Source: Escherichia phage W143. Taken from it: a stretch of 64,000 bases of DNA. The notes beneath the pieces were generated by a model. The model was not told the DNA's origin, did no database searches, and was given only the letters and a program-made list of their open reading frames with translations. Within the stretch, counting starts at the first letter, position 1. Each line of letters starts with the position of its first letter. A program made the position numbers and the translations under genes. Where the stretch lies: sequence record MZ189262.1; one strand, written 5' to 3'. This document shows, one piece after another, positions 1 through 64,000 of this stretch.

Positions 1-1460
1 TCTTTGAAAACCAGGAAAAAGATTTCCAGACAGCTCCAGAGTACAAAGACGAAAAAATCGCTCAGGCGTTCGGTTCTTTCTTAACAGAAGCTGAAATCGG
101 TGGTGACCACGGTTACAATGCTACTAACATCGCTGCAGGTCAGACTTCTGGCGCAGTAACTCAGATTGGCCCAGCTGTTATGGGTATGGTACGTCGTGCT
201 ATTCCTAACCTGATTGCTTTCGATATTTGCGGTGTTCAGCCGATGAATAGCCCGACCGGTCAGGTATTCGCACTGCGCGCAGTATATGGTAAAGACCCAA
301 TCGCTTCCGGCGCTAAAGAAGCATTCCACCCAATGTATGGTCCAGATGCAATGTTCTCTGGTCAGGGTGCTGCTAAGAAATTCGCTGCTTTGAAAGCAAG
401 TGATACTCTTGAAGTTGGAACTATTTACACCCACTTCTTCCAGGACACTGGTACTGTGTATCTGCAAGCTACAGAAGCTAAACAAATTGATTCCGCTGCA
501 TCTGACGCAGACAAATTAGATGCTGAAATTAAGAAACAAATGGAAGCTGGTGTACTGGTAGAAATCGCTGAAGGTATGGCTACTTCTATCGCTGAACTTC
601 AGGAAAGTTTCAACGGTTCTACCGATAACCCATGGAATGAAATGGGCTTCCGTATCGATAAACAAGTTATCGAAGCTAAATCTCGCCAGCTGAAAGCTGC
701 TTACTCTATCGAATTAGCACAAGACCTCCGCGCTGTTCACGGTATGGATGCTGATGCTGAACTGTCTGGTATTCTGGCTACCGAAATCATGCTGGAAATT
801 AACCGTGAAGTTGTTGATTGGATTAACTACTCAGCTCAGGTTGGTAAATCTGGTATGACCCTGACTCCGGGTTCTAAAGCTGGTGTATTTGACTTCCAGG
901 ATCCGATTGATATTCGTGGTGCTCGCTGGGCGGGTGAATCCTTTAAAGCTCTGCTGTTCCAGATTGACAAAGAAGCAGTTGAAATTGCTCGTCAGACCGG
1001 TCGTGGTGAAGGTAACTTCATTATCGCTTCCCGTAACGTAGTTAACGTTCTGGCTTCAGTTGATACTGGCATTTCTTATGCTGCACAGGGTCTGGCTACC
1101 GGCTTTAACACTGATACTACCAAGTCAGTATTTGCTGGTGTTCTGGGTGGTAAATACCGTGTATATATCGACCAGTATGCTAAACAGGATTATTTCACCG
1201 TAGGTTATAAAGGTCCGAACGAAATGGATGCAGGTATTTACTATGCTCCATATGTAGCTCTGACTCCGCTGCGTGGTTCCGATCCGAAGAACTTCCAACC
1301 AGTAATGGGATTCAAAACTCGTTACGGTATCGGTATCAACCCATTTGCAGAATCCGCTGCTCAGGCTCCGGCTTCTCGCATCCAGAGCGGTATGCCTTCT
1401 ATTCTGAATAGCCTTGGTAAAAACGCTTACTTCCGCCGTGTATATGTTAAAGGTATCTAA
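1..1460 (+). CDS. 23: major capsid protein gp23 (5' end upstream of window; frame enters at nt 3)
   Basis: Frame 3 is open from the window edge (FENQEKDFQTAPEYKDEKIAQAF...) to TAA 1458-1460; translation matches T4 gp23 almost residue for residue; stem-loop terminator follows. Confidence 0.97.
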   Translation, partial: FENQEKDFQTAPEYKDEKIAQAFGSFLTEAEIGGDHGYNATNIAAGQTSGAVTQIGPAVMGMVRRAIPNLIAFDICGVQPMNSPTGQVFALRAVYGKDPIASGAKEAFHPMYGPDAMFSGQGAAKKFAALKASDTLEVGTIYTHFFQDTGTVYLQATEAKQIDSAASDADKLDAEIKKQMEAGVLVEIAEGMATSIAELQESFNGSTDNPWNEMGFRIDKQVIEAKSRQLKAAYSIELAQDLRAVHGMDADAELSGILATEIMLEINREVVDWINYSAQVGKSGMTLTPGSKAGVFDFQDPIDIRGARWAGESFKALLFQIDKEAVEIARQTGRGEGNFIIASRNVVNVLASVDTGISYAAQGLATGFNTDTTKSVFAGVLGGKYRVYIDQYAKQDYFTVGYKGPNEMDAGIYYAPYVALTPLRGSDPKNFQPVMGFKTRYGIGINPFAESAAQAPASRIQSGMPSILNSLGKNAYFRRVYVKGI

Positions 1461-1474
1461 GATATAACCTTATT

Positions 1475-1506
1475 ATGGGAGACTTCGGTCTCCCATTCTT
1501 GTTTCT
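1475..1506 (+). terminator. intrinsic terminator after gene 23
   Basis: Stem ATGGGAGAC / GTCTCCCAT with TTCG loop (1475-1496) followed by T-rich TCTTGTTTCT. Confidence 0.8.
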
Positions 1507-1509
1507 ATA

Positions 1510-1776
1510 CTACGCAATCTTAACTCGACGGTTGATGATGTCACGGAAGTCAATACGATTTTCTTGGATTTTCAGCCAGTTACCAGATTTGTCTTTGGTA
1601 TGGGTAGAATATTCACCGTTCCACCAGAAGTCAGTAGCATAATCCATGGTTTCATATTTCTTAACTAGGGCATTCACTGCATTACCGTTAGGATTGGAAC
1701 CATATTTTTCTACCAGGGCTTTGATGTCTTTATCAAGAGCGGACAGAGTAGTACGAATAAAGTTTAACTTGTTCAT
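1510..1776 (-). CDS. hypothetical protein, 88 aa, antisense to flanking late genes
   Basis: ORF MNKLNFIRTTLSALDKD...; ATG at 1776 preceded by AGGAGA (1783-1788) at 6 nt; the longer M-R-R-L-K start at 1791 has no RBS; early-type promoter upstream. Confidence 0.55.
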   Translation of the reverse strand: MNKLNFIRTTLSALDKDIKALVEKYGSNPNGNAVNALVKKYETMDYATDFWWNGEYSTHTKDKSGNWLKIQENRIDFRDIINRRVKIA

Positions 1777-1806
1777 TTTTAATCTCCTCATGTTTTTGAT
1801 AGGTCT

Positions 1807-1836
1807 ATAGTAACATGTGATAACCTTGCTGTAAAC
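1807..1836 (-). promoter_or_regulatory. early-type sigma70 promoter (GTTTAC-N18-TACTAT) for the 88-aa antisense ORF
   Basis: Minus-strand -35 GTTTAC (plus 1831-1836) and -10 TACTAT (plus 1807-1812), same architecture as other early promoters in this window. Confidence 0.6.
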
Positions 1837-1842
1837 AACTTT

Positions 1843-1850
1843 TATAAATA
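1843..1850 (+). promoter_or_regulatory. late promoter TATAAATA for gene 24
   Basis: Exact TATAAATA 29 nt upstream of ATG 1879; SD AAGG at 1867-1870. Confidence 0.8.
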
Positions 1851-1878
1851 AACATATACTCTCAACAAGGAAAGCGCA

Positions 1879-3162
1879 ATGGCTAAAATCAACGAACTTC
1901 TGCGCGAATCAACCACAACGAATAGCAACTCAATCGGTCGCCCAAATCTCGTTGCTTTGACTCGCGCTACCACTAAATTAATATATTCTGACATTGTAGC
2001 AACGCAAAGAACTAATCAACCTGTTGCTGCTTTTTATGGTATCAAATACCTTAACCCAGATAATGAATTTACATTTAAAACTGGTGCTACTTACGCTGGC
2101 GAAGCTGGATATGTAGACCGAGAACAAATCACAGAATTAACAGAAGAGTCTAAATTAACTCTCAATAAAGGCGATTTATTCAAATATAATAATATCGTTT
2201 ATAAAGTATTAGAAGATACACCATTTGCTACCATTGAAGAAAGCGATTTAGAACTAGCTCTTCAGATTGCAATTGTTCTTTTAAAGGTTCGTCTATTTTC
2301 TGATGCAGCGTCAACGAGCAAATTTGAAAGCTCTGATAGCGAAATTGCTGATGCTAGATTCCAGATTAATAAATGGCAAACCGCAGTTAAATCTCGTAAA
2401 CTTAAAACAGGTCTCACGGTTGAATTAGCACAAGATTTAGAAGCAAATGGATTCGATGCTCCTAATTTCTTGGAAGATTTGCTTGCAACTGAAATGGCGG
2501 ATGAAATCAATAAAGATATTCTACAGTCTTTGATTACAGTGTCAAAACGCTATAAAGTTACAGGAATTACTGATACCGGATTCATTGATTTGAGTTATGC
2601 ATCTGCACCTGAAGCCGGTCGTTCATTATACCGAATGGTATGTGAAATGGTTTCGCATATCCAAAAAGAATCAACTTATACAGCAACGTTCTGTGTTGCT
2701 TCAGCTCGTGCCGCTGCGATTCTTGCTGCATCAGGTTGGTTAAAACATAAACCAGAAGATGATAAATATCTTTCACAAAATGCCTATGGGTTCTTAGCTA
2801 ATGGTTTACCGCTTTATTGTGATACTAACAGCCCATTAGATTATGTAATCGTTGGCGTGGTAGAAAATATTGGCGAAAAAGAAATTGTCGGATCAATTTT
2901 CTATGCTCCGTATACAGAAGGTCTTGACTTAGATGACCCTGAACATGTAGGTGCATTTAAAGTTGTAGTTGATCCAGAAAGTTTGCAGCCATCTATCGGT
3001 TTATTGGTTAGATATGCTTTATCTGCAAATCCTTACACTGTAGCAAAAGACGAAAAAGAAGCAAGAATAATTGATGGTGGAGACATGGATAAAATGGCGG
3101 GTCGTTCAGATTTGTCTGTTTTATTAGGTGTTAAGCTACCAAAAATTATCGTTGATGAATAA
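1879..3162 (+). CDS. 24: head vertex protein gp24
   Basis: 427-aa ORF MAKINELLRESTTT...; recognised as T4 gp24 (gp23 paralog); late promoter upstream. Confidence 0.95.
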   Translation: MAKINELLRESTTTNSNSIGRPNLVALTRATTKLIYSDIVATQRTNQPVAAFYGIKYLNPDNEFTFKTGATYAGEAGYVDREQITELTEESKLTLNKGDLFKYNNIVYKVLEDTPFATIEESDLELALQIAIVLLKVRLFSDAASTSKFESSDSEIADARFQINKWQTAVKSRKLKTGLTVELAQDLEANGFDAPNFLEDLLATEMADEINKDILQSLITVSKRYKVTGITDTGFIDLSYASAPEAGRSLYRMVCEMVSHIQKESTYTATFCVASARAAAILAASGWLKHKPEDDKYLSQNAYGFLANGLPLYCDTNSPLDYVIVGVVENIGEKEIVGSIFYAPYTEGLDLDDPEHVGAFKVVVDPESLQPSIGLLVRYALSANPYTVAKDEKEARIIDGGDMDKMAGRSDLSVLLGVKLPKIIVDE

Positions 3163-3165
3163 AAC

Positions 3166-3190
3166 AAAGGGACCTTTTGGTCCCTTTTTA
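3166..3190. terminator. bidirectional stem-loop terminator between gene 24 and rnlB
   Basis: AGGGACC-TTTT-GGTCCCT stem-loop flanked by A-run upstream and T-run downstream; convergent genes on both sides. Confidence 0.75.
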
Positions 3191-3191
3191 T

Positions 3192-4196
3192 TTAACTTAC
3201 CAATTCAATCCAAGCCGGACGAAGTACATCTTGTACCATTTTAACTAATTCCTTTTTAATCAAAGAAGGATTATCCGCTTGAGTTAAAGTAATACCTTCA
3301 CGAGAAGTTTCTTCCAAAATATCTTGAACAGTTAGTCCCATCACCTTTCCAAAATCCTTCGGACTAATTTCGCCAATTTTAGAAATAACGTTATTTACTC
3401 GGTTCAGTGTAACGTAGCAAGCTAAAATTCCCAGCAATTTATTATCAGCTTCTGACAGCTCAACTTTAGCTTTAATAGGCTTATCAGACTTTTTCTTTTC
3501 ACTAAATTTAGAGCTCTTGCATTTAATAGCTACACGATTGCCATTAGGCATCCAAGAAGGATAACAAGGTTTCAATACATATCCTTCAGCAGTAAATACT
3601 TCGCCTTTTGCTTCAGCATTCCAGACGCATTTATTTGCATCAACTAATCCAGCATGGTCTACTGTAAAATTATAATCCTGGACGACAGAATCTAAATCAT
3701 TTGGCAATTTAATAAGTTCTTCAAATTTACCACGACCCAAAAGTGGAGCCATTTTAAATTTAAATGTATTACAGAATGATTCCATCATATAATCATCGAC
3801 ATAAGTCACATCACCACTTTCGGTAGTAACAATAATGTCAAATACATAAAAATCTTTATCGCCATAATCGACATTCTTCTGAATGCCAGGTCCAGCGAAT
3901 TCGCCGAAGACTTGATAAGATACAACTGCTGAAGTTTCCATAATATCTTGTACTGCTTTAATGGAATCAGCGTAATTCTTTAGAATAATTTCATACCCAA
4001 AGAAATCTTCAGCAGGAAGAATTGGTCCAGTACGTTTAGCACAAGTCGCTTTATCGCGTTCAATAATCAGTGAGAAATTTGTACCATGAATCTTTTCACG
4101 AGCTACCCATTCGCCGCCAGTCAATCCTAAACTATAAAGTTTTTCAATGAATTTAGAATTATAATGATTTTCAAGACTGCTATACTTTTTAAACAT
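3192..4196 (-). CDS. rnlB: RNA ligase 2 (Rnl2)
   Basis: 334 aa, [19 protein letters not shown]..., nucleotidyltransferase lysine motif KIHG; matches T4 Rnl2. Confidence 0.95.
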
Positions 4197-4205
4197 AATT
4201 AATCC

Positions 4206-4484
4206 TCAAAATGTAATTTCTAACCAATCACCATCACGCTGATCACTATTGACTTTAAAACTAAATCCTTCTTTTCTCAGCCAATCACCAATTTCTTCAG
4301 TAATCAATTTATCGCGAGCAGTGCAATAATAACTAAAATATGTTTTACCTTGTTCAGCTGCTTTATTAGCAAGTTCCGAAAAATCTTTAATAAAACACTC
4401 TAGTTTAAACTGTTTACTTTTAAGTGCTTTTTCGCGTAATTGATTAGCAAAAGATTCATTTTCATAAAGATCATACTGTTCCAT
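4206..4484 (-). CDS. 24.2: hypothetical protein (T4 24.2 position)
   Basis: 92-aa ORF in syntenic position between rnlB and hoc; tightly packed with neighbours. Confidence 0.7.
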   Translation of the reverse strand: MEQYDLYENESFANQLREKALKSKQFKLECFIKDFSELANKAAEQGKTYFSYYCTARDKLITEEIGDWLRKEGFSFKVNSDQRDGDWLEITF

Positions 4485-4686
4485 TTTTCACCTTCTTATT
4501 AATATGTCTTTTTCTATAGACAACTTTTTCTCGAGTCTCAAATTTATTCTTAGCAGTCATAGCTCGAGCCCATAATACAGCCACTTCTTTCGCCTGTAAG
4601 TTCAATTCACGAGCAATTTCAATGAATGACTTTCCAGACTCATGGAGTGTAAACACCACAACCTCAGTTCTCATAATCAATCTCAT
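4471..4686 (-). CDS. 24.3: hypothetical protein (T4 24.3 position), possible HTH
   Basis: 71-aa ORF; segment SFIEIARELNLQAKEVAVLWARAM resembles a helix-turn-helix. Confidence 0.65.
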   Translation of the reverse strand: MRLIMRTEVVVFTLHESGKSFIEIARELNLQAKEVAVLWARAMTAKNKFETREKVVYRKRHINKKVKNGTV

Positions 4687-4740
4687 GTTATCGAGTTAGT
4701 GCCATTATATACATCGTTTTCTGATTGTGTTTTGTGTGCT

Positions 4741-4769
4741 TTCAAAATGAAGAAAGGGGCCGAAGCCCC
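4741..4769 (-). terminator. stem-loop terminator downstream of hoc
   Basis: GGGGC-CGAA-GCCCC hairpin (4756-4769) followed on minus strand by TTTCTTCATTTTGAA. Confidence 0.7.
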
Positions 4770-4774
4770 TTAGA

Positions 4775-5905
4775 TTATGGATAGGTATAGATGATACCAG
4801 TTTCTAAAGCAGTTTTATGAATGATGTATCCATTACGCGATTCTTGAACATCAACTTCTGGATAGTCTTTCATCATCTTCTGAAGAGTGTAACGATGCAA
4901 GTAGTACTTACTATCTGGGTCGTCAGTTTTCCAATCTTTACCTTCTTCAGTCATTTTTTGGATTTCATCCATAACCCACCAACCGCACCAGATATAAGCT
5001 GAAGTACGATGTGGAAGAGGATGAACATAAGGTAGTTCACCTTCTGGTTCCGGAGCAGCTTTATCAGTTACCTGAACTTGACCTGTTGTTTTAACTGTTT
5101 TGCTATCATAATCAGCGGCGGTAACAGTTGCAGTAACTTCAATGGTTTGACTTCCAATAGATGATGTATCAACGGTGTATACATTAGTTGACCCTTCTAC
5201 AGGAGAAGAATCTTTCTTCCATGAATACGTAATTTGTGCTTCTTCCGGAGCATCCGTAACGTTAGCAGTAAATGTAGCCGAAGCATCTTGCTGAACATTA
5301 ATAGAAGGAGGAGTCAATGTAACCTGCGGGTTCATTGTCTTCTTATTAACTGTCAATGATACTTCATTGGAAGTAACTTCCTTTGCATCATAATCTGTCG
5401 CTGTTACTTGGGCTACGCATTTAATTCTTTTTACTCCACTTGTAGTTGGAGTATAGCTAAATGTAGAGTTAGTTTCTCCGCCAACCTGTGAATCATCTAC
5501 ATACCACTGATACGTAGCAGACGCTCCAGCTGGTTGAGAAGCTAAGGCAACAGTAAATTGAACCGGGGTTCCAATTACTCCAGCTGAAGGACTATCGGGA
5601 GTTACAGCTAAGGTAGTCGTTTGTGTCTTATTTTGAACTGTGATAGTTGTTGTCGCTTCAGCCGTTTCCGGGCCTCCTTCAGAAAGTGTATTTGTTGCAA
5701 CTACCTTAATAGTCTTTTGACCAGCAGGTCCTTTTAATACATAATCAAAAGTTGCTGCTGATCCTTCTTGGGGAGCATTATCTACGCTCCAAGCATAGGT
5801 AATAGTTCCACCTCCAGTTTCACCACTGGGTGTAGCAGTAAACTGCTTGGTTTCATCAATAACCCCTGTTGGTGTTTTAGGAGTTATATCAACTGTAAAA
5901 GCCAT
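4775..5905 (-). CDS. hoc: highly immunogenic outer capsid protein Hoc
   Basis: 376 aa, Thr/Val-rich with repeated Ig-like segments (YAWSVD..., YQWYVDD..., YSWKKD...); matches T4 Hoc in length and position. Confidence 0.9.
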   Translation of the reverse strand: MAFTVDITPKTPTGVIDETKQFTATPSGETGGGTITYAWSVDNAPQEGSAATFDYVLKGPAGQKTIKVVATNTLSEGGPETAEATTTITVQNKTQTTTLAVTPDSPSAGVIGTPVQFTVALASQPAGASATYQWYVDDSQVGGETNSTFSYTPTTSGVKRIKCVAQVTATDYDAKEVTSNEVSLTVNKKTMNPQVTLTPPSINVQQDASATFTANVTDAPEEAQITYSWKKDSSPVEGSTNVYTVDTSSIGSQTIEVTATVTAADYDSKTVKTTGQVQVTDKAAPEPEGELPYVHPLPHRTSAYIWCGWWVMDEIQKMTEEGKDWKTDDPDSKYYLHRYTLQKMMKDYPEVDVQESRNGYIIHKTALETGIIYTYP

Positions 5906-5914
5906 AAGTTATCC

Positions 5915-6595
5915 TTATTTTAATGTTACGAAAGAAGAATTGCGTGTTTCACGAATTAGAACTGATCCGTCGCGATTAATGTAATAAATTAAGCTAAATA
6001 AAGTTTGGTGTGCCGACGCATGTTCAAAACTAGTTGGGTGAGATTTCCAATCCGGAGTTTCAGCAATCCACTGATAAATCCACCAAGGAACAGTACAGAA
6101 TCCTGGATTTTTTCCAATCAGCTGAAGATTCGGACTAAAGTTTTCCGGAAGAGTAAATACAGACGGCTTTTCAGATTCAATAATCTCAGCTACAGCCTGT
6201 TCGAATTTTTCTTCAACAAAAGGAGTATCTTCAATCAAAACATCGGTATTTTCAGGAATTTTATCCGTTTCGACTACTTCAATTTTAATATCAGATTTAA
6301 CCGGAGAATCAATCAGAAGTGCTGCTTCTGGATTGACTTCTTCATCGTCATATTTTAATCCCTCTGCAGCATCAGCAGCATTGATTAAGTCTTTAATAGA
6401 TAACCCATCAGTCTCTGGCATAGGTTCACTAGCGAGCTTCTGGAGGGCTTCTTCAATATCAACAACGATATTATCAAAAGATTTATTCTTTTTGACCTTT
6501 ATACCAAACTGTTCAGCATATTCAGCTAATTTAGCTTTAGCTTCTTTATTATCATCAAGAGCCTTCAGCTCTGCAATATAATCTTTATCTATCAT
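5915..6595 (-). CDS. inh: acidic protein at T4 inh (hoc.1) position, putative prohead-protease inhibitor
   Basis: 226-aa acidic ORF immediately upstream of hoc; assignment by synteny and recalled size. Confidence 0.7.
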   Translation of the reverse strand: MIDKDYIAELKALDDNKEAKAKLAEYAEQFGIKVKKNKSFDNIVVDIEEALQKLASEPMPETDGLSIKDLINAADAAEGLKYDDEEVNPEAALLIDSPVKSDIKIEVVETDKIPENTDVLIEDTPFVEEKFEQAVAEIIESEKPSVFTLPENFSPNLQLIGKNPGFCTVPWWIYQWIAETPDWKSHPTSFEHASAHQTLFSLIYYINRDGSVLIRETRNSSFVTLK

Positions 6596-6608
6596 AATAT
6601 TTCCTCAG

Positions 6609-6616
6609 TATAAATA
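6609..6616 (+). promoter_or_regulatory. late promoter TATAAATA for uvsW
   Basis: Exact TATAAATA 30 nt upstream of uvsW ATG 6646. Confidence 0.75.
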
Positions 6617-6645
6617 TAGATATATTTATTACATGGTATTTAGAC

Positions 6646-8157
6646 ATGACTGACATTAAAGTACATTTTTATGATTTTAGTCACGTGAGAATTGATTGTG
6701 AAGAAAGTACATTTCATGAACTCCGTGATTTCTTTAGCTTTGAAGCTGATGGGTATCGTTTTAATCCGAAGTACAAATATGGCCACTGGGATGGACGAAT
6801 CCGTCTTTTAGATTATAATCGCCTTCTTCCGTTTGGTTTAGTCGGGCAAATTAAAAAGTTCTGCGATAACTTTGGCTATAAAGCTTGGATTGACCCGCAA
6901 ATTAACGAAAAAGAAGAATTATCAAGAAAAGATTTTGATGAATGGCTTTCTAAGTTAGAAATCTATTCAGGAAATAAAAGAATTGAACCGCACTGGTATC
7001 AAAAAGATGCAGTGTTCGAAGGATTAGTTAATCGTCGTAGAATTCTTAATCTTCCAACATCCGCAGGTAAATCTTTAATTCAAGCTTTGCTTGCACGTTA
7101 TTATTTGGAAAATTATGAAGGTAAAATTCTTATCATTGTTCCAACAACTGCTTTAACAACTCAGATGGCTGATGACTTTGTTGATTATCGTTTATTCAGT
7201 CATGCAATGATAAAGAAAATTGGCGGCGGAGCATCAAAAGATGATAAATATAAAAATGATGCACCGGTAATTGTTGGTACATGGCAAACTGTAGTAAAAC
7301 AACCAAAAGAATGGTTCTCACAGTTTGGAATGATGATGAATGATGAATGCCATCTTGCTACAGGAAAAAGTATTTCATCTATCATATCAGGTTTAAATAA
7401 CTGCATGTTTAAATTTGGTCTATCGGGTTCATTACGTGATGGCAAAGCTAATATCATGCAGTATGTTGGAATGTTTGGTGAAATATTTAAGCCGGTAACG
7501 ACTTCTAAATTAATGGAAGATGGACAAGTAACTGAGTTAAAAATTAATAGTATTTTTCTTCGCTATCCCGATGAGTTCACTACTAAATTAAAGGGAAAAA
7601 CTTACCAAGAAGAAATAAAAATTATTACTGGGCTCAGTAAAAGAAATAAATGGATCGCTAAATTAGCTATTAAACTTGCGCAAAAAGATGAAAACGCTTT
7701 TGTCATGTTTAAGCATGTATCACATGGTAAAGCTATTTTCGATTTAATTAAAAATGAATACGATAAAGTTTATTACGTATCAGGGGAAGTTGATACCGAA
7801 ACACGCAACGTAATGAAAACCCTAGCTGAAAACGGTAAAGGAATAATTATAGTAGCTAGTTATGGTGTATTTTCTACCGGTATTTCAGTTAAAAATCTGC
7901 ATCACGTTGTTTTAGCGCACGGTGTTAAATCTAAAATTATTGTATTGCAAACAATAGGTCGCGTATTACGTAAGCATGGTTCTAAAACAATCGCAACGGT
8001 CTGGGACCTCATAGATGACGCGGGCGTAGTTTCTAAATCAAAAACATCTTCTAAAAAATACTCGCATTTAAACTATCTTTTAAAACATGGACTTGATCGT
8101 ATTCAGCGTTATGCTGATGAGAAGTTTAATTATGTGATGAAAGAGGTTAAACTTTGA
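6646..8157 (+). CDS. uvsW: UvsW DNA helicase (SF2)
   Basis: 503 aa; Walker A PTSAGKS, DExH box NDECH; matches T4 UvsW. Confidence 0.95.
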   Translation: MTDIKVHFYDFSHVRIDCEESTFHELRDFFSFEADGYRFNPKYKYGHWDGRIRLLDYNRLLPFGLVGQIKKFCDNFGYKAWIDPQINEKEELSRKDFDEWLSKLEIYSGNKRIEPHWYQKDAVFEGLVNRRRILNLPTSAGKSLIQALLARYYLENYEGKILIIVPTTALTTQMADDFVDYRLFSHAMIKKIGGGASKDDKYKNDAPVIVGTWQTVVKQPKEWFSQFGMMMNDECHLATGKSISSIISGLNNCMFKFGLSGSLRDGKANIMQYVGMFGEIFKPVTTSKLMEDGQVTELKINSIFLRYPDEFTTKLKGKTYQEEIKIITGLSKRNKWIAKLAIKLAQKDENAFVMFKHVSHGKAIFDLIKNEYDKVYYVSGEVDTETRNVMKTLAENGKGIIIVASYGVFSTGISVKNLHHVVLAHGVKSKIIVLQTIGRVLRKHGSKTIATVWDLIDDAGVVSKSKTSSKKYSHLNYLLKHGLDRIQRYADEKFNYVMKEVKL

Positions 8158-8846
8158 ATTATAAATTAATATACGATAATTTAATTAATAGAGCCCAGAA
8201 TCGGGCTCGCCTTAATGGATACACTGAAACTCATCATATAATTCCTAGATGTATGGGCGGTACAGATGATAAGTGTAATTTGGTAGAACTAACAGCTGAA
8301 GAGCATTTTATAGCTCATAAACTTTTAGCTAAAATTCATCCAAACCATTACGGTATAATTAAAGCCGTTATATGTATGGGAATGAATTCAAATACTCATG
8401 AAAGACACGTTAATAAATCTTACGCCTGGGAACGTCGTAAAATGGCAAAACTTCAATCAGGTGAAGGTAATCCATTTTACGGAAAACACCATACGGAAGA
8501 ACATAAACAATATATGTCAAAACTCATGAAAAATCGTCCAATTACGTGGGGAAGTAAAATTAGTAAAACTAAAAGAATGAACCCAACAAAATGGACTGAA
8601 GAAGCTAAAAGATTGCATTCTATCAATCAATCAGGTAAAAATAATGGCATGTATGGAAGGAAACATTCCGCTAAATCTATTCAGAAAATTAAAGATAACA
8701 TGCCAGATAATTCAGGAGCTAATAACCCAGCTGCTAAACCTATAGAAGTAAATGGTGTTAAGTATAAATGCATGAAAGATGCTTCTAAAGCTACTGGATT
8801 ATCAATGTACAAACTAAGAATACTTAGAAAAACAGTTAATTTATAA
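8154..8846 (+). CDS. HNH homing endonuclease (Mob-like), free-standing
   Basis: 230 aa; HNH core HHIIPRCMGGTDDKCNLVELTAEEHFIAH; repeated NUMOD-like modules (NPFYGKHHTEEHKQYM, NNGMYGRKHSAKSIQ, GANNPAAKPIEVNGVKYKCMKDASKATGLS); TTG start overlaps uvsW TGA (TTGA); SD AGAGG 7 nt upstream. Confidence 0.85.
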   Translation: MNYKLIYDNLINRAQNRARLNGYTETHHIIPRCMGGTDDKCNLVELTAEEHFIAHKLLAKIHPNHYGIIKAVICMGMNSNTHERHVNKSYAWERRKMAKLQSGEGNPFYGKHHTEEHKQYMSKLMKNRPITWGSKISKTKRMNPTKWTEEAKRLHSINQSGKNNGMYGRKHSAKSIQKIKDNMPDNSGANNPAAKPIEVNGVKYKCMKDASKATGLSMYKLRILRKTVNL

Positions 8847-8861
8847 GGGCTTCGGCCCTTT
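8846..8861 (+). other. GC stem-loop (AAGGGC-TTCG-GCCCTT) between HNH gene and uvsW.1 RBS
   Basis: Perfect 6-bp stem with TTCG tetraloop directly after the HNH stop codon, followed by GGAG SD of uvsW.1. Confidence 0.6.
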
Positions 8862-8871
8862 GGAGAAAAAG

Positions 8872-9102
8872 ATGTTACTAGAATTTAAACAATTTCTTTA
8901 TGAAGCTTCTATTGATGAATTTATGGGTAAAATTGCCTCTTGCCAAACATTAGAAGGTCTAGAAGAACTTGAAGCTTATTATAAGAAAAGAGTTAAAGAA
9001 ACTGAATTAAAAGATACTGATGACATCTCAGTTAGAGATGCTTTGGCAGGAAAAAGAGCTGAATTAGAAGATTCAGACGATGAAGTAGAAGAAAGCTTTT
9101 AA
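8872..9102 (+). CDS. uvsW.1: UvsW.1
   Basis: 76 aa from ATG 8872 (MLLEFKQFLYEASIDEF...) with GGAG 6 nt upstream; ORF-track start at 8860 is TTG and lacks an RBS. Confidence 0.85.
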   Translation: MLLEFKQFLYEASIDEFMGKIASCQTLEGLEELEAYYKKRVKETELKDTDDISVRDALAGKRAELEDSDDEVEESF

Positions 9103-9157
9103 ATTAAAAAAGGCCCAACCAAAAAGGAAGGGCCAAAACTATAGACTAAAGGTCACA

Positions 9158-9325
9158 CTATAGCAAAAGTTGTGTTTCATTTAATTGTTCTTCCGAACTT
9201 TCTGAAACTGGTAGTTCTTTAATGTAATTATAGCAAGGCCCAGGATGTACAGGACCTTTGTCTGTTTCAACAACCAATGCAGAATCGATTGGAGTTTTAC
9301 AGACAACACAAATCTTATCTGACAT
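9158..9325 (-). CDS. uvsY.-2: small Cys-containing protein (T4 uvsY.-2 position), 55 aa
   Basis: Hand-translated: MSDKICVVCKTPIDSALVVETDKGPVHPGPCYNYIKELPVSESSEEQLNETQLLL; GAGGAGA SD 5 nt upstream; below the 60-aa ORF-track cutoff. Confidence 0.6.
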   Translation of the reverse strand: MSDKICVVCKTPIDSALVVETDKGPVHPGPCYNYIKELPVSESSEEQLNETQLLL

Positions 9326-9353
9326 GATTGTCTCCTCTAAATTATATATCTAT

Positions 9354-9578
9354 TTATATAACTCTCATATGCATATCAATGCCCATATCTTTAGAATAAA
9401 AATATTCATCAAGATATCCGGCAAATTTTCCTTTAATATAAAGGACATCTTCACCGCATGGATGGTCGGCCAGGATACGAATATCCTGACGCTTGAGATT
9501 ATACTTTTTCATTAAGAATTGAATTTCCGTTTCGAATTCTTCTTCATAATTAAAAGCATCATCAATGCTATATTTCAT
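9354..9578 (-). CDS. uvsY.-1: hypothetical protein (T4 uvsY.-1 position)
   Basis: 74-aa ORF; its start overlaps the uvsY stop (ATGA-type coupling). Confidence 0.7.
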   Translation of the reverse strand: MKYSIDDAFNYEEEFETEIQFLMKKYNLKRQDIRILADHPCGEDVLYIKGKFAGYLDEYFYSKDMGIDMHMRVI

Positions 9579-9991
9579 TATTTTCCAGCCTCAAATGCTC
9601 GCATGTCTTGAATATGCTTAATAGCAAATCCGCGTGATTTAATAGCATCAAGAGCTCCGCTACAGAAATCTAATAAAATTCCCCAGTATTGCAATGAAGT
9701 ATCGACTTTTAAAACGTCCTTATCAGCTGATAGAACTGTCTTCATTTCTGATTTCTCATAACGGTCCATACTAAATTCATCACCATCTCCTCGTCCCGAG
9801 TAGTAGTCTAATTTAGCTTTAAGAGCAACTTTTTTCTGCGCTTCAATTCTAAGCATTTCCTTTTTAATACTTGAATGCTTATTAAGCCATTTACTATATA
9901 ACATCACATTATTAGCTGCTTCATACTGTAATTTAGTCGAATCTATAAACACATCTTTCTTCAATTCTTCTTGAAGATCTTCTAATTTCAT
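9578..9991 (-). CDS. uvsY: UvsY recombination mediator
   Basis: 137 aa, MKLEDLQEELKKDVFIDSTKLQYEAANN...; matches T4 UvsY. Confidence 0.95.
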   Translation of the reverse strand: MKLEDLQEELKKDVFIDSTKLQYEAANNVMLYSKWLNKHSSIKKEMLRIEAQKKVALKAKLDYYSGRGDGDEFSMDRYEKSEMKTVLSADKDVLKVDTSLQYWGILLDFCSGALDAIKSRGFAIKHIQDMRAFEAGK

Positions 9992-10057
9992 ATTGTTCTC
10001 TATTCAATTGTTATTGGATGGACTTAGATTCATTATACCACGTTTATACGTGAAGCA

Positions 10058-10456
10058 TTATACTCTATTACTGGAAGCCAATTGCAGTTTTATCTGCTCA
10101 ATATCATCAGGGTTATCGATGACCGAAAAGCGTATTTCTACTATCAGAGTATAATCATCATAAACTGGTATTACATTAACTGCTAATTTATCAATACGTG
10201 GCTCGTAGTTTCTTACTGCGCTTTCAATGTTACGCTCAACAGTATCAGCAGTAAGAGGAGTCATATTCTCAAAAAGCTGATCAGATAAATCACATCCAAA
10301 TTCCGGGTCAAATGGTCTCGACCCTTTTCTGGTTGTAATAATTCCCAAAAGGCTATTTTTAATTGACCTTAATCCAAGGGATCTAGAAACATCTTTGTCC
10401 CAATCCATTTTCATTTCTGGGTCAATGTCAGAATAAAGCTTATTAATATTTGCCAT
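10058..10456 (-). CDS. 25: baseplate wedge protein gp25
   Basis: 132 aa, [22 protein letters not shown]...; matches T4 gp25. Confidence 0.95.
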   Translation of the reverse strand: MANINKLYSDIDPEMKMDWDKDVSRSLGLRSIKNSLLGIITTRKGSRPFDPEFGCDLSDQLFENMTPLTADTVERNIESAVRNYEPRIDKLAVNVIPVYDDYTLIVEIRFSVIDNPDDIEQIKLQLASSNRV

Positions 10457-11082
10457 TACAACAGCTCAAAGAATTCTTTGAGTCCTCTTATTACATGAGC
10501 GTGAGTTTTTCCACACTCTGGACATTTAATTGGAACAGCCAAATAAACAGTAGGCTTTAAAAGCATATCTTTTATAGCTACAATATCTGACTCTGTGATG
10601 ATAGAATATAAATCTTCCAACTCTTTTTCATTCAAGTCTTCAATTGGAATGCTTTCACCGTTAGCATGAATTGTTTCTATACATGATACTATCATGTGGG
10701 CTATGTTTTTATCATCAAAAATTTTAGGGTAATGGAACTTAATTTTAATGTCGCCCAGTGTATACCAGAGGTCTTCTGGTGCATCTATTTGTGTATGTAA
10801 TAGATTTATATGGGTTGGTATTTCAGTTCCACAGGTGCACTTCCAGGAGTTTTCGTGATTAACTTCTCCAAGAGAATGCGCCCATAAATGAATCAGCAGT
10901 AGTTCTGATTCTTGGCGGTTTAAATCTTTTGCATTTGTGCAGTCTTTGATTAGCTTTTTAACGATCTCTTCTACTGAACCGTTCTTTTTAGCAGTAATAA
11001 GTTCTAGATATTCTTTAAGAGTAAATGCGCGACAGTTGATTATTTTAGAACCAACTCTCACGTCAAATTTGTATTCATACAT
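10456..11082 (-). CDS. 26: baseplate hub protein gp26
   Basis: 208 aa in conserved position; Cys/His-rich; start overlaps gp25 stop region. Confidence 0.88.
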
Positions 11083-11103
11083 ATTTAGCTCCTTTATTTA
11101 TCA

Positions 11104-11115
11104 TATTTATAAATA
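11104..11115. promoter_or_regulatory. overlapping divergent late promoters (TATAAATA on both strands) for genes 26 and 51
   Basis: Plus TATAAATA at 11108-11115 (gene 51, ATG 11133); minus TATAAATA at 11104-11111 (gene 26, ATG 11082); the boxes share the palindromic core TTTATAAA. Confidence 0.75.
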
Positions 11116-11132
11116 GAATAAAAGGAGCATCT

Positions 11133-11882
11133 ATGGCAAACATTATTCGTTGTAAATTACCAGATGGTGTTCATCGTTTTAAACCATTTACGGTAGAAGA
11201 TTATCGAGATTTTTTGTTAGTTCGAAACGATATAGAACATCGGTCACCACAAGAACAAAAAGAAATAATTGCTGATTTAATTGCTGATTATTTTGGAGAC
11301 TATCCGAAGACTTGGCAACCATTTATATTTTTGCAGGTATTTGTAGGGTCAATAGGTAAAACTAAAGTACCGGTCACATTTGTATGTCCAAAATGTAAAA
11401 AGGAAAAGACAGTTCCATTTGAAATATATCAAAAAGAATTAAAGGAACCTGTTTTTGATGTAGCTAATGTTAAAATTAAATTAAAGTTTCCTTCTGAGTT
11501 TTATGAAAATAAAGCAAAGATGATTACTGAAAATATTCATTCTGTTCAAGTAGATGAAACATGGTATGATTGGAAGGAAATTAGTGAATCAAGCCAAATA
11601 GAGCTTGTTGATGCAATCGAGATAGAAACATTAGAAAAAATTCTTGATGCAATGAATCCTATTAATTTAACACTACACATGTCCTGCTGTGATAAGTATG
11701 TAAAAAAATACACTGATATAGTAGATGTGTTTAAGCTATTAGTTAACCCAGATGAGATATTTACTTTTTATCAAATTAATCACACACTCGTAAAAAGTAA
11801 TTATAGTTTAAATTCAATAATGAAAATGATTCCTGCCGAGCGCGGATTCGTATTAAAACTGATTGAGAAGGATAAACAATAA
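11133..11882 (+). CDS. 51: baseplate hub assembly protein gp51
   Basis: 249-aa ORF with late promoter; syntenic with T4 gene 51. Confidence 0.88.
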
Positions 11883-13057
11883 TGAGTATGTTGCAACGCC
11901 CAGGATATCCAAATCTCAGCGTTAAATTATTTGATAGCTACGACGCTTGGAGTAATAATAGATTTGTTGAATTAGCTGCTACTATTACCACATTAACTAT
12001 GCGGGATTCTCTTTATGGCCGAAATGAAGGAATGCTGCAGTTTTATGATTCTAAAAACATTCATACAAAAATGGATGGAAATGAAATAATTCAGATTTCT
12101 GTAGCTAATGCAAACGATATTAATAATGTTAAAACAAGAATTTATGGATGTAAGCATTTTTCCGTGTCAGTAGATTCAAAGGGTGATAACATCATTGCTA
12201 TTGAATTGGGAACTATTCATTCTATAGAAAATCTTAAATTTGGCAGACCGTTTTTCCCTGATGCAGGTGAATCTATAAAGGAAATGCTTGGCGTCATTTA
12301 TCAAGATCGCACGTTATTAACTCCAGCAATAAATGCTATAAATGCTTATGTTCCTGATATTCCATGGACTAGCACATTTGAAAACTATTTGTCGTATGTT
12401 AGAGAAGTTGCTCTAGCTGTAGGAAGTGACAAATTTGTATTTGTGTGGCAAGACATCATGGGAGTTAACATGATGGACTATGATATGATGATAAATCAAG
12501 AACCCTATCCAATGATTGTCGGTGAGCCATCTTTAATAGGTCAATTCATCCAAGAATTAAAATATCCATTAGCGTATGATTTCGTTTGGTTGACTAAATC
12601 GAATCCTCACAAACGTGACCCAATGAAAAACGCTACTATCTATGCGCATTCATTTTTAGATTCTTCATTGCCAATGATTACTACAGGAAAGGGCGAAAAC
12701 TCTATTGTAGTGTCAAGGTCAGGTGCTTATTCTGAGATGACTTATAGGAATGGATATGAAGAAGCTATTCGTCTTCAAACTATGGCACAATACGATGGCT
12801 ATGCTAAATGTTCTACTGTCGGTAATTTTAACTTGACACCTGGCGTTAAAATTATTTTTAATGATAGTAAAAACCAATTTAAAACAGAATTTTACGTTGA
12901 TGAAGTTATCCACGAATTATCCAATAATAATTCAGTAACTCATCTATATATGTTCACTAATGCAACGAAACTGGAAACAATAGACCCAGTTAAGGTTAAA
13001 AATGAATTTAAATCTGATACTACCACTGAAGAAAGTAGTTCTTCCAATAAGCAATAA
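11882..13057 (+). CDS. 27: baseplate hub subunit gp27
   Basis: 391 aa; recognised as T4 gp27; start overlaps gp51 stop. Confidence 0.92.
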
Positions 13058-13535
13058 AGAAGTTTCTATTCCTAAAATGGGTCTTAAACATTATAACATT
13101 TTAAAAGATGTTAAAGGACCCGATGAAAATTTAAAACTTTTGATCGATTCTATTTGTCCAAATTTATCACCGGCAGAAGTTGATTTCGTTTCTATTCATT
13201 TATTGGAATTTAATGGAAAGATTAAATCTCGTAAAGAAATAGATGGTTATACTTATGACATTAATGATGTTTATGTATGCCAAAGATTGGAATTTCAATA
13301 CCAAGGAAATACATTTTATTTTAGACCTCCTGGAAAATTTGAACAATTTTTAACGGTGAGCGATATGTTATCCAAGTGCTTGCTTAAGGTCAATGATGAA
13401 GTTAAAGAAATTAATTTTCTTGAGATGCCAGCATTCGTTTTAAAATGGGCAAATGATATTTTTACAACTTTAGCAATTCCTGGCCCTAATGGTCCAATAA
13501 CCGGAATTGGCAATATTATTGGATTATTTGAATGA
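13002..13535 (+). CDS. 28: baseplate hub distal subunit gp28
   Basis: 177 aa; overlaps the 3' end of gene 27 in another frame, as in T4. Confidence 0.85.
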
Positions 13536-15304
13536 AAAAGCCACAAGAAATGCAAACGATGCGTAGAAAAGTTATTTCAGATAATAAACCAACACAGGAA
13601 GCGGCTAAATCCGCTTCTAACACTTTATCTGGACTTAACGATATATCTACGAAATTGGATGATGCTCAAGCTGCTTCTGAATTAATTGCTCAAACTGTCG
13701 AAGAAAAATCGAATGAAATAATTGGAGCAATTGACAGTGTAGAAAGCGCAGTGAGTGATACTACTGCTGGTTCTGAGTTAATTGCTGAAACTGTCGAAAT
13801 TGGCAATAATATTAATAAAGAAATCGGTGAATCACTCGGGAGCAAATTAGATAAATTAACAAGTTTACTAGAGCAAAAAATTCAGACAGCTGGAATTCAA
13901 CAGACTGGAACTAGTTTAGCCACAGTTGAAAGCGCTATTCCTGTTAAAGTTGTTGAGGATGATACAGCTGAATCTGTGGGTCCTTTATTACCGGCTCCTG
14001 AAGCAGTTAATAATGATCCTGATGCTGATTTTTTCCCTACCCCTCAGCCAGTTGAACCCAAACAAGAATCACCAGAAGAAAAACAGAAAAAAGACGCATT
14101 TAACTTAAAATTATCTCAAGCTTTAGATAAATTAACGAAGACTGTTGATTTTGGATTTAAGAAATCCATTTCAATTACTGATAAAATATCAAGCATGCTA
14201 TTTAAGTATACCGTCAGTGCTGCTATTGAAGCTGCTAAAATGACTGCAATGATATTGGCTGTTGTTGTTGGAATAGACCTGTTAATGGTTCATTTCAAAT
14301 ATTGGTCAGATAAATTTTCGCAGGCTTGGGATTTGTTCAGTACAGACTTTACTAAATTCTCTAGCGAAACCGGAACATGGGGTCCTTTATTACAGAGCAT
14401 CTTTAGTTCTATTGATGAAATTAAAAAATTCTGGGAAGAGGGAGATTGGGGCGGTTTGACGGTAGCTATTGTAGAAGGGCTTGGAAAGGTTCTTTATAAT
14501 TTAGGAGAACTTATTCAATTAGGTATGGCTAAATTATCTGCGGCAATTCTTCGAGTCATTCCTGGTATGAAGGATACTGCTGATGAAGTAGAAGGAAGAG
14601 CACTAGAAAATTTCCAAAATTCTACTGGAGCATCTCTCAATAAAGAAGACCAGGAAAAAGTTGCAAATTATCAAGATAAACGAATGAACGGAGACCTTGG
14701 TCCGATAGCAAAAGGATTAGATAAAATTGCTAATTGGAAAACTCGTGCATCTAACTGGATTCGTGGCGTTGATAATAAAGAAGCACTAACTACCGACGAA
14801 GAACGTGCAGCGGAAGAAGAAAAATTAAAGCAACTTTCACCTGAAGAAAGAAAAAATGCTTTAATGAAGGCTAATGAAGCCCGCGCCGCAATGATTCGCT
14901 TTGAAAAATATGCTGATTCAGCTGATATGAGTAAAGACTCAACGGTTAAATCAGTTGAAGCTGCCTATGAAGACCTTAAAAAACGGATGGATGACCCGGA
15001 TTTAAATAATTCACCGGCAGTTAAAAAAGAACTTGCTGCTAGATTTTCTAAAATTGATGCTACTTATCAAGAGCTCAAGAAAAATCAGCCTAATGCCAAA
15101 CCTGAAACTTCTGCTAAATCGCCAGAAGCAAAACAAGTCCAGGTAATAGAAAAGAACAAAGCACAGCAAGCTCCTGTTCAACAAGCATCTCCTTCGATCA
15201 ATAATACTAATAATGTTGTTAAGAAAAATACTGTCGTTCATAATATGACACCCGTAACGAGCACGACTGCTCCTGGTGTATTTGACGCGACAGGAGTTAA
15301 TTAA
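13532..15304 (+). CDS. 29: baseplate hub / tail-length determinator gp29
   Basis: 590 aa, extended coiled/acidic regions; syntenic with T4 gp29. Confidence 0.9.
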   Translation: MKKPQEMQTMRRKVISDNKPTQEAAKSASNTLSGLNDISTKLDDAQAASELIAQTVEEKSNEIIGAIDSVESAVSDTTAGSELIAETVEIGNNINKEIGESLGSKLDKLTSLLEQKIQTAGIQQTGTSLATVESAIPVKVVEDDTAESVGPLLPAPEAVNNDPDADFFPTPQPVEPKQESPEEKQKKDAFNLKLSQALDKLTKTVDFGFKKSISITDKISSMLFKYTVSAAIEAAKMTAMILAVVVGIDLLMVHFKYWSDKFSQAWDLFSTDFTKFSSETGTWGPLLQSIFSSIDEIKKFWEEGDWGGLTVAIVEGLGKVLYNLGELIQLGMAKLSAAILRVIPGMKDTADEVEGRALENFQNSTGASLNKEDQEKVANYQDKRMNGDLGPIAKGLDKIANWKTRASNWIRGVDNKEALTTDEERAAEEEKLKQLSPEERKNALMKANEARAAMIRFEKYADSADMSKDSTVKSVEAAYEDLKKRMDDPDLNNSPAVKKELAARFSKIDATYQELKKNQPNAKPETSAKSPEAKQVQVIEKNKAQQAPVQQASPSINNTNNVVKKNTVVHNMTPVTSTTAPGVFDATGVN

Positions 15305-15312
15305 GGAATAAT

Positions 15313-16407
15313 ATGGTAATTGTTAAAGAAATAACTGCTGATTTAATTAAAAAGTCCGGTGAGAAAATTTCAGCCGGACAGAGTACTAAATCAGAAGTAG
15401 CAACTAAAACATACACTGCCCAGTTTCCAACTGGGCGTGCTAGTGGTAATGACACTACAGGGGACTTCCAGGTAACAGATCTATATAAGAATGGATTATT
15501 ATTTACTGCATACAATATGTCATCTAGGGATTCTGGAAGTCTTAGATCGATGAGATCTAACTACTCTTCTTCATCTTCGAGTATTTTACGTACAGCCAGA
15601 AACACTATCAGTAATACAGTATCAAAACTGTCAAATGGATTAATATCAGATAATAATTCAGGAACAATAAGTAAAGCACCTGTTGCAAATATTCTTTTAC
15701 CAAGATCTAAATCAGATGTTGATACATCATCACATAGATTTAATGATGTTCAAGAAAGTCTTATCAGCAGAGGCGGAGGTACTGCTACTGGTGTGCTAAG
15801 TAATATTGCTTCAACTGCAGTATTTGGGGCACTGGAAAGTATAACACAAGGTATAATGGCTGATAATAATGAACAGATTTATACGACAGCCAGAAGTATG
15901 TATGGTGGTGCTGAGAATAGAACTAAAGTGTTTACATGGGATTTGACTCCACGTTCCACAGAAGATTTAATGGCTATTATTAATATCTATCAATATTTTA
16001 ACTATTTTTCTTATGGTGAAACTGGCAAATCTCAATATGCTGCTGAAATAAAGGGGTATTTAGATGATTGGTATCGTTCTACGTTAATTGAACCTTTATC
16101 TCCGGAAGACGCAGCTAAAAATAAAACACTATTTGAGAAAATGACATCGAGTTTAACTAACGTTCTAGTAGTTTCAAACCCGACAATTTGGATGGTGAAA
16201 AACTTTGGTGCAACATCTAAGTTTGATGGAAAAACGGAAATATTTGGCCCATGCCAAATACAAAGCATCAGATTTGATAAAACGCCTAATGGTAACTTTA
16301 ACGGATTAGCTATTGCTCCAAACCTCCCTAGTACATTTACTCTTGAGATTACTATGAGAGAAATTATCACGTTAAATCGTGCTTCTTTATATGCGGGGAC
16401 TTTTTAA
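15313..16407 (+). CDS. 48: baseplate tail tube cap gp48
   Basis: 364-aa ORF in conserved position. Confidence 0.9.
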   Translation: MVIVKEITADLIKKSGEKISAGQSTKSEVATKTYTAQFPTGRASGNDTTGDFQVTDLYKNGLLFTAYNMSSRDSGSLRSMRSNYSSSSSSILRTARNTISNTVSKLSNGLISDNNSGTISKAPVANILLPRSKSDVDTSSHRFNDVQESLISRGGGTATGVLSNIASTAVFGALESITQGIMADNNEQIYTTARSMYGGAENRTKVFTWDLTPRSTEDLMAIINIYQYFNYFSYGETGKSQYAAEIKGYLDDWYRSTLIEPLSPEDAAKNKTLFEKMTSSLTNVLVVSNPTIWMVKNFGATSKFDGKTEIFGPCQIQSIRFDKTPNGNFNGLAIAPNLPSTFTLEITMREIITLNRASLYAGTF

Positions 16408-17372
16408 TGTATTCTTTAGAGGAATTTAATAATCAAGCAATAAACGCAGATTTCCAACGTAATAATATGTTTAGCTGCGTTTTTGCGACAACTCCATCAA
16501 CTAAAAGCTCTTCGTTGATAAGTTCAATTAGCAACTTTTCTTATAATAACTTGGGTCTAAATTCAGATTGGTTAGGATTGACTCAAGGCGATATTAATCA
16601 GGGAATTACCACGCTAATTACTGCTGGCACACAAAAACTGATAAGAAAATCAGGGGTTAGTAAATATCTTATTGGTGCCATGAGTCAACGTACAGTTCAA
16701 AGTTTATTGGGCTCATTTACAGTTGGTACATATTTAATTGACTTCTTTAACATGGCATATAACTCATCTGGATTGATGATATATTCTGTAAAAATGCCAG
16801 AGAATAGATTATCCTATGAAACTGACTGGAACTATAATTCTCCTAATATTCGTATAACTGGGAGAGAATTAGACCCTTTGGTTATTTCATTTAGAATGGA
16901 TTCAGAAGCATGTAATTATCGTGCAATGCAAGACTGGGTTAACGCTGTTCAAGACCCAGTAACTGGATTGCGTGCTTTGCCACAAGATGTCGAGGCAGAC
17001 ATTCAGGTTAATCTTCACGCTCGTAATGGATTACCTCATACTGCGGTGATGTTCACTGGATGCATTCCAGTGTCAGTGAGCGCTCCTGAGTTATCATATG
17101 ATGGAGATAACCAAATAACTACATTTGATGTTACTTTTGCGTATAGAGTCATGCAGGCTGGGTCGGTTGATAGACAAGCTGCGCTTGAATGGCTTGAATC
17201 TGCTGCCATAAACGGTATTCAAAGCGTTCTCGGAAATAGTGGAGGTGTTACTGGATTATCTAATTCGCTTTCACGACTTAGTAGATTAGGAGGAACTGCG
17301 GGAAGCATTTCAAACATTAATACCATGACAGGAATTGTCAATTCGCAAAGTAAAATATTAGGAGCAATATAA
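16407..17372 (+). CDS. 54: baseplate tail tube initiator gp54
   Basis: 321-aa ORF; start overlaps gp48 stop; terminator follows. Confidence 0.9.
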   Translation: MYSLEEFNNQAINADFQRNNMFSCVFATTPSTKSSSLISSISNFSYNNLGLNSDWLGLTQGDINQGITTLITAGTQKLIRKSGVSKYLIGAMSQRTVQSLLGSFTVGTYLIDFFNMAYNSSGLMIYSVKMPENRLSYETDWNYNSPNIRITGRELDPLVISFRMDSEACNYRAMQDWVNAVQDPVTGLRALPQDVEADIQVNLHARNGLPHTAVMFTGCIPVSVSAPELSYDGDNQITTFDVTFAYRVMQAGSVDRQAALEWLESAAINGIQSVLGNSGGVTGLSNSLSRLSRLGGTAGSISNINTMTGIVNSQSKILGAI

Positions 17373-17375
17373 CAA

Positions 17376-17407
17376 TGGGGACCTTTCGGTCCCCATATTT
17401 TTATTTA
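17376..17407. terminator. bidirectional stem-loop terminator after gene 54
   Basis: TGGGGACC-TTTC-GGTCCCCA followed by TATTTTTATTT; convergent minus-strand ORF ends at 17401. Confidence 0.8.
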
Positions 17408-17691
17408 CGGAACGAAATAAAAGCAGCAACTGAAGCAACTAAACTGTCTTCAATATAAACTTCAATTTTTACTGGAGCTTCTGACTCAAATTTACCTGTT
17501 ACTACACCTTGGAAAATACTTTCAGTCTGCTCTGGCTTTGAAAAATTTTCAGAAGGAAAAATTCCGAACTTTTTATCTGTTCCAAAAATTTTGATAAATT
17601 CATCATAAACTGCTTCATTAAAAGCATTATCAGCAGGAATAACGCCTTCAACTACAAGTTCTTGACCTAAAAAGCGTAAAGAAGATTTCAT
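17401..17691 (-). CDS. alt.-3: hypothetical protein, 96 aa (T4 alt.-3 position)
   Basis: ORF MKSSLRFLGQELVVEG...; own early promoter and GAGGA SD; symbol by position only. Confidence 0.65.
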   Translation of the reverse strand: MKSSLRFLGQELVVEGVIPADNAFNEAVYDEFIKIFGTDKKFGIFPSENFSKPEQTESIFQGVVTGKFESEAPVKIEVYIEDSLVASVAAFISFRK

Positions 17692-17722
17692 TTTGTGTTC
17701 CTCATGTTATGTCAGTAAGACT

Positions 17723-17752
17723 ACTATAACACAACACGAGGGACTTGTAAAC
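17723..17752 (-). promoter_or_regulatory. early promoter GTTTAC-N18-TATAGT for the 96-aa ORF
   Basis: -35 GTTTAC (plus 17747-17752, overlapping the stop codon of the upstream alt paralog) and -10 TATAGT (plus 17723-17728); part of a 54-bp block repeated at 32815-32868. Confidence 0.7.
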
Positions 17753-19809
17753 TACATTTTGAACTTTTTAGACATTCCGTTGATGTTAACCAAAGAAGCC
17801 AAGATTTGAGAAACTTCGTTTTCCTCTTCTTTTGATTCTTCTACAAGGAATTGATTAAACCCAGTCATTGGACGAACTTCACCAGTTTCCATTAGATGGT
17901 CGCCATCATATACCGATTCTTCTAATTGTTCAGAAGGAGGAACGATTGTGCCTTCGATTAGATACTTGTTATAAGCAGTTTCTTTCATCATGTACGTACT
18001 CACTTTATTAATCTTCAGCAAAATTCCACGTGGTAAAATAACTTCAGCTTCTGATGGAAATCCTGATAAATGACCTGGAACGATAACTTTGATTCGCTCA
18101 GCTCCTTTAATTACCATACCCACGCTAGTTTCAGCATCTTCATTCGCATAAGCAGAGTGACTGCCCATATGCATTAAATCTTCTGCATCAACTGAACCTT
18201 CTCCTTCACCAGAAAATACTGCGCCGGAATCATCTAGAGCCATATAGTTTTTACCATACTCACCGAAGATATTTGGTTTAAGCGATGTGGATACGAAGTT
18301 CTTGAAGTAGAACATTTTATTTTCAATATTATGACGTAAAGTTTTAAAGGTAACTTCTTGCCCACGGTAAAGTGTAGTTCCTGGAGGAAGAACTGATCCT
18401 TTGGCAAAGGCAGAATCCATTGTCTCGATGTGTTTAATAGCTCGTTCCATATATTCTTCACGAGTAGAATCTGGTTTACCCAAAAGGAACGAGTTCATTT
18501 CAACATATGAATCTGCACAATAATCTTCAATTACATCGGACTCAGCCTGAGTTAATCCTTTTGGGGGTACTTCAGTACTTGCATATTCATACGCTTGAGA
18601 AGCAGACTCATTAATCAATTTATAAATGCCATTCATGACAAATTGAATAATAGCTACCTTTTCATCTGGCGTGGCTTTAGAACCTTTAACTAAATCATTG
18701 ACAATTTTCTTAATAACATCAAAGCTATTAGAAATATTAATGTCAGCAAGATCGCTTAAAATTTTATCGGTTTTATAATCAAAGAATTCTTTATTCTTTA
18801 AATATTCTTGAGAACCTTGATATGTTATATCGTTCTGCAATCTGATAGACGGATCACGTAAACGTGCATGGGCCAATGCAATATGATTTCGGAAGCTTTC
18901 TAGTTCATAATCGTTAGATTTAAAACGAGAAGCACTTCTCATACCACCGATAGCTCCTTTGCTGAAGTTTGAACCAATCTGAATAACGCCAGAGTTCATT
19001 GGTCCTTCTGCTTTATATACCGGAACTTTAGATTCAAACTCTTGATATTTCTTAGCAGCGAAGCTATCGCCCTGAAGTGAAGCATCGACAGTAGAGTATT
19101 GAGCTTGTGCTGCTAATCGACGACTAATTTTAGTTTTCTGAATAACAGCTTGATCCGTACGCTTATCATTTTCTAAAGCAATAGAAGCAGCAACAGCAAC
19201 AGCTTTAGGAACAGCATTACCTGTTTTAACGTCTACATAAACATCACCAACCTTTGATTCAACTTTTGTGAATAACTCAGTTGAAATAGGAGGTACACCT
19301 GGAATGTCTTCTAAATTGGCATTTTTACGGTAAACCATAATATATGCGTACTTTTTATCGTAATCCCAGATTTCCTTTAAAAGAACATATCGACCTGCTC
19401 CTTTAGTACGTACTAAACGGTCAGCGATAACTTGCATTTGACGAGCTGCACCGTTTGTTTTACTCTTTAGTACGCGGAATAAGCATGCATCAATTTTATA
19501 CTGTTTCATTGTCTGAAGAGCGGTATCAAAAACCGCATTAATGACACCAATTGGATTTCCACCTAAGTTTTTAAGTTTAACTAATGATAGTTTCTCGTTG
19601 ACACCTATCATTACGATATGCATCATTTTATCGCCTGGCTTAACGTTTTTGTTTGTATCACCGCCAGAGGTGTATGTACAAAATCTAAATCCAGGAAGCA
19701 CGCTTTCTTCACCGGCTTGAATAGCAAAAATTTGAGGTATTTTATGCTTAGGATTTAAGTTAACAACCGGCGCCGAAGCGCCGTCAAATAATTCTGTAAT
19801 AAGTTCCAT
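17752..19809 (-). CDS. Alt-like ADP-ribosyltransferase, second full-length paralog
   Basis: 685 aa; N-terminus MELITELFD... shared with Alt; conserved core (IDACLFRVLKSKT..., GRYVLLKEIWDYDKKYAYI); ART catalytic signature R (TLYRGQ), S-T-S (FVSTSL), E-x-E (EAEVILPRG); central region diverged. Confidence 0.85.
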   Translation of the reverse strand: MELITELFDGASAPVVNLNPKHKIPQIFAIQAGEESVLPGFRFCTYTSGGDTNKNVKPGDKMMHIVMIGVNEKLSLVKLKNLGGNPIGVINAVFDTALQTMKQYKIDACLFRVLKSKTNGAARQMQVIADRLVRTKGAGRYVLLKEIWDYDKKYAYIMVYRKNANLEDIPGVPPISTELFTKVESKVGDVYVDVKTGNAVPKAVAVAASIALENDKRTDQAVIQKTKISRRLAAQAQYSTVDASLQGDSFAAKKYQEFESKVPVYKAEGPMNSGVIQIGSNFSKGAIGGMRSASRFKSNDYELESFRNHIALAHARLRDPSIRLQNDITYQGSQEYLKNKEFFDYKTDKILSDLADINISNSFDVIKKIVNDLVKGSKATPDEKVAIIQFVMNGIYKLINESASQAYEYASTEVPPKGLTQAESDVIEDYCADSYVEMNSFLLGKPDSTREEYMERAIKHIETMDSAFAKGSVLPPGTTLYRGQEVTFKTLRHNIENKMFYFKNFVSTSLKPNIFGEYGKNYMALDDSGAVFSGEGEGSVDAEDLMHMGSHSAYANEDAETSVGMVIKGAERIKVIVPGHLSGFPSEAEVILPRGILLKINKVSTYMMKETAYNKYLIEGTIVPPSEQLEESVYDGDHLMETGEVRPMTGFNQFLVEESKEEENEVSQILASLVNINGMSKKFKM

Positions 19810-19812
19810 GAT

Positions 19813-21870
19813 TTATCCTTGAACGAACTTGTAAGGCATGTTTGTAATATCTATGCAAGACGCAATAATTCCGAGAGATGATTCTGCTTTCTGTTTAACA
19901 TTTGATGAAACAAATGATGCAAAGTCAACTCTGTCTTCTATTTCAATATCATCTGTCATTGCAACCAATTCACCAGTTTCCATTAGACGATCACCGTCAT
20001 AAATTACCGATTCGGTGAGTTCTTCCGTAGTCATAACTTCAGCTTGAATAAGCTTGTTGTTAGTTTTAACTGTTCCATCATTGTAAGATGCATCGGTTAT
20101 TTTATTAATTTTGACCATTAGTCCACGTGGCAAAATGACTTCCATTTCATTTGAAGGCGCTAAACTTCCACCGGGTAAAACAACATTGACTTTATCAGCT
20201 CCAGTAATAACCCATCCAATTCCAACTAAATTATCGCTAGAATTAACAAGCCCTTCATCATTTTTATCGATAGAAATGCTTAGACGCTTTTCATCTGGTA
20301 AAACACCCACAGCTGAATCAGTCATCCAAGTACCAAAAATGTTTGGATATAATGATGTTGATACAAAATTTCTAAAATAAAAAACTCGATTTTTTACCAA
20401 TGCTTCATATATTGAAGGTAACATTCGCTGTGAACGATATAAAGTAATACCTTTTGGCAATCGATCACCATTTTTAAAGGCTGAATCTAAATTATCGATG
20501 GCTTGTTCTATTTCGGGTGCTGTCAAAATACTTGTACGCTCATCTGGATTATATAATCCCAAAAGAGCATTATTCATGTCTACATATCCTGAACCCACAT
20601 ATTCACGAATTCCGCGTTTTTGAGCCGGTGTGTATTTAGATGAATCTTTATTTTCGACTATAGAATGCAATGACCATCCAACGGTAAGAGCATATCCACG
20701 TAATTCTCTTCGAATAATCTTTGTTTTTATTGCATTCCAAGAATTTTGCACTAACTCATTTGCAGCATCTTGATTTAAATGCGAATGCTTGTTAATATTT
20801 CTTTCTAACCAAGCACTTTTATATTTTTCTAAAGTATCATCGACTATAGAAGCAATAGTTTCTAAAGTTTTTATTGAAGTAATAGATTCTTTTCGTAATC
20901 TTTCTAAAGCTTTATTTTTTATTTCTGCATTAACATCAGATTCTTTATCTTCAGGAATTATAGAAGCTTCTCTGAATGCCATTCCAGCTGTAACACTATT
21001 AAGAGCATTTTCTAATGCAAATCCTGAAGTAGAAATAACGGTTAATTCGTTAGCATCAGAAATTAAAGGCGCGTCGGCGGGTTTATTTAATTCTGCTGCT
21101 GAAGCCTCAAATTTTTGAAACATTGGTGTTTCAAATCTAGAAGATTCCAATGACTGACTTTGTGCAATTGCTCTACGTGAAATTTTAACTTTAACTATTA
21201 CAGCCTGGTCAGAACGTTTATCGTTTTCTTGCGCAATAGATGCTGCAATTGCCTCATTTTTAGTTACTTGAACCCCAGTATCTTTATTGATATAAACATC
21301 GCCGACTTTCGATTCAACTTTAGTAAAGAGCTCGGTACTAATTTCCGGAACTCCTGGAATGTCTTCTAGTGATACATTTTTGCGATGTATAAGAATATAT
21401 GCATACTTTTTATCATAATCCCAGAGTTCCTTAAGAAGGACGTATCTGCCGCCTGAACGACTACGGATAAGTCTATCAGCAATAACTTGAATTTGACGAG
21501 CTTGACCAGCAGTTTTAGACTTAAGAATACGAAGCATGCAGGCATCAATTTTATACTGACGCATCGTCTGCATTGCAACAGTAAAAACTGAATTGATATA
21601 ATTAATTGGGCTTGGACCGAGACCTTTCAATTTAGCAATTGAACCTTTAGCAGTTAATGTAAAAGGAACAATATGCATCATTTTATCGCCCATTTTTAAA
21701 TCGCGATTAGTATCACCTCCAGATGTATAGGTACATAAACGAAAGCCTGGTTGTTCAATTGCGTCATCAACATGAACTGAAAAAATTTGTGGTATTTTCT
21801 TCTTTGGATTTAAGTTTGTAATCGGAAGAGTAGTATCTTCGTCAAATAATTCTGTAATAAGTTCCATCAT
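19813..21870 (-). CDS. alt: Alt ADP-ribosyltransferase (head-packaged, injected)
   Basis: 685 aa; matches T4 Alt; R (TLYRSQ), FVSTSL, EMEVILPRG motifs; late promoter upstream. Confidence 0.92.
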   Translation of the reverse strand: MMELITELFDEDTTLPITNLNPKKKIPQIFSVHVDDAIEQPGFRLCTYTSGGDTNRDLKMGDKMMHIVPFTLTAKGSIAKLKGLGPSPINYINSVFTVAMQTMRQYKIDACMLRILKSKTAGQARQIQVIADRLIRSRSGGRYVLLKELWDYDKKYAYILIHRKNVSLEDIPGVPEISTELFTKVESKVGDVYINKDTGVQVTKNEAIAASIAQENDKRSDQAVIVKVKISRRAIAQSQSLESSRFETPMFQKFEASAAELNKPADAPLISDANELTVISTSGFALENALNSVTAGMAFREASIIPEDKESDVNAEIKNKALERLRKESITSIKTLETIASIVDDTLEKYKSAWLERNINKHSHLNQDAANELVQNSWNAIKTKIIRRELRGYALTVGWSLHSIVENKDSSKYTPAQKRGIREYVGSGYVDMNNALLGLYNPDERTSILTAPEIEQAIDNLDSAFKNGDRLPKGITLYRSQRMLPSIYEALVKNRVFYFRNFVSTSLYPNIFGTWMTDSAVGVLPDEKRLSISIDKNDEGLVNSSDNLVGIGWVITGADKVNVVLPGGSLAPSNEMEVILPRGLMVKINKITDASYNDGTVKTNNKLIQAEVMTTEELTESVIYDGDRLMETGELVAMTDDIEIEDRVDFASFVSSNVKQKAESSLGIIASCIDITNMPYKFVQG

Positions 21871-21890
21871 ATCCTCTCTAGTGTTTATTC

Positions 21891-21898
21891 TATTTATA
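21891..21898 (-). promoter_or_regulatory. late promoter TATAAATA for alt
   Basis: Minus-strand TATAAATA (plus TATTTATA 21891-21898) 21 nt upstream of alt ATG. Confidence 0.75.
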
Positions 21899-21903
21899 AA
21901 ATT

Positions 21904-21921
21904 AAAGGCCCGAAGGCCTTT
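21904..21921 (-). terminator. stem-loop (AAAGGCC-CGAA-GGCCTTT) between the 62-aa ORF and alt
   Basis: 7-bp GC stem with GNRA-type loop followed by a T-rich tract on the minus strand. Confidence 0.5.
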
Positions 21922-22108
21922 AATAATCTATTGGTAAGAGAGTACGGTATATTTCAAACTTTGGACCTTTTTCATAGGCATCAAATGTTTCTGTGAATTT
22001 ATTATAAGCATATGCATCTATAAATTCAATCATAATTTGTGATACAGAAGTAGAAACATCTCCACCTTCTTTTTGAGCAACGACAATTGTTTCTAAGTAA
22101 GCTTTCAT
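21920..22108 (-). CDS. hypothetical protein, 62 aa
   Basis: ORF MKAYLETIVVAQKEGG... whose start overlaps the ligase stop (ATGA coupling). Confidence 0.5.
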   Translation of the reverse strand: MKAYLETIVVAQKEGGDVSTSVSQIMIEFIDAYAYNKFTETFDAYEKGPKFEIYRTLLPIDY

Positions 22109-23568
22109 AGACCAGTTACCTCATGAAAATCACCAAATACATCCTCGAATGTATTAGCTTTAGTTTTATCTTCACGTAAACGAATCGCAATCGGAAGAAA
22201 TAATTTAACGTAATCAGTGCGGCCATCAGATTTTAACCAACCGTTGCATTCGCACTCTAGAATTTTTCCAATATAATAATTTTGGTTTTCCATAATGCGA
22301 GTACGGTCAAGTTCATGTGATTTTACACCGGCTTTATCTTTTAAGCCTGAACCAGCATTTACTTTAATTTTTCCACACTCTGATTCAAGAATAAATCCAC
22401 CTGCTTTAGTAGGGTCTTTACGGTGAGGATAAATTCCTACAATTTTTAAATCAACATCAATTACTTCTTTAAATTTATAGAGATTTTTTGAACGAGCATT
22501 TTCCCATAATCCATCGATATTTTTGAGAATAATACCTTCAAGACCTTGGTCAATATACTTTTTATAAATTACCTTAGCTTCATCTAGGTTATTTACTAGC
22601 TGGTTTTCAATTAAAATTACTTTATCATATCCTGATGTCATTTGTTCTAGTTTAGAAAAACGTACATCATATTTTAAACGAAACGCCGGAAGACCGTATA
22701 TTTCTACCAACGGGACATAATCCCAGACCTGAAACTTCATACATTGAGCTTCTTTTTCAGAAATGGTTCCTTTTAAAGATTTATTGGCGATTCCATTAGA
22801 AGTAGTACGAGATTCCGCTACTTCGGCGAATTCTTTAGCTTTACTAATTTCAGGATAAGCATCAAAAAGAAAATCTAGGCCTTCTGGTTCCTTTTTAACT
22901 TGCTCATGGTATACCAATTCGCCATCAATTAACACGCCTTCTGGATGAATCTGGCGGGCTTCAGCAGTCATTTTGATTAACTCTTCCTTAAGAAGATCTA
23001 ATCCTAGATATTCATTACCAGCTCGTGATAAAAGACGAACATCATCTAATTCATCACCTCGGACTTCAGCAAAACACCGAGCTCCATCTGCTTTTAACTG
23101 TGCAAAAGCTGGAAACTTGATATTCTTACTAATGCCTTTTTCATCATAAGAACTTGCCAGCATTTGAGGTTGTTCAGGAATTAAACCTGGCCAAACTTTG
23201 TTTGCAATAGATACTGAAGCACCGCATTCAAGGTCTCGCATCATAACTCGACGTAAAACTTCAACATCATCCTTTTTACCATCAGTGATATATCCAGTTA
23301 ATTCCTCAATTGCTGCATTTCCAGTCAATTTCCGAGTAGCTAACGTAAATTCAATAAAGTCAAGCATATCGGTAATGGTCAGCATTCCAAAACTCTGGGT
23401 AGCAATACCAGGCTTAGGCCATTTCTTGATATAATACTGTAACCCACGAGAATAAGTCAGACGATATACTCGTTTAAGCAATTCATTACCTTTATTCTTT
23501 TCAAGAATTGCTTGCTTCTGCTTAGTTGATCCAATAGATGCTATTTCATTCAGAATTTTAAGAATCAT
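22105..23568 (-). CDS. 30: ATP-dependent DNA ligase gp30
   Basis: 487 aa, MILKILNEIASIGSTKQKQAILEKNK...; adenylation motif KADGAR; matches T4 DNA ligase. Confidence 0.97.
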   Translation of the reverse strand: MILKILNEIASIGSTKQKQAILEKNKGNELLKRVYRLTYSRGLQYYIKKWPKPGIATQSFGMLTITDMLDFIEFTLATRKLTGNAAIEELTGYITDGKKDDVEVLRRVMMRDLECGASVSIANKVWPGLIPEQPQMLASSYDEKGISKNIKFPAFAQLKADGARCFAEVRGDELDDVRLLSRAGNEYLGLDLLKEELIKMTAEARQIHPEGVLIDGELVYHEQVKKEPEGLDFLFDAYPEISKAKEFAEVAESRTTSNGIANKSLKGTISEKEAQCMKFQVWDYVPLVEIYGLPAFRLKYDVRFSKLEQMTSGYDKVILIENQLVNNLDEAKVIYKKYIDQGLEGIILKNIDGLWENARSKNLYKFKEVIDVDLKIVGIYPHRKDPTKAGGFILESECGKIKVNAGSGLKDKAGVKSHELDRTRIMENQNYYIGKILECECNGWLKSDGRTDYVKLFLPIAIRLREDKTKANTFEDVFGDFHEVTGL

Positions 23569-23834
23569 TGTTCATCCTTCAGAGTTTGATTTACATTTCT
23601 ATTATAAATCAATTCATCATTAAGCTCAGGCAAAGACTTATGATATGTAGTTCTAACTTTATTTCCTTGCATCCAGTGCTTGACGTAAATGAAACCTTGC
23701 TCTACACATTTTTTAAAAATTCGTTCATCCTTTTGAGCACGGAACTCTGGATTACATCTAAAAAATTGATTTACGTGACCGTAATCACGTGTAGTATTAC
23801 CTTCATTTTCATAAATAGTATGAACAACAAACAT
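23565..23834 (-). CDS. 30.1: hypothetical protein (T4 30.1 position)
   Basis: 89-aa ORF translationally coupled to neighbours. Confidence 0.7.
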   Translation of the reverse strand: MFVVHTIYENEGNTTRDYGHVNQFFRCNPEFRAQKDERIFKKCVEQGFIYVKHWMQGNKVRTTYHKSLPELNDELIYNRNVNQTLKDEQ

Positions 23835-24673
23835 TAGAATGCTCCTTGAAAAATATTATCACCACTAGTAGGTCTATTATACAAATACTCTATGCCACCA
23901 GGTTTAATATAGTTCCATGTCTGAAACGGATGTGTCTGATATGGATGATATAGATGATTATAAGGATTTAATCCAGGCGTTCTCCAGGTAGTGTTCCAAG
24001 GAAAAGAATCGTTTTTAACCATCTTCTCAATTAAATCTTTTATAGCTTTTTCACTATCAAAACTTTCTTTATTTTCCTTTAGTGAAAAAAGCTTATTTTC
24101 TACATCATTCCATGTATAAACTCGCTGCGCAGTTTTTGGAATATTGTCACGCTCTCCTCGAGCCATCCAATAAACTGGAACATTTAATATTTCACTCGCA
24201 TGATCGCAGTGATGGGCGAGATCGTCAATATAACAAATTACGTTATATTTCTCTTTTGCCTTTTTGAACAGCTCTTCTTTTGAAGAATCATGACCACACA
24301 TCATTACTTCTGAGAAGGCACCAGGAAAAAGAGCATTCAAATTAAATTGACGATTCAACAGAGCGTCAATAGAATCACCCAATGCTGTAACAGCTACAAA
24401 ATTATAATCTTCTTTTAATTTGTTAATTACACACAGGGCATCTTTATATGGAGACAAGTAACGAATAAAATCTGATCGATTGTATTTTTCAATTAACTTG
24501 ACACCAAGTTCTTCATCACAATTAAAGAGTTTACCTGGAGAAATAAATTTCTCATCTTGGATCATTTTTAAAATATGTTCTAACGGAAGATTATATTTCT
24601 GAGCAAAATAAGGAAGACCTGATTGCCAGCTTAAACATACTCCATCAATATCAGTTAAAATAGTAGGCTTCAT
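23834..24673 (-). CDS. 30.2: HAD-like hydrolase/nucleotidase candidate (T4 30.2 position)
   Basis: 279 aa; N-terminal ILTDIDGV (HAD motif I DxDGx) and later acidic YIDD segment. Confidence 0.7.
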   Translation of the reverse strand: MKPTILTDIDGVCLSWQSGLPYFAQKYNLPLEHILKMIQDEKFISPGKLFNCDEELGVKLIEKYNRSDFIRYLSPYKDALCVINKLKEDYNFVAVTALGDSIDALLNRQFNLNALFPGAFSEVMMCGHDSSKEELFKKAKEKYNVICYIDDLAHHCDHASEILNVPVYWMARGERDNIPKTAQRVYTWNDVENKLFSLKENKESFDSEKAIKDLIEKMVKNDSFPWNTTWRTPGLNPYNHLYHPYQTHPFQTWNYIKPGGIEYLYNRPTSGDNIFQGAF

Positions 24674-25134
24674 AGAGAGTCTCTTAATAGGTTTAACACA
24701 TCAATAAATTCAGCTTCGGTTAGTATTGTATCATCTTTTGTTAGACCACTAGCCATGCTGTGCTTCAAAACTTTTCCTTTCGAGGCTTGTAATGCATCGC
24801 GAAAGCCCTTGTTTTGGAACGCTGCTTCAAAATATGCATTTGTGTATAATTCTTTCCACGCTGGAGAGTATCTTGAAAATGGAACTCCAATCCAGAACAA
24901 CGTGCCACGGTCCTGAGCTCTAGCGTAAGACCTTCCAGCTTGTTGGGCGGCAAGCCCGGATAACCCAAATATACGTCTTTGCTGTTCAACATTTTTCACC
25001 TTACATCCTTGGAGGAATCCTTCGAGACCTCCAAATTGGATACCATCCATAACAAAAGGCCATTGGGCGAAATTACTTAATGCACATGATGGCCATCTAA
25101 AATTGCTTCTTATCTCTAGCTCAGACATTTTCAA
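24670..25134 (-). CDS. 30.3: NADAR/YbiA-family (DUF1768-like) protein (T4 30.3 position)
   Basis: 154 aa; SNFAQWPFVMDGIQFGGLEGFLQGCK parallels E. coli YbiA FSNFAAWPIKVDGKTWPTSEHYFQAQK (recalled). Confidence 0.75.
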   Translation of the reverse strand: MKMSELEIRSNFRWPSCALSNFAQWPFVMDGIQFGGLEGFLQGCKVKNVEQQRRIFGLSGLAAQQAGRSYARAQDRGTLFWIGVPFSRYSPAWKELYTNAYFEAAFQNKGFRDALQASKGKVLKHSMASGLTKDDTILTEAEFIDVLNLLRDSL

Positions 25135-25327
25135 TACTTATAATTTCAACATCAGCCCAATGACCATAGCAAGGAAGACGAAATTCAACTGGCCAGTTAG
25201 GGTCCTTTTCTAATATAATAGACTGAACTTGTGGCTCTTCATATTCATCGGTATACGGACCTTTATACGTTACTTTATATGTGACCTTAATGTACTGAAT
25301 TCCAAAAATCTTATTAATTATATTCAT
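25121..25327 (-). CDS. 30.4: hypothetical protein (T4 30.4 position)
   Basis: 68-aa ORF, coupled overlaps with neighbours. Confidence 0.6.
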   Translation of the reverse strand: MNIINKIFGIQYIKVTYKVTYKGPYTDEYEEPQVQSIILEKDPNWPVEFRLPCYGHWADVEIISIENV

Positions 25328-25521
25328 ACTAATTCCTTTAATCCGTAAATAGGAGATAATTCATCACCCATACGAAGGTCTTCATTTCCATCTACCCAGG
25401 AAACAATATAAGCCTCTTTTATTTGAATACCACTCCATTTAAATGGAGGTAGAACCTTAGAAATTAATCCAGGTATACCGACTCCCTTTAATTCAACAGT
25501 TTGACCCAAAAAGAATTTCAT
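25324..25521 (-). CDS. 30.5: hypothetical protein (T4 30.5 position)
   Basis: 65-aa ORF. Confidence 0.6.
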   Translation of the reverse strand: MKFFLGQTVELKGVGIPGLISKVLPPFKWSGIQIKEAYIVSWVDGNEDLRMGDELSPIYGLKELV

Positions 25522-25808
25522 TAGAACCTCATCTGAAAACCATGCGATTTAACATTACCGCCGTCAATATCAGAAATGTTAATTTCACGCGCAATTGAAG
25601 GGTCAATGTCAATTTCACGATTGAGTTTAGCGATAGCTAGAGTATCACGCCCATTTACAGTACGGAACTCTAAAGGGCAGACTGCATTAACATAGTTTTT
25701 AATCGATTCACTAGTAGGCTGCAAATGAGCAGGAAGGTCTTTAGGCGCCTTTGAGAAAACCACTTCACAGAAATTTTTGCGGGTATCAAAATAAGTAGTC
25801 ATAAACAT
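25521..25808 (-). CDS. 30.6: hypothetical protein (T4 30.6 position)
   Basis: 95-aa ORF; GAGGA SD upstream of ATG 25808. Confidence 0.65.
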   Translation of the reverse strand: MFMTTYFDTRKNFCEVVFSKAPKDLPAHLQPTSESIKNYVNAVCPLEFRTVNGRDTLAIAKLNREIDIDPSIAREINISDIDGGNVKSHGFQMRF

Positions 25809-25848
25809 AGTATTTTCCTCAGTAAGGGGCCGAAGCCCCTATTTTATT

Positions 25849-26214
25849 TTAAATATCAAATTCGTTAAGAACTACATCAAAGATCGCTTCAAGATGCTCA
25901 GGTTTAGCTCTGTTACTCAGAATATGACGAATCCAAGTTTTAACCAGAAGCTTACGATTGACGCCATTCCAGCAAGGATGAGTCCCTAAATCACGTTGAC
26001 GGAAATCATCATCTAATGCGATTTTAAAAGAAGAACCTTCTTTCGTGATTGAAACCGTGATGCCATTTTCAAATCGCATATAAACGTAGTTAGGAGTCAT
26101 ATACTGTTCAATTTCGCATACTGATCCATTTTGATGTTTCCAAAGGCAGATAGTATCAATAGAACCTGCAATACCGTTAGAAACATATTTACGTTCAAAG
26201 TTGATGTAGTTCAT
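25849..26214 (-). CDS. 30.7: hypothetical protein (T4 30.7 position)
   Basis: 121-aa ORF. Confidence 0.7.
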   Translation of the reverse strand: MNYINFERKYVSNGIAGSIDTICLWKHQNGSVCEIEQYMTPNYVYMRFENGITVSITKEGSSFKIALDDDFRQRDLGTHPCWNGVNRKLLVKTWIRHILSNRAKPEHLEAIFDVVLNEFDI

Positions 26215-26282
26215 TTTTATTCTCCGAGATGTTTAATTGCGGTACAGGTATATAATATCATATCCTGTACCAAAGTAAACAA

Positions 26283-26615
26283 TTATTTTACTACTTTCCA
26301 GTGCTGCATGTCAAGTTTACCAACTTTTTTCATCTTCTCAATTAAGCGTTCGGCACGTTGGCGAGCTGTAACATAATACCATTCACCCAATTCATTTTGT
26401 TCAATTTTTCCAACGATTACTGTATTCAATTCATAAATCCAACCAGTAAAGAAATTATGAACTTGAATTGTAAAGGTGAAATCTGTTCCCATACCTTCTG
26501 TTGTTTCTACTTCAATAATATCACCTTCAACTGCCATTAAGAACCACATAGTTTCATCATATTTACCATTGAAGCATTTAGTTTTAACTGTGGCGTTCAG
26601 ATTAATCGTTTTCAT
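26283..26615 (-). CDS. 30.8: hypothetical protein (T4 30.8 position)
   Basis: 110-aa ORF; early-type promoter upstream (GTTTAC at plus 26667-26672). Confidence 0.7.
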   Translation of the reverse strand: MKTINLNATVKTKCFNGKYDETMWFLMAVEGDIIEVETTEGMGTDFTFTIQVHNFFTGWIYELNTVIVGKIEQNELGEWYYVTARQRAERLIEKMKKVGKLDMQHWKVVK

Positions 26616-26725
26616 TTTATTCTCCTTTGTTTGTGTAAGATAATACTATCACAAAGGAACTATACTGTAAACAACTTTATGCAATCTTTGGAAAATAAAA
26701 AAGGACTCCCGAAGGAGTCCTCAAC

Positions 26726-26902
26726 TTATGCTTTCTGCTTACCAAAACGAGAAGCATCATCTCGAAGAACCGCACGTGCTCGGCGCATGATCTTCTCAAC
26801 AGTTTGATTGATACGAGAGTTCGACCCACGCTTGTAACCAGCGCGTTTAGAATCACCAACTTTCTTTTCAACTGCTTTCTTTGCTTTAGCTTGTTTTGCC
26901 AT
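26726..26902 (-). CDS. 30.9: small basic protein, 58 aa (T4 30.9 position)
   Basis: MAKQAKAKKAVEKKVGDSKRAGYKRG... from ATG 26902; the ORF-track start at 26944 is an N-terminal over-extension. Confidence 0.6.
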   Translation of the reverse strand: MAKQAKAKKAVEKKVGDSKRAGYKRGSNSRINQTVEKIMRRARAVLRDDASRFGKQKA

Positions 26903-27022
26903 TATAAATTCTCTTTTAAATGAAAATGCAGGACTTATTGGCATTGCCTGCGCAGGCCCTCAAGGGGAACATAGGTTTTTGAATATTTAACGACCAGGAT
27001 AACCATAAACCCGTCATCATAC

Positions 27023-27271
27023 TTACTTCAGTGTTACCACAAAGTGACGAACTGCTTTTCGTGCGGCAGAAGCCAGAGGCTTAGCATACTTAAGTTCATC
27101 TTTTTCCTGGAGCTCAGCAGCTAATGCAGTTTGAGCAGGATTCAGATGTTTGAAATAACGCAGGATTTCAAGAGCTTCGGCTTCAACATCAATAGATGCG
27201 CCATAGTTTTCGTGACCATTATTCCATGCGTTTCGTTGCAGTTCAAGAGCGTGTTGTAATTGTTTAATCAT
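27023..27271 (-). CDS. rIII: rIII lysis-inhibition accessory protein
   Basis: 82 aa, MIKQLQHALELQRNAWNNGHENYG...; matches T4 rIII. Confidence 0.85.
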   Translation of the reverse strand: MIKQLQHALELQRNAWNNGHENYGASIDVEAEALEILRYFKHLNPAQTALAAELQEKDELKYAKPLASAARKAVRHFVVTLK

Positions 27272-27418
27272 TTAAAAATTCTCGTTAGAGATTAAAACTC
27301 GGTAGTCACGTTCTTCTGAATTTCATCTTCTTTCGACAGATCTCTCAGTTGTAGACTACCACGTAGAATTGTTCGGTTAACTTATTATTCCGACACCCAA
27401 TTCATATTATTATTTATA

Positions 27419-27754
27419 TCACTTATAAAGACACGGAATAGCTTTATAGTGACAAGTAACGAATTTTTGTTTAATTTCTTTTGGCTGCTTAAGACCCAGA
27501 GCTACAAAAGGATGCGGAACGTTTCGAATTTGACCAACTGGAAGAGAAGTCAAATCACCAACTTCACAGAAACCTTCAGGAACATCAGGACCAACAGAGT
27601 GAACTACACACAGTTCAGGAACTTCACCTTGAACACGTTTACCGATAATAAGTCCTGATTCTGTAACTTCTTCATCACCGGCTTGCGCAGGTTCAGAAAC
27701 TAAAATAACATATTCACCGACAGCACGAATTGGTAGCTGTTGTACTTCAGACAT
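27419..27754 (-). CDS. 31: co-chaperonin gp31 (GroES analog)
   Basis: 111 aa, [29 protein letters not shown]...; matches T4 gp31. Confidence 0.95.
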
Positions 27755-27810
27755 TGTTTTTCCTTTTTGTTAACAGACGAATTAATAATAACAAATAATT
27801 CTTAAAGCAT

Positions 27811-28119
27811 TTATTTACCAATAAATTGAAGCAAATGCTCAACTTTCATACCATTAACGGAAATCAATTTGTCAATAGAAAAACCTCGCCATGCACCGAG
27901 CTCAACATCAAATACCGGAATCATATCAGTAGATTCTTTCCGAGTAGATTCAGTCAATTTACCGGTTTGCATAGTTGGCATAAAGTCAGCATCACGAGTG
28001 CCTTTCATAGTACGAATAGTACCATCAGACTTTTCAAAAACCACGTTTGAAATACCCATGGACAATTTAGTTTTCAAAATTTCACGAATTGCTACTTTCT
28101 GTTCAGTTGTCAATTTCAT
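27811..28119 (-). CDS. 31.1: hypothetical protein (T4 31.1 position)
   Basis: 102-aa ORF. Confidence 0.7.
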   Translation of the reverse strand: MKLTTEQKVAIREILKTKLSMGISNVVFEKSDGTIRTMKGTRDADFMPTMQTGKLTESTRKESTDMIPVFDVELGAWRGFSIDKLISVNGMKVEHLLQFIGK

Positions 28120-28356
28120 TTATTTACCTATTACAGTTTTAATATGGGTTGTTCCACGTTCTTTAAGAGTGGAAAGCAATTTTTGGCATTTTTCTAAATC
28201 AGATTTCCAACTATACGGTCTATCAATACAAACCCATTCTGACTTATAATACTGCTTCCATTTAGAGAAAAAATATTTCTTATACTCTACAGCAAATGAA
28301 ATGTTCTCGTTAGAATAAGAACTAATTGCTGTGAGCTGTACCAAACGAAATTTCAT
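28120..28356 (-). CDS. 31.2: hypothetical protein (T4 31.2 position)
   Basis: 78-aa ORF coupled to cd. Confidence 0.65.
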   Translation of the reverse strand: MKFRLVQLTAISSYSNENISFAVEYKKYFFSKWKQYYKSEWVCIDRPYSWKSDLEKCQKLLSTLKERGTTHIKTVIGK

Positions 28357-28937
28357 TATTCACCACAGAATTCGTTGATATTTTCCCAATTTAACTTATT
28401 TAAGTTTTTCTTAGGAACATTAAACACTTCAATACCCGCATTTCGCAGAATATCATCCCAGCCAGGTTTATTTTTATCGTATGTTTCGCAATAAACCAGT
28501 TTTTTAATTCCAGATTGAGCTATGGCTTTTGCACAATCCGGACAAGGAGAAAGTGTTACATACATAGTAGCACCTTCAATTGAAGAACCGTTTCGTGCAG
28601 CAAACAAAATTGCATTTAGTTCAGCATGAATTTCATTTTTAGACGACCATTCAGAATGAGCGCTGCGGTGTTCTTTCGCCAAGACAAAACGATCAGTTGA
28701 ACCAAATGATACACATTCAGGCTTATGACCTTGAATGATAGTATGTTTAGGCTTATTCAGCAACCAACCTTGCTCAGCAGCATAATCGCAGCAATTCACA
28801 CCCCCGGCAGGTGAACCATTATATCCGGTAGAAATAATACGTCCATTCTTTTCAATTACTGCTCCTACCTTCCAGGAGCAACATTTGGATTCTTGTGATA
28901 CTAAATATGCAATTTGAAGTACTGTACTCGCTTTCAT
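28356..28937 (-). CDS. cd: dCMP deaminase
   Basis: 193 aa; zinc-binding deaminase motifs HAELNAI and SPCPDCAKAI; matches T4 Cd. Confidence 0.95.
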   Translation of the reverse strand: MKASTVLQIAYLVSQESKCCSWKVGAVIEKNGRIISTGYNGSPAGGVNCCDYAAEQGWLLNKPKHTIIQGHKPECVSFGSTDRFVLAKEHRSAHSEWSSKNEIHAELNAILFAARNGSSIEGATMYVTLSPCPDCAKAIAQSGIKKLVYCETYDKNKPGWDDILRNAGIEVFNVPKKNLNKLNWENINEFCGE

Positions 28938-29272
28938 TTCATAATCACCAGATAAGCAGATTTAGCAGTTTCAACACGATAAATTTCGTGACGAAGTTTA
29001 GTTATACTTTTAATAACAGAACTAATTATATTCTGCCCATCTTTAAAGCGGTTTTTCTTATCAATAAAAATTGCACCAGCCATCTTTTTGTGAAGCTCAA
29101 CTGGATACTTTGTCACAATAATAGCATCATACACAGAAGGATGAATACTATTCACTAGAGTATCATTCATTAAAGTTATTCTAATGAACTGTGCTGTTTC
29201 AGAATCAAGCGCTCTATGATCGCCAATATCATTTTCAAGACAATTATCAATTATATCAGTTAAATTCATCAT
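28934..29272 (-). CDS. cd.1: hypothetical protein (T4 cd.1 position)
   Basis: 112-aa ORF. Confidence 0.65.
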   Translation of the reverse strand: MMNLTDIIDNCLENDIGDHRALDSETAQFIRITLMNDTLVNSIHPSVYDAIIVTKYPVELHKKMAGAIFIDKKNRFKDGQNIISSVIKSITKLRHEIYRVETAKSAYLVIMK

Positions 29273-29505
29273 AGTACGCCATACACCCTTTGTGCTTCAA
29301 CTAATCCATCAAAATCCAATTTGAGATGTGTTATTTGGTCACCATCACCTGGATTCACAATTACTAATACTGAACGAGGAGTTTCGGTAATAACACGAAC
29401 CGATGTTTCAGGAAATCGTTCAGAAACTTTATTTACCAATTCCTGAGCAAATAGTTTAACTTTTTCTTGGAATTCTTTAACAGTAATTGGTTTTTCACTT
29501 AGCAT
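29269..29505 (-). CDS. cd.2: hypothetical protein (T4 cd.2 position)
   Basis: 78-aa ORF; early-type promoter upstream. Confidence 0.65.
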   Translation of the reverse strand: MLSEKPITVKEFQEKVKLFAQELVNKVSERFPETSVRVITETPRSVLVIVNPGDGDQITHLKLDFDGLVEAQRVYGVL

Positions 29506-29567
29506 TTCAATTTCCTCATTTGTTTTGGTAGAGCTATAATATCACAACTCTACCGTAAAGTAAACTG

Positions 29568-29843
29568 TTAAATTGCTTTGAATTCTGCTGTCTGCGATTC
29601 AAAACGAATATCGCCTTTGATAACTAACTCAGCATCAAGACCAAATACGACAATGATATGCGCGGAACCTGGATACAGCGTAATTGCAATAGAATCCACC
29701 TGGTCTGGAAGCAAAGCGTTCAATACATGAGTCACTTGAGCGTGGATTCGAAGTTCAGCTGCATTATCAAGCTTTTCAAACATGTTATTAGCGATAATTT
29801 GGCTAAACACTACTTCTACGATTTTAGAGTAAGTCGGAAACAT
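29568..29843 (-). CDS. cd.3: hypothetical protein (T4 cd.3 position)
   Basis: 91-aa ORF. Confidence 0.65.
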   Translation of the reverse strand: MFPTYSKIVEVVFSQIIANNMFEKLDNAAELRIHAQVTHVLNALLPDQVDSIAITLYPGSAHIIVVFGLDAELVIKGDIRFESQTAEFKAI

Positions 29844-29845
29844 AT

Positions 29846-30046
29846 TTACCTCACATAATTTTCTTCAAGCCAATCAATAACATCCAAAGCGTTATCAAAA
29901 ATTGAACCATCTACTTTGTCTTCTGTTTCATAATCAAGAACATCTAAGCCTACTCTTCCATCAACAATAGGCCATAGACAAAATAGGTATTTCTTTTCTT
30001 TTTCAATTTTATCACAAAGACGATAAATCTTTTCTAGATTATTCAT
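29846..30046 (-). CDS. cd.4: hypothetical protein (T4 cd.4 position)
   Basis: 66-aa ORF. Confidence 0.6.
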   Translation of the reverse strand: MNNLEKIYRLCDKIEKEKKYLFCLWPIVDGRVGLDVLDYETEDKVDGSIFDNALDVIDWLEENYVR

Positions 30047-30235
30047 AAGTTTTCCACGGTAAAGGTAGTTTAGTTTTCTTTACTGTTAGTTCAATATCAG
30101 GATTCTTTTCTCTTAATTTAAGGCATTCCTCCCAAGCTCTGATTTCACTAGTGAAAACACAAAATTGCCCATTACTAGTACCAACTAAACCGCTATTTAC
30201 AATAACAATAGACCAAGTTTCATGATGCCAAGCCA

Positions 30236-30236
<1 letters not shown>
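30039..30236 (-). CDS. cd.5: hypothetical protein (T4 cd.5 position)
   Basis: 65-aa ORF. Confidence 0.6.
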
Positions 30237-31436
<1,200 letters not shown>

Positions 31437-31440
<4 letters not shown>

Positions 31441-31673
31441 TTATTTTTCTCAACCAATGATTGAATATAATCATGCAGGTCTTTAGATGCTTTACCCCAC
31501 TTATTTTGGTATTCATTTTTAAGATTAGCACGTGATTGAGCTAATAAAACATCATTAGTTGGAGGTAAAGATTCTAATCGTTGAATCTGGCGTCCATAAA
31601 TCATTGCAGCCATCTCAGATTCATAAATCAATCCTTTGAGATGTTCAAATTGATGCCATGAAATCATTTGCAT
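31437..31673 (-). CDS. hypothetical protein, 78 aa
   Basis: ORF MQMISWHQFEHLKGLIYESEM...; coupled to neighbours. Confidence 0.65.
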
Positions 31674-31963
31674 TTATCCTCTTTTAGCTCTTGACGATAA
31701 TAACATATCATAGTTTTCTGATCATGTACATATCGTTTTACATCATTAAGCCAAATACGAAATTCCTGGGAATCTTCAAATGGCATACCGACCCAAGCTT
31801 TACCATCAATAACTTTAACTTGCCAAGATAGTTTAGCTTCATCATATGACTTTATTTGTACTGGCCAATTAGGATGAACTGTTTCTTTCTTTACTTCTAG
31901 AGGCTTTGTCGAACAACCAACTAGAAGACCAATAGATAATATTACTGCTGATAGTTTAATCAT
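31664..31963 (-). CDS. pseT.2: o-spanin (outer-membrane lipoprotein, Rz1-like)
   Basis: 99 aa; signal peptide with lipobox LLVGC; paired with the upstream i-spanin; T4 symbol from memory. Confidence 0.7.
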   Translation of the reverse strand: MIKLSAVILSIGLLVGCSTKPLEVKKETVHPNWPVQIKSYDEAKLSWQVKVIDGKAWVGMPFEDSQEFRIWLNDVKRYVHDQKTMICYYRQELKEDKCK

Positions 31964-32313
31964 TTAGAAAGGTCCTGGATGTCTTCTGCGAACTTGTTGA
32001 AGGAGTTGTTGATTTGTTTTTCAACCAATCCTGGCTTATGAGCCACCACGTCCGCCTTCTTTGCATCTTTGCGCAGTTTTTCATTTTCACGCTCAATAGC
32101 AGCAATTGCCTCACGATTTTTATTATTCATCGCATCAATATAATTATATTGAATTTTTAAATCATTCAATGCTAAAGCGTTTTCATTGGCCGTTTTTGTA
32201 ATTTCAGTAACCGATGTTTCTAATCTTTCTACCTTATTTTTTAAAATAATAGATGTTCCACCAAATGCTATTACAAGTAATAGCAATCCAGCTGTAAAAT
32301 TACTTACATGCAT
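31960..32313 (-). CDS. pseT.3: i-spanin (inner-membrane, Rz-like)
   Basis: 117 aa; N-terminal transmembrane segment LLLLVIAFGGTSIIL followed by charged coiled-coil; T4 symbol from memory. Confidence 0.7.
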   Translation of the reverse strand: MHVSNFTAGLLLLVIAFGGTSIILKNKVERLETSVTEITKTANENALALNDLKIQYNYIDAMNNKNREAIAAIERENEKLRKDAKKADVVAHKPGLVEKQINNSFNKFAEDIQDLSK

Positions 32314-32810
32314 AAAGTTTTAATAACCTCTACAATATCGTCTTGAGAAAGACCGTTAATTAAAATGTGATGTTCAGCCGGAGATTTAGAAATTTTAAAG
32401 CATGCCTCAACATCTTCTGCCATATCTGACGCGTTACGATTTGGATTACTAATTCCAAGACGATGTTTTCCCGTCAAAGGATTAACGATGATGTAGCATT
32501 TACAATTATTGATATGAACATTAGGTTGAGTCTGATTAATGAACACATCACAATCATATTTCGCAAGCTGATTTTCTAAAAAGACTTTCATCTCCTCAAC
32601 CGCATCAGGAAGCATATCACGGGCTTGCTCAAGACGACGATTTCGATATTCTTTAATGGTCGTTTTCCGCTTGACTTGCTTAGCTAAATCTTTCTTAAGA
32701 TCGGTGATATATCCAACTCGACGATTTCCTTTGAATACAGAAATCCCATCTGTAGTATCACCGTATGCTTCAACGACCATCTCAGTAGTAATAAGCTGCA
32801 AATCCATCAT
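32304..32810 (-). CDS. alc: Alc, host transcription elongation inhibitor
   Basis: 168 aa (MMDLQLITTEMVVEAYGDTTDG...) in T4 alc position and of T4 Alc size; early promoter upstream. Confidence 0.8.
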   Translation of the reverse strand: MMDLQLITTEMVVEAYGDTTDGISVFKGNRRVGYITDLKKDLAKQVKRKTTIKEYRNRRLEQARDMLPDAVEEMKVFLENQLAKYDCDVFINQTQPNVHINNCKCYIIVNPLTGKHRLGISNPNRNASDMAEDVEACFKISKSPAEHHILINGLSQDDIVEVIKTLCM

Positions 32811-32838
32811 AAAGTCCTCATGTTATGTCAGTAAGTCT

Positions 32839-32868
32839 ACTATAACACAACACGAGGGACTTGTAAAC
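32839..32868 (-). promoter_or_regulatory. early promoter GTTTAC-N18-TATAGT for alc
   Basis: -35 GTTTAC (plus 32863-32868) and -10 TATAGT (plus 32839-32844); within a 54-bp block near-identical to 17699-17752. Confidence 0.7.
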
Positions 32869-32871
32869 AGC

Positions 32872-34459
<1,588 letters not shown>

Positions 34460-34488
34460 AATAAAATGGGCCTTGCGGCCCACTCCTT
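34460..34488 (-). promoter_or_regulatory. structured RBS of denA: SD AAGGAG, GC hairpin, A/T spacer, ATG
   Basis: SD AAGGAG (plus 34483-34488, overlapping nrdB stop TAA), hairpin GGGCC-GCAA-GGCCC (34468-34481), then ATTTTATT and ATG 34459; same layout as the gene 38 RBS at 54393-54424. Confidence 0.5.
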
Positions 34489-35665
34489 AAAAGTATTTTT
34501 TAAAACTCATCATAACTTTATCATCAACATCATTATCAATCTGTGCTACAAGGTAAGATGACAGTTCTACTTCTTGCGGCGCGGATTGAACATTATCAGA
34601 ATTAAGGTATTCACGAATCCAAGGATATGGATGTTTAACCGGAGCATCGGTAATTGGGCATGGAAGACCACACTGTTTCATACGAGATACAGTTAAGTAA
34701 TCAATAAAGCTCCACATGCTATTTGTATTTAATCCAGGAACATCGCCATCTTTAAATAAATGAACTGCCCAGTCTTTTTCTTGACGGTTAACTTCCATGA
34801 AAATATCAACTGCTTCTTGTTCACACTCTTGAGCAATTTTAACCCATTCATCACCGTCAGTGCCAAGTTGAAGTTGACGAATAATATATTGAGTGCCTTT
34901 AAGATGAAGTTGCTCATCACGCGCAATGAACTTCATAATCTTGGCATTACCTTCCATGATTTCCATGTTCTTATGGAAGTTAAAGGTACATGCAAAAGAT
35001 ACATAAAAACGAATAGCTTCTAAGGCATTAATAACGTGCAAACAGAGGTAAAGAGATTTCATTAGTGCTCGTTTAGCTTCGGCTTCTTGTTTAATAGCTC
35101 GATTTAAACGAAAAACAGCATCAGGAGATTCTTTAGCTAGTTCTACGAATTCTTTAGCATTTTCCCATTCACGGGTTTTAGTCAGAACATCATCATAATA
35201 GCGACCGATAGATTCAGCACGTTTCATGATAGCTTCATCTAGTACAATCTCATCAAATACCTTCGATGGATCAGTATAAAGATTTCGCATGATATGAGTA
35301 TATGAACGACTGTGAATAGTTTCACTAAAAGTCCATGTAGCAACCCATGTATCAAGACTTGGGTCTGAAATTAATGACATAAGTACAGCAGATGGCGCAC
35401 GACCCTGAATGCTATCTAGAAGTGATTGATACTTCAGATTATTAGTAAAAATATCTTGCTGATATTGAGGAAGCTTGTTAAATTGTGCAGCATCCATCAT
35501 TAAGTTTACTTCTTCAGGACGCCAGAAAAATGACAACTGCTTTTCGGTTAAATCTTCAAAAACTTTATGACGTTGAATATCATAACGCGCAATACCAAGA
35601 CCTGAACCGAAGAACATAGGTTCTTTTAAAACATCAACTGGATTTGTATTAAAAACTGTGCTCAT
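34487..35665 (-). CDS. nrdB: ribonucleotide reductase beta subunit, uninterrupted
   Basis: 392 aa contiguous ORF, MSTVFNTNPVDVLKEPMFFGSG...; no intron. Confidence 0.95.
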   Translation of the reverse strand: MSTVFNTNPVDVLKEPMFFGSGLGIARYDIQRHKVFEDLTEKQLSFFWRPEEVNLMMDAAQFNKLPQYQQDIFTNNLKYQSLLDSIQGRAPSAVLMSLISDPSLDTWVATWTFSETIHSRSYTHIMRNLYTDPSKVFDEIVLDEAIMKRAESIGRYYDDVLTKTREWENAKEFVELAKESPDAVFRLNRAIKQEAEAKRALMKSLYLCLHVINALEAIRFYVSFACTFNFHKNMEIMEGNAKIMKFIARDEQLHLKGTQYIIRQLQLGTDGDEWVKIAQECEQEAVDIFMEVNRQEKDWAVHLFKDGDVPGLNTNSMWSFIDYLTVSRMKQCGLPCPITDAPVKHPYPWIREYLNSDNVQSAPQEVELSSYLVAQIDNDVDDKVMMSFKKYF

Positions 35666-35716
35666 AAATTTTCCGCTTAGTTAATAGATAGTGACTCGTC
35701 CGTGAGTCAAATTATA

Positions 35717-37981
35717 TCATAATTTACAGGATGAACAATCTTCAGCTTTTGGAGTTTCTATTTCGTAATCATCAGTACCGGAACCATCGCGAGTATTATG
35801 ATAATAGAAGTTTTTAATGCCATAATACCATCCGTATAGCATGTCATCAATCATTACAGACATTGGAACCTTTCCTTTTGGAAAAATCTGCGGGTCATAA
35901 TATGTATTCGCTGAAGCTGATTGACATACCCATTTCAGCATAATAGCTACCTGCGTAAGATAAGGTTTATTGCCTTTCTTAGCTAATTTCCACGTATAAT
36001 CATAGAGGTCTATGTTATGCTCAATATTGGGCACGACTTGATTAAAGGAACCCTCTTTTGATTCTTTAACAGAGACTGGTCCACGTGGAGGCTCGATACC
36101 GTTTGTACTGTTAGAAACTTGGGAAGATGACTCACATGGCATAAGTGCTGATAATGTGCTATTACGGATGCCAAAGAGCTTAAGGTCTTCCCGCAGCGAC
36201 GACCAGTCACAAACGTATTTTGGAGCTGCGATTTGGTCAATCTTTTTATTGTACCAGTCGATAGGTAATTCGCCTCGAGACCAACGAGTGTCTGAATAAT
36301 ACTCGCAAGGTCCTTTTTCTTTGGCGAGTTTAATGGATGCTTTAATGAGTCCATACTGTAATCTCTCAAATAGTTCATGTGTTAAATCGTTAGCATCTTC
36401 ATAAGAAGCAAAGTTACTTGCCAGCCAAGCTGCATAGTTAGTAACACCTACGCCAAGGTTTCGACGCTTTTTAGCTTTTTCTGCTTCAGGAACTGGATAT
36501 CCTTGGTAATCCAAAAGATTATCAAGAGCACGAACTTGAACTTCTGCTAATTCATTAATTTTATCTTGGTCTTGCCAATCGAAGTTATCCAACACAAATG
36601 CAGATAACGTGCACAATCCAATTTCAGCATCAGGGCTATTCACATCATTTGTTGGAATAGCAATTTCACAACACAAGTTACTCTGACGAATAGGTGCCTT
36701 TTCACGAATAAACGGAGTATAGTTATTCGTATTATCAATGAACTGTACATAAATCCTTGCTGTTCCTGAGCGTTCAGTCATGAGTAATTCAAACAGTTCA
36801 CGGGCTTTAATACGCTTTTTACGAATATTAGGGTCTTTTTCTGCGGCTTCATATAATTCACGGAAACGGTCTTGGTCTTTAAAATAAGAATAATAAAGCT
36901 CACCACCCATTTCATGTGGACTGAACAAAGTAATGTAGTCGTTCTTTCCAAAACGTTCCATCATCAAATCATTCAGCTGGACGCCATAATCCATATGACG
37001 GATACGGTTTTCTTCTACGCCTTTGTTATTTTTCAAAACGAGAAGATTTTCAACTTCCAAATGCCAAATAGGATAATAAGCAGTAGCAGCGCCGCCACGA
37101 ATTCCACCCTGTGAACATGATTTAACAGCAGTCTGAAAATGTTTCCAAAAAGGAATAACACCAGTATGACGCACTTCACCTGTGCCAATCTTAGAACCTT
37201 CGGCACGAATCATACCAACGTTAATACCAATTCCAGCTCGTTTCGAAATATACTCAACAATTGAAGCAGAAGCCTTATTGATAGACTTCAGCGAATCACC
37301 TGCTTCAATAACGACGCATGAACTAAACTGTCGAGTTGGAGTACGACATCCAGCCATAATAGGAGTTGGCAGTGAAATCTGTCGAGTAGATACTGCTTCA
37401 TAAAAACGAATAACATGTTTTAATCTGTCAACAGGTTCATCTTGATGCAATGCCATTCCAATAGTCATAAATGCAAACTGCGGAGTTTCATAAATTTGAC
37501 CAGTGGTTTTATCTTTAACGAGATATTTTTCTTTTAATTGCATCGCCCCGGAATAAGTAAATTCCATATCCCGCTCGTGCTTAATTTTTGATTCTAAAAA
37601 TGTAATTTCTTCTGCAGAATATTTTGACAACAATTCAGGGTCGTATTTACCTTCATTTACACAGTAAGAAATATGGTCAATAAATGAACGTGGTTCATAC
37701 TGACCGTAAACATGCTTACGAAGAGCAAACATTAAACAGCGTGCAGCTACGTATTGATAATCAGGCTCTTCAACTGAAATAGAATTCGCAGCAGCCTTAA
37801 TTACAATAGTTTGAATGTCATCAGTGGTCATTCCATCACGGAGATATGATTTAATATTTTCATATAATTCATAAGGATCTACAGATGTTCCTTCAGCTGC
37901 CCAAGATAAAACTTTAATAATTTTTTGCGGGTCAAAGCTCTGAGAAACACCACTACTTTTGATAACATTAATTAATTGCAT
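35717..37981 (-). CDS. nrdA: ribonucleotide reductase alpha subunit
   Basis: 754 aa; C-terminal CxxC tail (...EDCSSCKL); matches T4 NrdA. Confidence 0.95.
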   Translation of the reverse strand: MQLINVIKSSGVSQSFDPQKIIKVLSWAAEGTSVDPYELYENIKSYLRDGMTTDDIQTIVIKAAANSISVEEPDYQYVAARCLMFALRKHVYGQYEPRSFIDHISYCVNEGKYDPELLSKYSAEEITFLESKIKHERDMEFTYSGAMQLKEKYLVKDKTTGQIYETPQFAFMTIGMALHQDEPVDRLKHVIRFYEAVSTRQISLPTPIMAGCRTPTRQFSSCVVIEAGDSLKSINKASASIVEYISKRAGIGINVGMIRAEGSKIGTGEVRHTGVIPFWKHFQTAVKSCSQGGIRGGAATAYYPIWHLEVENLLVLKNNKGVEENRIRHMDYGVQLNDLMMERFGKNDYITLFSPHEMGGELYYSYFKDQDRFRELYEAAEKDPNIRKKRIKARELFELLMTERSGTARIYVQFIDNTNNYTPFIREKAPIRQSNLCCEIAIPTNDVNSPDAEIGLCTLSAFVLDNFDWQDQDKINELAEVQVRALDNLLDYQGYPVPEAEKAKKRRNLGVGVTNYAAWLASNFASYEDANDLTHELFERLQYGLIKASIKLAKEKGPCEYYSDTRWSRGELPIDWYNKKIDQIAAPKYVCDWSSLREDLKLFGIRNSTLSALMPCESSSQVSNSTNGIEPPRGPVSVKESKEGSFNQVVPNIEHNIDLYDYTWKLAKKGNKPYLTQVAIMLKWVCQSASANTYYDPQIFPKGKVPMSVMIDDMLYGWYYGIKNFYYHNTRDGSGTDDYEIETPKAEDCSSCKL

Positions 37982-38298
37982 AAGTCCTCAACTTGAAAAT
38001 CGTCTTTAAACAATCGGTTAACTATATGAGCTATTATATCACCATGACACGGCTTTGGTTTACATGTGCATCCTAGCCTCATTCCACGTAAAGGCTCTAA
38101 ATGTGCTTTAGTTATTTCTCCGGATTTAATTCGACGTATAAAATCTTTTTTGAATAATTCAATGGCAGCCTCCCGGCTGCCAGCATCTTTACCGACGTAA
38201 TTTCCCCAAAATGTACCACGGTGAATATTAACATCAAAGTCGGATTTATATTTATTCACTACCTGGCATAGACGGCCCGCGCGGTGATAATTCGTCAT
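37972..38298 (-). CDS. nrdA.1: hypothetical protein (T4 nrdA.1 position), Cys/His cluster
   Basis: 108 aa; segment [12 protein letters not shown] suggests a metal-binding fold. Confidence 0.7.
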
Positions 38299-38515
38299 AT
38301 TGTTTTTCCGTTAAAACAGTAATATCATAGTAACAATCTGAAGAAGTTTTAACTGTAGAAATTTTATTATCAAAATACTCACGAGTCATTTTATGAGTAT
38401 AATATTTTTTGCCATAAATGATAATAGGCTGATTTGGTCCTGGAACTTCTAACTCACTTGGATTAGGAAGTGTAAAAAGAACTACACCTGAAGTATCTTT
38501 AAATCGTAAAATCAT
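38252..38515 (-). CDS. nrdA.2: hypothetical protein (T4 nrdA.2 position)
   Basis: 87-aa ORF. Confidence 0.6.
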
Positions 38516-38538
38516 ATATCCTCACAATTAATAATTAA

Positions 38539-39399
38539 TTACACCGCCATTTTTCCTTTAATAGGAGGGTGTGATTCGTAACCTTTAAGAACGAAATCTT
38601 TAGGCCTGAGTTTAAGAATGTATTCCAATTGTTCCTTAGTAGAAAGATAGCGGAATTTATAAGGCAATCCGCCTATTACCAGTTCACAAAGCTCTTTAGG
38701 TTCACGACGCAAAATTTCTTTACATTGTTCTACGTGATTCATATAGATATGAGTATTACCACCAGAAAATATCAAATCTCCTGGAATAAGATTACACATC
38801 TTAGCTACAATATGAACCAACGCAGCATATGATGCAATGTTGAATGGCAAGCCCAAGAACACGTCAACACTTCTTTGATACCACTGCAAATCCAAATAGC
38901 CATTACGCACATTAAACTGATAAAACATATGACAAGGTGGTAATGCCATATATTTAAGTTCAGCTGGATTCCACGCCGACACAATTTGTCGCCTATCATT
39001 TGGTAGTTTTTTAATACAATCAACAACTTCTATAATTTGGTCTACACCGCCAAAATCACGCCATTGTTTTCCATAAATTGGACCAAGTTCACCGCTATGA
39101 TATCCTAAATCTTTTGCTTGATTTTCGTAATTTTCATCCCAGACTGTTTTGCCTTGAATTAATGAATCATGCTGAATTAATCGTAAATCATTTACGTTAG
39201 TACTTCCTGACAAAAACCATATTAGCTCAGCAATACAAGCTTTCCAGGCGAGCTTCTTAGTCGTTACTGCAGGAAAACCTTTAGTTAAATCCCAGCGTAA
39301 TTTAGTACCGAACAAAGCAATTGTTCCTGTGCCTGTTCGGTCATCGGTTTCATAGCCATTTTCAAAAATGTCTTTAATTAAATCTTGGTATTGTTTCAT
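38539..39399 (-). CDS. td: thymidylate synthase, uninterrupted
   Basis: 286 aa contiguous ORF (MKQYQDLIKDIFENGYETDDRTGTGT...) with active-site region ALPPCHMFYQF; full-length TS without an intron. Confidence 0.97.
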   Translation of the reverse strand: MKQYQDLIKDIFENGYETDDRTGTGTIALFGTKLRWDLTKGFPAVTTKKLAWKACIAELIWFLSGSTNVNDLRLIQHDSLIQGKTVWDENYENQAKDLGYHSGELGPIYGKQWRDFGGVDQIIEVVDCIKKLPNDRRQIVSAWNPAELKYMALPPCHMFYQFNVRNGYLDLQWYQRSVDVFLGLPFNIASYAALVHIVAKMCNLIPGDLIFSGGNTHIYMNHVEQCKEILRREPKELCELVIGGLPYKFRYLSTKEQLEYILKLRPKDFVLKGYESHPPIKGKMAV

Positions 39400-39443
39400 T
39401 TAGTACCTTATATAAATTATAATACATTTTATGAAGCTAATAA

Positions 39444-39791
39444 TCAATACGGTTTAGCATCAAATTTTCTTTCGATTTCAGGAGTGAAATATAATTCTTT
39501 ACCACGTTTGGAAAAACGACCAATAATATGATAATTATTCTCATCAAACGTGATATTGCCAATATCCATAGCTTTCAACCAAATATCGATATTTCTATCC
39601 AGCTTTATATCAAAATTCCAATACGGAGAACTATTACCAAAAATACTACAAGCGGATTCAGTGAAACAACTGCTATAAATTTTGTCTTTAGGAACTACTA
39701 ATTGATAGACGCCTTTAATAAACTGAGGACCCTGCCATTTTGGTTGTTTCGCGTCTTTTTCTAATAGAATAGGGTAATAATTAAAGTTCAT
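39444..39791 (-). CDS. hypothetical protein, 115 aa, between frd and td
   Basis: ORF MNFNYYPILLEKDAKQPKWQGPQFIKGVYQL... from ATG 39791; ORF-track start is GTG at 39803; 20 nt downstream of frd stop. Confidence 0.6.
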   Translation of the reverse strand: MNFNYYPILLEKDAKQPKWQGPQFIKGVYQLVVPKDKIYSSCFTESACSIFGNSSPYWNFDIKLDRNIDIWLKAMDIGNITFDENNYHIIGRFSKRGKELYFTPEIERKFDAKPY

Positions 39792-39811
39792 ATTTTCCGC
39801 CACGCGTTATT

Positions 39812-40638
<827 letters not shown>

Positions 40639-40648
40639 ATTATTTTCC

Positions 40649-40891
40649 TTAAACAGACTTTTTCACAATTTTCCAATCAGCTTTAAACTGTTCAACATCA
40701 GAATGGTAAATCCAAAACCCTGCGCTTTCTCCATCCTCATAAAGAGGGCATCCATCGCATTCATCTTCCCATCCCATATCACGCAAAAGAAGTTCAGCTT
40801 TTTCAACAAGTTCAGAATCTTTACCGATGATATTAAAATACCATTTACCTCTAACTTCTGAATCTTTGATGCTCTGGCGTTGTAATCTCAT
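40649..40891 (-). CDS. frd.2: hypothetical protein (frd.2 region)
   Basis: 80-aa ORF with early promoter GTTTAC-N18-TACTAT upstream. Confidence 0.65.
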   Translation of the reverse strand: MRLQRQSIKDSEVRGKWYFNIIGKDSELVEKAELLLRDMGWEDECDGCPLYEDGESAGFWIYHSDVEQFKADWKIVKKSV

Positions 40892-40916
40892 TTTATTCTC
40901 CTCAGTTGATAGGGTA

Positions 40917-40946
40917 ATAGTATCACACTACTACCCTTCTGTAAAC
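40917..40946 (-). promoter_or_regulatory. early promoter GTTTAC-N18-TACTAT
   Basis: -35 GTTTAC (plus 40941-40946), -10 TACTAT (plus 40917-40922), upstream of ORF starting at 40891. Confidence 0.65.
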
Positions 40947-41311
40947 TACTTTTTGAAAGTTTTTCGTAAAAGTTCAATGATTTCGTCTACATTGTTTTCG
41001 TCAACAATACAGTGAATTTTTGTTACGCCAGAAACCTTGTCTTCAACTTCATCTTTTTCAGAAGTCGGTTCTTTATATTCACGGAAACAATGAAATTCGT
41101 CTTCACAGACGTTAAAGTAAAAATGCTTTCCATTTGCGCATTCAATGTGTTTTATTACTCTAAATCCATCAGCAAAGAAAGCTTCTTTAACTTCAAACCA
41201 TCCGCCATTATCTCGAATAGCTTTAACTATTGATGAATTAGAACGCGGGCGATAATTAATAAATGTATCAATAAGTCTTGGAACAAGTTCATATTTTCTA
41301 CCAATATACAT
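40946..41311 (-). CDS. frd.3: hypothetical protein (frd.3 region)
   Basis: 121-aa ORF. Confidence 0.65.
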   Translation of the reverse strand: MYIGRKYELVPRLIDTFINYRPRSNSSIVKAIRDNGGWFEVKEAFFADGFRVIKHIECANGKHFYFNVCEDEFHCFREYKEPTSEKDEVEDKVSGVTKIHCIVDENNVDEIIELLRKTFKK

Positions 41312-41355
41312 TGTGTTTTCCTCATTTTAATAGGGGCTTGATAGCCCCTTAATAA

Positions 41356-41583
41356 TTACTGCTCAATAAATCCTGTGTAAAATTCTACATCTTCAGCATC
41401 CATACCGTCACAATATTCATTAACCATAAATTGTTTAAGACGATTTAAAGGACCTTCAATAACAACTGAAACATTGCAATTGGGGTCATTTAGTGCGCTT
41501 GTAATACGGAGTTCAGGATAACGATTACGAATAATTTCTTCAATATATTCAAAATCAACAACATCAATATCAATTTTAGCCAT
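41356..41583 (-). CDS. hypothetical acidic protein, 75 aa
   Basis: [25 protein letters not shown]... from ATG 41583 with GAGGA SD 8 nt upstream; ORF-track start at 41604 lacks an RBS. Confidence 0.6.
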
Positions 41584-41626
41584 GTTATTTTCCTCTTTAA
41601 TCATCAGCAGTATTGCCGATAGTTGT

Positions 41627-41656
41627 ATAGTACCATAAAGCTTTATGCTTGTAAAC
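41627..41656 (-). promoter_or_regulatory. early promoter GTTTAC-N18-TACTAT downstream of the gene 32 terminator
   Basis: -35 GTTTAC (plus 41651-41656), -10 TACTAT (plus 41627-41632). Confidence 0.65.
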
Positions 41657-41671
41657 AGTTTTGTGAAAAAA

Positions 41672-41705
41672 TTTTGAAATAAAAAAGGGGACCTCTAGGG
41701 TCCCC
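41672..41705 (-). terminator. intrinsic terminator after gene 32
   Basis: GGGGACC-TCTA-GGGTCCCC hairpin followed on the minus strand by TTTTTTATTTCAAAATTTTTTC. Confidence 0.8.
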
Positions 41706-41727
41706 AATTAATTAGTAATATAATCTG

Positions 41728-42636
41728 TTAAAGGTCATTCAAAAGGTCATCCAGGTCCGTGTCATCAGCACTAGATGAACTGCCAGAGCTTGAGCTCATA
41801 AAATCATCTTCAGTTTTTGTTTTGAAGTCATCAACATTGAATGCATCCAAATCATCAGCAACTTTATCAGCTTTCTTAGCAGCAGTTGCTGCGGCACCAC
41901 CCATAGCAGCAGTTCCCATAACTTGACTGAACTTAGTGCTCAGTTCTTCAAACGATTTGAATTTATCTTTAGAAGTCATTTCAGAAAGGTCAACCATTTG
42001 TTCGAACAGTTCTTTCTGGAAAGATTCATCATCAATGTTTGGAATCGCAGATTGATTCAGGAATTTAGATTCGTCGTAGTTACTAAAACCAGAAACTTGT
42101 TTAACTTTCAGTACAAAGTTAGCACCTTCCCATGGACAAGTTACATCAACCGGAGTTTCGCCCATTTCAACATCAACTGCAATCATTGCATTGATTTTAT
42201 CCCAGATTTTTTTACCGAAACGGTATTTAAATACTTTACCTTCATTTTCTGGAGCAGCTGGGTCTTTTACTACAAGAATGTTCGCCCAGTAAGAAGTTTT
42301 ACGTTTAACAAGACCGTACTCTTTATTGTCAGTGTTGTACAAATCATTTTTACTGATGTACTGACATACTGGACAAGAATCGTAATCACCGTAGGTAGAT
42401 GAGCATGTTTCAATATACCATTTACCATTTTTCTTGAAACCGTGATTTACAAGAAGTGCGAATGGTGCTTGTTCATCATTTTTAGACGGAAGAAAACGAA
42501 TTACTGCTTGACCGTTACCCGCATTATCGAGTTTCAGTTTCCACTCGCCTTTATCTTCAGAAGAAAAACCACCTTTATTTCCAGCCAGTTTAGCCATTTG
42601 TGCAGCGAGTTCAGCAGTAGATTTACGTTTAAACAT
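41728..42636 (-). CDS. 32: single-stranded DNA-binding protein gp32
   Basis: 302 aa, [22 protein letters not shown]...; Zn-binding Cys/His cluster; acidic C-terminal tail; matches T4 gp32. Confidence 0.97.
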
Positions 42637-42686
42637 TTTTATTTCCTTTTTAATTTAATTAACAGTTGGTGCTATGACACTTTACC

Positions 42687-43319
42687 TCATAGCTGGCATA
42701 ATTCGCAATACTCTGGGTCTTCGAGAGGTATCCAACCTGAATTGAAATACTTTACCATCGATTTAGCAGTTGCATCAGTTATATTTATATTACCTTTAAC
42801 TCTTCGCCATCCAGGAGTTTTACCGTACAGATTAGAGGATAATAATAACACATAATTCTCGTAAGCAATATGAGATAATTTCCAAGACTCTATATTAGCT
42901 CGTGATGTTTTCCAAGGTCTAAAATCGTCACGGTTCATATAATTAGCCAATCTCATATGCTCTCTAACTTCCGGGTCTTTGGCTGGATGAGTTTCACCAC
43001 TCACACCAAATCCGCCGCCAGCATATACCAGATTAAAATAGTCTGGATTATCTCTGGCATTTACTTCAAGTTGGTATTTTCGCTCTGCTTCAATAACATC
43101 CAAATCATCATCAATTTGAATTATTTTAACGCTCGGTTTTTGAAGCATTACCGCATTTAAAAATCTTTTTTGTTTACACGAACTCCAGTATTCCTTTCCG
43201 GAAGAGTCATATATTATTCCATTCTCAAATGAGCAATTTAATTTACTGCCGATATAGTAGTACGGCGGAGTCTTATTTTTGACACGGTCTTCAAATGTAA
43301 ACCAATATACTATATTCAT
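42687..43319 (-). CDS. segG: GIY-YIG homing endonuclease (SegG-like)
   Basis: 210 aa; N-terminal NIVYWFTF...YYYIGSK (GIY-x10-YIG pattern); between genes 32 and 59, where T4 carries segG (recalled). Confidence 0.7.
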   Translation of the reverse strand: MNIVYWFTFEDRVKNKTPPYYYIGSKLNCSFENGIIYDSSGKEYWSSCKQKRFLNAVMLQKPSVKIIQIDDDLDVIEAERKYQLEVNARDNPDYFNLVYAGGGFGVSGETHPAKDPEVREHMRLANYMNRDDFRPWKTSRANIESWKLSHIAYENYVLLLSSNLYGKTPGWRRVKGNINITDATAKSMVKYFNSGWIPLEDPEYCELCQL

Positions 43320-43320
43320 A

Positions 43321-43974
43321 TTAATACTTACAGGATTTCACAGTTTCAATGAAAACACTTTTAGCTTTCTGTGAATCAATATTTAAAATTTTTCTATAAG
43401 CTTTTAACTTTATAGAATAATTATTCCAGACTAAATTATCAGTCTGTTCATCATGTTTATCGATTATATTTAAAAACGAATCAAGCAAGATAAACGTCTC
43501 AAACGAAATTATATTCGATTGAAGTAGTTTAAAAATATAACTTGATTGAACTTTTGGATTATATTCAAAGATTTCTTTAAAAGCAGAAACTTCAACTTTT
43601 TTACTAAAATAATAAATGTTGCGAATATCTTCTTCAAACTTAAATTTAATTTGCTTTAAGCGTCCGATATATTCACGATAAAACACAAGTGCATCAGCGT
43701 CAGAGATGTCACCAATCCAAGCATCTTGGTTAGCAACCAGATTGCTTATAAAGATTAAAGCAAGTTCCTTTAATTTATATTTTTCTGATAACTTCTGGAA
43801 AAAATACTTATCCCTTCGCTTTTGATAAGCGGCATCAGACACCCGCATGCACCAATTATACTTAATTACATCATACTTTCCATTCATATGTTGTTTTATC
43901 ATTAAGTATAATTTATAAACTGATTTACCATCAATGTATCTTTCACCACCAGCAGGCATGCGGAGTTTAATCAT
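43321..43974 (-). CDS. 59: helicase loader gp59
   Basis: 217 aa, MIKLRMPAGGERYIDGKSVYKLYLMIKQ...; matches T4 gp59. Confidence 0.95.
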   Translation of the reverse strand: MIKLRMPAGGERYIDGKSVYKLYLMIKQHMNGKYDVIKYNWCMRVSDAAYQKRRDKYFFQKLSEKYKLKELALIFISNLVANQDAWIGDISDADALVFYREYIGRLKQIKFKFEEDIRNIYYFSKKVEVSAFKEIFEYNPKVQSSYIFKLLQSNIISFETFILLDSFLNIIDKHDEQTDNLVWNNYSIKLKAYRKILNIDSQKAKSVFIETVKSCKY

Positions 43975-44309
43975 AGTAGAAAATCTAATGTATTAGTTTT
44001 TTCACAACGAACAACAGAAGGACGTAAAAGATTTTCGTCAATAGCTTCTGACTGAATTTTTTCAATTATACCCGAAGGAATAAATTTAGCAAATTGAGTT
44101 TCAGGAATAGAATTTTCTTCCAAGAATGCTGTTGTAGCTTCAAGATAACTCATTCCAAATTCTTCTACCATTTTTTCAATAATAAATCCATTTTCTTGGC
44201 GGTCAAGAAGCTTTGCAATTTCATCCTTTTCTTTCTTAATTGAAAGTTCTTTTTCTGAAAGACCGGTCTCATCGACCGGACGAATATCATTTAGAGAAAA
44301 CTGTGTCAT
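43971..44309 (-). CDS. 33: late transcription co-activator gp33
   Basis: 112 aa from ATG 44309 (MTQFSLNDIRPVDETGL...); ORF-track start at 44318 is TTG. Confidence 0.9.
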   Translation of the reverse strand: MTQFSLNDIRPVDETGLSEKELSIKKEKDEIAKLLDRQENGFIIEKMVEEFGMSYLEATTAFLEENSIPETQFAKFIPSGIIEKIQSEAIDENLLRPSVVRCEKTNTLDFLL

Positions 44310-44556
44310 AAAGTTCAACTACCTCTTCAGTTTCAGCTTCAAACACATCACGGTTATCTTTATGATACAAAGCTAATAGACGATTAAACATCTTACTATC
44401 AACGCCAAGTTCATCTTTGGCACGAATTCGAATATCTTTAATCAATTCATTATAACCAGAAATTTTCAGTTTATGGTCAGATGCTTCTTTAATAAATTTA
44501 GCTAAATCTTCGCCGTGGATAGCTTCATCAAATTCAACCATTTCTTTTTTAGCCAT
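44287..44556 (-). CDS. dsbA: double-stranded DNA-binding protein DsbA
   Basis: 89-aa ORF in T4 dsbA position, overlapping the gene 33 start. Confidence 0.85.
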   Translation of the reverse strand: MAKKEMVEFDEAIHGEDLAKFIKEASDHKLKISGYNELIKDIRIRAKDELGVDSKMFNRLLALYHKDNRDVFEAETEEVVELYDTVFSK

Positions 44557-44564
44557 TATTCACC

Positions 44565-45482
44565 TCAAAATTCGTTAATGCTATTAGTTAATTTAGAAAG
44601 ACCCGCTTTTACAAAATATGAATAAATTTTGCCACGCGGTGGTAATTTATATGAATTATAGTAATTCACAATGTTTGAAGCAATATTATCAGGAATATAA
44701 TCAAAATCAATTAGAACTAAATTTTCTTTATAACGATTATATTCAGATTCAGTGAGAAGCACCTTAGCTTGCTCACGGTCATTAGCAATAGCTTCAACAA
44801 CAGATGTTTTCATTGAAGGAGTTCGTTCACCTTCAACTCTAGTAAACCAAAAGTCAGATCGTACTTTAACTGAAGCAACGTTATCCTTTTTATCGCCTTT
44901 AAGGATTTTAGTCATACAGTCAATTTCAGCAGAACCGCTTTTAATTTTAACCCATTTCTTGTGCATCGGTGACCATTGCTTAACGTTTGGGTATTTATGA
45001 AGTTGAGTAAAGTCACCATCCGATGAAATGATTAAAATTTTATGTCCTTCTAAAGAGAACTTTTTAACAAGAACAGCAATGTGATCATCTGCTTCATACT
45101 TATCAATATCCATAACAATGTATGGCATATAAGCTTTCAATTCATCTATAACTTTATGACTGGATTCAAAATAACCTTCCCAGTCCCAAGTAGATTCTTC
45201 TCGTGCTTTTCCACGGTTTTTCTTATAGTAATAAGCGAAATCACGACGCCAGTATCCAGATTTCGCGTTATCGATACACAGTATAATTTTAGTGTATCCA
45301 AGAGTTTTTGCTTTTTTAACATTGAACTTAATTGAGTTCAATATCAAATGACGAACCATTGATAAATTAATTTTTTCTTTATCTGGAAAGTTTACTAAAG
45401 CAGTTGAAAGCGCAATTTGACTAAAGTCAATTAAGCAAATTCCTTCTTTGTAATCTTCATCCAGCATCATTTCTAAATCCAT
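44565..45482 (-). CDS. rnh: RNase H (5'-3' exonuclease, FEN family)
   Basis: 305 aa from ATG 45482 (MDLEMMLDEDYKEGICLIDF...) with GAGG SD; ORF-track TTG start at 45497 is an over-extension. Confidence 0.95.
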   Translation of the reverse strand: MDLEMMLDEDYKEGICLIDFSQIALSTALVNFPDKEKINLSMVRHLILNSIKFNVKKAKTLGYTKIILCIDNAKSGYWRRDFAYYYKKNRGKAREESTWDWEGYFESSHKVIDELKAYMPYIVMDIDKYEADDHIAVLVKKFSLEGHKILIISSDGDFTQLHKYPNVKQWSPMHKKWVKIKSGSAEIDCMTKILKGDKKDNVASVKVRSDFWFTRVEGERTPSMKTSVVEAIANDREQAKVLLTESEYNRYKENLVLIDFDYIPDNIASNIVNYYNSYKLPPRGKIYSYFVKAGLSKLTNSINEF

Positions 45483-45544
45483 ATGAACCTCGTTCAATTA
45501 GTGAGATTTCTATTATATACTATCCAAATCTTAAAGTAAACAAG

Positions 45545-45552
45545 TATAAATA
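45545..45552 (+). promoter_or_regulatory. late promoter TATAAATA for gene 34
   Basis: Exact TATAAATA 35 nt upstream of gp34 ATG 45587; SD AGGAG at 45572-45576. Confidence 0.8.
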
Positions 45553-45586
45553 CTTATTATTGAAAACACAATAGGAGCCCGGGAGA

Positions 45587-48500
45587 ATGGCCGAGATTAA
45601 AAGAAAGTTCAGAGCAGAAGATGGTCTGGACGCAGGTGGCGATAAAATAATCAACGTAGCTTTAGCTGATCGTACCGTAGGAACTGACGGTGTTAACGTT
45701 GATTACTTAATTCAAGAAAACACAGTTCAACAATACGATCCAACTCGTGGATATTTAAAAGATTTTGTAATCATTTATGATAACCGCTTTTGGGCTGCTA
45801 TAAATGATATTCCAAAACCAGCAGGAGCTTTTAATAGCGTACGCTGGAGAGCATTACGTACTGATGCTAATTGGACAACTGTTTCATCAGGACCTTATCA
45901 ATTAAAGTCAGGCGAATCAATTTCAGTTGATACTGCATCTGGTAATGACATTACATTTACTTTACCATCTTCCCCAATTGATGGAGATACTATCGTTCTC
46001 CAAGACATTGGAGGAAAACCTGGAGTTAACCAAGTTTTAATTACAGCTCCGGTGCAAAGCATTGTAAATTTTAGAGGTCAGCAAGTACGATCAGTACTAA
46101 TGACTCATCCAAAATCGCAGATAGTTTTAATTTTTAGTAATCGTCTGTGGCAAATGTATGTTGCTGATTATAGCAGAGAAGCTGCAATTGCAACACCAGC
46201 GAATACTTATCAAGCGCAATCCAACGATTTTATCGTACGTAGATTTACTTCTGCTGCACCAATTAATGTTAAACTTCCAAGATTTGCTAATCATGGCGAT
46301 ATTATTAATTTCGTCGATTTAGATAAACTAAATCCGCTTTATCATACAATTGTTACTACATACGATGAAACGACTTCAATACAAGAAGTTGGAACTCATT
46401 CCATTGAAGGCCGTACAACGATTGACGGTTTCTTGATGTTTGATGATAATGAGAAATTGTGGAGATTGTTTGACGGGGATAGTAAAGCGCGTTTACACAT
46501 TATAACGACTAATTCTAATATTCGTCCAAATGAAGAAGTTATGGTATTTGGTGCGAATAACGGAACAGCTCAGACAATTGAACTTCAGCTTCCGACTGAT
46601 ATTTCTGTTGGTGATACTGTTAAAATTTCCATGAATTACATGAGAAAAGGACAAACAGTTAAAATCAAAGCTGCTGATGAAGATAAAATTGCTTCTTCAG
46701 TTCAATTGCTGCAATTCCCAAAACGCTCAGAATATCCGCCTGAAACTAAATGGGTAACTGTCCAAGAATTAGTTTTTAATGGCGAAACTAATTATGTTCC
46801 AGTTTTAGAGCTTGCTTATATAGAAGATTCTGATGGAAAATACTGGGTTGTACAGCAAAACGTTCCAACTGTAGAAAGAGTAGATTCTTTAAATGATTCT
46901 ACTAGAGCAAGATTAGGCGTAATTGCTTTAGCTACACAAGCTCAAGCTAATGTCGATTTAGAAAATTCTCCACAAAAAGAATTGGCAATTACTCCAGAAA
47001 CATTAGCTAACCGTACTGCTACAGAAACTCGCAGAGGTATCGCAAGAATAGCAACTACTGCTCAAGTGAATCAGAACACCACATTCTCTTTTGCAGATGA
47101 CCTTATCATTACTCCTAAAAAGCTGAATGAAAGAACTGCTACAGAAACTCGTAGAGGTGTTGCTGAAATTGCTACGCAGCAAGAAACTAATACAGGAACC
47201 GATGATACTACAATCATTACTCCTAAAAAGCTTCAAGCTCGTCAAGGTTCTGAATCATTATCTGGTATTGTAACTTTTGTATCTACTGCAGGTGCTACTC
47301 CAGCTTCTAGCCGTGAATTAAATGGTACGAATGTTTATAATAAAAACACTAATAATTTAGTTGTTTCACCTAAAGCTTTGGATCAGTATAAAGCTACTCC
47401 AACGCAGCAAGGTGCAGTAATTTTAGCAGTTGAAAGTGAAGTAATTGCTGGACAAAGTCAGCAAGGATGGGCAAATGCTGTTGTAACGCCAGAAACGTTA
47501 CATAAAAAGACATCAACTGATGGAAGAATTGGTTTAATTGAAATTGCTACGCAAAGTGAAGTTAATACAGGAACTGATTATACTCGTGCAGTCACTCCTA
47601 AAACTTTAAATGGTCGTAAAGCAACTGAAAGTTTAAGTGGTATAGCTGAAATTGCTACGCAAGTTGAATTCGACGCAGGCGTCGACGATACTCGTATCTC
47701 TACACCATTAAAAATTAAAACTAGATTTAATAGTACTGATCGTACTTCTGTTGTTGCTCTATCTGGATTAGTTGAATCAGGAACTCTCTGGGACCATTAT
47801 ACCCTTAATATTCTTGAAGCAAATGAGACACAACGTGGTACACTTCGTGTGGCTACGCAAGTTGAAGCTGCTGCAGGAACATTAGATAATGTTTTAATAA
47901 CTCCTAAAAAGCTTTTAGGTACTAAATCTACTGAAGCACAGGAAGGCGTTATTAAGGTTGCAACTCAGTCTGAAACTGTAGCTGGAACGTCAGCAAATAC
48001 TGCTGTATCTCCAAAAAATTTAAAATGGATTGTGCAGAGTGAACCTACTTGGGCAGCTACTACTCTGGTAAGAGGTTTTGTTAAAACTTCATCCGGTTCT
48101 ATTACATTCGTTGGTAATGATACAGTCGGTTCTACACAGAACTTAGAGCTATATGAGAAAAATAGCTATGCAGTATCACCATATGAATTAAACCGTGTAT
48201 TAGCAAATTATTTGCCGTTAAAAGCAAAAGCTGCTGATACAAATTTATTGGATGGTCTAGATTCATCCCAGTTCATTCGTAGGGATATTGCACAGACGGT
48301 TAATGGTTCACTAACCTTAACCCAGCAAACGAATCTGAGTGCCCCTCTTGTATCATCTAGTACTGCTACGTTCGGTGGATCAGTTTCGGCAAATAGTACA
48401 TTAACTATTTCTAATACTGGAACGGCAACTCGTCTGATTTTTGAGAAAGGACCTCAAACTGGAACTAACCCAGCACAGACGATGACTATCAGAGTATGGG

Positions 48501-49456
48501 GAAATCAGTTTGGCGGCGGCTCGGATACGACTCGTTCTACCGTGTTTGAAGTTGGCGATGAAACATCTCATCACTTTTATTCTCAACGCAATAAAGATGG
48601 TAGTATAGCGTTTATCATTAATGGTACTGTAATGCCAATAAATGTTAATGCTTCCGGTTTGATGAATGTGAATGGCACTGCAACATTCGGTCGTTCAGTT
48701 ACAGCCAATGGTGAATTCATTAGCAAATCATCGAATGCTTTTAGAGCTATTAGTGGTAATTACGGATTCTTTATTCGTAATGATGGTGCTAATGTCTATT
48801 TTATGCTAACTAATTCAAGTGACCAAACTGGTGGTTTTAATGGATTACGTCCTTTAGCTATTAACAATGCATCCGGTCAAGTAACGATTGGTGAAGGCTT
48901 AATCGTTGCCAAAGGTGTTACTATAAACTCAGGTGGCTTAACTGTTAACTCGAGAATTCGTTCTCAGGGCATTAAAACATCTGACTTATATACCCGTGCG
49001 CCAACATCTGATACTGTAGGATTCTGGTCAATTGACATTAATGATTCAGCTACTTATAACCAGTTCCCAGGTTATTTTAAAATGGTTGAAAAAACTAATG
49101 AGGTGACTGGACTTCCATACTTAGAACGTGGAGAAGAGGTTAAATCTCCTGGTACATTGACTCAATTTGGTAATACACTTGATTCTCTTTACCAAGATTG
49201 GATTACTTATCCAACAACTCCAGAAGCGCGTACCACTCGCTGGACACGTACATGGCAGAAAACCAAAAACTCCTGGTCAAGTTTTGTTCAGGTATTTGAC
49301 GGAGGTAACCCTCCTCAACCATCTGATATCGGTGCTTTACCATCTGATAATGCTACAATGGGGAATCTTACTATTCGTGATTTCTTACGAATTGGTAATG
49401 TTCGCATTATTCCTGACCCAGTGAATAAAACGGTTAAATTTGAATGGGTTGAATAA
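45587..49456 (+). CDS. 34: long tail fibre proximal subunit gp34
   Basis: 1289 aa with repeated beta-rich ATQxExNxGTDDTxxITPKKL-type motifs; same length as T4 gp34. Confidence 0.95.
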   Translation: MAEIKRKFRAEDGLDAGGDKIINVALADRTVGTDGVNVDYLIQENTVQQYDPTRGYLKDFVIIYDNRFWAAINDIPKPAGAFNSVRWRALRTDANWTTVSSGPYQLKSGESISVDTASGNDITFTLPSSPIDGDTIVLQDIGGKPGVNQVLITAPVQSIVNFRGQQVRSVLMTHPKSQIVLIFSNRLWQMYVADYSREAAIATPANTYQAQSNDFIVRRFTSAAPINVKLPRFANHGDIINFVDLDKLNPLYHTIVTTYDETTSIQEVGTHSIEGRTTIDGFLMFDDNEKLWRLFDGDSKARLHIITTNSNIRPNEEVMVFGANNGTAQTIELQLPTDISVGDTVKISMNYMRKGQTVKIKAADEDKIASSVQLLQFPKRSEYPPETKWVTVQELVFNGETNYVPVLELAYIEDSDGKYWVVQQNVPTVERVDSLNDSTRARLGVIALATQAQANVDLENSPQKELAITPETLANRTATETRRGIARIATTAQVNQNTTFSFADDLIITPKKLNERTATETRRGVAEIATQQETNTGTDDTTIITPKKLQARQGSESLSGIVTFVSTAGATPASSRELNGTNVYNKNTNNLVVSPKALDQYKATPTQQGAVILAVESEVIAGQSQQGWANAVVTPETLHKKTSTDGRIGLIEIATQSEVNTGTDYTRAVTPKTLNGRKATESLSGIAEIATQVEFDAGVDDTRISTPLKIKTRFNSTDRTSVVALSGLVESGTLWDHYTLNILEANETQRGTLRVATQVEAAAGTLDNVLITPKKLLGTKSTEAQEGVIKVATQSETVAGTSANTAVSPKNLKWIVQSEPTWAATTLVRGFVKTSSGSITFVGNDTVGSTQNLELYEKNSYAVSPYELNRVLANYLPLKAKAADTNLLDGLDSSQFIRRDIAQTVNGSLTLTQQTNLSAPLVSSSTATFGGSVSANSTLTISNTGTATRLIFEKGPQTGTNPAQTMTIRVWGNQFGGGSDTTRSTVFEVGDETSHHFYSQRNKDGSIAFIINGTVMPINVNASGLMNVNGTATFGRSVTANGEFISKSSNAFRAISGNYGFFIRNDGANVYFMLTNSSDQTGGFNGLRPLAINNASGQVTIGEGLIVAKGVTINSGGLTVNSRIRSQGIKTSDLYTRAPTSDTVGFWSIDINDSATYNQFPGYFKMVEKTNEVTGLPYLERGEEVKSPGTLTQFGNTLDSLYQDWITYPTTPEARTTRWTRTWQKTKNSWSSFVQVFDGGNPPQPSDIGALPSDNATMGNLTIRDFLRIGNVRIIPDPVNKTVKFEWVE

Positions 49457-49464
49457 GAGGTATT

Positions 49465-50580
49465 ATGGAAAAATTTATGGCAGAGTTTGGACAAGGATAT
49501 GTCCAAACGCCATTTTTATCGGAAAGTAATTCAGTAAGATATAAAATAAGTATAGCGGGTTCTTGCCCACTTTCTACAGCAGGACCGTACGTTAAATTTC
49601 AGGATAATCCCGTCGGAAATCAAGCATTTAATGCAGGTCTTCATTTAAGAGTTTTTGACCCTTCTACAGGAGCATTAGTTGATAGTAAGTCATATGCTTT
49701 TTCGACTTCAAATGATACTACATCAGCTGCTTTTGTTAGTTTCATGAATTCTTTGACGAATAATAGACTTGTTGCTATATTAACTAACGGAAAAGTTAAT
49801 TTTCCTCCTGAAGTAGTATCTTGGATAAGAGCCGCAGGAACGTCTGCTTTTCCATCTGATTCTATATTGTCAAGATTCGACGTATCATATGCTGCTTTTT
49901 ACACTTCTTCTAAAAGAGCTATTGCATTAGAGCATGTTAAATTAAGTAATAGAAAAAGCACAGATGATTATCAAACTATTTTAGATGTTGTATTTGACAG
50001 TTTAGAAGATGTTGGAGCTACAGGATTTCCTAAAAGAACGTATGAAAGCGTTGATCAATTTATGTCGGCAGTTGGCGGAACTAATAACGAAATTGCGCGA
50101 TTACCAACTTCAGCTGCTATAAGTAAACTCTCTGATTATAATTTAATTCCTGGCGATGTTCTTTATCTTAAAGCTCAGTTATATGCCGATGCTGATTTAC
50201 TTGCGCTTGGAACCACAAATATATCTATCCGTTTTTATAACGCATCTAATGGATATATTTCCTCGACACAAGCTGAGTTTACCGGGCAAGCTGGGTCTTG
50301 GGAATTAAAAGAAGATTATGTAGTTGTTCCAGAAAACGCTGTCGGATTTACGATATATGCACAAAGAACATCACAAGCTGGTCAAGGTGGCATGAGAAAT
50401 TTAAGCTTTTCTGAAGTGTCAAGAAATGGGGGTATTTCGAAACCTGCTGAATTTGGCGTCAATGGCATTCGTGTTAATTATATCTGTGAATCTGCTTCAC
50501 CTCCGGATATAATGGTACTTCCTACACAAGCATCGTCTAAAACTGGTAAAGTGTTTGGGCAAGAATTTAGAGAAGTATAA
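49465..50580 (+). CDS. 35: long tail fibre hinge protein gp35
   Basis: 371-aa ORF immediately after gene 34. Confidence 0.9.
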   Translation: MEKFMAEFGQGYVQTPFLSESNSVRYKISIAGSCPLSTAGPYVKFQDNPVGNQAFNAGLHLRVFDPSTGALVDSKSYAFSTSNDTTSAAFVSFMNSLTNNRLVAILTNGKVNFPPEVVSWIRAAGTSAFPSDSILSRFDVSYAAFYTSSKRAIALEHVKLSNRKSTDDYQTILDVVFDSLEDVGATGFPKRTYESVDQFMSAVGGTNNEIARLPTSAAISKLSDYNLIPGDVLYLKAQLYADADLLALGTTNISIRFYNASNGYISSTQAEFTGQAGSWELKEDYVVVPENAVGFTIYAQRTSQAGQGGMRNLSFSEVSRNGGISKPAEFGVNGIRVNYICESASPPDIMVLPTQASSKTGKVFGQEFREV

Positions 50581-50585
50581 ATTGA

Positions 50586-50614
50586 GGGAGCCTTCGGGTT
50601 CCCTTTTTTTTCTT
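50586..50614 (+). terminator. intrinsic terminator after gene 35
   Basis: GGGAGCC-TTCG-GGTTCCC hairpin followed by a T9 run. Confidence 0.8.
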
Positions 50615-50622
50615 TATAAATA
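50615..50622 (+). promoter_or_regulatory. late promoter TATAAATA for gene 36
   Basis: Exact TATAAATA directly after the terminator, 24 nt upstream of gp36 ATG 50646. Confidence 0.8.
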
Positions 50623-50645
50623 CTATTAAAATAAAGGGGCATACA

Positions 50646-51308
50646 ATGGCTGATTTAAAAGTAGGTTCAACAACTGGAGGCTCTGTCATTTGGCATCAAG
50701 GAAATTTTCCATTGAATCCAGCCGGTGACGATGTACTCTATAAATCATTTAAAATATATTCAGAATATAATAAACCACAAGCTGCAGATAACGATTTCGT
50801 TTCTAAAGCTAATGGTGGTACTTATGCCGCGACTGTTCGATTTAATGGAGGAGTACATGTTCCTACTATAGGTAGTAGTCAACAGTGCGGTGTTTATCCA
50901 GGTAACGGTGATGCAGCTACTTTTGCTATGGCAAATATTGACATCGTTTCGTGGAATGGTATTGGTTTTAAATCATCACAAGGTTCAGCAGACCGAACTG
51001 TTGTAATTAATGCACGTAATGGTGATATTAGTACAAAAGGCGTTGTGACAGCAGTAGGTCAAATAAGAAGTAATGCAGTTTCTCCTGTATCAGCAAATGA
51101 CCTTACTAGAAAAGACTATGTTGATGGAGCAATAAATACTGTTACGGCAAATGCGAACTCTAGAGTGTTACGATCTGGTGACACTATGATTGGTAACTTA
51201 ACTGCGCCAAACTTTTTCTCGCAGAATCCTGCATCCCAACCTTCACATGTTCCACGATTTGACCAAATCGTAATTAAGGATTCTGTTCAAGATTTCGGCT
51301 ATTATTAA
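50646..51308 (+). CDS. 36: long tail fibre distal connector gp36
   Basis: 220-aa ORF; position and size as T4 gp36. Confidence 0.9.
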
Positions 51309-51316
51309 GAGGACTT

Positions 51317-54300
51317 ATGGCTACTTTAAAACAAATACAATTTAAAAGAAGCAAAACCGCAGGTGCACGTCCTGCTGCTTCAGTATTAGCCGAAGGTGAA
51401 TTGGCTATAAACTTAAAAGATAGAACAATTTTTACTAAAGATGATTTAGGAAATATCATTGATCTGGGTTTTGCTAAAGGTGGGCAGGTTGATGGAAATA
51501 TCACTCAAATTGGAGATTATACACAGACCGGAAAATTTAATTTAATTGGCCCACAAATTGTAGAAAGCGGTGGATATATTGAGTTTAACTATCGTACTAC
51601 TGGAAGTGGGTCTTGGACTGGTCAACACACCGCAAAAGCTCCAATTTTTGTAGATTTAAGCTCATCTACTTCCACATCTGAATATAATCCTATAATTAAA
51701 CAACGCTTTAAAGATGGAACTTTTTCATTAGGTACTTTAGTTTCTGAAGGTTCGTTGAAGATTCATTATATCAATGAATCTGGTGATTCGAAATATTGGA
51801 CGTTTCGACGTGACGGTGGATTTACTGTTGACGGTGGAAGTTTAGCCGTATCAGGAGGTAGTATAACTACATCTGGAAACATCGCCGCGTTCGGAAATAT
51901 CACTTCACCACAAATTAATACTAAAAATATTATTTTAGATACAAAAGCATTCGGACAATATGATTCACAATCATTAGTTCAATATGTTTATCCTGGAACA
52001 GGTGAAGAAAATGGTATAAACTATCTTCGTAAAGTTCGAGCTAAATCAGGCGGAACTATTTACCATGAAATTGCTTCTGCGCAGACTGGTAAGAATGATG
52101 AAATTTCTTGGTGGACCGGAAATACACTTACTACTAAATTAATGGGTCTTCGTAATGATGGCGCAATGGTATTACGTCGTTCACTTGCTATTGGCACAAT
52201 TACCACTGATGAAAATACCAACAACTATGGTTCTCCTACTCCAATGGGAGAAAGATATATTGCTTTGGGTGATGCTGCAACCGGTTTAAAATATATTAAG
52301 CAAGGTGTTTATGATTTAGTAGGTAATTGGAATTCTGTTGCTTCTATTACTCCTGATAGTTTCCGTAGTACTCGTAAAGCATTATTTGGACGTTCAGAAG
52401 ACCAAGGCGCTACATGGAACATGCCTGGAAACAACGCCGCGCTTTTATCGGTTCAAACACAAGCTGATGGAAACACTGCTGGCGACGGTCAAACCCACAT
52501 TGGATATAATTCTGGTGGTAAAATGAACCACTATTTTCGTGGTACAGGCCAGATGAATATCAATACCCAGCAAGGTACGGAAATTAACCCGGGTATTTTG
52601 AAATTGGTAACTGGCTCTAATAATGTACAGTTTTATGCCGATGGAACTATTTCTTCTATCCAACCTGTTAAATTAGACAACGAATTATTTTTAAATAGTT
52701 CTAATAATACTGCAGGACTTAAATTTGGCGCCCCTAGCAAAGTTGATGGCTCGAGAATTATCCAATGGAATGCCGGGACCCGTGCAGGACAAAATAAAAA
52801 TTATCTGGTTATGAAAGCTTGGGGTAATGCATTCGACTCCACTGCCGGTAATCGCGAAACTGTATTTGAATTATACGATAGTCAGGGCTATCATTTTTAT
52901 TCTCAACGTTTAGCTCCAACGGGTTCTGAAACTGTCGGTGCTCTTCAATTTAGAATTTCCGGCGCTTTACGTGTGGGTGGTGATATTATATCAGCTGGTT
53001 CTATTGTTAGTGAATCAAGTTTAGTTGCAAATAATGGATTGTCTGTAAATGGTCAAGCTAAATTCGGTGGAACAGCAAATGCATTGAGAATTTGGAATGC
53101 TGAATATGGTGCCATTTTCCGTCGTTCAGAAAATAACTTTTATATTATTCCAACCAATCAAAATGAAGGCGAAAGTGGAGACATTCACAGCTCTTTGAGA
53201 CCTGTGAGAATAGGATTAAACGATGGTATGGTTGGATTAGGAAGAGATTCTTTTATAGTAGATCAAAATAATGCTTTAACTACTATAAACAGTAACTCTC
53301 GCATTAATGCCAACTTTAGAATGCAATTAGGACAAAATGCTTATATAGATATTGAGGCTTCTGACGGCGTTCGTCCAGCAGGTTGTGGTTCATTTGCATC
53401 TCAGAATTACGAAGACGTCAGAGCTCCAATTTATATGAATATAAAGCGTACTTCTACTTCTGAATATATTCCCATTGTTAAACAACGGTATGTAAATGGT
53501 GATAGTACTTATTCTATTGGCACCTTAATTTCTCAAGGAGACTTCCGCGTCCATTATCACCAGGGTACTAGTACTACCGGTACTGATTTAAGTTGGGAAT
53601 TCCGTCGCACAGGCGATTTCCGCGCGGCTGGTAAAATTATTGCAGGTTCAGCTCAATTAGGTACTGATGGTAATATTACTGGTGGTTCTGGTAATTTTGC
53701 TAACTTAAACAGTACAATTGAATCACTTAAAACTGATATTGTTTCAAGTTATCCAATTGGTGCTCCGATTCCTTGGCCTACTGATACACCTCCTGAAGGT
53801 TATGCCATAATGGAAGGTCAGACTTTTGATAAGTCTGCATATCCAAAGTTAGCTGTTGCATATCCTAGTGGTGTTATTCCAGATATGCGTGGACAAACTA
53901 TCAAGGGTAAACCAAGTGGACGTGCTGTGTTAAGTGCTGAAGCCGATGGTATTAAGTCTCATAGCCATAGTGCATCTGCTTCAAGTACTGACTTAGGCAC
54001 TAAAACCACATCAAGCTTTGACTATGGTACGAAGGGCACTAATAGTGCTGGTCATCACGCACACTCTGGTAGTGGTTCTACCAGCACAAATGGTGAGCAC
54101 GTTCACGCCATCGAGGCATGGAACGGGACTGGTGCAGGTGGTAATAAGATGTCATCATATGCCGTCGCGTATAGGGCGGGTGGGAGTAACACTAATTCAG
54201 CAGGGAGCCACAGCCACACTTTCTCTTTTGGGACTAGCGGTGCTGGCGACCATTCCCACTCTGTAGGCATTGGTGCTCACAGCCACACGGTAGCGATTGG

Positions 54301-54394
54301 TTCGCATGGTCATACTATCACTGTAAATAGTACAGGTAATACAGAAAACACGGTTAAAAACATTGCTTTTAACTATATCGTTCGTTTAGCATAA
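51317..54394 (+). CDS. 37: long tail fibre distal subunit gp37 (receptor-binding tip)
   Basis: 1025 aa; C-terminal His-rich HxH repeats ([52 protein letters not shown]) and ending [11 protein letters not shown] as in T4 gp37. Confidence 0.95.
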
Positions 54395-54424
54395 GGAGAG
54401 GGGCTTCGGCCCCTTCTAAATATG
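54393..54424 (+). promoter_or_regulatory. structured (split) ribosome-binding site of gene 38
   Basis: SD AAGGAG (54393-54398, overlapping gp37 stop) then hairpin GGGGC-TTCG-GCCCC (54400-54413) then TTCTAAAT and ATG 54422; known T4 gene 38 arrangement. Confidence 0.7.
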
Positions 54425-54973
54425 AAAATCTATCATTATTATTTTGACACAAAAGAATTTTACAAAGAAGAAAATTACAAACCGATTAAAGGTCTTGGTC
54501 TTCCTGCTCATTCAACAATTAAAAAACCTTTAGAACCTAAAGAAGGATACGCGGTTGTATTTGATGAACGTATTCAGGATTGGATTTATGAAGAAGACCA
54601 TCGCGGCAAACGAGCATGGACTTTTAATAAAGAAGAAATTTTTATAAATGACATTGGAAGCCCAGTTGGTATAACTTTTGATGAACCCGGCGAATTTGAC
54701 ATATGGACTGATGATGGTTGGAAAGAAGATGAAACATATAAACGGGTTTTAATTCGTAATAGAAAAATTGAAGAATTATATAAAGAATTCCAAGTATTGA
54801 GTAATATGATCGAAGCTTCAGCTGCAAATAAAAAGGAAAAATTCTATCATCAAAACCTTAAACGGTTCTTTGCTCTTTTAGAAAAGCATGAGCATTTAGG
54901 TGGTGAATTCCCTGCATGGCCTGAAAAAGAACGGAAGCCTTGGTATAAGCGTTTATTCAAGCATTACGTATAA
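54422..54973 (+). CDS. 38: tail fibre assembly chaperone gp38 (T4 type)
   Basis: 183 aa, MKIYHYYFDTKEFYKEENYKPIKGLGLPAHSTIKKP...; matches T4 gp38 rather than the longer T2/T6-type adhesin. Confidence 0.92.
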   Translation: MKIYHYYFDTKEFYKEENYKPIKGLGLPAHSTIKKPLEPKEGYAVVFDERIQDWIYEEDHRGKRAWTFNKEEIFINDIGSPVGITFDEPGEFDIWTDDGWKEDETYKRVLIRNRKIEELYKEFQVLSNMIEASAANKKEKFYHQNLKRFFALLEKHEHLGGEFPAWPEKERKPWYKRLFKHYV

Positions 54974-54976
54974 ATA
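54969..54976 (+). promoter_or_regulatory. late promoter TATAAATA for holin gene t
   Basis: Exact TATAAATA 18 nt upstream of ATG 54995; SD AAGGAGG at 54983-54989. Confidence 0.75.
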
Positions 54977-54994
54977 TCTTAAAAAGGAGGGTCT

Positions 54995-55651
54995 ATGGCA
55001 GCACCTAGAATATCATTTTCGCCCTCTGATATTCTGTTGGGTGTTCTAGATCGCTTGTTCAAAGATAACGCTACCGGGAAAGTTCTTGCTTCCCGGGTAG
55101 CTGTCGTAATTCTTTTGTTTATAATGGCGATTGTTTGGTATAGGGGAGATAGTTTCTTTGAGTACTATAAGCAATCAAAGTATGAAACATACAGTGAAAT
55201 TATTGAAAAGGAAAGAACTGCACGCTTTGAATCTGTCGCCCTGGAACAACTCCAGATAGTTCATATATCATCTGAGGCAGACTTTAGTGCGGTGTATTCT
55301 TTCCGCCCTAAAAACTTAAACTATTTTGTTGATATTATAGCATATGAAGGAAAATTACCTTCAACAATAAGCGAAAAATCACTTGGAGGATATCCTGTTG
55401 ATAAAACTATGGATGAATATACAGTTCATTTAAATGGACGTCACTATTATTCCAATTCAAAATTTGCTTTTTTACCAACTAAAAAGCCTACTCCTGAAAT
55501 AAATTACATGTACAGTTGTCCATATTTCAATTTGGATAATATCTATGCTGGAACAATAACCATGTACTGGTATAGAAATGATCATATAAGTAATGACCGC
55601 CTTGAATCAATATGTTCTCAGGCGGCCAGAATATTAGGAAGGGCTAAATAA
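54995..55651 (+). CDS. t: holin T
   Basis: 218 aa; single N-terminal TM (VAVVILLFIMAIVWY) and large periplasmic domain; matches T4 holin. Confidence 0.95.
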   Translation: MAAPRISFSPSDILLGVLDRLFKDNATGKVLASRVAVVILLFIMAIVWYRGDSFFEYYKQSKYETYSEIIEKERTARFESVALEQLQIVHISSEADFSAVYSFRPKNLNYFVDIIAYEGKLPSTISEKSLGGYPVDKTMDEYTVHLNGRHYYSNSKFAFLPTKKPTPEINYMYSCPYFNLDNIYAGTITMYWYRNDHISNDRLESICSQAARILGRAK

Positions 55652-55924
55652 TTATTTGTTTGTATACATCTCTAGATATCGATATACGCCCTCAAAACCC
55701 TCGTTGAATTCGTCGATGAGGGTTTTCTTATCTTCTTGAGTTAATTCAGAAACAATTTTACGGAATGAATTCTGATTTAACTTTCTACCTTCATGCGTTA
55801 CTCCAATCTCATTCAGAAATGCAATAAAATTAGCACGATTCTCAACAATATCTTCTCTGGAAAATTTAATCAAAATAGACGCAACAGTAATAATTTCACG
55901 AACTGTATCAATGTTTTTATTCAT
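55652..55924 (-). CDS. asiA: anti-sigma70 factor AsiA
   Basis: 90 aa, MNKNIDTVREIITVASILIKFSREDIVENRANFIAFLNEIG...; matches T4 AsiA. Confidence 0.95.
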   Translation of the reverse strand: MNKNIDTVREIITVASILIKFSREDIVENRANFIAFLNEIGVTHEGRKLNQNSFRKIVSELTQEDKKTLIDEFNEGFEGVYRYLEMYTNK

Positions 55925-55936
55925 TAACTACACCAC

Positions 55937-56089
55937 TCAATTAGTTGACTTTATTATAATATCATCAGACACTTGATTTGTAAACTGGTCTGTGTTATTT
56001 TCTTCAAAAATTTTTTCTACGAATTCCTTGAACAACTCACGTTCCTGGGCTACATTATGCTCGATTACCTTTTCAAGATTATGACTCAT
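55937..56089 (-). CDS. small acidic protein, 50 aa
   Basis: Hand-translated MSHNLEKVIEHNVAQERELFKEFVEKIFEENNTDQFTNQVSDDIIIKSTN; ATGA overlap with arn stop. Confidence 0.5.
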   Translation of the reverse strand: MSHNLEKVIEHNVAQERELFKEFVEKIFEENNTDQFTNQVSDDIIIKSTN

Positions 56090-56364
56090 TCGAAATAATC
56101 TTCAATTTCGTAATCATGGACATAAATCATTATAGTTTTTAATACATCATCAATACTTTTTCCTGGAGCTGGAATTACGTAAAAATATCCCGCCTTTGAG
56201 TTATCTTTATAAGTTCCAACCAAGAAATCATTATTCTCAAGATGTAGTTCTTCAACTAATTCATCGACAATTGAGTGGTATAAATTTGGTAGAAACTTAT
56301 ATAGCTTTTCTAGAATGTCAATTTTGATTGTATATTGAACCACAGATTGAGAATCAATAATCAT
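56086..56364 (-). CDS. arn: Arn-like anti-restriction protein
   Basis: 92-aa acidic ORF in T4 arn position directly downstream of asiA; size as T4 Arn. Confidence 0.75.
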   Translation of the reverse strand: MIIDSQSVVQYTIKIDILEKLYKFLPNLYHSIVDELVEELHLENNDFLVGTYKDNSKAGYFYVIPAPGKSIDDVLKTIMIYVHDYEIEDYFE

Positions 56365-56473
56365 AGACCTTCCCCTTATGTTTCTGTTTGCGATTAGATT
56401 CTTTAAACGCTTTCTTCTTATCTTTATGGACAGAAGCTTTATTAAAATTATGTTTTGCGACTAAATTGTTCAT
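56354..56473 (-). CDS. possible lysine-rich peptide, 39 aa
   Basis: Hand-translated MNNLVAKHNFNKASVHKDKKKAFKESNRKQKHKGKVYDY; overlaps arn start and the 3' end of the 72-aa ORF; RBS weak. Confidence 0.3.
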   Translation of the reverse strand: MNNLVAKHNFNKASVHKDKKKAFKESNRKQKHKGKVYDY

Positions 56474-56666
56474 AGTGCTGAATTACCTCTCTTAAGCATT
56501 TGCATGTGAATGAAAACTTTTTAGCTACACCACATTCAAATATATGTTCTCTTAAATCACATGTGTCAGTATATCCCATCTCAACAATAAAATGCCGTAT
56601 TAGATTTTTATCTTTATCATTGAGAGAGTTAAAATAATCGGATTTTGAATTAATTTCCCTGGCCAA
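56448..56666 (-). CDS. hypothetical protein, 72 aa, Cys-rich
   Basis: ORF MAREINSKSDYFNSLNDKDKNLIRHFIVEMGYTDTCDLREH... Confidence 0.6.
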   Translation of the reverse strand: MAREINSKSDYFNSLNDKDKNLIRHFIVEMGYTDTCDLREHIFECGVAKKFSFTCKCLREVIQHYEQFSRKT

Positions 56667-56946
56667 ATTGAATCACCTTCAGTTGACGTTTTAGTTCTTT
56701 TATCATCTCTTCGTTCATCGCAATATAAAGATCGCGTAAAGCAGGCTTTAACATTCCATTTATTGGGGAACTAAATGGACATACATAATCTTTTCCTACG
56801 AGCTTTTTAGTGAATTCCATATTACAGAACTGAAATGCCGGTTCATTGGCATAAATTCCCCAATTAGTTGACATCATTTTATTGGCATATTCCAACGCCT
56901 GGATTTGATTAGTAATTCCGTCAATTTGAAACTTTTTAATATTCAT
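56650..56946 (-). CDS. hypothetical protein, 98 aa
   Basis: [26 protein letters not shown]... Confidence 0.65.
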   Translation of the reverse strand: MNIKKFQIDGITNQIQALEYANKMMSTNWGIYANEPAFQFCNMEFTKKLVGKDYVCPFSSPINGMLKPALRDLYIAMNEEMIKELKRQLKVIQFGQGN

Positions 56947-57407
56947 TAGTAAAGGTCCTCAGAGTAAAGTTCTTTTTCACTACCACCACGTTCAATACGT
57001 ACTTGTCCAGCGTAAGTTGCAATAATCATTGCTTCTTCACGTGTCCAATAATTACTATATTGGTCAATAAACCCTTGGTCATCATCACAAACTTGCTGAG
57101 TAACTAATTGAGGTTTAACTACATCTAAAACTGCTGCCATATCTTTAGAATAATGACGAGCACCCGGAATAACAAGAATTCGTCCATCTTTTAATTTAAA
57201 ACGGTTGGCTGCGCAAACAATCCGTCGTTGATACTTTTGGTTTTCATCCCAGTATGCGGTCTGCCAACAGATTTCAGGAACTTCATCTAAAACATTTTGT
57301 TCTGTGTATTCACCACTGTAAGAAGCTAATTTAGCAGCCAAACTTTCTGGAGTCTCACGTGACAAAGCTTTATCTAACAGAGCTAAACGTTCTTTAAAAG
57401 TTTTCAT
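56946..57407 (-). CDS. hypothetical protein, 153 aa
   Basis: [30 protein letters not shown]...; ATGA coupling with neighbours. Confidence 0.7.
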
Positions 57408-57733
57408 TTAAACCATCCTTTAATACGTTGCCACAAAGTTTTCTGTTGAGCTTTGTTAACACCAATTGAGCGAATAACTGATTGAGATTCCTGAAATTCT
57501 TTATAATCAGCAAGGTAAATTTCGTAAGCTGAATCCGTAAAGGAACTTATCGCTGCCATGAAATTATTGCGAATACCTACTGGAGCATCTTTACTTTCAC
57601 GAATAATCATGTATTTGCCAGTCTTAATCTTTACGATAGTTCCAAGATAAGCTCCATGATACCAGATGTCCCACCCCTCTTGAGTGGGTTCTGCACAACG
57701 ACGAAGTTCATTGATAATTTCTAACTTGTTCAT
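57404..57733 (-). CDS. hypothetical protein, 109 aa
   Basis: [34 protein letters not shown]... Confidence 0.65.
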
Positions 57734-57743
57734 TATTTATTCC

Positions 57744-58379
57744 TCACAGTTCAGATGCTACGGTGATTACAGCTTCAATGTTTTCTGCCGAGCGTTTAAT
57801 GTCAAGATACACATTACCGTTTTTAGCGATTTTACATGACATTCCGATATCAGTAAATTTCTGAATATGATGTTCCATCATTTTGTATCCAAAAATTCGC
57901 ATATTTCCATTGTTGTTAATTTCAAAATTACGAATTCCGTGAGTGCGTTTTTCTAAAATAGCAAGATAGTTACTACGATAAGTTTCAACCTTTTTAAGAA
58001 CAAATCCATTTTCATCTAAAAGTTTTAGCATGAGGTCTTTATCTTCTTCCATATCGGAAGTAATCTCGCGAGCTTTACGAGTTGCTCGTTTTTTCAGCAG
58101 TTCCGGAGCATTTTCCTGTGCGTATAAAGTTGCTGCATTTGAAATAATATCCTGAGCTTCACCAGTAATGATTAATCCATCACCAGATTTCTCCACCAGG
58201 CCTTTTTTAATCAATACCCCAATATTACTATTAACTACTGCATTACCTAAATCTGGATGCACCTCACGAACTTCTGCAGCTGTAATGAAATCTTTCTTAG
58301 CAATGGTAATTAAAATCGCAGCAGTTTTTTCATTCAGAACATCGTTAGAAGCTTTGATGATGTAAGTTACTTTAGACAT
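57744..58379 (-). CDS. motA: MotA middle-transcription activator
   Basis: 211 aa, MSKVTYIIKASNDVLNEKTAAILITIAKKDFITAAEVREVHPDLG...; matches T4 MotA. Confidence 0.95.
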   Translation of the reverse strand: MSKVTYIIKASNDVLNEKTAAILITIAKKDFITAAEVREVHPDLGNAVVNSNIGVLIKKGLVEKSGDGLIITGEAQDIISNAATLYAQENAPELLKKRATRKAREITSDMEEDKDLMLKLLDENGFVLKKVETYRSNYLAILEKRTHGIRNFEINNNGNMRIFGYKMMEHHIQKFTDIGMSCKIAKNGNVYLDIKRSAENIEAVITVASEL

Positions 58380-58420
58380 TTTCTAATCTCCGTAATTCTG
58401 TATCAGTAGTTGATAGTTGT

Positions 58421-58450
58421 ATAGTACCACAGTATGCTTTGGTTGTAAAC
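58421..58450 (-). promoter_or_regulatory. early promoter (proximal copy) for motA
   Basis: -35 GTTTAC (plus 58445-58450), -10 TACTAT (plus 58421-58426). Confidence 0.7.
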
Positions 58451-58483
58451 CGTTTTGTGAAAAAAAAAATAGTTGATAGTTGT

Positions 58484-58513
58484 ATAGTACCACAGTATGC
58501 TTTGGTTGTAAAC
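58484..58513 (-). promoter_or_regulatory. early promoter (distal duplicated copy) for motA
   Basis: -35 GTTTAC (plus 58508-58513), -10 TACTAT (plus 58484-58489); exact copy of the proximal promoter. Confidence 0.65.
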
Positions 58514-58532
58514 CGTTTTGTGAAAAAAAAAA

Positions 58533-58565
58533 TTGAAATAAAAAAGGGAGAGCTGAGGCTCTCCC
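58533..58565 (-). terminator. intrinsic terminator after the gene 52 transcription unit
   Basis: GGGAGAGC-CTCA-GCTCTCCC hairpin (plus 58546-58565) followed on the minus strand by TTTTTTATTTCAA. Confidence 0.8.
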
Positions 58566-58570
58566 TAAAA

Positions 58571-58720
58571 TTACTGCATGACTGTGATAACTGTCATGAT
58601 AACACGTTGAATGCCGAACGCAAGAAGACCTCCTGCTACGGCTGGAACAACACCTAGCCCCGCTAGTAAAATGCCACCAGATACTAATGCCGCGCTTGTA
58701 ATACCAATGAATGGACTCAT
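58571..58720 (-). CDS. small hydrophobic peptide, 49 aa
   Basis: Hand-translated MSPFIGITSAALVSGGILLAGLGVVPAVAGGLLAFGIQRVIMTVITVMQ; ATGA overlap with gp52 stop; predicted membrane peptide. Confidence 0.5.
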   Translation of the reverse strand: MSPFIGITSAALVSGGILLAGLGVVPAVAGGLLAFGIQRVIMTVITVMQ

Positions 58721-60045
58721 TTGATTTCCTCTAAATCTTTGGTGTATTCGGTAACTACATCAGTAGTTTTCCAATATTCGTTTTCTTCTTTCTTAGCTTT
58801 AGCTTCTTCAGCAAGTTTCTTTGCTTCATCAGAAGTCATATGAAAAATATTCATTCCGACTAGTTTATCAACATAAGAAGAATACATCTCAATTTTAGAA
58901 AGTTCTTCGGTCAGTTCTTTACGAGTTTTACCCTGCACAACAATTTCACCTGAAATTACTTTCTTAATGAAATGCGCCTTGGCAAAGGCTAAACGAAATG
59001 CTGATTCAGTTTCTTTAATTTTGTTATCAATTCGTTTTTGGACATAAGTTTTACGAACTTCAACGAAGTCTTTGATTAAATCAACTACGTTATCGTAAAC
59101 TTGCAGCTTTCCTTTCTCATTAATGACTGTAATATTCTGGGAACGACGCTCAATCAACCCGAAGTCTTTCATGATTTTTGCATGGCGTTCTTCTTCGTTA
59201 TCGCTCAAAGAATATTCTTTACGGAATTTAACTTTAAAGCCAAAACCATGCTCGCCACAAGCATCATCCCACGTAATGAAGCCTTTATCTTCAAGCGGGT
59301 CTAAGATTTTACTCACATAAGTTTCACGATCATACTTATACGGAATCTCAGTGATATGCATTTGAGTTCGTGAAGTAAACTTGTACGTTCCACGAATTTC
59401 ATATTGACCGTCAATTTCAACGACTTCACCACGAAATTCTGGGAATTCTACCTTCGGTTTAGTTACTTTCTTTCCTTGAAGAGCTTGTAGTACAGCTTTC
59501 TTGACAGAAGAAACACTATGAGGAAGAATGTAAGTTGCATAACCAGTTGCAATACCGGAAACACCATTAAGAAGAACAGTAGGAATAATAGGCAAATAGA
59601 AAGCAGGCGGAATGTGTTCTTTATCTTGATGTACCGGGGCATATTCAGTATCTTTATATACGCTATAGAAATTTTTACTTACACGAGCAAAAATATAACG
59701 ACTTGCCGCTGCTTTTTGAACGGTACGAGAACCAAAGTTTCCTTGACCATCTAACAAAGGAAAGTTATTATTCCAAGTGTTAGCCATCAAAGCACCTGCG
59801 TCTTGTGCAGAGTTTTCACCATGATGATATCCAAGGTCAGCTACACCACCTGCAATAGAAGCAAGTTTGTGAAACTTATCTTTATTTCCTCGTGCTAAAT
59901 CAAGGGCTCGAGCAATAACAAACCGTTGAACTGGCTTAAATCCATCAATCATATTTGGAATAGCACGATTTTCAACCGTGTACATAGCATAAGCCAATGC
60001 TTCATTATCAATGATACTTTTTAAATCGCGATTATTCAGTTGCAT
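58717..60045 (-). CDS. 52: DNA topoisomerase II medium subunit gp52
   Basis: 442 aa, MQLNNRDLKSIIDNEALAYAMYTVENRAIPNMIDGFKPVQRFV... (GyrA-like breakage-reunion domain); matches T4 gp52. Confidence 0.95.
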   Translation of the reverse strand: MQLNNRDLKSIIDNEALAYAMYTVENRAIPNMIDGFKPVQRFVIARALDLARGNKDKFHKLASIAGGVADLGYHHGENSAQDAGALMANTWNNNFPLLDGQGNFGSRTVQKAAASRYIFARVSKNFYSVYKDTEYAPVHQDKEHIPPAFYLPIIPTVLLNGVSGIATGYATYILPHSVSSVKKAVLQALQGKKVTKPKVEFPEFRGEVVEIDGQYEIRGTYKFTSRTQMHITEIPYKYDRETYVSKILDPLEDKGFITWDDACGEHGFGFKVKFRKEYSLSDNEEERHAKIMKDFGLIERRSQNITVINEKGKLQVYDNVVDLIKDFVEVRKTYVQKRIDNKIKETESAFRLAFAKAHFIKKVISGEIVVQGKTRKELTEELSKIEMYSSYVDKLVGMNIFHMTSDEAKKLAEEAKAKKEENEYWKTTDVVTEYTKDLEEIK

Positions 60046-60049
60046 AAAT

Positions 60050-60190
60050 TTACCATACTAGTGAATGTAGTGCCATAATAACATCAGAAATGAAAAGCAC
60101 GACTTGAATTAATCCAAACATTACTCCATAATATAGTGCTACTAATAAAGTAGCAAGGGCTAATGAATAGCCCAAGATTTTCTTAATCAT
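60050..60190 (-). CDS. small membrane peptide, 46 aa (T4 52.1 position)
   Basis: Hand-translated MIKKILGYSLALATLLVALYYGVMFGLIQVVLFISDVIMALHSLVW; stop 5 nt before the gp52 ATG. Confidence 0.5.
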   Translation of the reverse strand: MIKKILGYSLALATLLVALYYGVMFGLIQVVLFISDVIMALHSLVW

Positions 60191-60341
60191 TGGTAGATAA
60201 CAACACAAATGTTAAATATGCACACATACCCTGGGCTAAAGCTTGTGAAAACACACTGCTAGCATCGATACAGATAGTTAAAACACATGCTACTATCCAA
60301 CAAATAAATGAAATAACTCCTAATAGTTTTGCAATATTCAT
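60183..60341 (-). CDS. ac: small membrane protein, 52 aa (T4 ac position)
   Basis: Hand-translated MNIAKLLGVISFICWIVACVLTICIDASSVFSQALAQGMCAYLTFVLLSTND; GAGGA SD upstream; symbol by position and size only. Confidence 0.5.
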   Translation of the reverse strand: MNIAKLLGVISFICWIVACVLTICIDASSVFSQALAQGMCAYLTFVLLSTND

Positions 60342-60348
60342 ATTTTCC

Positions 60349-60429
60349 TCACTGGCGTCCGAAGACGCCTTTAGTTTTAAGATTGTTACGATAGAACTGC
60401 ATTACATGTTCGTTATGGAAATTACTCAT
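60349..60429 (-). CDS. stp: Stp peptide (activator of host anticodon nuclease PrrC)
   Basis: Hand-translated 26 aa [26 protein letters not shown], matching the T4 Stp sequence as recalled; start overlaps ndd stop (TAATG). Confidence 0.8.
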
Positions 60430-60884
60430 TAGTATGCCTGCAAAACAAATTTAAAGTTATCAGCCAACATACGATTCATTTCTTCAAGCGTTTGATACTC
60501 AGAATGATGATTACGAGTAAACGCTAAAGCTAACTGACCTTTTCCAAATCCCGTCGTCAGAGGTTTCATCTTAGAAGCAGGTAGATAAAATACCGTGTAT
60601 GGAACATTGTTATTTGCAATAGTACGCGCAAGCTGAGATCGACGCTGGCGAATATGACTTAGAACTGCACTGAATCCTTGCTTAGAACGCTGATTACCTA
60701 CATAAAATCGTGCAGATACACACGGACTATCAAATGGACCACCAAATTTGCTTACTAAAAAGTAAAATCCAGGGTTAGACAAAATGTCTTTATGTGGAGT
60801 TCCAAAAACCCATTCACCGCCCTTGATTGTACCAATAACAGTTGCGCCTGCATTATTCAAATCAGTAACAGTCATATATTTCAT
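60429..60884 (-). CDS. ndd: nucleoid disruption protein Ndd
   Basis: 151 aa, [33 protein letters not shown]...; matches T4 Ndd. Confidence 0.9.
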
Positions 60885-60943
60885 GTTATTTTCCTCTAAT
60901 TATTTTCTACTCCAAGGCCGCATGAATACACACGGCCGATAAA

Positions 60944-61159
60944 TTAATCGTCGCAGTCGACGCTCAATTCCCAGAACTCTTCTACAGTATAAGTTTCAGT
61001 ATCATTTTCAATACAGAAACGTTCATTACTGTTATTTGCTAAAGTAGCGTTAACTGTCATTTTCTCGCTAGTGCTTTTAAGAGGTGAAATACGAATTAAC
61101 TGATCACCATTATCTAAACAGAAAATTTCGCCAACTTTTACATCTTTAAAAATTTTCAT
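60944..61159 (-). CDS. hypothetical protein, 71 aa (ndd.1 region)
   Basis: ORF MKIFKDVKVGEIFCLDNGDQLIRISPL... Confidence 0.6.
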   Translation of the reverse strand: MKIFKDVKVGEIFCLDNGDQLIRISPLKSTSEKMTVNATLANNSNERFCIENDTETYTVEEFWELSVDCDD

Positions 61160-61274
61160 AATTCACCTCAAGGAGTATAAAATCCAAATGCAGTTGTTGA
61201 CCATCCCATCCAGTATGGGAAATTTGCACCAATGTAAAACATAAGAATATAAAACCAACCACTCAGCAAATTCA

Positions 61275-61472
61275 TCATTTTACACCATTCCAAATTGTTT
61301 CAACCACATATTTTAAGCCATTTTGATGAATGTCCATTCCGACAACCGCCATCAAATAGATTCCAACCACAACTGAACCCAAGGCGAAAATCAGCATGAA
61401 AATGAATAAAGCTGGAAAAATATTATCGAAAAACCATTCCATAAATGTAAAAGCACTACGTTTACGCTTCAT
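61275..61472 (-). CDS. small membrane protein, 65 aa
   Basis: MKRKRSAFTFMEWFFDNIFPALFIFMLIFALGSVVVGIYLMAVVG... from ATG 61472 with GAGGA SD; ORF-track start is TTG at 61493. Confidence 0.55.
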   Translation of the reverse strand: MKRKRSAFTFMEWFFDNIFPALFIFMLIFALGSVVVGIYLMAVVGMDIHQNGLKYVVETIWNGVK

Positions 61473-61479
61473 ATTTTCC

Positions 61480-61593
61480 TCACATAAATCCAAAGTAAGC
61501 GTTTAATACATCAATCATTAAAACGATTGGGAATATACTCAAAACTACTAGTATTATAACTACATTCCATATAGCTTTAACAATCTTTTTCAT
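61480..61593 (-). CDS. small hydrophobic peptide, 37 aa
   Basis: MKKIVKAIWNVVIILVVLSIFPIVLMIDVLNAYFGFM from ATG 61593 with GGAGGA SD; the longer ORF-track call would run through the promoter. Confidence 0.45.
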   Translation of the reverse strand: MKKIVKAIWNVVIILVVLSIFPIVLMIDVLNAYFGFM

Positions 61594-61621
61594 TTTCTGT
61601 TCCTCCGTAGTTGATAAGGTA

Positions 61622-61651
61622 ATAATACCACAGAGGAACAGTCTTGTAAAC
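61622..61651 (-). promoter_or_regulatory. early promoter GTTTAC-N18-TATTAT
   Basis: -35 GTTTAC (plus 61646-61651), -10 TATTAT (plus 61622-61627). Confidence 0.55.
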
Positions 61652-61658
61652 AACTTTT

Positions 61659-61757
61659 TTAAAAATATTCGTAATAAATGTGAATGCCAATCACTACTGC
61701 CGAAACTTGCGCAACCCACCATGCACAAGCAATAAGTACAGAATTCAAAATTTTCAT
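61659..61757 (-). CDS. small hydrophobic peptide, 32 aa
   Basis: Hand-translated MKILNSVLIACAWWVAQVSAVVIGIHIYYEYF; GAGGT SD; ATGA-coupled to the upstream peptide. Confidence 0.4.
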   Translation of the reverse strand: MKILNSVLIACAWWVAQVSAVVIGIHIYYEYF

Positions 61758-61840
61758 AATAACCTCATCACAAAAGTAAATGTTAAACAAATTAATGGAA
61801 TACTAATTAACCAAATAAAACACCACCACAATGAACTCAT
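61754..61840 (-). CDS. small hydrophobic peptide, 28 aa
   Basis: Hand-translated MSSLWWCFIWLISIPLICLTFTFVMRLL; ATGA overlaps at both ends. Confidence 0.35.
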   Translation of the reverse strand: MSSLWWCFIWLISIPLICLTFTFVMRLL

Positions 61841-62100
61841 AGTTCAATCTCAGCGATTTTCATTTCATTACTATTAATAGCCGCTTTAAGACTATCTGAA
61901 AGAATTACATTCCAGTGGTCATTCATATGACCATTAACTAAGCGTGTAATTTCTTCGGGAGTTGAAAAATAAGGCGTATCAGACTCCCAGTGCGATAACC
62001 CTAAGCGAGTATAAATCATACCTTCATCATCGCTAGAATATTCAACTGACACAAACTCATCAGTTATTTTATGTTTAGCGTAATAAAATTTAAATTTCAT
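61837..62100 (-). CDS. hypothetical protein, 87 aa
   Basis: MKFKFYYAKHKITDEFVSVEYSSDDEG... from ATG 62100 with GGAGA SD; the ORF-track extension to 62202 would run through the promoter. Confidence 0.6.
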   Translation of the reverse strand: MKFKFYYAKHKITDEFVSVEYSSDDEGMIYTRLGLSHWESDTPYFSTPEEITRLVNGHMNDHWNVILSDSLKAAINSNEMKIAEIEL

Positions 62101-62134
62101 TTTATTCTCCAAATCCGTATCAGTTGATAGTTGT

Positions 62135-62164
62135 ATAGTACCACAGTCCTTGTGGTTTGTAAAC
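62135..62164 (-). promoter_or_regulatory. early promoter GTTTAC-N18-TACTAT, related to the motA promoter module
   Basis: -35 GTTTAC (plus 62159-62164), -10 TACTAT (plus 62135-62140); flanking sequence resembles the 63-bp motA repeat unit. Confidence 0.65.
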
Positions 62165-62183
62165 CGTTTTGTGAAATTTTTTT

Positions 62184-62741
62184 TTAAATGGAAAGATACC
62201 ATCCGTTGTAGTTGCTTTTTCTTACAACTTTACGAAGGTCTTCTCTATCACCGATGAACTTCGGAGTGTACTGGATGACACCTGGATGAATTTCTTTAGT
62301 GTTGAATATAATTATACAGTCAGCGACTTGGTGATTCAGAATGGGCCCTAGATTTATTCCAGAACCGTATGGATACTCTCCGCTGCATCCGGTTGTTACA
62401 GAAATCCAACGTGAGTCAGTTTGGTGTGTCTTAACTTCTACACGAAGCCCGCAGTATTTTGGATGCGCCAGTACATCCCATGCATATGTATACGGGTCAT
62501 TAACATCCTCTTGGCCTTTGTTAACATACCCGCTCAGCCAATCTGCTACAAAAAATTCTGCGTACACAGCGATACGACATCTTTCAATAACTTCTGCTTT
62601 ATCCTGATTGGGATTTTGTTTTAAAGAGTATCTTGCTGTATCAGCAATTTTGACCTTCATTTCACTAGTCAAGTCATTGTTCGATAGGGTAAATGTCGGA
62701 ATCTGAAATAGTCTCTGTAAACCCGGATTCGTTTTCTGCAT
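62184..62741 (-). CDS. denB: endonuclease IV (DenB)
   Basis: 185-aa ORF of T4 DenB size, adjacent to rIIB as in T4. Confidence 0.8.
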   Translation of the reverse strand: MQKTNPGLQRLFQIPTFTLSNNDLTSEMKVKIADTARYSLKQNPNQDKAEVIERCRIAVYAEFFVADWLSGYVNKGQEDVNDPYTYAWDVLAHPKYCGLRVEVKTHQTDSRWISVTTGCSGEYPYGSGINLGPILNHQVADCIIIFNTKEIHPGVIQYTPKFIGDREDLRKVVRKSNYNGWYLSI

Positions 62742-62827
62742 TAAACTTTCCTTTCACGTCGGAATTACTGATATTCATATAATAAATCATAACTTCCCTT
62801 AAAACAAAAGGGCCGAAGCCCTTTACT

Positions 62828-63022
62828 TTATTTGAATTGTGCAATTCTTTTCTCTAAACAATCTGCGTAAGATTTCATTGAAATAAACTGCGAAAGCAGT
62901 AATTCTTGCTCAACTTCATTAATCGTTAGAAACTTTGTGCTTTCTAAAAATTTGCTCAGTGCATTAATTTTGAGCATTAATTGATCGTATTCTTCTTTTA
63001 CTCGTGCTTGATAACCTAACAT
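62828..63022 (-). CDS. hypothetical protein, 64 aa
   Basis: ORF MLGYQARVKEEYDQLMLKINALSKF...; AAGGAAAA SD; flanked by GC hairpins. Confidence 0.6.
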   Translation of the reverse strand: MLGYQARVKEEYDQLMLKINALSKFLESTKFLTINEVEQELLLSQFISMKSYADCLEKRIAQFK

Positions 63023-63050
63023 AATTTTCCTTAGTTAAGGGCCGAAGCCC

Positions 63051-63989
63051 TTATTTAAATTGTTCAGTAACGTCTTCAACTACTTCGTATTGACAGGTAC
63101 GCATTTTAGCATCATTGTAATCAATCGGAATTGATACTACATCGCGAGGATGTACTTTAACTTTTACAACTCGGCTGGTTGAACTGCCAAAGTGACGAAT
63201 ATAAGATTTAGAACACACATGCAGACCACGAGAACAAGTTTGTGTATCATCGTCATTCACACGAGTACGTGGCATTTTAACTACTTTACCAGGACTGTTA
63301 TCAAAAGTATTTGAATGACAGTCGAAGTAATTGCTGCGAACTACTTTCCAAGCATAGAAGTAACCGTCTTCTGTAATTTCAATATCGTTTGCTACCAAGA
63401 AATCAAAGAGTCGAGATACCGCTTTTTGGCTCGGGTTTTCCAACAGATTTTCCAGGAACGGAAAATAAAATTCAAAGTTTTCGCCTTTTTCCATCGAATC
63501 GAGAATACGATCAACTAAACCAGACCGCAATTCAATGTTTTGATAGAACAAGCTTCCACCTTCAATTCGAACATCACCGGAAATATATTTTTCAACAGCG
63601 CGACGAACGTTAATTTTTTGCGCTGCTTCTTCCAATTTATCTGCAACAAGCAGATTAAGAATTTCCTGGAAGTTTGAATGTGTATTAGGAGTTGCGTTAT
63701 AAGTTACGCCATCAACGGTAATTGAAATGAATTTTTTAGATGCATTCCAAATAATGTCAGATTTAGCAACTGGAGCAATAACTGTATCGCTATTAACTTT
63801 AACTGTAATATCACCGCTAATGGTAACTTTGGAACGCTCAGCTTCTTCAGCATTTTTCAAAACACGACGGATTGTGTCCACCGATACACCTTGCCAATCA
63901 GCCAATTCCTGTTGGGTATAATTACCACTTGAATACAATTTAACAATTTCAGCTTGTTCGTTTTTGGTCAGGCATTTAATATTGTACAT
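63051..63989 (-). CDS. rIIB: rIIB membrane-associated protein
   Basis: 312 aa, MYNIKCLTKNEQAEIVKLYSSGNYTQQELADWQGVSVDTIRRVLKN...; matches T4 rIIB. Confidence 0.95.
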   Translation of the reverse strand: MYNIKCLTKNEQAEIVKLYSSGNYTQQELADWQGVSVDTIRRVLKNAEEAERSKVTISGDITVKVNSDTVIAPVAKSDIIWNASKKFISITVDGVTYNATPNTHSNFQEILNLLVADKLEEAAQKINVRRAVEKYISGDVRIEGGSLFYQNIELRSGLVDRILDSMEKGENFEFYFPFLENLLENPSQKAVSRLFDFLVANDIEITEDGYFYAWKVVRSNYFDCHSNTFDNSPGKVVKMPRTRVNDDDTQTCSRGLHVCSKSYIRHFGSSTSRVVKVKVHPRDVVSIPIDYNDAKMRTCQYEVVEDVTEQFK

Positions 63990-64000
63990 AATTTTCCTTA

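Follow-up and report, generated by a model that had tools for sequence, protein, structure and literature searches.

A putative early accessory gene cassette encoding an 88-residue orphan protein between capsid genes 23 and 24 of Escherichia phage W143

The stretch of DNA analysed here, referred to as the window, comprises 64,000 nucleotides of Escherichia phage W143 (sequence record MZ189262.1), a Tequatrovirus, read 5' to 3' on one strand. Gene 23 ends at position 1460 and gene 24 occupies positions 1879-3162, and the gap between them contains, wholly within it, an 88-codon open reading frame (ORF) on the minus strand. Its ATG is at 1776-1774, and the coding sequence runs from 1776 to 1510 (codons 1776-1513, stop codon TAG at 1512-1510), as documented by the ORF list, a PHROG match, dN/dS values, an AlphaFold2 (AF2) model, and an exact-sequence look-up, which returned W143 QWV60520.1, deposited as hypothetical protein, as identical to the 88-aa product. 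A previous sequence-only reading of the region had placed an 88-aa minus-strand ORF between genes 23 and 24; it is present at these coordinates and conserved at that place across T-even genera. The mechanically called ORF is longer by five codons, opening at an in-frame ATG at 1791 to give 93 aa. This start was rejected because the ATG overlaps the ribosome-binding site (RBS) and is used by no homologue, all of which begin with MNK or MTK, making 88 aa the correct length.

The strong RBS claimed for the ORF was located by direct reading of the sequence, with the Shine-Dalgarno motif AGGAGA at 1788-1783 on the minus strand, 6 nt 5' of the ATG. The leader around it is unstructured (-3 kcal/mol, z +0.46), and the motif is kept as GGAG(A/T) in LF82-1, JS09, and VR26. 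Among unsaturated pairs, dN/dS is 0.115 for the window against LF82-1 and 0.17 for JS09 against O157tp3, and the protein sequence is conserved even where the DNA is saturated (dS > 1.5). The 88-aa ORF is a real protein-coding gene under purifying selection.

Upstream of the RBS, a T4-type early (sigma-70) promoter occupies 1807-1836 on the minus strand, identified by promoter scan, motif enrichment, and conservation upstream of the homologues and of T4 segD. It consists of the -35 sequence GTTTACA at 1836-1830, TGT at 1815-1813 (-15 to -13), and the -10 hexamer TACTAT at 1812-1807, with a predicted minus-strand transcription start near 1800. The A/T-rich region upstream of it, TTTATTTATAAAAGTTG, stands at the UP position and coincides with the opposite strand of the gene 24 late promoter, and all four elements of the UP/-35/TGn/-10 arrangement are present at this site. 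The promoter had been described as GTTTAC-N18-TACTAT, which was found at 1836-1831 and 1812-1807 and equals TTTACA-N17-TACTAT (1835-1807) counted one base differently. T4 early promoters are described as being of the UP/-35/TGn/-10 type (PMC2988021), and the T4/PST early-promoter (PeSL) consensus is TTTACW-N17-TAYWAT (PMC4122927). This consensus occurs at 10 sites in the 64-kb window against 0.36 ± 0.61 expected, an enrichment of about 28-fold, with all 10 on the minus strand, which is the early-gene strand, and with TG two bases before the -10 hexamer in nine of them. A generic sigma-70 scan was uninformative, giving nine promoter-like sites against 10.9 in shuffled sequence. The early-promoter elements are conserved upstream of the ORF homologues and of T4 segD, with a deviation in VR26, where the -10 hexamer is CATAAT and the TG is missing.

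Another early promoter of the window, upstream of motA, is doubled by a perfect 63-bp tandem duplication (58407-58532). The two copies lie at 58421-58449 and 58484-58512 on the minus strand, each with an A/T tract and TTTACA-N17-TACTAT with TG; the motA ATG, on that strand too, is near 58379, and a terminator-like hairpin is found immediately upstream. A 291-bp query from the motA region spans about 227 bp in T4T and most relatives, indicating a single copy of the promoter in those phages.

The ORF is flanked on its 3' side by a G+C-rich hairpin, ATGGGAGACTTCGGTCTCCCAT, at 1475-1496, which can be read on both strands, as the intrinsic terminator of gene 23 on the plus strand and as the 3' hairpin of the ORF transcript on the minus strand. 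Its folding energy is -15.8 kcal/mol on the plus strand and -17.2 kcal/mol on the minus strand, with z about -3.5. It scores as a terminator only on the plus strand, where a T-run follows the stem; the minus-strand hairpin is not followed by a U-tract, leaving termination there uncertain. On the 5' side, the gene 24 late promoter TATAAATA lies at 1843-1850 on the plus strand as an exact match and is conserved in all aligned phages, being kept even in the 'empty-site' phages T2 and fPS-90 and annotated as a late promoter in fPS-90. The position claimed for the ORF, between the gp23 terminator and the gp24 late promoter, is thus confirmed by the hairpin at 1475-1496 and by TATAAATA at 1843-1850. 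A hairpin at 3166-3187, between gene 24 (plus) and rnlB (minus), scores as an intrinsic terminator on both strands and serves these two convergent genes; the gene 23 hairpin scores as one on the plus strand only.

The early and late promoters stand back-to-back and divergent, with 7 bp separating the -35 hexamer from TATAAATA, and the ORF transcript therefore does not overlap the gene 24 mRNA made from its own promoter. Antisense transcription into gene 23 is possible because the minus-strand hairpin lacks a U-tract. The sequence-only reading had called the gene antisense to the surrounding late genes, which holds for the opposite strand but not for overlap, the ORF being wholly intergenic and needing read-through past the hairpin to become antisense. 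An Rfam scan of window positions 1-5000 returned nothing near the ORF region.

The 88-aa gene is already known, being annotated as hypothetical in hundreds of T-even genomes and belonging to PHROG 6003. A tblastn search found the ORF in 237 phage records, at 33-97% identity across several genera, and synteny comparison of the 23-24 interval showed it to be conserved there in Tequatrovirus, Dhakavirus, Gaprivervirus, and Mosigvirus. In Tequatrovirus G28 it lies in the interval on the strand opposite to both genes, and the same interval and orientation are found in Dhakavirus JS98 (97.7% identity), and Gaprivervirus VR26 (about 61%), as well as in Mosigvirus JS09 and O157 typing phage 3, where it is labelled RB69ORF188c-like and identity is about 33-36%. 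Two metagenomic T-even contigs also carry it in the 23-24 interval on the opposite strand. Non-syntenic homologues occur in rV5-like genomes, within long arrays whose small ORFs all point the same way, and one further homologue follows tail gene J in a siphovirus-like contig. The small ORFs neighbouring the homologues in the rV5-like arrays have no Pfam match, so that no recognisable nuclease accompanies them.

The interval exists in four states. It is empty in T2, RB14, RB32, RB10, fPS-90, and most Tequatrovirus, where the hairpin and TATAAATA are present and the early promoter is absent; in T2 and fPS-90 this empty interval measures 83 nt. It holds segD only, with the ORF absent, in T4, T6, and RB18 and in about 55 records overall, and it holds the 88-aa ORF only in the window and in most of the 237 records. 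In the fourth state, that of the LF82-1 series, the ORF is followed 3 nt on, on the same strand, by a gene 57% identical to SegD. The LF82-1 SegD-like gene (2619-3278 of the retrieved locus) sits exactly between the ORF stop codon and the gene 23 hairpin, marking the ORF/hairpin junction, which corresponds to window positions 1497-1512, as a homing endonuclease insertion site. The LF82-1 spacer between the ORF and gene 24, together with the start of gene 24, is Mosigvirus-like and nearly identical to JS09, and since its ORF is of the JS98/window type, the LF82-1 interval is a mosaic.

Shortened copies of the ORF were also encountered, comprising RB69 Q7Y4W1 (41 aa) and mogra_95 (51 aa), whose annotation starts at an internal Met and covers the C-terminal part alone, and in 310Ecol104PP_00148 (64 aa) the frame changes after residue 43. 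These shortened or frameshifted copies may be pseudogenes, or they may reflect sequencing or annotation errors. The many empty sites, together with the truncated and frameshifted copies, indicate that the cassette is dispensable, and as copies are broken and the ORF is absent from most Tequatrovirus, any benefit it confers must be conditional. Next to the interval, two tandem copies of gene 24, the capsid vertex protein gene, are found in Dhakavirus, Gaprivervirus, and the two ORF-bearing metagenomic T-even contigs (retrieved-locus coordinates 335-2899 in JS98, 1-2394 in VR26, and 3337-5901 and 2338-4897 in the contigs); the gene is single-copy in the window and in T4.

Positions 1400-1950 of the window are 99.8% identical to GEP001, vB_EcoM-G28, EP01, and KIT06. 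Within this region, a patch at 1427-1880, carrying the whole cassette of hairpin, ORF, RBS, and early promoter, is JS98-like and is set within T4-like capsid genes. In 100-nt windows from 1501 to 1900, identity is 93-97% to JS98 and 58-74% to T4, whereas in the adjoining stretches of genes 23 and 24 it is 90-100% to T4 and 47-91% to JS98, except for 401-500, where identity to T4 is 63%. The megablast match to JS98 begins at 1427. A JS98-like patch inside T4-like flanks points to lateral exchange of the cassette as a unit, and recombination within the conserved capsid genes that flank it would account for this exchange.

The sequence-only reading had also named a segD gene in the 23-24 interval of T4, and segD is indeed present there, on the minus strand. 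Alignment of the upstream regions from the window, LF82-1, VR26, and JS09 with that of T4 segD revealed one common layout, consisting of the gene 24 start, TATAAATA, the promoter (G/A)TTTACA-N17-TA(C/T)TAT with its -10 hexamer after TG, and a GGAG RBS. The T4 site upstream of segD, TTTACAAGACCAAAGTAATATGATATTAT (T4 NC_000866, about 107,253-107,281, minus strand), has the form TTTACA-N17-TATTAT with TG, stands back-to-back with the gene 24 late promoter, and is the only consensus match in 10 kb against 0.06 expected. The spacers of the T4 segD promoter and the window promoter are identical at 6 of 17 bases. Common descent of the two promoters is likely, judging from the identical position that both hold next to TATAAATA.

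A 2018 paper on SegD reportedly found segD to be expressed during infection. PMC10448857 cites this paper. According to a 2010 review, segD is the only T4 endonuclease gene oriented against its neighbours, a segD-specific promoter was not found, and transcript levels are probably vanishingly low (PMC2988022); no middle promoter is listed for segD (PMC2988021). Time-resolved omics from 2022 classify segD as an early RNA and a middle protein, with the protein detected (PMC9697503 supplements). The shared promoter layout and the early segD RNA together suggest that the window promoter is probably active early, and the alignment indicates that T4 segD probably uses the promoter that drives the 88-aa gene in other T-even phages. 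By analogy with T4 segD, which has the same promoter architecture and is reported as an early RNA, we infer that the ORF is transcribed early from its own promoter.

The product was called unknown on the first reading, a description with which the profile search agrees, since the protein matches PHROG 6003 over its full length (E 6.1e-49, residues 1-88 on profile positions 1-88 of 90) and this PHROG is annotated as unknown function. All 19 aligned relatives match the same profile, and the named members of the cluster are all called 'hypothetical protein' or 'uncharacterized protein'. Length is kept across the 19-sequence alignment, and the invariant residues are M1, K3, F6, N30-G31-N32, and Q71, with K3 as the sole invariant basic residue; all of these could be structural, acting in helix capping or in the core. 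AlphaFold2, run from this shallow alignment, predicted a compact domain with a mean pLDDT of 93.7 and a pTM of 0.79, composed of helices at 3-25 and 31-48, strands at 52-61 and 67-71, and a helix at 77-87, giving a helix-helix-beta hairpin-helix topology. The isoelectric point is 9.2-9.9 in 17 of the 19 members (about 9.4 for the window protein), GRAVY ranges from -0.4 to -1.0, hydrophobic segments are absent from all 19, Cys is absent from 16 including the window protein, and there is no conserved His. The product would be a small soluble basic host-directed accessory protein.

Searches beyond PHROG gave little. Scanning the protein and its 19 relatives with Pfam, NCBIfam, and PADLOC produced only scattered sub-threshold matches, of which DUF5380 (5 of 19, E about 0.08), DUF4859 (three members), and Ca_bind_SSO6904 (two members) were dismissed as noise. 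Among the PADLOC defence models, the window protein matched none and the 19 members gave two isolated weak matches. Searched against PDB sequences, both the single sequence and the profile matched only de novo helical proteins, at E of at least 0.09, and no helix-turn-helix, winged-helix, ribbon-helix-helix, or other recognised nucleic-acid-binding fold was seen in the predicted model. The verdict that the protein is not a Seg or HNH endonuclease stands: no significant Pfam match, GIY-YIG included, was found, HNH was absent by Pfam in all 19 members, and BLASTP of the 88-aa protein against T4 SegD (E 0.22) and the LF82-1 endonuclease (E 7.1) was negative. When 1.84 billion representative proteins were searched exhaustively with the profile, only about six genuine clusters emerged; two long repeat proteins and one chimeric contig also returned were found to be spurious on reading their sequences. 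By this search, the family is small and phage-restricted. In the library of papers searched by locus tags, PHROG number, and RB69ORF188c, none dealt with the family, the lone match for ORF188c concerning ORF188c of other phages.

The gene is best regarded as an accessory cassette of an ordinary kind. Over its full length, the window protein belongs to the group comprising PHROG 6003, RB69ORF188c, and JS98 orf173 (EpJS98_gp173), from which it differs in nothing. The T4 segD locus shares the interval, the minus orientation, the back-to-back pairing of TATAAATA with an early-type promoter, and the GGAG RBS, whereas SegD has 223 aa with GIY-YIG against 88 aa without a nuclease motif. Morons, a concept from lambdoid phages, are autonomous promoter-gene-terminator units found between adjacent genes of related phages. 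The W143 cassette resembles them in having its own promoter, in lying between genes that are adjacent in T2, RB14, RB32, and fPS-90, and in being dispensable and laterally exchanged; unlike them, it would by analogy be early lytic rather than prophage-expressed, and its 3' hairpin is shared with gene 23, with no clear terminator in the cassette direction.

In T4-type phages, PeSL motifs (promoter-early plus stem-loop) mediate modular shuffling of ORFans (PMC2839356, PMC4122927). The W143 promoter is exact to the PeSL consensus, and the gene is likewise a plastic non-essential ORF within a conserved core. Unlike PeSL cassettes, its exchange would be explained by capsid-gene recombination and not by PeSL repeats: the composite motifs were not found on both sides, the promoter lying only 5' and the hairpin only 3' of the cassette, and upstream of the cassette promoter are the gene 24 late promoter and start codon, with no stem-loop. 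AsiA, Arn, Dmd, and Stp are small early host-directed proteins of T4. The 88-aa protein shares with them the size class, an early promoter, a soluble stand-alone domain, and dispensability, but shows no sequence or fold similarity to them.

Taken as a whole, the feature is likely to be an autonomous early accessory gene cassette of the moron type, dispensable and mobile, whose product acts on a host component. Such a cassette would combine a strong T4-type early promoter, an open RBS, an 88-codon gene, and a hairpin. Within the first minutes after infection, transcription by host sigma-70 RNA polymerase would begin near 1800 and run away from the divergent gene 24 promoter, and the open RBS would allow efficient translation. 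The minus-strand hairpin may stabilise the 3' end, or some transcripts may continue antisense into gene 23. The product would be a small soluble basic protein forming a compact domain without known relatives, acting alone on a host component in takeover or counter-defence by stoichiometric binding, and not in capsid assembly. A stand-alone host-directed role appears most likely because the family serves in three unrelated phage backgrounds and homologues also occur in the early ORF arrays of unrelated coliphages, although we infer this biochemical role more weakly. The cassette would move between co-infecting T-even phages by homologous recombination in the flanking capsid genes and would act as a landing site for segD-type genes; in T4, it has probably been supplanted by segD behind the shared promoter.

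The main alternative to binding of a host component, though an unlikely one, is nucleic-acid binding, suggested by the conserved basic charge. The product would then be a regulator, a small basic protein that binds DNA or RNA and modulates early expression while inhibiting no host protein, with host nucleoid DNA or a phage or host transcript as its target. An isoelectric point of 9.2-9.9 in 17 of 19 members, maintained despite identities down to 28-33%, fits such a role, as does an early promoter like those of known T4 early regulators. Basic isoelectric points are, however, common in small phage proteins and make weak evidence, only K3 is invariant among the basic residues, and the model contains no recognised nucleic-acid-binding fold. 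It is also conceivable, but improbable, that RNA is the product and the ORF incidental, with read-through into gene 23 giving an 'anti-late' antisense transcript that damps leaky or premature capsid expression. Early synthesis of anti-late RNA is long established for T4 infection, the ORF is oriented opposite to genes 23 and 24, and the hairpin scores as a terminator on the plus strand only, having no U-tract on the minus strand. Against this role stand the purifying selection on the protein frame (dN/dS 0.12-0.17), the confident fold, the homologues outside any capsid-gene context, the T2-type phages that manage without the promoter, and the absence of an Rfam match.

The LF82-1-type phages, in which a gene 57% identical to SegD lies 3 nt past the ORF in the same orientation, and T4, with segD at the exact ORF position behind the same promoter region, raise the idea that the ORF is part of a segD-type element, being a leftover domain of the endonuclease, its partner, or a factor conferring immunity to it. 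The distribution of the ORF largely refutes this highly improbable reading, with most of the 237 ORF records lacking an endonuclease, the 55 T4-type segD records lacking the ORF, and the rV5-like homologues sitting among small ORFs without a recognisable nuclease; in addition, the protein resembles neither SegD nor the LF82-1 endonuclease, and Pfam detects neither GIY-YIG nor HNH in it. The probability of a chance ORF in the spacer coupled with a chance promoter match is next to nil. The generic sigma-70 scan, with nine sites against 10.9 in shuffled sequence, would permit it, but the early-promoter motif is about 28-fold enriched and strand-specific, and conservation and selection refute a chance ORF, which would have to account for 237 records from several genera (33-97% identity), for low dN/dS, and for a confidently predicted fold.

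Beyond the host-directed accessory cassette favoured here, two further-reaching readings are offered tentatively. One is that the protein is a host-factor inhibitor of new fold used across coliphage families, for example an anti-defence protein passed among T-even, rV5-like, and siphovirus phages, which is speculation. The other, fairly well supported by the promoter alignment, is that the cassette was ancestral in the 23-24 slot and that its early promoter was captured by segD in T4. If true, this capture would explain the backward orientation of segD and its promoterless appearance, both of them a long-standing puzzle, and its observed early expression.

The analysis provides a candidate promoter for T4 segD, at about 107,253-107,281 on the minus strand, which contrasts with the 2010 review and fits the later omics. 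The 23-24 interval, in its four states, constitutes a natural experiment on replacement between a gene cassette and a homing endonuclease between essential capsid genes. The orphan domain, with its confident predicted fold and its presence in unrelated coliphages, is a candidate for host-takeover and counter-defence screens.

Follow-up and report, generated by a model that had tools for sequence, protein, structure and literature searches.

What is the open reading frame (ORF) at the junction of uvsW and uvsW.1 in Escherichia phage W143, how is it fitted between its neighbours, and does it behave as a mobile gene? We addressed this in a window of 64,000 nucleotides, the whole stretch of DNA analysed (sequence record MZ189262.1), and collect the features of the locus in Table 1. 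A preliminary description had read the ORF as a free-standing homing endonuclease gene at a site that T4 leaves unused, a reading that its homology to Mob proteins, its patchy presence among related phages and a linked uvsW tract all uphold. The gene is ordinary rather than new, because the same gene at the same junction is already annotated as 'homing endonuclease' in T6 and about 30–35 other T4-like phages.

Table 1. Positions of the features at the uvsW/uvsW.1 junction (numbering of the window)
Feature	Position	Strand	Remarks
T4-type late promoter consensus TATAAATA	6609–6616	+	Exact match in the 50-bp inh–uvsW spacer
uvsW helicase gene	6646–8157	+	503 aa; ends in a replacement tail, ...MKEVKL-stop
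Diverged uvsW 3' tract, about 115 nt	8028–8142	+	Left of the insert; linked to the endonuclease gene
Left uvsW tail copy ATGAAAGAGGTTAAACTTTGA (MKEVKL-stop)	8137–8157	+	Contains the endonuclease Shine-Dalgarno sequence and the TTGA overlap
Insert, 689 nt	8143–8831	+	From alignment with T4/T2-type empty sites
Predicted Mob-type HNH homing endonuclease ORF	8154–8846	+	230 aa; TTG start
HNH (beta-beta-alpha-metal) catalytic core	8220–8318	+	Residues 23–55: H27, H28, N42, H51, H55
Two NUMOD3 DNA-binding motifs	8433–8702	+	About residues 94–125 and 157–183, with a weaker helical linker between
Probable I-TevI-like C-terminal helix-turn-helix	8730–8807	+	Residues 193–218
Right uvsW tail copy AGAAAAACAGTTAATTTATAA (RKTVNL-stop)	8826–8846	+	C-terminus and stop of the endonuclease
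GGGC-UUCG-GCCC hairpin GGGCTTCGGCCC	8847–8858	+	Native uvsW/uvsW.1 spacer element; folds when modelled
uvsW.1	8872–9102	+	76 aa; Shine-Dalgarno GGAG at 8862–8865; unchanged by the insertion

Database comparisons support the assignment of the product to the T4 Mob family of free-standing HNH proteins, to whose members it is related through the N-terminal nuclease domain. With blastp, the 230-aa protein aligned from residue 1 with T4 MobE (52% identity over 106 aa, E 4e-32), MobD (59% over 75 aa, E 1e-25), MobB (44%, E 1e-26) and MobC (43%, E 6e-19), and PHROG 655, 'homing endonuclease', matches the ORF at 4e-61. The canonical HNH core named in the preliminary description is confirmed, with the catalytic His and Asn residues of a conserved HH...N...H motif retained: in an alignment of 47 homologous sequences, H28, N42, H51 and H55 do not vary, while H27 shows more than 90% conservation. 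This motif aligns with those of group II intron maturase HNH and Cas8-HNH domains, and at the same place the AlphaFold2 model (mean pLDDT 86.8) predicts strands 25–28 and 43–46 and a helix at 48–61. The Pfam HNH profile (PF01844) scores 16.7 bits against a gathering score of 21.4 (E 0.008) and so stays below threshold; most Mob-like homologues likewise lack a precomputed PF01844 match.

The C-terminal half does hold DNA-binding modules, as had been proposed, but in place of three NUMOD-like repeats it has two NUMOD3 motifs followed by a probable I-TevI-like helix-turn-helix. NUMOD3 (PF07460) is found in two stretches at 1.3e-13 (51 bits, cutoff 20.4). The Pfam match to the I-TevI DNA-binding domain is weak (PF20987, E 0.03, 14.7 bits against a cutoff of 27); phmmer finds the PDB entry 1i3j over residues 157–216 (E 0.006), and Foldseek, which with the model as query retrieves the I-TevI DNA-binding domain and Cas8-HNH, places 1i3j at top rank (probability 0.99, E 0.059). 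Residues 157–216 align with the minor-groove helix and helix-turn-helix of that domain (1i3j, 1t2t). I-TevI itself, however, is intron-encoded and has a GIY-YIG catalytic domain, whereas here the module is joined to an HNH domain in a free-standing gene.

With an in-frame TAA at 8148–8150, the endonuclease cannot start upstream of TTG 8154; the next in-frame ATG is codon 34, and starting there would cost half the HNH motif. This TTG (8154–8156) overlaps the uvsW stop TGA (8155–8157) as TTGA, and AAAGAGG at 8140–8146 supplies a Shine-Dalgarno GAGG (8143–8146) at a spacing of 7 nt. From residue 1 onward the protein aligns with the N-terminus 'MNY..IY.NLI' of T4 MobB, MobC, MobD and MobE. The earlier proposal that TTG 8154 is the only plausible start, overlapping the uvsW stop and with a Shine-Dalgarno sequence 7 nt upstream, is thus borne out by the upstream TAA and the GAGG spacing. 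A fusion of UvsW to the endonuclease by −1 frameshifting was rejected, since the TAA stands two codons before the TTG and 8146–8157 contains no slippery heptamer of the form X XXY YYZ.

The gene is not, as first described, simply wedged between uvsW and uvsW.1. When the interval is aligned across T-even genomes, as the preliminary description had suggested, empty sites of the T4/T2 type delimit an insert whose ends can be placed only to within about 3 nt, AAA being shared. It lies inside the end of the uvsW coding sequence, four codons short of the original stop, and leaves the uvsW tail duplicated. From ATGAAA to the stop, the interval measures 710 nt in the window and 21 nt in T2 and LH2. 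The uvsW genes of T4, T2 and LH2 end in ...MKTVNL-stop, unlike that of the window, and positions 8829–8846 are identical (18/18) to the tail and stop of these three phages. Judged by this comparison, the left tail copy is the one that came in with the insert. The alignment shows the predicted endonuclease ORF continuing without a frame change into the original tail of uvsW (KTVNL-stop) and using the original stop, and shows the insert giving uvsW a new tail, EVKL-stop, which carries the Shine-Dalgarno sequence and TTG start of the endonuclease.

Both uvsW and uvsW.1 are complete ORFs in the window, the ribosome-binding site of uvsW.1 is left as it was, and identity to T4 is 95–100% from 8854 onward. 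This duplicated-tail anatomy explains why annotators have recorded 'uvsW-A / endonuclease / uvsW-B'. The GC hairpin reported 3' of the endonuclease stop is present, but it is native to the junction rather than a feature of the endonuclease gene: it also occurs in phages without the gene (T2, LH2, SF4 and others) and is therefore not part of the insert.

The gene is found at this junction in 48 phage records at 96–99.7% nucleotide identity, or about 10% of the roughly 500 Tequatrovirus records with the junction; carriers include T6, Yersinia phage PST, ACG-C40, HY03 and UFV-AREG1. It is free-standing, oriented as its neighbours and patchy among related phages. The window allele belongs to the Killian/ZN18/SH-1 group and differs by 5 aa from the T6/PST group. 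A scan of IMG/VR returned only two close copies, both from isolates (ZN18 and G8), the other matches being distant paralogues. The supposition that T4 reference genomes lack the gene at this place holds for T4 itself and fails for T6, PST, ACG-C40 and HY03, which carry it at the same junction. In agreement with the preliminary description, T4 carries segE at the inh–uvsW junction and no gene at the uvsW–uvsW.1 junction (Table 1 of PMC2988022), whereas in the window segE is absent and inh and uvsW are 50 bp apart.

The closest counterparts, in T6 (BBF63601.1, AP018814) and PST (AGR46130.1, labelled 'mobD'/'MobE'), likewise encode 230 aa from a TTG overlapping the uvsW stop at the same position; both phages also carry segE, which the window lacks, and nothing essential differs otherwise. 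All four combinations of presence and absence of segE and the endonuclease gene occur in phages. T4 SegE is, like the product described here, encoded by a free-standing endonuclease gene flanking uvsW, and its target is uvsW (PMC2988022), but it belongs to the GIY-YIG family and its gene lies at the uvsW 5' end. A diverged uvsW tract at 6635–6800 goes with the presence or absence of segE, and a 3-nt indel separates the uvsW 5' end from that of segE-carrying phages; the ungapped 5'-end comparison extends to segE-less phages only, with T4 covered by the MAFFT profile.

The label in the PST record suggests an ortholog of T4 mobD, which we rejected because both the locus and the C-terminal half differ: mobD is flanked by nrdC.11 and mobD.1, and similarity is limited to the first 75 of its 259 aa, the C-terminal half being unrelated. 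T4 MobE shares the MNY N-terminus and is also free-standing, promoter-less and oriented as its neighbours. At 141 aa, however, it lacks the NUMOD3 and helix-turn-helix modules, similarity stops at about residue 105, and its insertion site and presumably its target are different; mobE lies between nrdA and nrdB and is listed as active (PMC2988022, Table 1).

Beyond Tequatrovirus, orthologs of 55–70% identity occupy the uvsW/uvsW.1 junction in Jiaodavirus, Dhakavirus, Gaprivervirus and Gualtarvirus, which brings the total to five genera; the reading frame and the start/stop overlap are conserved, with an ATG start in two. The tail duplication is seen in three genera (Tequatrovirus, Dhakavirus and Gaprivervirus); the copies are a perfect 18-nt repeat in Gaprivervirus TH40, against 11/18 identical positions in phages of the window type. 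The uvsW tails of Dhakavirus carriers, MKEVQI-stop in PSD2002 and MKEVQL-stop in Bp7, are of the same style as that of the window. In PSD2002 the endonuclease tail equals the uvsW tail of the Dhakavirus phages JS98 and PSD9 at 21/21 nt; the non-carrier tail of this genus, MKQVDL-stop, had been predicted beforehand and matches that endonuclease tail at 21/21 nt. The Bp7-type HNH endonuclease (AEN93937.1) shares the junction, the MKEVQL-stop tail, the TTGA overlap and the first 9 residues with the window gene, but has 260 aa, with 32% identity over the N-terminal 140 aa or so only; its C-terminal region differs, and its gene does not end in a copy of the uvsW tail.

Carriers also differ from non-carriers within uvsW itself, on one side of the insert. 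The tract is 57–85% identical to T4, against 92–100% on both flanks in the MAFFT profile, and a comparison of 5 carriers with 5 non-carriers shows its differences to be fixed and reveals no fixed difference right of the insert. Exactly 48 records match the tract at 95% identity or more, which is also the number of gene carriers. The tract comprises a recoded patch at 8028–8064, where UvsW reads 'VSKSKTSSKKYS' instead of 'KPKSANTKKKYV', together with synonymous changes that are fixed at 8070, 8088, 8109, 8112, 8115, 8124, 8133 and 8136. Such a left-only diverged tract was measured in two genera, Tequatrovirus and Dhakavirus: PSD2002 and PSD9 are 98–100% identical except in the last 250 nt or so of uvsW (66–80%), with 100% identity from the start of the right tail copy.

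Positions 8124, 8133 and 8136 are changed in the Jiaodavirus carrier Roth16 as well. In the whole of uvsW, carriers of two genera agree against non-carriers at four sites, three of which lie at 8121–8133, and 8136 is also changed in both. The changes that carriers of different genera have in common cluster no more than 35 nt from the insertion point. The recoded patch, by contrast, cannot be a universal immunity determinant, because the ancestral patch persists in Jiaodavirus and Gaprivervirus carriers, and at least one Tequatrovirus without the gene, LH2, has the recoded one. No convincing MotA box or late promoter was seen in the patch on inspection by eye. A search for the donor genus of the Tequatrovirus left tract did not find it, the best matches outside carriers being about 80% identical. 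The linked tract could come from a single historical introgression followed by tight linkage rather than from ongoing homing.

From the role of such promoters in T4 biology, the TATAAATA at 6609 is the likely source of a uvsW–endonuclease–uvsW.1 transcript. There is no further TATAAATA on the + strand between 6617 and 9350, so the endonuclease gene lacks a late promoter of its own, and in a search for its own promoter sigma-70-like matches appeared only at chance rate. Free-standing endonuclease genes of T4 are commonly promoter-less cassettes with middle or late expression (PMC2988022). RNA structure over the ribosome-binding site is not notable (z-score −0.76), and 6400–9600 contains no Rfam match and hence no intron or known RNA element.

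Taken at sequence level, these observations make it probable that the gene is a free-standing Mob (HNH) homing cassette, integrated in the end of uvsW, expressed late and homing on gene-free uvsW alleles. It would be transcribed late together with uvsW, without a promoter of its own, and its translation, by termination-reinitiation at UUGA, would be weak. During mixed infection the enzyme would nick or cut the gene-free uvsW allele near its end, the comparative patterns pointing to the conserved ...GATGAAAAATTTAAYTACGTAATGAAAAC... just upstream of the insertion point as the likely target. Recombinational repair would then transfer the cassette along with the uvsW 3' end next to it, using the tail copy on the right as right homology arm, and the left-tract substitutions, along with the splitting of the site by the insert, may shield carrier genomes from self-cleavage. 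Such transfer may bias the inheritance of uvsW alleles, the marker exclusion proposed in the preliminary description. The fixed site in five genera and the one-sided foreign tract in two are indirect signatures of homing by the predicted endonuclease.

Selection on the protein bears on whether the gene is still mobile. Between the two allele groups dN/dS is about 0.05 (dS about 0.16, dN about 0.009), which indicates a functional protein under strong purifying selection. Values of this kind imply long-term selection, such as post-fixation decay would not give, and the gene lies inside a recombination/repair cluster, translationally chained to uvsW and uvsW.1. Both points would suit a nuclease domesticated or re-purposed in Tequatrovirus, no longer mobile and kept for the benefit of the phage. 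We nevertheless consider domestication unlikely, and equally so a benefit such as cutting competing phage or host DNA or taking part in recombination or repair beside UvsW and UvsW.1. With its presence in about a tenth of Tequatrovirus records and in all segE combinations, the gene is dispensable and patchy like mobile genes, the one-sided foreign flank seen in two genera is what transfer by repair leaves behind, and recurrent homing among phage populations maintains selection too.

Still less probable is an active endonuclease with its target elsewhere, in uvsW.1, further off or at many sites, which would make the uvsW tract hitch-hiking donor sequence. T4 free-standing endonucleases do often cut far from their insertion sites, and for mobB, mobC and mobD no target is known (PMC2988022); the recoded patch, moreover, does not follow the gene in all genera. 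Yet no carrier-specific differences lie right of the insert in Tequatrovirus or Dhakavirus, a target in uvsW.1 would leave carriers open to their own enzyme, and the cross-genus carrier changes cluster close to the insertion point, on the uvsW side. That the ORF is silent or inactive, its TTG unused, no protein made and its conservation owed only to recent spread, is very improbable: TTG is a weak, rare start and the Pfam HNH score is sub-threshold, but the ORF is intact and the TTG kept in 7/7 alleles examined despite 25 substitutions (20 of them synonymous), frame and start/stop overlap persist in the orthologs of five genera, two of which use ATG, and the catalytic residues are invariant.

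Within the homing reading, we tentatively suggest, at somewhat less than even odds, that the endonucleases of this lineage form a self-contained cassette, 'translationally seamless', which is specialised for the uvsW/uvsW.1 junction and able to pass between genera. It would bring its own uvsW 3' end, serving as ribosome-binding site and immunity, while the resident tail copy would act as right homology arm and keep the translation chain; divergence between the tail copies would guard the insert against precise deletion. In the mobA/gene 60 bypass cassette of Bonocora et al. 2011 (PNAS 108:16351), a Mob gene reportedly travels with an adjacent piece of host gene. The window endonuclease likewise co-travels with adjacent host-gene sequence, although here the piece is an alternative uvsW 3' end with a duplicated tail and in the mobA cassette a translational bypass element. 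Our literature search found no account of such a seamless-cassette architecture for T-even endonuclease genes and no description of an endonuclease at uvsW/uvsW.1, although the gene may still be published elsewhere; nor did it find a report that this protein or an ortholog of it has nuclease activity, cuts at a given site or homes.

The locus thus offers a Mob family member with a clear predicted target, the last 60 bp or so of T2/T4-type uvsW, for which the natural donors and recipients of the predicted homing are standard laboratory phages, T6 versus T2 or T4. The two ends of uvsW are independent insertion sites for endonuclease genes, segE and the gene described here, and with all four combinations present in nature uvsW is a compact system for the study of co-conversion and marker exclusion. 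The duplicated tail, finally, illustrates a way for an endonuclease gene to invade a pair of translationally coupled genes without much cost to the host.

Alignment of the uvsW-uvsW.1 interval across T-even phages, a comparison put forward in the preliminary description, reveals an empty site in T2, Escherichia phage LH2 (OQ378934) and other phages without the endonuclease gene (non-carriers), whereas T6 and PST carry it. In non-carriers, uvsW ends in ATGAAAACAGTTAATTTATAA (MKTVNL-stop), followed by the hairpin GGGCTTCGGCCC and then the uvsW.1 ribosome-binding site. The window has a uvsW ending in ATGAAAGAGGTTAAACTTTGA (MKEVKL-stop) and an endonuclease ORF ending in AGAAAAACAGTTAATTTATAA (RKTVNL-stop) before an identical hairpin, which therefore places an insert of 689 nt at about 8143-8831, following the AAA codon, four codons short of the original uvsW stop. 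The insert brings a replacement uvsW tail, holding the GAGG and the TTGA overlap, while the old uvsW tail is read by the endonuclease, with its frame unchanged and its stop still in use. The gene does lie between uvsW and uvsW.1 but is not simply wedged there, and the hairpin, although correctly located between the endonuclease stop and the uvsW.1 ribosome-binding site, is not insert-derived, since non-carriers have it too; it is a native element of the junction. The T4 RefSeq record (NC_000866) still annotates a fused 587-aa uvsW: at 5180-5200 (window 8844-8848) it reads ...TTAATAAGCTTCGGCCC, whereas every other phage compared has TTATAAGGGCTTCGGCCC. This is a documented sequencing error within the GC hairpin (PMC1524935, PMC6486255); it joins uvsW to uvsW.1 and makes naive T4 comparisons misleading at exactly this junction.

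The insert comes with a linked stretch of uvsW. The window is 92-100% identical to T4 across the region except at 6635-6800 and 7985-8142; identity falls to 57% in the latter and is 95-100% right of the insert. When five carriers were compared with five non-carriers, fixed differences lay only left of the insert (see the table). The tract 7990-8153 is found at no less than 95% identity in exactly 48 records and at 90-95% in four further ones, among them LH2, a Tequatrovirus lacking the endonuclease gene, which at 2500-2700 has the recoded patch VVSKSKTSSKKYS followed by a distal end and tail of T4 type, the crossover falling somewhere from 8064 to 8070 in window coordinates. LH2 may have arisen by recombination, or it may represent a candidate empty allele that resists cleavage.

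Carrier-linked uvsW features, blastp matches to T4 Mob proteins and orthologs at the junction
Feature	Window position	Identity	Aligned	E value	Remark
Recoded patch	8028-8064				Fixed in carriers; UvsW VSKSKTSSKKYS replaces KPKSANTKKKYV
Fixed synonymous changes	8070, 8088, 8109, 8112, 8115, 8124, 8133, 8136				Carriers versus non-carriers
Replacement uvsW tail					Fixed in five carriers versus five non-carriers
T4 MobE		52%	106 aa	4e-32	From residue 1
T4 MobD		59%	75 aa	1e-25	From residue 1
T4 MobB		44%	136 aa	1e-26	From residue 1
T4 MobC		43%	107 aa	6e-19	From residue 1
Jiaodavirus, phage Roth16					ATG start
Dhakavirus, phage PSD2002					TTG start
Gaprivervirus, phage TH40					TTG start
Gualtarvirus, Morganella phage Rgz1					ATG start

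At the 5' end of uvsW (6635-6800), divergence from T4 is associated with whether a phage has segE: the first roughly 150 nt of window uvsW are 72-75% identical to T4 versus 98-100% to T2, SF4 and Killian, which likewise lack segE. As the preliminary description stated, T4 carries segE in its inh-uvsW interval and has an empty uvsW-uvsW.1 junction (T4 record; PMC2988022 Table 1), and the window (6596-6800) has no segE, only a 50-bp inh-uvsW spacer with a late-promoter consensus, TATAAATA, at 6609-6616. Each end of uvsW therefore has a diverged, endonuclease-linked tract, and each of the four possible segE/Mob-like combinations is represented (T4, +/-; T6 and PST, +/+; window and Killian, -/+; T2 and SF4, -/-).

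The endonuclease gene is not new: annotations of it exist for T6 and many further phages, and its family is well known. A 1.8-kb query over the locus aligns over its full length with 48 phage records (97-99%), and the gene alone is full-length at 96-99.7% identity in 48 records, about 35 distinct phages, including Yersinia phage PST, ACG-C40, HY03 and UFV-AREG1 besides T6; most are annotated 'homing endonuclease' with identical 693-nt coordinates overlapping the uvsW stop. Roughly 10% of the approximately 500 Tequatrovirus records with the junction have the gene, and our literature search found no published description or test of a uvsW-junction endonuclease. Two allele groups (window/Killian/ZN18 versus T6/PST/SF2/G8) differ at about 20 synonymous and 4-5 non-synonymous sites (dS about 0.16, dN about 0.009, dN/dS about 0.05), and all seven alleles keep the TTG and an intact frame.

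PHROG 655 ('homing endonuclease') matches the protein at 4e-61, and the suggested comparison with T4 Mob proteins returns MobE, MobD, MobB and MobC. Similarity ends at about residue 105-130, which makes the endonuclease a Mob paralog and rules out a mobD ortholog, as PST's label mobD/MobE would have it. Its catalytic HNH residues are retained: a 47-sequence alignment shows no variation at H28, N42, H51 or H55 and very little at H27, and an AlphaFold2 model (mean pLDDT 86.8) has two strands and a helix around them. The HNH core stands, with a sub-threshold Pfam match (16.7 versus 21.4 bits), but in place of three C-terminal NUMOD-like repeats Pfam finds two NUMOD3 stretches (51 bits) and a weak I-TevI DNA-binding match.

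The ORF listing places the endonuclease at 8154..8846 (+), 230 aa, with a TTG start overlapping the uvsW stop as T-TGA (8154-8157). An in-frame TAA at 8148-8150 rules out any earlier start, initiation at the following in-frame ATG (codon 34) would interrupt the HNH motif, and the Mob alignments, which begin at residue 1 on a common 'MNY..IY.NLI' N-terminus, validate the TTG independently. The GAGG of AAAGAGG (8140-8146) lies 7 nt upstream; the start, the stop overlap and this spacing are as first proposed. Codons 13-18 contain a perfect inverted repeat of 7 bp (GAGCCCA-GAAT-CGGGCTC, 8191-8208), 37 nt past the TTG; a terminator-like scan picked it up on the minus strand, and it may have arisen by chance from the RAQNRAR codons or may modulate translation. 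The listing calls uvsW.1 at TTG 8860; T2, PST and others annotate ATG 8872, which is preceded by GGAG (8862-8865) and gives a 76-aa UvsW.1.

The only nearby late-promoter consensus is that upstream of uvsW (6609-6616), with none inside uvsW or the endonuclease gene, no notable RNA structure over the endonuclease start and no Rfam match in the region. We infer from this that the gene is transcribed late together with uvsW and that its translation starts weakly, in coupled fashion, at UUGA, which agrees with the account of T4 free-standing endonuclease genes as lacking promoters of their own and being expressed late (PMC2988022). Between the converging uvsW.1 and uvsY.-2, at 9103-9140, lies a GC-rich inverted repeat, AAAAAAGGCCCAACCAAAAAGGAAGGGCCAAAAC, that corresponds to a conserved bidirectional terminator downstream of uvsW.1 in T4-like phages (PMC1524935).

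Orthologs with 55-70% identity occupy the same junction in four other genera, overlapping the uvsW stop by 4 nt. The Tequatrovirus pattern predicts that the endonuclease tail equals the resident uvsW tail, and this held in Dhakavirus: uvsW of the non-carriers JS98 and PSD9 ends in ATGAAACAGGTGGATTTATGA (MKQVDL-stop), the exact 3' end of the PSD2002 endonuclease, and PSD2002 uvsW ends in MKEVQI-stop. Along uvsW, PSD2002 matches PSD9 at 98-100%, except at 66-80% over the last 250 nt or so, and the match is 100% from the right tail copy (the original tail ending the endonuclease) onward; the two copies in TH40 match perfectly as a direct repeat of 18 nt. In a four-way comparison (carrier and non-carrier from each of Tequatrovirus and Jiaodavirus), the carriers agree against both non-carriers at four sites in all of uvsW, three of which fall at 8121-8133, immediately ahead of the point of insertion. 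Some Dhakavirus phages, namely Bp7 (HQ829472, 1002-1784), UGJNEcP3 and UGJNEcP4, have a different 260-aa HNH endonuclease at this junction, 32% identical in its N-terminal part only, which shares the TTGA overlap and a similar replacement tail (MKEVQL-stop) but whose 3' end has no uvsW-tail copy.

From these patterns we infer that, in mixed infection, the enzyme would cut or nick uvsW close to its 3' end in alleles lacking the gene, and repair from a carrier genome would copy the cassette with the adjacent uvsW 3' end, the right crossover falling within the tail copy; carriers would be protected by the left-tract substitutions and by the insert splitting the site. The recoded patch is rejected as a universal protective change, since carriers in Jiaodavirus and Gaprivervirus lack it and the non-carrier LH2 has it. 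The gene is real and its earlier interpretation essentially correct; what is added here is a corrected anatomy, a one-sided linked tract, the occurrence of this lineage in five genera at a single junction, and a predicted target that is concrete.

What the first reader, a model, noticed from the sequence alone, without database searches (positions are those of the whole stretch)
17752..21870. Two tandem full-length Alt-type ADP-ribosyltransferase genes
Two adjacent 685-aa ORFs, 3 nt apart and probably co-transcribed from the late promoter at 21891-21898, both carry the R / S-T-S / E-x-E catalytic signature (LYRGQ or LYRSQ; FVSTSL; EAEVILPRG or EMEVILPRG). They share the N-terminus MELITELFD and a conserved core, but the central ~200 residues and C-terminal tails diverge. 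The downstream copy (19813-21870) looks like canonical Alt. From memory, T4 has only short alt.-1/alt.-2 ORFs at the upstream position, whereas here the paralog is intact. The shared N-terminus resembles a capsid-targeting sequence, so both enzymes may be packaged and injected, with the diverged regions suggesting different host targets.
Basis: partly seen in the sequence, partly recalled or inferred. Interest (0 to 1): 0.6.

Follow-up and report, generated by a model that had tools for sequence, protein, structure and literature searches.

The report
Two tandem Alt ADP-ribosyltransferase genes
This T4-like phage carries the known injected enzyme Alt plus an intact, strongly conserved second copy; about four in five sequenced relatives (including T2 and T6) have both and databases already annotate them, while T4 keeps only a deleted remnant, so the finding is real but not new.

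Summary
Two minus-strand ORFs lie 3 nt apart: AltA (19813-21867/21870) is 96% identical to T4 Alt, and AltB (17752-19809) is 41% identical to it. Both are full-length PHROG 802 / PF03496 proteins, and both keep the invariant R, S-T-S and E-x-E residues. AltB is under strong purifying selection (dN/dS 0.03-0.055).

T4's alt.-1 and alt.-2 are a decayed AltB. They result from a 1-nt frameshift plus a 1,691-bp deletion between 9-nt direct repeats. About 400 phage records carry intact AltB, including T2, T6 and RB3, and 91 carry the T4-type deletion.

Both gp21 protease sites mapped in T4 Alt (ITE-6, LTE-619) are conserved in AltB (ITE-6, LEE-631). One late promoter precedes the pair, and no terminator lies between them. 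AltB is therefore most likely a second, late-made, head-packaged, injected arginine ADP-ribosyltransferase. Different targets are plausible but untested.

The pair is already annotated ("Alt-like ... x2") and has been remarked on in papers from 2006 and 2026, so it is not novel.

A by-product of this work: N-terminal domains group by phage genus, whereas the ART parts form old lineages shared across genera, and AltA carries a swapped middle+ART cassette. Interest is modest.

The parts
21904..21921 (-). Hairpin AAAGGCC-TTCG-GGCCTTT followed by a T-rich tail, directly after the alt.1 stop codon. It probably ends the upstream early/middle transcript.
   Evidence: Sequence read, coordinates verified. 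Invariant in T4, RB3 and Dhakavirus UGJNEcP4. Not reported by the simple terminator scan.
21891..21898 (-). T4-type late promoter TATAAATA, 21 nt upstream of the first ATG of AltA.
   Evidence: Same position in T4 and RB3. It is the only exact TATAAATA on the minus strand between 17700 and 22000. alt is a late gene in T4 (PMC9697503).
19813..21870 (-). AltA, the canonical Alt ADP-ribosyltransferase. Start is at 21870 or, as annotated in T4, at 21867 (684 aa). Predicted mature protein is residues 7-619 (68.3 kDa). Catalytic residues are R478 (20434-20436), STS 503-505 (20353-20361) and ExE 574-576 (20140-20148). gp21 sites are ITE-6 and LTE-619.
   Evidence: 96% identical to T4 Alt. PF03496 E 2e-34. 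PHROG 802 E 5e-263. Motifs and coordinates.
19816..19820 (-). Shine-Dalgarno AAGGA for AltB, lying inside the last codons of AltA. The AltA stop TAA (19813-19815) is followed by ATC and then the AltB ATG.
17752..19809 (-). AltB, the full-length Alt paralog (685 aa; called 'alt.-2' or 'alt.-1' in the RB3, T6 and T2 records).
   Evidence: 41% identical to AltA. PF03496 E 3e-20. PHROG 802 E 3e-255. dN/dS 0.03-0.055. AF2 model pLDDT 81.7.
19792..19809 (-). AltB residues 1-6, MELITE: predicted N-terminal propeptide ending in the gp21 site I-T-E. The first 28 nt are identical to AltA.
   Evidence: The T4 Alt ITE-6 site is reported in PMC5694885.
19096..19791 (-). AltB N-terminal domain (residues 7-238). 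It is alpha/beta and 67% identical to the AltA N-domain. Inferred to be a head-core targeting or delivery module.
18565..19095 (-). AltB all-helical middle region (residues 239-415). It cannot be aligned with AltA (11-15% identity) but is 46% identical to Dhakavirus copy 3.
17917..18564 (-). AltB ART catalytic domain (residues 416-631). Catalytic residues are R482 (18364-18366), STS 507-509 (18283-18291) and EAE 587-589 (18043-18051). It ends at L629-E630-E631|S632, the predicted C-terminal gp21 site.
17755..17916 (-). AltB residues 632-685: predicted acidic C-terminal propeptide (54 aa, pI 4.6) containing the family motif YDGDxLMETGE.
   Evidence: C-terminal processing of T4 Alt is reported in PMC5694885.
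17723..17751 (-). Early-type sigma-70 promoter (TTTACA, 17-nt spacer, TG-TATAGT) directly after the AltB stop codon, in front of alt.-3.
17401..17691 (-). alt.-3 homolog (96 aa, DUF5498), the last gene before the terminator.
17375..17396 (.). Bidirectional hairpin terminator between gene 54 (+ strand) and alt.-3 (- strand). It is the likely 3' end of the late alt transcript.

Best explanation
The window comes from a Tequatrovirus, a T4-like phage that is 95-97% identical to its nearest sequenced relatives. It carries the usual, ancestral form of the alt locus: ligase - alt.1 - AltA - AltB - alt.-3 - gene 54.

AltA is canonical Alt. AltB is an old paralog of the Alt/VIP2 (R-S-E) family that is still functional.

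Shown:
- AltB is intact.
- AltB has every catalytic residue that is invariant across the family.
- Its C-terminal domain folds like C3/Vis/VIP2 enzymes.
- It evolves under strong purifying selection.
- It is present in about 80% of sequenced relatives.
- T4's alt.-1/alt.-2 are what is left of AltB after a frameshift and a 1.69-kb deletion.

Inferred:
- Both genes are transcribed late from the single TATAAATA promoter and translated from one mRNA.
- Both precursors (about 76 kDa) enter the prohead core through the shared N-terminal module.
- Both are trimmed by the gp21 prohead protease after I-T-E(6) and after L-x-E (619 in AltA, 631 in AltB), giving proteins of about 68-69 kDa.
- Both are injected with the DNA and mono-ADP-ribosylate arginines of host proteins, using NAD+, in the first moments of infection.

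Most speculative: the unalignable helical middle region, and the diverged loops between the STS and ExE motifs, give AltB a target set different from that of Alt (RNA polymerase alpha R265, EF-Tu, MazF and others). That would explain why both copies are kept.
For: Structure of the locus and genes
- ORFs, spacing and motifs.
- Family membership: PF03496 and full-length PHROG 802.
- R482, S507, E587 and E589 are invariant in 54 diverse family members. The equivalent of E589 in T4 Alt (E577A) is required for activity (PMC11404850).
- The AF2 model has pLDDT 81.7 and pTM 0.79. Foldseek's top hits are Vis, Certhrax, C3, CDTa and VIP2.

Selection and distribution
- dN/dS is 0.03-0.055 at dS 0.09-0.22 among five phages.
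- About 400 records carry AltB at >=90% identity, including T2, T6 and RB3.
- T4 alt.-1/alt.-2 are 95-98% identical to AltB residues 1-116. The deletion junction lies in a 9-nt repeat.

Expression and processing
- The late promoter is conserved, and there is no terminator or second late promoter inside the pair. alt is late in T4.
- gp21 sites ITE-6 and LTE-619 were mapped in T4 Alt, giving a 68.2-kDa mature protein (PMC5694885). My calculation reproduces 68.2 kDa.
- Both sites are conserved in AltB and in 45-52 of 54 family members.

N-terminal domain as a separable module
- It occurs with non-ART C-termini.
- A similar fold sits at the N-terminus of large proteins carrying other effector domains in other myoviruses.
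Against: - No direct evidence was found that AltB is in virions, is cleaved, is injected or is enzymatically active. The literature searches turned up no proteomic or biochemical study of it.
- T4 and 90 other records do without AltB, and alt itself is non-essential, so any benefit is conditional.
- The L/I-x-E motif is short. Its conservation could reflect something other than proteolysis.
- Different targets are inferred only from divergence.
- The TATAAATA motif is not enriched in the window as a whole (11 found, 8.7 expected). Its weight comes from its position and its conservation.
Confidence: 0.7

Rival explanations
1. AltB is a redundant duplicate on its way to being lost. It is still open by chance or by weak selection and adds nothing to what Alt does.
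For: It has been lost in the T4 lineage and in 91 of 499 records that carry the locus. T4 grows well without it. alt itself is non-essential (PMC9026906).
Against: dN/dS of 0.03-0.055 with 38-86 synonymous against 6-20 non-synonymous differences per pair. It is 97-99% conserved in about 400 records. All catalytic residues are kept. An orthologous lineage exists in Dhakavirus (46-64% identity in the non-N-terminal parts, 100% bootstrap), so the gene has been kept since before the two genera split. All 91 losses share one junction, so they trace to a single deletion event rather than recurrent decay.
Confidence: 0.1
2. AltB is an active ADP-ribosyltransferase made late, but it is not packaged. 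It acts inside the producing cell late in infection, or it is released at lysis.
For: Packaging has never been shown for AltB. ModA and ModB show that T4-type ARTs can act without being packaged (PMC5512222).
Against: AltB shares with Alt the N-terminal module (67% identity), the identical MELITE propeptide and the C-terminal L-x-E|S site used by the prohead protease. It sits in the same late operon. The unpackaged ModA and ModB are short early proteins, per general knowledge of T4.
Confidence: 0.12
3. AltB mainly serves as a structural or scaffolding component of the head core, and its enzymatic activity is secondary or lost.
For: Alt is listed as a prohead core protein at about 40 copies (PMC9958956; PMC11404850).
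Against: R482, S507, E587 and E589 and the PRG motif are invariant. The ART domain is modelled with high confidence. The head assembles without Alt and, in T4, without AltB.
Confidence: 0.05

Closest known systems
T4 Alt (gpAlt, NAD+--arginine ADP-ribosyltransferase, NP_049811)
   Same: AltA is this protein (96% identity). AltB shares the whole architecture: MELITE propeptide, N-domain, helical middle, R-S-E ART domain, L-x-E|S site and acidic C-terminal tail. It also shares the late operon and PHROG 802.
   Different: AltB is only 41% identical overall. Its middle region is unalignable (11-15%) and its ART domain is 35% identical, with different insertions between the STS and ExE motifs. Its targets, activity and virion presence have not been studied.
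T4 alt.-1 / alt.-2 (NP_049810, NP_049809)
   Same: They occupy the same locus and are 95% and 98% identical to AltB residues 1-56 and 62-116.
   Different: They are fragments: a 1-nt deletion in an A-run plus a 1,691-bp deletion between the repeats CTAAA(G/A)AGT. The GenBank note reads them as a duplication of the first part of alt. The data fit a deleted full-length paralog better.
The annotated second 'Alt-like RNA polymerase ADP-ribosyltransferase' of T2, T6, RB3, pSs-1, PYps10T and others
   Same: It is the same gene at 97-99% amino-acid identity, in the same position. It is noted in print for phage 6phi13 (PMC13600099).
   Different: Nothing of substance. The window is one more instance.
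Tandem Alt arrays of other Straboviridae (Dhakavirus UGJNEcP4 with three copies; 44RR-like Biquartavirus; Krischvirus)
   Same: They are tandem Alt-family genes between the ligase and gene 54. Dhakavirus copy 3 is the AltB lineage and copy 1 is the AltA lineage. Alt duplications were noted in 2006 (PMC1524935).
   Different: Copy number and completeness vary: some copies are ART-only ORFs or split genes. The N-domains group by genus, not by lineage.
T4 ModA / ModB
   Same: They are R-S-E arginine ARTs of the same clade (PMC5512222).
   Different: They are short, early-expressed and not packaged (general knowledge of T4). They lack the Alt N-domain and the protease sites.
C3 exoenzyme / Vis / VIP2 / CDTa bacterial ART toxins
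   Same: The AltB C-terminal domain has the same fold, with Foldseek E 3e-7 to 5e-5, and falls in the same Pfam family.
   Different: Sequence identity is only 14-20%. They have other delivery mechanisms, and C3 has QxE and modifies asparagine.
Capsid-targeting sequences of T4 internal proteins IPII/IPIII
   Same: Both are short N-terminal propeptides removed by gp21 after Glu.
   Different: The sequences differ. [quoted passage not shown] For Alt proteins the targeting determinant has not been mapped and may be the 230-residue N-domain and/or the C-terminal propeptide.

Membership tests
Alt/VIP2-type R-S-E ADP-ribosyltransferases (Pfam PF03496) | Significant match to the family profile | tested here: met
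   AltA E 2.2e-34 (119 bits) and AltB E 3.2e-20 (72.7 bits), against a cutoff of 23.4 bits.
Alt/VIP2-type R-S-E ADP-ribosyltransferases (Pfam PF03496) | Catalytic Arg, Ser-Thr-Ser and Glu-x-Glu in register | tested here: met
   AltB R482, S507-T-S509 and E587-x-E589; AltA R478, S503-T-S505 and E574-x-E576. R, the first S and both E are invariant in 54 family members.
Alt/VIP2-type R-S-E ADP-ribosyltransferases (Pfam PF03496) | ART fold | tested here: met
   AF2 model of AltB has pLDDT 81.7. Foldseek probability is 1.00 to Vis, Certhrax, C3, CDTa and VIP2, with TM 0.56-0.68 normalised to the single-domain targets. This rests on a predicted structure, not a solved one.
Alt/VIP2-type R-S-E ADP-ribosyltransferases (Pfam PF03496) | NAD+-dependent arginine ADP-ribosylation activity | not testable with these tools
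   Needs purified protein. In T4 Alt the second Glu of ExE is essential (PMC11404850).
Phage Alt proteins (PHROG 802; packaged T4-type Alt) | Full-length architecture: N-domain + middle + ART + C-tail | tested here: met
   PHROG 802 matched over residues 1-685 of AltB (E 2.8e-255) and 1-683 of AltA.
Phage Alt proteins (PHROG 802; packaged T4-type Alt) | Locus between DNA ligase/alt.1 and alt.-3/gene 54, downstream of a late promoter | tested here: met
Phage Alt proteins (PHROG 802; packaged T4-type Alt) | gp21 prohead-protease sites at both ends (ITE-6 and LTE-619 in T4 Alt) | tested here: met
   The motifs are present in AltB (ITE-6, LEE-631|S) and conserved in 45-52 of 54 relatives. Actual cleavage was not tested.
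Phage Alt proteins (PHROG 802; packaged T4-type Alt) | Presence in the mature head and injection with the DNA | not testable with these tools
   No proteomic report for AltB was found.
Phage Alt proteins (PHROG 802; packaged T4-type Alt) | ADP-ribosylation of RNA polymerase alpha Arg265 | not testable with these tools
   Known for T4 Alt (PMC8120803). Unknown for AltB.
Pseudogene / decaying duplicate | Relaxed selection, frameshifts or loss of catalytic residues | tested here: not met
   The window's AltB is intact, with dN/dS 0.03-0.055. The decayed state is seen in T4 instead.

The most novel reading that the evidence does not exclude
Most T-even phages inject not one but two Alt-type ADP-ribosyltransferases. 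The second one, AltB, is missing from T4 because of a single 1.69-kb deletion, so decades of T4 work have overlooked it. AltB has its own host targets, possibly a defence system or a different part of the gene-expression machinery.

More broadly, the Alt locus behaves like a polymorphic-effector array. A genus-matched N-terminal head-delivery module is joined to old, exchangeable middle+ART cassettes, and a similar N-terminal fold carries other effector domains in unrelated myoviruses.
Probability: 0.4. Interest if true: 0.55.

Novelty: already known. Interest (0 to 1): 0.3.

Why it matters
T4 is the reference for how phages take over E. coli, and reviews speak of 'three' T4 ADP-ribosyltransferases. 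About 80% of sequenced Tequatroviruses, including T2 and T6, carry a fourth one. It is strongly conserved and probably injected, and no function has been tested for it.

If AltB has its own targets, it is an unstudied early host-takeover or anti-defence factor in phages that are widely used for therapy and biocontrol. The tools to test this already exist: virion mass spectrometry, ADP-ribosyl proteomics and CRISPR editing of T-even phages.

The gene pair itself is ordinary and already annotated.

Tried and rejected
- PDB by sequence: only a marginal Vis hit (E 0.78), so no solved Alt structure was found.
- NCBIfam: no model matches either protein.
- Pfam on the middle region: only a chance-level CesA hit (E 0.049).
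- Recent gene conversion between the AltA and AltB N-domains: rejected for this genus because synonymous sites are saturated (dS 1.57). Only the first 28 nt are identical.
- Recurrent independent loss of AltB: not supported. SYGD1 and the other deletion carriers share the T4 junction.
- Enrichment of TATAAATA as statistical evidence: not significant in the window. I relied on its position and conservation instead.
- Literature searches for a functional or proteomic study of the second Alt found none. Koch et al. 1995 is not held in the library.
- The precomputed Pfam family PF26846 that is listed on all homologs is absent from the local Pfam copy, so its definition could not be read.


Full report
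OBSERVATION

The ORF list shows two minus-strand ORFs of 685 aa, at 19813-21870 and 17752-19809. They are separated by 3 nt, ATC. I call the first-transcribed gene AltA and the second AltB.

AltA begins with two ATGs. T4 annotates the second as the start, giving MELITELFDE, so the protein is 684 aa from 21867.

BLASTP of the two proteins gives 41% identity over the full length, E 8e-158. Both match Pfam PF03496, the ADP-ribosyltransferase exoenzyme family (E 2e-34 and 3e-20). Both also match PHROG 802, 'Alt-like RNA polymerase ADP-ribosyltransferase', from end to end.

- AltA: R478, S503-T-S505 and E574-x-E576.
- AltB: R482, S507-T-S509 and E587-x-E589.

In an alignment of 54 diverse family members, the Arg, the first Ser and both Glu are invariant. 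The second Glu corresponds to the T4 Alt residue whose E577A change abolishes activity (PMC11404850). That paper numbers from the first ATG.

WHAT THE TWO GENES ARE

AltA is canonical Alt, 96% identical to T4 Alt.

The T4 record has only alt.-1 (61 aa) and alt.-2 (67 aa) between alt and alt.-3. These fragments are 95% and 98% identical to AltB residues 1-56 and 62-116, but only about 60% identical to AltA. DNA alignment shows that T4 differs from the window in two ways:
- a 1-nt deletion in an A-run, which splits the reading frame;
- a 1,691-bp deletion whose ends lie in a 9-nt direct repeat, CTAAA(G/A)AGT.

So T4 carries the wreck of AltB. The GenBank note reads these fragments as 'an old duplication of the first part of alt'. 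They are better read as a deleted full-length paralog.

Tequatrovirus SYGD1 has the same deletion without the frameshift.

HOW COMMON IT IS

- Megablast of the locus finds 505 phage records, and 380 of them cover at least 80% of it at 90-99% identity.
- tblastn with AltB finds about 400 records with an ortholog at >=90% identity.
- A query spanning the T4 deletion junction is matched contiguously in 91 of 499 records. These include T4 laboratory strains, RB55, RB59, HY03, SG1 and ACG-C40.
- T2, T6 and RB3 all have intact AltB. It is annotated there as 'hypothetical protein, alt.-1', as 'apparent insertion in alt.-2; also similar to alt', or as 'Alt-like RNA polymerase ADP-ribosyltransferase'.

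These counts include duplicate RefSeq/GenBank records and repeated laboratory strains, so they are approximate. Even so, the two-gene state is clearly the majority, and T4 is the exception.

The arrangement has been noted in print. Alt paralogs in T4-like genomes were described in 2006 (PMC1524935). Two paralogous Alt-like proteins of 43% identity in a Tequatrovirus were described in 2026, with the same speculation about diverged targets (PMC13600099). The finding is therefore not new.

IS ALTB FUNCTIONAL?

Among five phages (the window, pSs-1, RB3, slur04 and PYps10T), AltB has dN/dS of 0.03-0.055 at dS 0.09-0.22. That is strong purifying selection.

An AlphaFold2 model built from the 54-sequence alignment has mean pLDDT 81.7 and pTM 0.79. 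Its C-terminal domain matches Vis, Certhrax, C3, CDTa and VIP2. The low-confidence segments are 518-554, the loops between STS and ExE, and the region just after residue 631.

EXPRESSION

Reading along the minus strand:
- Directly after the alt.1 stop codon there is a hairpin (21921-21904).
- Next comes TATAAATA (21898-21891), then a GAGAGG ribosome-binding site and the ATG ATG start.
- This block is conserved in T4 and RB3, and the hairpin also in a Dhakavirus.
- There is no other TATAAATA on this strand within the pair, and no terminator-like site between the genes.
- AltB has its own AAGGA ribosome-binding site inside the end of AltA.
- alt is a late gene in T4 at both the RNA and the protein level (PMC9697503).
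- After AltB comes an early-type promoter for alt.-3 (17751-17723), and then a bidirectional terminator (17375-17396).

Co-transcription of AltA and AltB from the late promoter is thus well supported by inference, but it has not been shown directly.

PACKAGING

A sharper test is available.

Mass spectrometry of T4 heads showed that Alt is cut by the gp21 prohead protease after ITE-6 and after LTE-619, giving a 68.2-kDa protein (PMC5694885; also PMC9026906). My calculation for T4 residues 7-619 gives 68.2 kDa, which confirms the mapping.

- AltA keeps both sites.
- AltB has ITE-6 and L629-E-E631|S632. Its predicted mature protein is residues 7-631 (69.2 kDa), with an acidic 54-residue C-terminal propeptide.
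- Across the 54-member alignment, the N-terminal site has L/I in 48 sequences and Glu in 52. The C-terminal site has L/I in 45, Glu in 52 and Ser in 39.

This supports the view that AltB goes through the same prohead pathway as Alt, which is present at about 40 copies per head (PMC9958956). I found no virion proteomics that names AltB, so packaging remains inferred.

DOMAIN ANATOMY AND EVOLUTION (GOING BEYOND THE FINDING)

Identity between AltA and AltB, in AltB numbering, is:
- 67-68% in residues 1-238;
- 11-15% in 239-415, an all-helical region;
- 35% in the ART domain;
- 40% in the tail.

A search of 1.84 billion representative proteins finds only 115 relatives. Many of them match in two separate stretches, the N-domain and the ART domain, with the middle unaligned. 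The variable middle is therefore a property of the whole family.

Dhakavirus UGJNEcP4 has three tandem Alt genes at the same locus. Biquartavirus and Krischvirus have extra ART-only or split copies.

Neighbour-joining trees with 200 bootstraps disagree by domain:
- N-domains group by genus at 100% support: Tequatrovirus A with B; Dhakavirus 1, 2 and 3 together; Biquartavirus.
- ART domains group AltB with Dhakavirus copy 3 at 100%, and AltA with Dhakavirus copy 1 at 100%.

The effector parts are thus old lineages that predate the split of the genera. The N-domain follows the phage instead. This could arise in three ways:
- past gene conversion;
- co-evolution with the phage's own head core;
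- exchange of effector cassettes.

Recent conversion is excluded in this genus, because synonymous sites between the two N-domains are saturated (dS 1.57).

Within Tequatrovirus, AltA itself comes in two forms. The T4 type has 682-685 aa and the RB3/T2/T6 type has 697 aa. The two forms are 93-99% identical in DNA over codons 1-240 and 616-684, but only 47-72% identical over codons 250-610. That is a swapped middle+ART cassette. AltB, by contrast, is monomorphic.

All four combinations of AltA type with AltB present or deleted exist.

The N-domain on its own behaves as a separable module:
- It models well (pLDDT 88.6).
- It occurs fused to non-ART C-termini.
- It resembles the N-terminal parts of large proteins in other myoviruses, at Foldseek E 1e-9 to 1e-4 and TM about 0.4-0.55. 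Some of those proteins carry zeta-toxin, deaminase or ParB/Srx domains.

I take this as suggestive evidence, not proof, that the N-domain is a reusable head-delivery module.

MECHANISM, WITH STATUS OF EACH STEP

- Shown: the genes are intact, catalytically complete and constrained, and the T4 remnant derives from AltB.
- Inferred with good support: late co-expression, entry into the prohead, and trimming by gp21 at both ends.
- Inferred from family knowledge: injection with the DNA, and arginine mono-ADP-ribosylation using NAD+ (the ExE motif).
- Speculative: a distinct target set. T4 Alt modifies at least 27 host proteins, including RNA polymerase alpha R265, EF-Tu and MazF (PMC8120803). What AltB modifies is unknown.

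RIVAL EXPLANATIONS

- A decaying redundant duplicate is contradicted by the selection data and by the cross-genus orthology.
- A late enzyme that is not packaged cannot be excluded, but it does not explain the conserved propeptide sites.
- A purely structural role is contradicted by the invariant catalytic residues.

VERDICT

However, it is the common, already annotated state of the alt locus in T-even phages.

The open question is experimental: what does the second Alt do? The by-products of this check may be useful to specialists. They are the origin of T4 alt.-1/alt.-2, the conserved double protease sites, the domain-wise tree conflict and the AltA cassette swap.

Noticed in passing
window 17752-19809 compared with L001 (T4) 5066-5451: T4 alt.-1/alt.-2 derive from AltB by a 1-nt deletion in an A-run and a 1,691-bp deletion between the 9-nt direct repeats CTAAA(G/A)AGT. 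The T4 GenBank note instead calls them a duplication of the first part of alt. The same junction occurs in 91 phage records, and in SYGD1 without the frameshift (a 128-aa ORF).
   Followed up: yes
window 19813-21867 compared with L004 (RB3) 904-2997; also T2 (L011) and T6 (L010): AltA is dimorphic within Tequatrovirus. Codons 1-240 and 616-684 are 93-100% identical in DNA, but codons 250-610 (middle + ART) are only 47-72% identical. This looks like a recombinational cassette swap. AltB is monomorphic (97-99% amino-acid identity).
   Followed up: partly
window AltA/AltB compared with L003 (Dhakavirus UGJNEcP4) 1861-8124, L007, L008: The trees conflict by domain. N-terminal domains cluster by phage genus at 100% bootstrap. 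ART domains cluster AltB with Dhakavirus copy 3 and AltA with copy 1 at 100% bootstrap. Dhakavirus has three tandem Alt genes, and Biquartavirus and Krischvirus have extra ART-only or split copies.
   Followed up: partly
AltB residues 7-238 (window 19096-19791): The Alt N-terminal domain occurs in proteins with non-ART C-termini (P0223 of 1142 aa, P0200, P0217). Its predicted fold resembles the N-termini of large uncharacterised proteins of Ackermannviridae-like, Vibrio and Agrobacterium myoviruses, some of which carry zeta-toxin, deaminase or ParB/Srx domains. It may be a general head-delivery module.
   Followed up: partly
window 17914-17925 (AltB LEES) and 20008-20019 (AltA LTES); motif YDGDxLMETGE just downstream: The C-terminal gp21 site L-x-E|S and the following YDGDxL(M/L)ETGE motif are nearly invariant across the Alt family. 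The C-terminal propeptide is acidic (pI 4.1-4.6), while the mature protein is neutral to basic. The role of this propeptide is unknown.
   Followed up: partly
window 17723-17751 (-) and 17375-17396: An early-type promoter (TTTACA, 17-nt spacer, TG-TATAGT) sits right after the AltB stop codon, in front of alt.-3 (DUF5498). A bidirectional hairpin terminator separates alt.-3 from the convergent gene 54. alt.-3 may therefore be expressed both early, from its own promoter, and late, by read-through.
   Followed up: no
window 21867-21870: AltA has a tandem ATG ATG start, conserved in T4 and RB3. The published residue numbers (E577A, and a '7-residue' propeptide in one review) fit the first ATG, while the T4 annotation and 'ITE-6' fit the second. 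Which start is used is unclear.
   Followed up: no
window 19782-19809 and 21840-21867: The first 28 nt of AltA and AltB are identical (ATGGAACTTATTACAGAATTATTTGACG), although synonymous sites elsewhere in the N-domain are saturated. This suggests either a nucleotide-level constraint on the start and propeptide region or a small conversion tract.
   Followed up: no
all Alt homologs: A precomputed Pfam family, PF26846.1, is listed on every full-length Alt homolog. It is absent from the local Pfam copy, so its definition could not be checked. It probably covers the Alt N-terminal or middle region.
   Followed up: no
window 21920-22108 (-): The small ORF alt.1 (62 aa), between the ligase gene and AltA, matches Pfam PF24647 'Phage_blade' (E 7.5e-29). 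The T4 record annotates it only as a conserved hypothetical protein.
   Followed up: no

What the first reader, a model, noticed from the sequence alone, without database searches (positions are those of the whole stretch)
23834..25134. NADAR-like and HAD-like enzymes next to DNA ligase, in a phage with two injected ADP-ribosyltransferases
The 154-aa ORF (24670-25134) has the conserved block SNFAQWPFVMDGIQFGGLEGFLQGCK, which parallels the YbiA/NADAR family involved in ADP-ribose and N-glycoside processing. The adjacent 279-aa ORF starts with the HAD-phosphatase motif ILTDIDGV. Both sit immediately downstream of the ligase gene. Given the two Alt-type ARTs 3 kb away, a NADAR hydrolase could reverse or edit ADP-ribosylation, including base ADP-ribosylation by host DarT-type toxins. 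This link is speculative.
Basis: inference. Interest (0 to 1): 0.45.

Follow-up and report, generated by a model that had tools for sequence, protein, structure and literature searches.

The report
Known phage anti-DarT enzyme plus phosphatase

Summary
The window is a T4-like phage (Tequatrovirus). The 154-aa ORF is gene 30.3. Its real start is probably the ATG at 25128, giving 152 aa, and it is 149/152 identical to T4 gp30.3. My tests support the NADAR call:
- Pfam Phage_30_3, E=1.7e-69.
- Catalytic E36 and K43, the phage-type H123 and the C-terminal helix are all present.

T4 gp30.3 is already published as AdfN, a guanine-ADP-ribose DNA glycohydrolase that is necessary and sufficient against DarTG1.

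The proposed link to the two Alt enzymes has no support. Verdict: observation confirmed, interpretation essentially right, already known.

The parts
24670..25128 (-). adfN (T4 gene 30.3), 152 aa: phage-type NADAR, a DNA guanine-ADP-ribose glycohydrolase
25021..25023 (-). Codon for Glu36, a catalytic residue of AdfN
   Evidence: Invariant in 49 family members. Aligns with the conserved Glu of YbiA. E36A abolishes counter-defence in T4 AdfN.
25000..25002 (-). Codon for Lys43, a catalytic (phosphate-binding) residue of AdfN
   Evidence: At least 90% conserved. Aligns with the YbiA Lys. K43A is inactive in T4 AdfN.
24760..24762 (-). Codon for His123, the phage-NADAR replacement of the third catalytic acidic residue
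   Evidence: Invariant in the family. The literature states His replaces Glu (YbiA family) or Asp (DarG1) in phage NADARs.
24673..24717 (-). C-terminal helix of AdfN (residues 138-152), intact here
   Evidence: Helix 138-151 in the model. RB69 lacks the last 15 residues through a frameshift and is DarTG1-sensitive.
23834..24673 (-). Gene 30.2, 279 aa: HAD-fold phosphatase with a C-terminal extension
   Evidence: 96% identical to T4 NP_049815. phrog_420 E=5e-93, function unknown. Its start overlaps the adfN stop (ATGA).
24113..24673 (-). HAD catalytic domain of gp30.2 (residues 1-187) with a C1 helical cap (helices 16-86)
24638..24652 (-). HAD motif I, D8-I-D10-G-V12 (nucleophile Asp8, acid/base Asp10)
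   Evidence: D8, D10 and G11 are invariant in 46 homologues; D8 and D10 also in the wider family.
24221..24388 (-). Span holding HAD motifs II (Thr96, 24386-24388), III (Lys132, 24278-24280) and IV (Asp150-Asp151, 24221-24226)
   Evidence: K132 invariant; T96, D150 and D151 at least 90% conserved. They sit at the ends of strands 91-96 and 145-150 and at the start of helix 133-142 in the model.
23837..24112 (-). gp30.2 C-terminal extension: long helix (188-220), then a disordered aromatic/Pro/Asn-rich tail
   Evidence: pLDDT 47-55 from about residue 221. Absent or variable in many homologues, which are about 200 aa.
23565..23834 (-). Gene 30.1 (DUF3045), lying between 30.2 and the ligase gene
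   Evidence: PF11243 E=4.5e-62. T4 annotation.
22105..23568 (-). Gene 30, ATP-dependent DNA ligase (context)
   Evidence: PF01068 E=6.4e-32. T4 annotation.
25121..25327 (-). Gene 30.4; its stop overlaps the adfN start codon (context)
   Evidence: ATGTCTGA overlap. phrog_2042. Insertions in T4 30.4 are mildly depleted on DarTG1.
19813..21870 (-). alt, packaged ADP-ribosyltransferase (context; not functionally linked by any evidence)
   Evidence: 96% identical to T4 Alt. PF03496 E=2.2e-34.
17752..19809 (-). Second full-length alt paralogue (context)
   Evidence: PF03496 E=3.2e-20. 41% identical to alt, with the R / STS / ExE motifs kept.

Best explanation
Two adjacent, independently acting early-region genes of a T4-like phage.

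**Gene 30.3 = adfN.** It encodes a minimal, core-only NADAR enzyme. When a DarTG1-carrying host senses infection, the DarT1 toxin ADP-ribosylates guanine in phage DNA and blocks replication. AdfN binds the ADP-ribosyl-guanine and hydrolyses the N-glycosidic bond using Glu36, Lys43 and His123. This releases ADP-ribose, restores unmodified DNA, and the phage can replicate. The enzyme chemistry and the phenotype are shown in the literature for the 98%-identical T4 protein. Here they are inferred by orthology, fold and conserved residues.

**Gene 30.2.** It encodes a Mg-dependent HAD phosphomonoesterase. Asp8 is the predicted nucleophile forming an aspartyl-phosphate, Asp10 the acid/base, and Thr96, Lys132 and Asp150/151 complete the site. 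A four-helix C1 cap closes over the active site, which argues for a small substrate. It is closest to the NT5C 5'(3')-deoxyribonucleotidase branch, so the most likely substrate is a (deoxy)nucleoside monophosphate. That step is inference only. It is dispensable in the laboratory and is not part of the anti-DarT mechanism.
For: **adfN**
- Identity to T4 gp30.3 is 149/152, with the same gene order as T4.
- PF08010 E=1.7e-69.
- A family profile hits E. coli YbiA (2b3w) as its only PDB match, E=0.005, aligning the SNF...E...K block.
- 18 of 49 family members hit PF08719 NADAR, best E=1.5e-7.
- E36 and H123 are invariant and K43 is at least 90% conserved.
- Literature: AdfN is necessary and sufficient against DarTG1, E36A and K43A are dead, and the purified protein removes ADP-ribose from DNA. 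It hydrolyses guanosine-ADPr but not thymidine-ADPr in vitro. T4 insertions in 30.3 have log2FC -7.25 on a DarTG1 host.

**gp30.2**
- AF2 pLDDT is above 90 for residues 1-200.
- Motif residues D8, D10 and K132 are invariant; T96, D150 and D151 are nearly so.
- The family profile hits the mitochondrial deoxyribonucleotidase 2jao, E=0.046.
- 20 of 40 wider-family members hit PF06941 NT5C, best E=4.2e-10, and that wider family matches the gp30.2 family at hhalign E=5.6e-57.
- Independence from adfN: 30.2 has log2FC -0.12 (p=0.61) on DarTG1.
Against: - The window's gp30.3 does not itself reach PF08719 at E<=1, and its phmmer search of the PDB finds no NADAR. The NADAR link therefore rests on family profiles, the fold and the literature.
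- No enzyme assay exists for this exact allele. It has three substitutions relative to T4 (I80, F104, M125), none at catalytic positions.
- gp30.2 has no Pfam hit of its own. The best NT5C score among close homologues is 22.4 bits, below the 24.8 cutoff.
- There is no substrate data, and no phenotype in LB, M9 or on DarTG1 hosts.
Confidence: 0.9

Rival explanations
1. gp30.3 reverses or edits protein ADP-ribosylation made by the phage's own Alt, ModA or ModB enzymes.
For: Two full-length alt genes lie 2-7 kb away in the same transcription direction. NADARs do act on ADP-ribose conjugates.
Against: - The substrates reported for NADARs in the papers I read are base-linked ADP-ribose on guanine, and on cytidine for some.
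- The decisive phenotype is against host DarT1.
- alt insertions are neutral on DarTG1 hosts (log2FC -0.01).
- In KVP40, 30.3 sits beside a-gt.4 and gene 47, with neither alt nor 30.2 nearby. Distant AdfN-like genes in unrelated large phage contigs have no ADP-ribosyltransferase neighbour.
- I found no published test of AdfN on arginine-ADP-ribose, so this is not formally excluded.
Confidence: 0.04
2. gp30.2 is a cofactor or downstream partner of AdfN, for example disposing of the released ADP-ribose or ribose phosphate. This would be the 'other factor' that makes AdfN work best in T-even infections.
For: The adfN stop overlaps the 30.2 start (ATGA). The 30.3-30.2-ligase order is kept as far away as Acinetobacter phage KARL-1. 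The AdfN paper leaves open that another phage factor is needed for full activity.
Against: - T4 insertions in 30.2 (71 sites) show log2FC -0.12, p=0.61 on DarTG1, while 30.3 shows -7.25.
- AdfN supplied alone in trans fully rescues RB69. RB69's own 30.2 may be present, so this point is weaker.
- Aeromonas phage 25 has 30.2 next to the ligase gene with no 30.3 there, and KVP40 has 30.3 without 30.2 beside it.
- Neighbours of distant AdfN-like genes are unrelated to gp30.2.
Confidence: 0.04
3. gp30.2 is a DNA-end 3'-phosphatase that prepares nicks for the neighbouring ligase, like the HAD domain of T4 Pnkp.
Against: - gp30.2 has a roughly 75-residue C1 cap (helices 16-86). From my own knowledge, DNA 3'-phosphatases of the Pnkp type are capless so that polymers can enter.
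- Only 126-129 core residues align to Pnkp, against 160-180 for capped small-molecule HADs.
- Profile affinities are to NT5C, not PNKP (20 members versus 1).
- The phage already encodes PseT.
Confidence: 0.08
4. gp30.3 is a YbiA-type housekeeping N-glycosidase acting on riboflavin-pathway intermediates.
Against: The defining YbiA-family Glu is replaced by His123. T4 gp30.3 has a demonstrated DNA de-ADP-ribosylation activity and a DarTG1 phenotype.
Confidence: 0.02

Closest known systems
T4 AdfN (gp30.3), anti-DarT factor NADAR (Johannesman et al., Nat Commun 2025, PMC11825919)
   Same: Orthologue: 149/152 identical, same length, same catalytic E36/K43/H123, same intact C-terminal helix, same position between 30.4 and 30.2.
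   Different: Three conservative substitutions (L80I, I104F, I125M relative to T4). This phage carries two full-length alt genes where T4 has one plus remnants. Neither difference is known to matter.
DarG1, the NADAR antitoxin of DarTG1 (e.g. Geobacter lovleyi, PDB 8bat; E. coli C7)
   Different: AdfN is the bare core without the N-terminal extension. It has His where DarG1 has Asp. It is an orphan with no toxin partner. It does not rescue uninfected cells from DarT1 and works best in T-even infections.
E. coli YbiA (PDB 2b3w) and Phytophthora NADAR (PDB 8bau)
   Different: 14-21% identity. Third catalytic residue is Glu rather than His. They have housekeeping or unknown roles, not phage counter-defence.
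5'(3')-deoxyribonucleotidases of the NT5C family (human cdN 6g2n, mdN 2jao; S. epidermidis 3bwv), for gp30.2
   Different: The window protein does not reach the Pfam threshold. It has a 90-residue C-terminal helix plus disordered tail that NT5C enzymes lack. Its substrate is untested.
T4 Pnkp (PseT) 3'-phosphatase domain
   Different: Pnkp is capless and acts on polynucleotide ends. gp30.2 has a large cap and aligns only over the core.

Membership tests
NADAR superfamily (YbiA fold) | YbiA fold: an alpha-helical core flanked by two small beta-sheets | tested here: met
NADAR superfamily (YbiA fold) | Conserved catalytic Glu and Lys seven residues apart (PnNADAR E43/K50) | tested here: met
   E36 is invariant and K43 at least 90% conserved in 49 homologues. 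Both align with the Glu and Lys of YbiA in the profile alignment.
NADAR superfamily (YbiA fold) | Sequence-profile link to NADAR (PF08719) | tested here: met
   There is no direct hit of the window protein to PF08719 at E<=1. The link holds through the family: PF08010 E=1.7e-69; 18/49 family members hit PF08719 (best 1.5e-7); the family profile hits YbiA at E=0.005 as its sole PDB match.
NADAR superfamily (YbiA fold) | ADP-ribosyl-guanine glycohydrolase activity | not testable with these tools
   Shown in vitro for T4 gp30.3 (PMC11125620; PMC11825919; PMC12945103). Not shown for this allele.
Phage NADAR / AdfN (PF08010, T4 gp30.3 orthologues) | His in place of the third catalytic acidic residue, in the last strand | tested here: met
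   H123 is invariant and lies in strand 120-123 of the model.
Phage NADAR / AdfN (PF08010, T4 gp30.3 orthologues) | Full length with the C-terminal helix (its loss in RB69 inactivates the protein) | tested here: met
   152 aa, colinear with T4 to the last residue. Helix 138-151 is present.
Phage NADAR / AdfN (PF08010, T4 gp30.3 orthologues) | Confers resistance to DarTG1 | not testable with these tools
   Shown for T4 and T2 alleles and by T4 transposon sequencing (log2FC -7.25).
HAD superfamily (gp30.2) | Rossmannoid core with strand order and cap insertion typical of HAD | tested here: met
HAD superfamily (gp30.2) | Four catalytic motifs: DxDx(T/V); S/T; K; DD | tested here: met
   D8-I-D10-G-V, T96, K132 and D150-D151, each invariant or at least 90% conserved in 46 homologues. 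D8, D10 and K132 are also invariant in the wider family.
HAD superfamily (gp30.2) | Phosphotransferase or phosphatase activity | not testable with these tools
   I found no biochemical data for gp30.2 (search 'gp30.2': 0 papers).
NT5C 5'(3')-deoxyribonucleotidase family (PF06941) | Score above the Pfam gathering threshold (24.8 bits) | tested here: not met
   The window protein has no Pfam hit. The best close homologue, P0099, scores 22.4 bits. Only more distant relatives reach it (20/40, best E=4.2e-10). I therefore call it 'NT5C-like' and do not file it as a member.
NT5C 5'(3')-deoxyribonucleotidase family (PF06941) | Dephosphorylates dNMPs | not testable with these tools
   No assay available.

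The most novel reading that the evidence does not exclude
gp30.2 may be more than a spare nucleotidase. On this reading it is a Straboviridae-wide, capped NT5C-like phosphatase with a disordered aromatic tail, held next to the DNA ligase gene. It would act under conditions not yet tested, for example as a counter-measure to a nucleotide-based host defence, or in clearing a damaged or modified nucleotide so that it is not built into hydroxymethylcytosine DNA. Its phenotype would appear only on particular wild hosts.
Probability: 0.1. Interest if true: 0.5.

Novelty: already known. Interest (0 to 1): 0.12.

Why it matters
It matches work published in 2023-2025, which is a good sign for sequence-only reading. 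It adds nothing new about adfN. The only open item is gp30.2. It is found in about 1,450 phage genome records, is clearly an enzyme with an intact active site, and has no known substrate or phenotype. Knowing its substrate would fill one of the roughly 100 remaining functional blanks in T4.

Tried and rejected
- **Direct searches of both proteins.** phmmer against PDB sequences gave only chance hits. NCBIfam and PADLOC gave nothing.
- **Is adfN-30.2 adjacency conserved outside T4 synteny?** Two distant AdfN-like genes in large non-T4 contigs (L002, L005) have neighbours of suitable size (254 and 199 aa). hhalign against the gp30.2 family gave probabilities below 1% and there were no Pfam hits. 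Rejected.
- **Is the 139-aa gene next to a distant gp30.2 homologue (L011) a NADAR?** No: hhalign probability 0.65%.
- **30.2 as an AdfN cofactor.** Rejected on the published T4 transposon data.
- **A nutrient-dependent phenotype for 30.2.** None in LB versus M9.
- **Promoter and terminator scan of 21800-27500.** Counts do not exceed shuffles (23 against 20.9; 4 against 2.8). No minus-strand terminator lies between 30.4 and the ligase gene, which is consistent with co-transcription but uninformative.
- **A bridging family member (P0182) against the PDB.** YbiA is again the top hit, but only at E=0.04.
- **Literature search for gp30.2.** Zero papers. A broader search returned only irrelevant papers.

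Full report
**What is there.** The window is a Tequatrovirus (T4-like phage). The 1.9 kb around the finding is 98% identical to Escherichia phage EP01 and matches 683 phage records. All genes in this stretch are on the minus strand, and their order is that of T4:
- 30.4: 25121-25327
- 30.3: 24670-25128
- 30.2: 23834-24673
- 30.1: 23565-23834 (DUF3045)
- gene 30, DNA ligase: 22105-23568
- alt.1, then alt: 19813-21870
- a second full-length alt paralogue: 17752-19809

Stops and starts overlap: ATGTCTGA at 30.4/30.3 and ATGA at 30.3/30.2. A simple scan finds no minus-strand terminator between 30.4 and the ligase gene. Its coordinates need three corrections. The biological start of 30.3 is the ATG at 25128 (152 aa), as in T4. 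The genes are upstream of the ligase gene, not downstream. Gene 30.1 lies between 30.2 and the ligase gene.

**The 152-aa protein is a NADAR, specifically AdfN.**
- It is 149/152 identical to T4 gp30.3 and hits Pfam Phage_30_3 at E=1.7e-69.
- It does not hit the NADAR model PF08719 directly, so I tested the relationship independently.
- An alignment of 49 homologues down to 35% identity gives a profile whose only match among all PDB sequences is E. coli YbiA (E=0.005).
- 18 of the 49 homologues individually hit PF08719, best E=1.5e-7.
- An AlphaFold2 model is confident: pLDDT 93, pTM 0.88.
- Glu36 and His123 are invariant and Lys43 is at least 90% conserved in the family. The C-terminal helix is intact.

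**This is already published.**
- Schuller et al. 2023 (PMC11543638) defined NADARs as guanine-ADP-ribose hydrolases and noted that phage NADARs carry His in place of the third catalytic acidic residue.
- Cihlova et al. 2024 (PMC11125620) showed that T4 gp30.3 hydrolyses guanosine-ADPr but not thymidine-ADPr in vitro.
- Johannesman et al. (bioRxiv 2024; Nat Commun 2025, PMC11825919) renamed it AdfN. They showed it is necessary and sufficient for T-even phages to overcome DarTG1. E36A and K43A abolish this, the purified protein removes ADP-ribose from DNA, and RB69 is sensitive because a frameshift removes the last 15 residues.
- A T4 transposon-sequencing preprint (10.1101/2025.11.20.689424) confirms it. 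On a DarTG1 host, insertions in 30.3 have log2FC -7.25 at adjusted p of 0. I identified that sheet as the DarTG1 comparison by this result and because the next sheet carries the tk.4/DarTG2 hit.

The window's allele has every feature those papers tie to activity.

**The 279-aa protein is a HAD-fold phosphatase, NT5C-like, of unknown substrate.**
- It is 96% identical to T4 gp30.2. It has no Pfam, NCBIfam or PADLOC hit and falls in an unknown-function PHROG.
- Homologues are mostly about 200 aa. The last roughly 90 residues here are an extension.
- Across 46 homologues D8, D10, G11 and K132 are invariant, and T96, D150 and D151 are nearly so. These are HAD motifs I to IV.
- The AlphaFold2 model is confident for residues 1-220. 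It shows the HAD Rossmannoid core with a four-helix C1 cap inserted after strand 1 (helices 16-86), then a long helix (188-220) and a disordered aromatic/Pro/Asn-rich tail.
- The window protein and its close relatives stay below the Pfam threshold. I therefore call it NT5C-like and do not file it as a member.

**Are the two genes a system?** The evidence says no.
- 30.2 and 30.3 are each present in about 1,450-1,510 phage records. The 30.3-30.2-ligase order survives in Acinetobacter phage KARL-1.
- Aeromonas phage 25 has 30.2 next to the ligase gene without 30.3 there.
- KVP40 has 30.3 beside a-gt.4 and gene 47.
- AdfN-like genes in unrelated large phage contigs have no gp30.2-like neighbour.
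- In T4, 30.2 tolerates insertions at all 72 sites. It shows no fitness change on a DarTG1 host (log2FC -0.12, p=0.61) or in minimal medium (log2FC -0.10).
- The more persistent neighbour of 30.2 is the ligase gene. That keeps a DNA-end-phosphatase idea alive at low probability. From my own knowledge, Pnkp-type DNA 3'-phosphatases are capless, so the large cap argues for a small substrate.

**The Alt link.** Both alt genes are real and keep the R / STS / ExE motifs. Nothing connects them to AdfN. The substrates reported for NADARs in the papers I read are base-linked ADP-ribose. alt insertions are neutral on DarTG1. The proximity is inherited T4 gene order.

**Verdict.** The central feature is already known and experimentally characterised. 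gp30.2 is a member of a known kind of enzyme with an unknown role. Interest is low.

Noticed in passing
window 25121-25128 (30.4 stop / adfN start overlap): In the published T4 transposon data, the gene just upstream of adfN (30.4) is also depleted on a DarTG1 host (log2FC -1.79, adjusted p 0.014). In the window its stop codon overlaps the adfN ATG (ATGTCTGA). Polarity or translational coupling is the likely reason, rather than a function of 30.4 itself.
   Followed up: partly
window 17752-19809 and 19813-21870: There are two full-length Alt-type ADP-ribosyltransferase genes in tandem, 41% identical, both with R / STS / ExE motifs intact. T4 keeps only short remnants (alt.-1, alt.-2) of the second copy. 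Aeromonas phage 25 also has two Alt-like genes.
   Followed up: partly
window 23837-24112 (gp30.2 residues 188-279): gp30.2 has a long helix followed by a disordered tail rich in aromatic, Pro and Asn residues. A semi-conserved GIEYxxNxPT motif lies near the C-terminus in some homologues. Many homologues (about 200 aa) lack the tail entirely. It could be a docking peptide; its partner is unknown.
   Followed up: no
relatives of window 24670-25128 (proteins P0104-P0107, P0113-P0118, P0121, P0156, P0197): Several close relatives of AdfN (78-97% identical) in other T4-like phages and metagenomes are truncated (83-126 aa) or fused to other Pfam families. Because the RB69 truncation abolishes counter-defence, natural loss of AdfN may be recurrent. 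Some of these may be contig-end or assembly artefacts.
   Followed up: no
window 24765-24992 (-): A 75-aa ATG ORF lies inside adfN in another reading frame. It corresponds to T4's annotated 30.3' ('internal translation in a different reading frame'). It is retained in this phage. I did not examine evidence for expression.
   Followed up: no
L002 8115-10294; L005 2819-3316: Distant AdfN-like NADAR genes occur in large non-T4 phage-like contigs (308 kb and 82 kb), near Nudix and Thg1-like genes or a GGDEF gene. This shows that the PF08010 subfamily is not confined to T4-like genomes.
   Followed up: no
literature (PMC11125620 methods) versus L001 8308-8766: The 2024 Toxins paper lists its 'T4 phage NADAR (gp30.3)' construct as residues 1-208, whereas T4 gene 30.3 encodes 152 aa. 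The tested protein may carry extra sequence or come from another phage; variants of about 201 aa exist (P0130, P0131).
   Followed up: no
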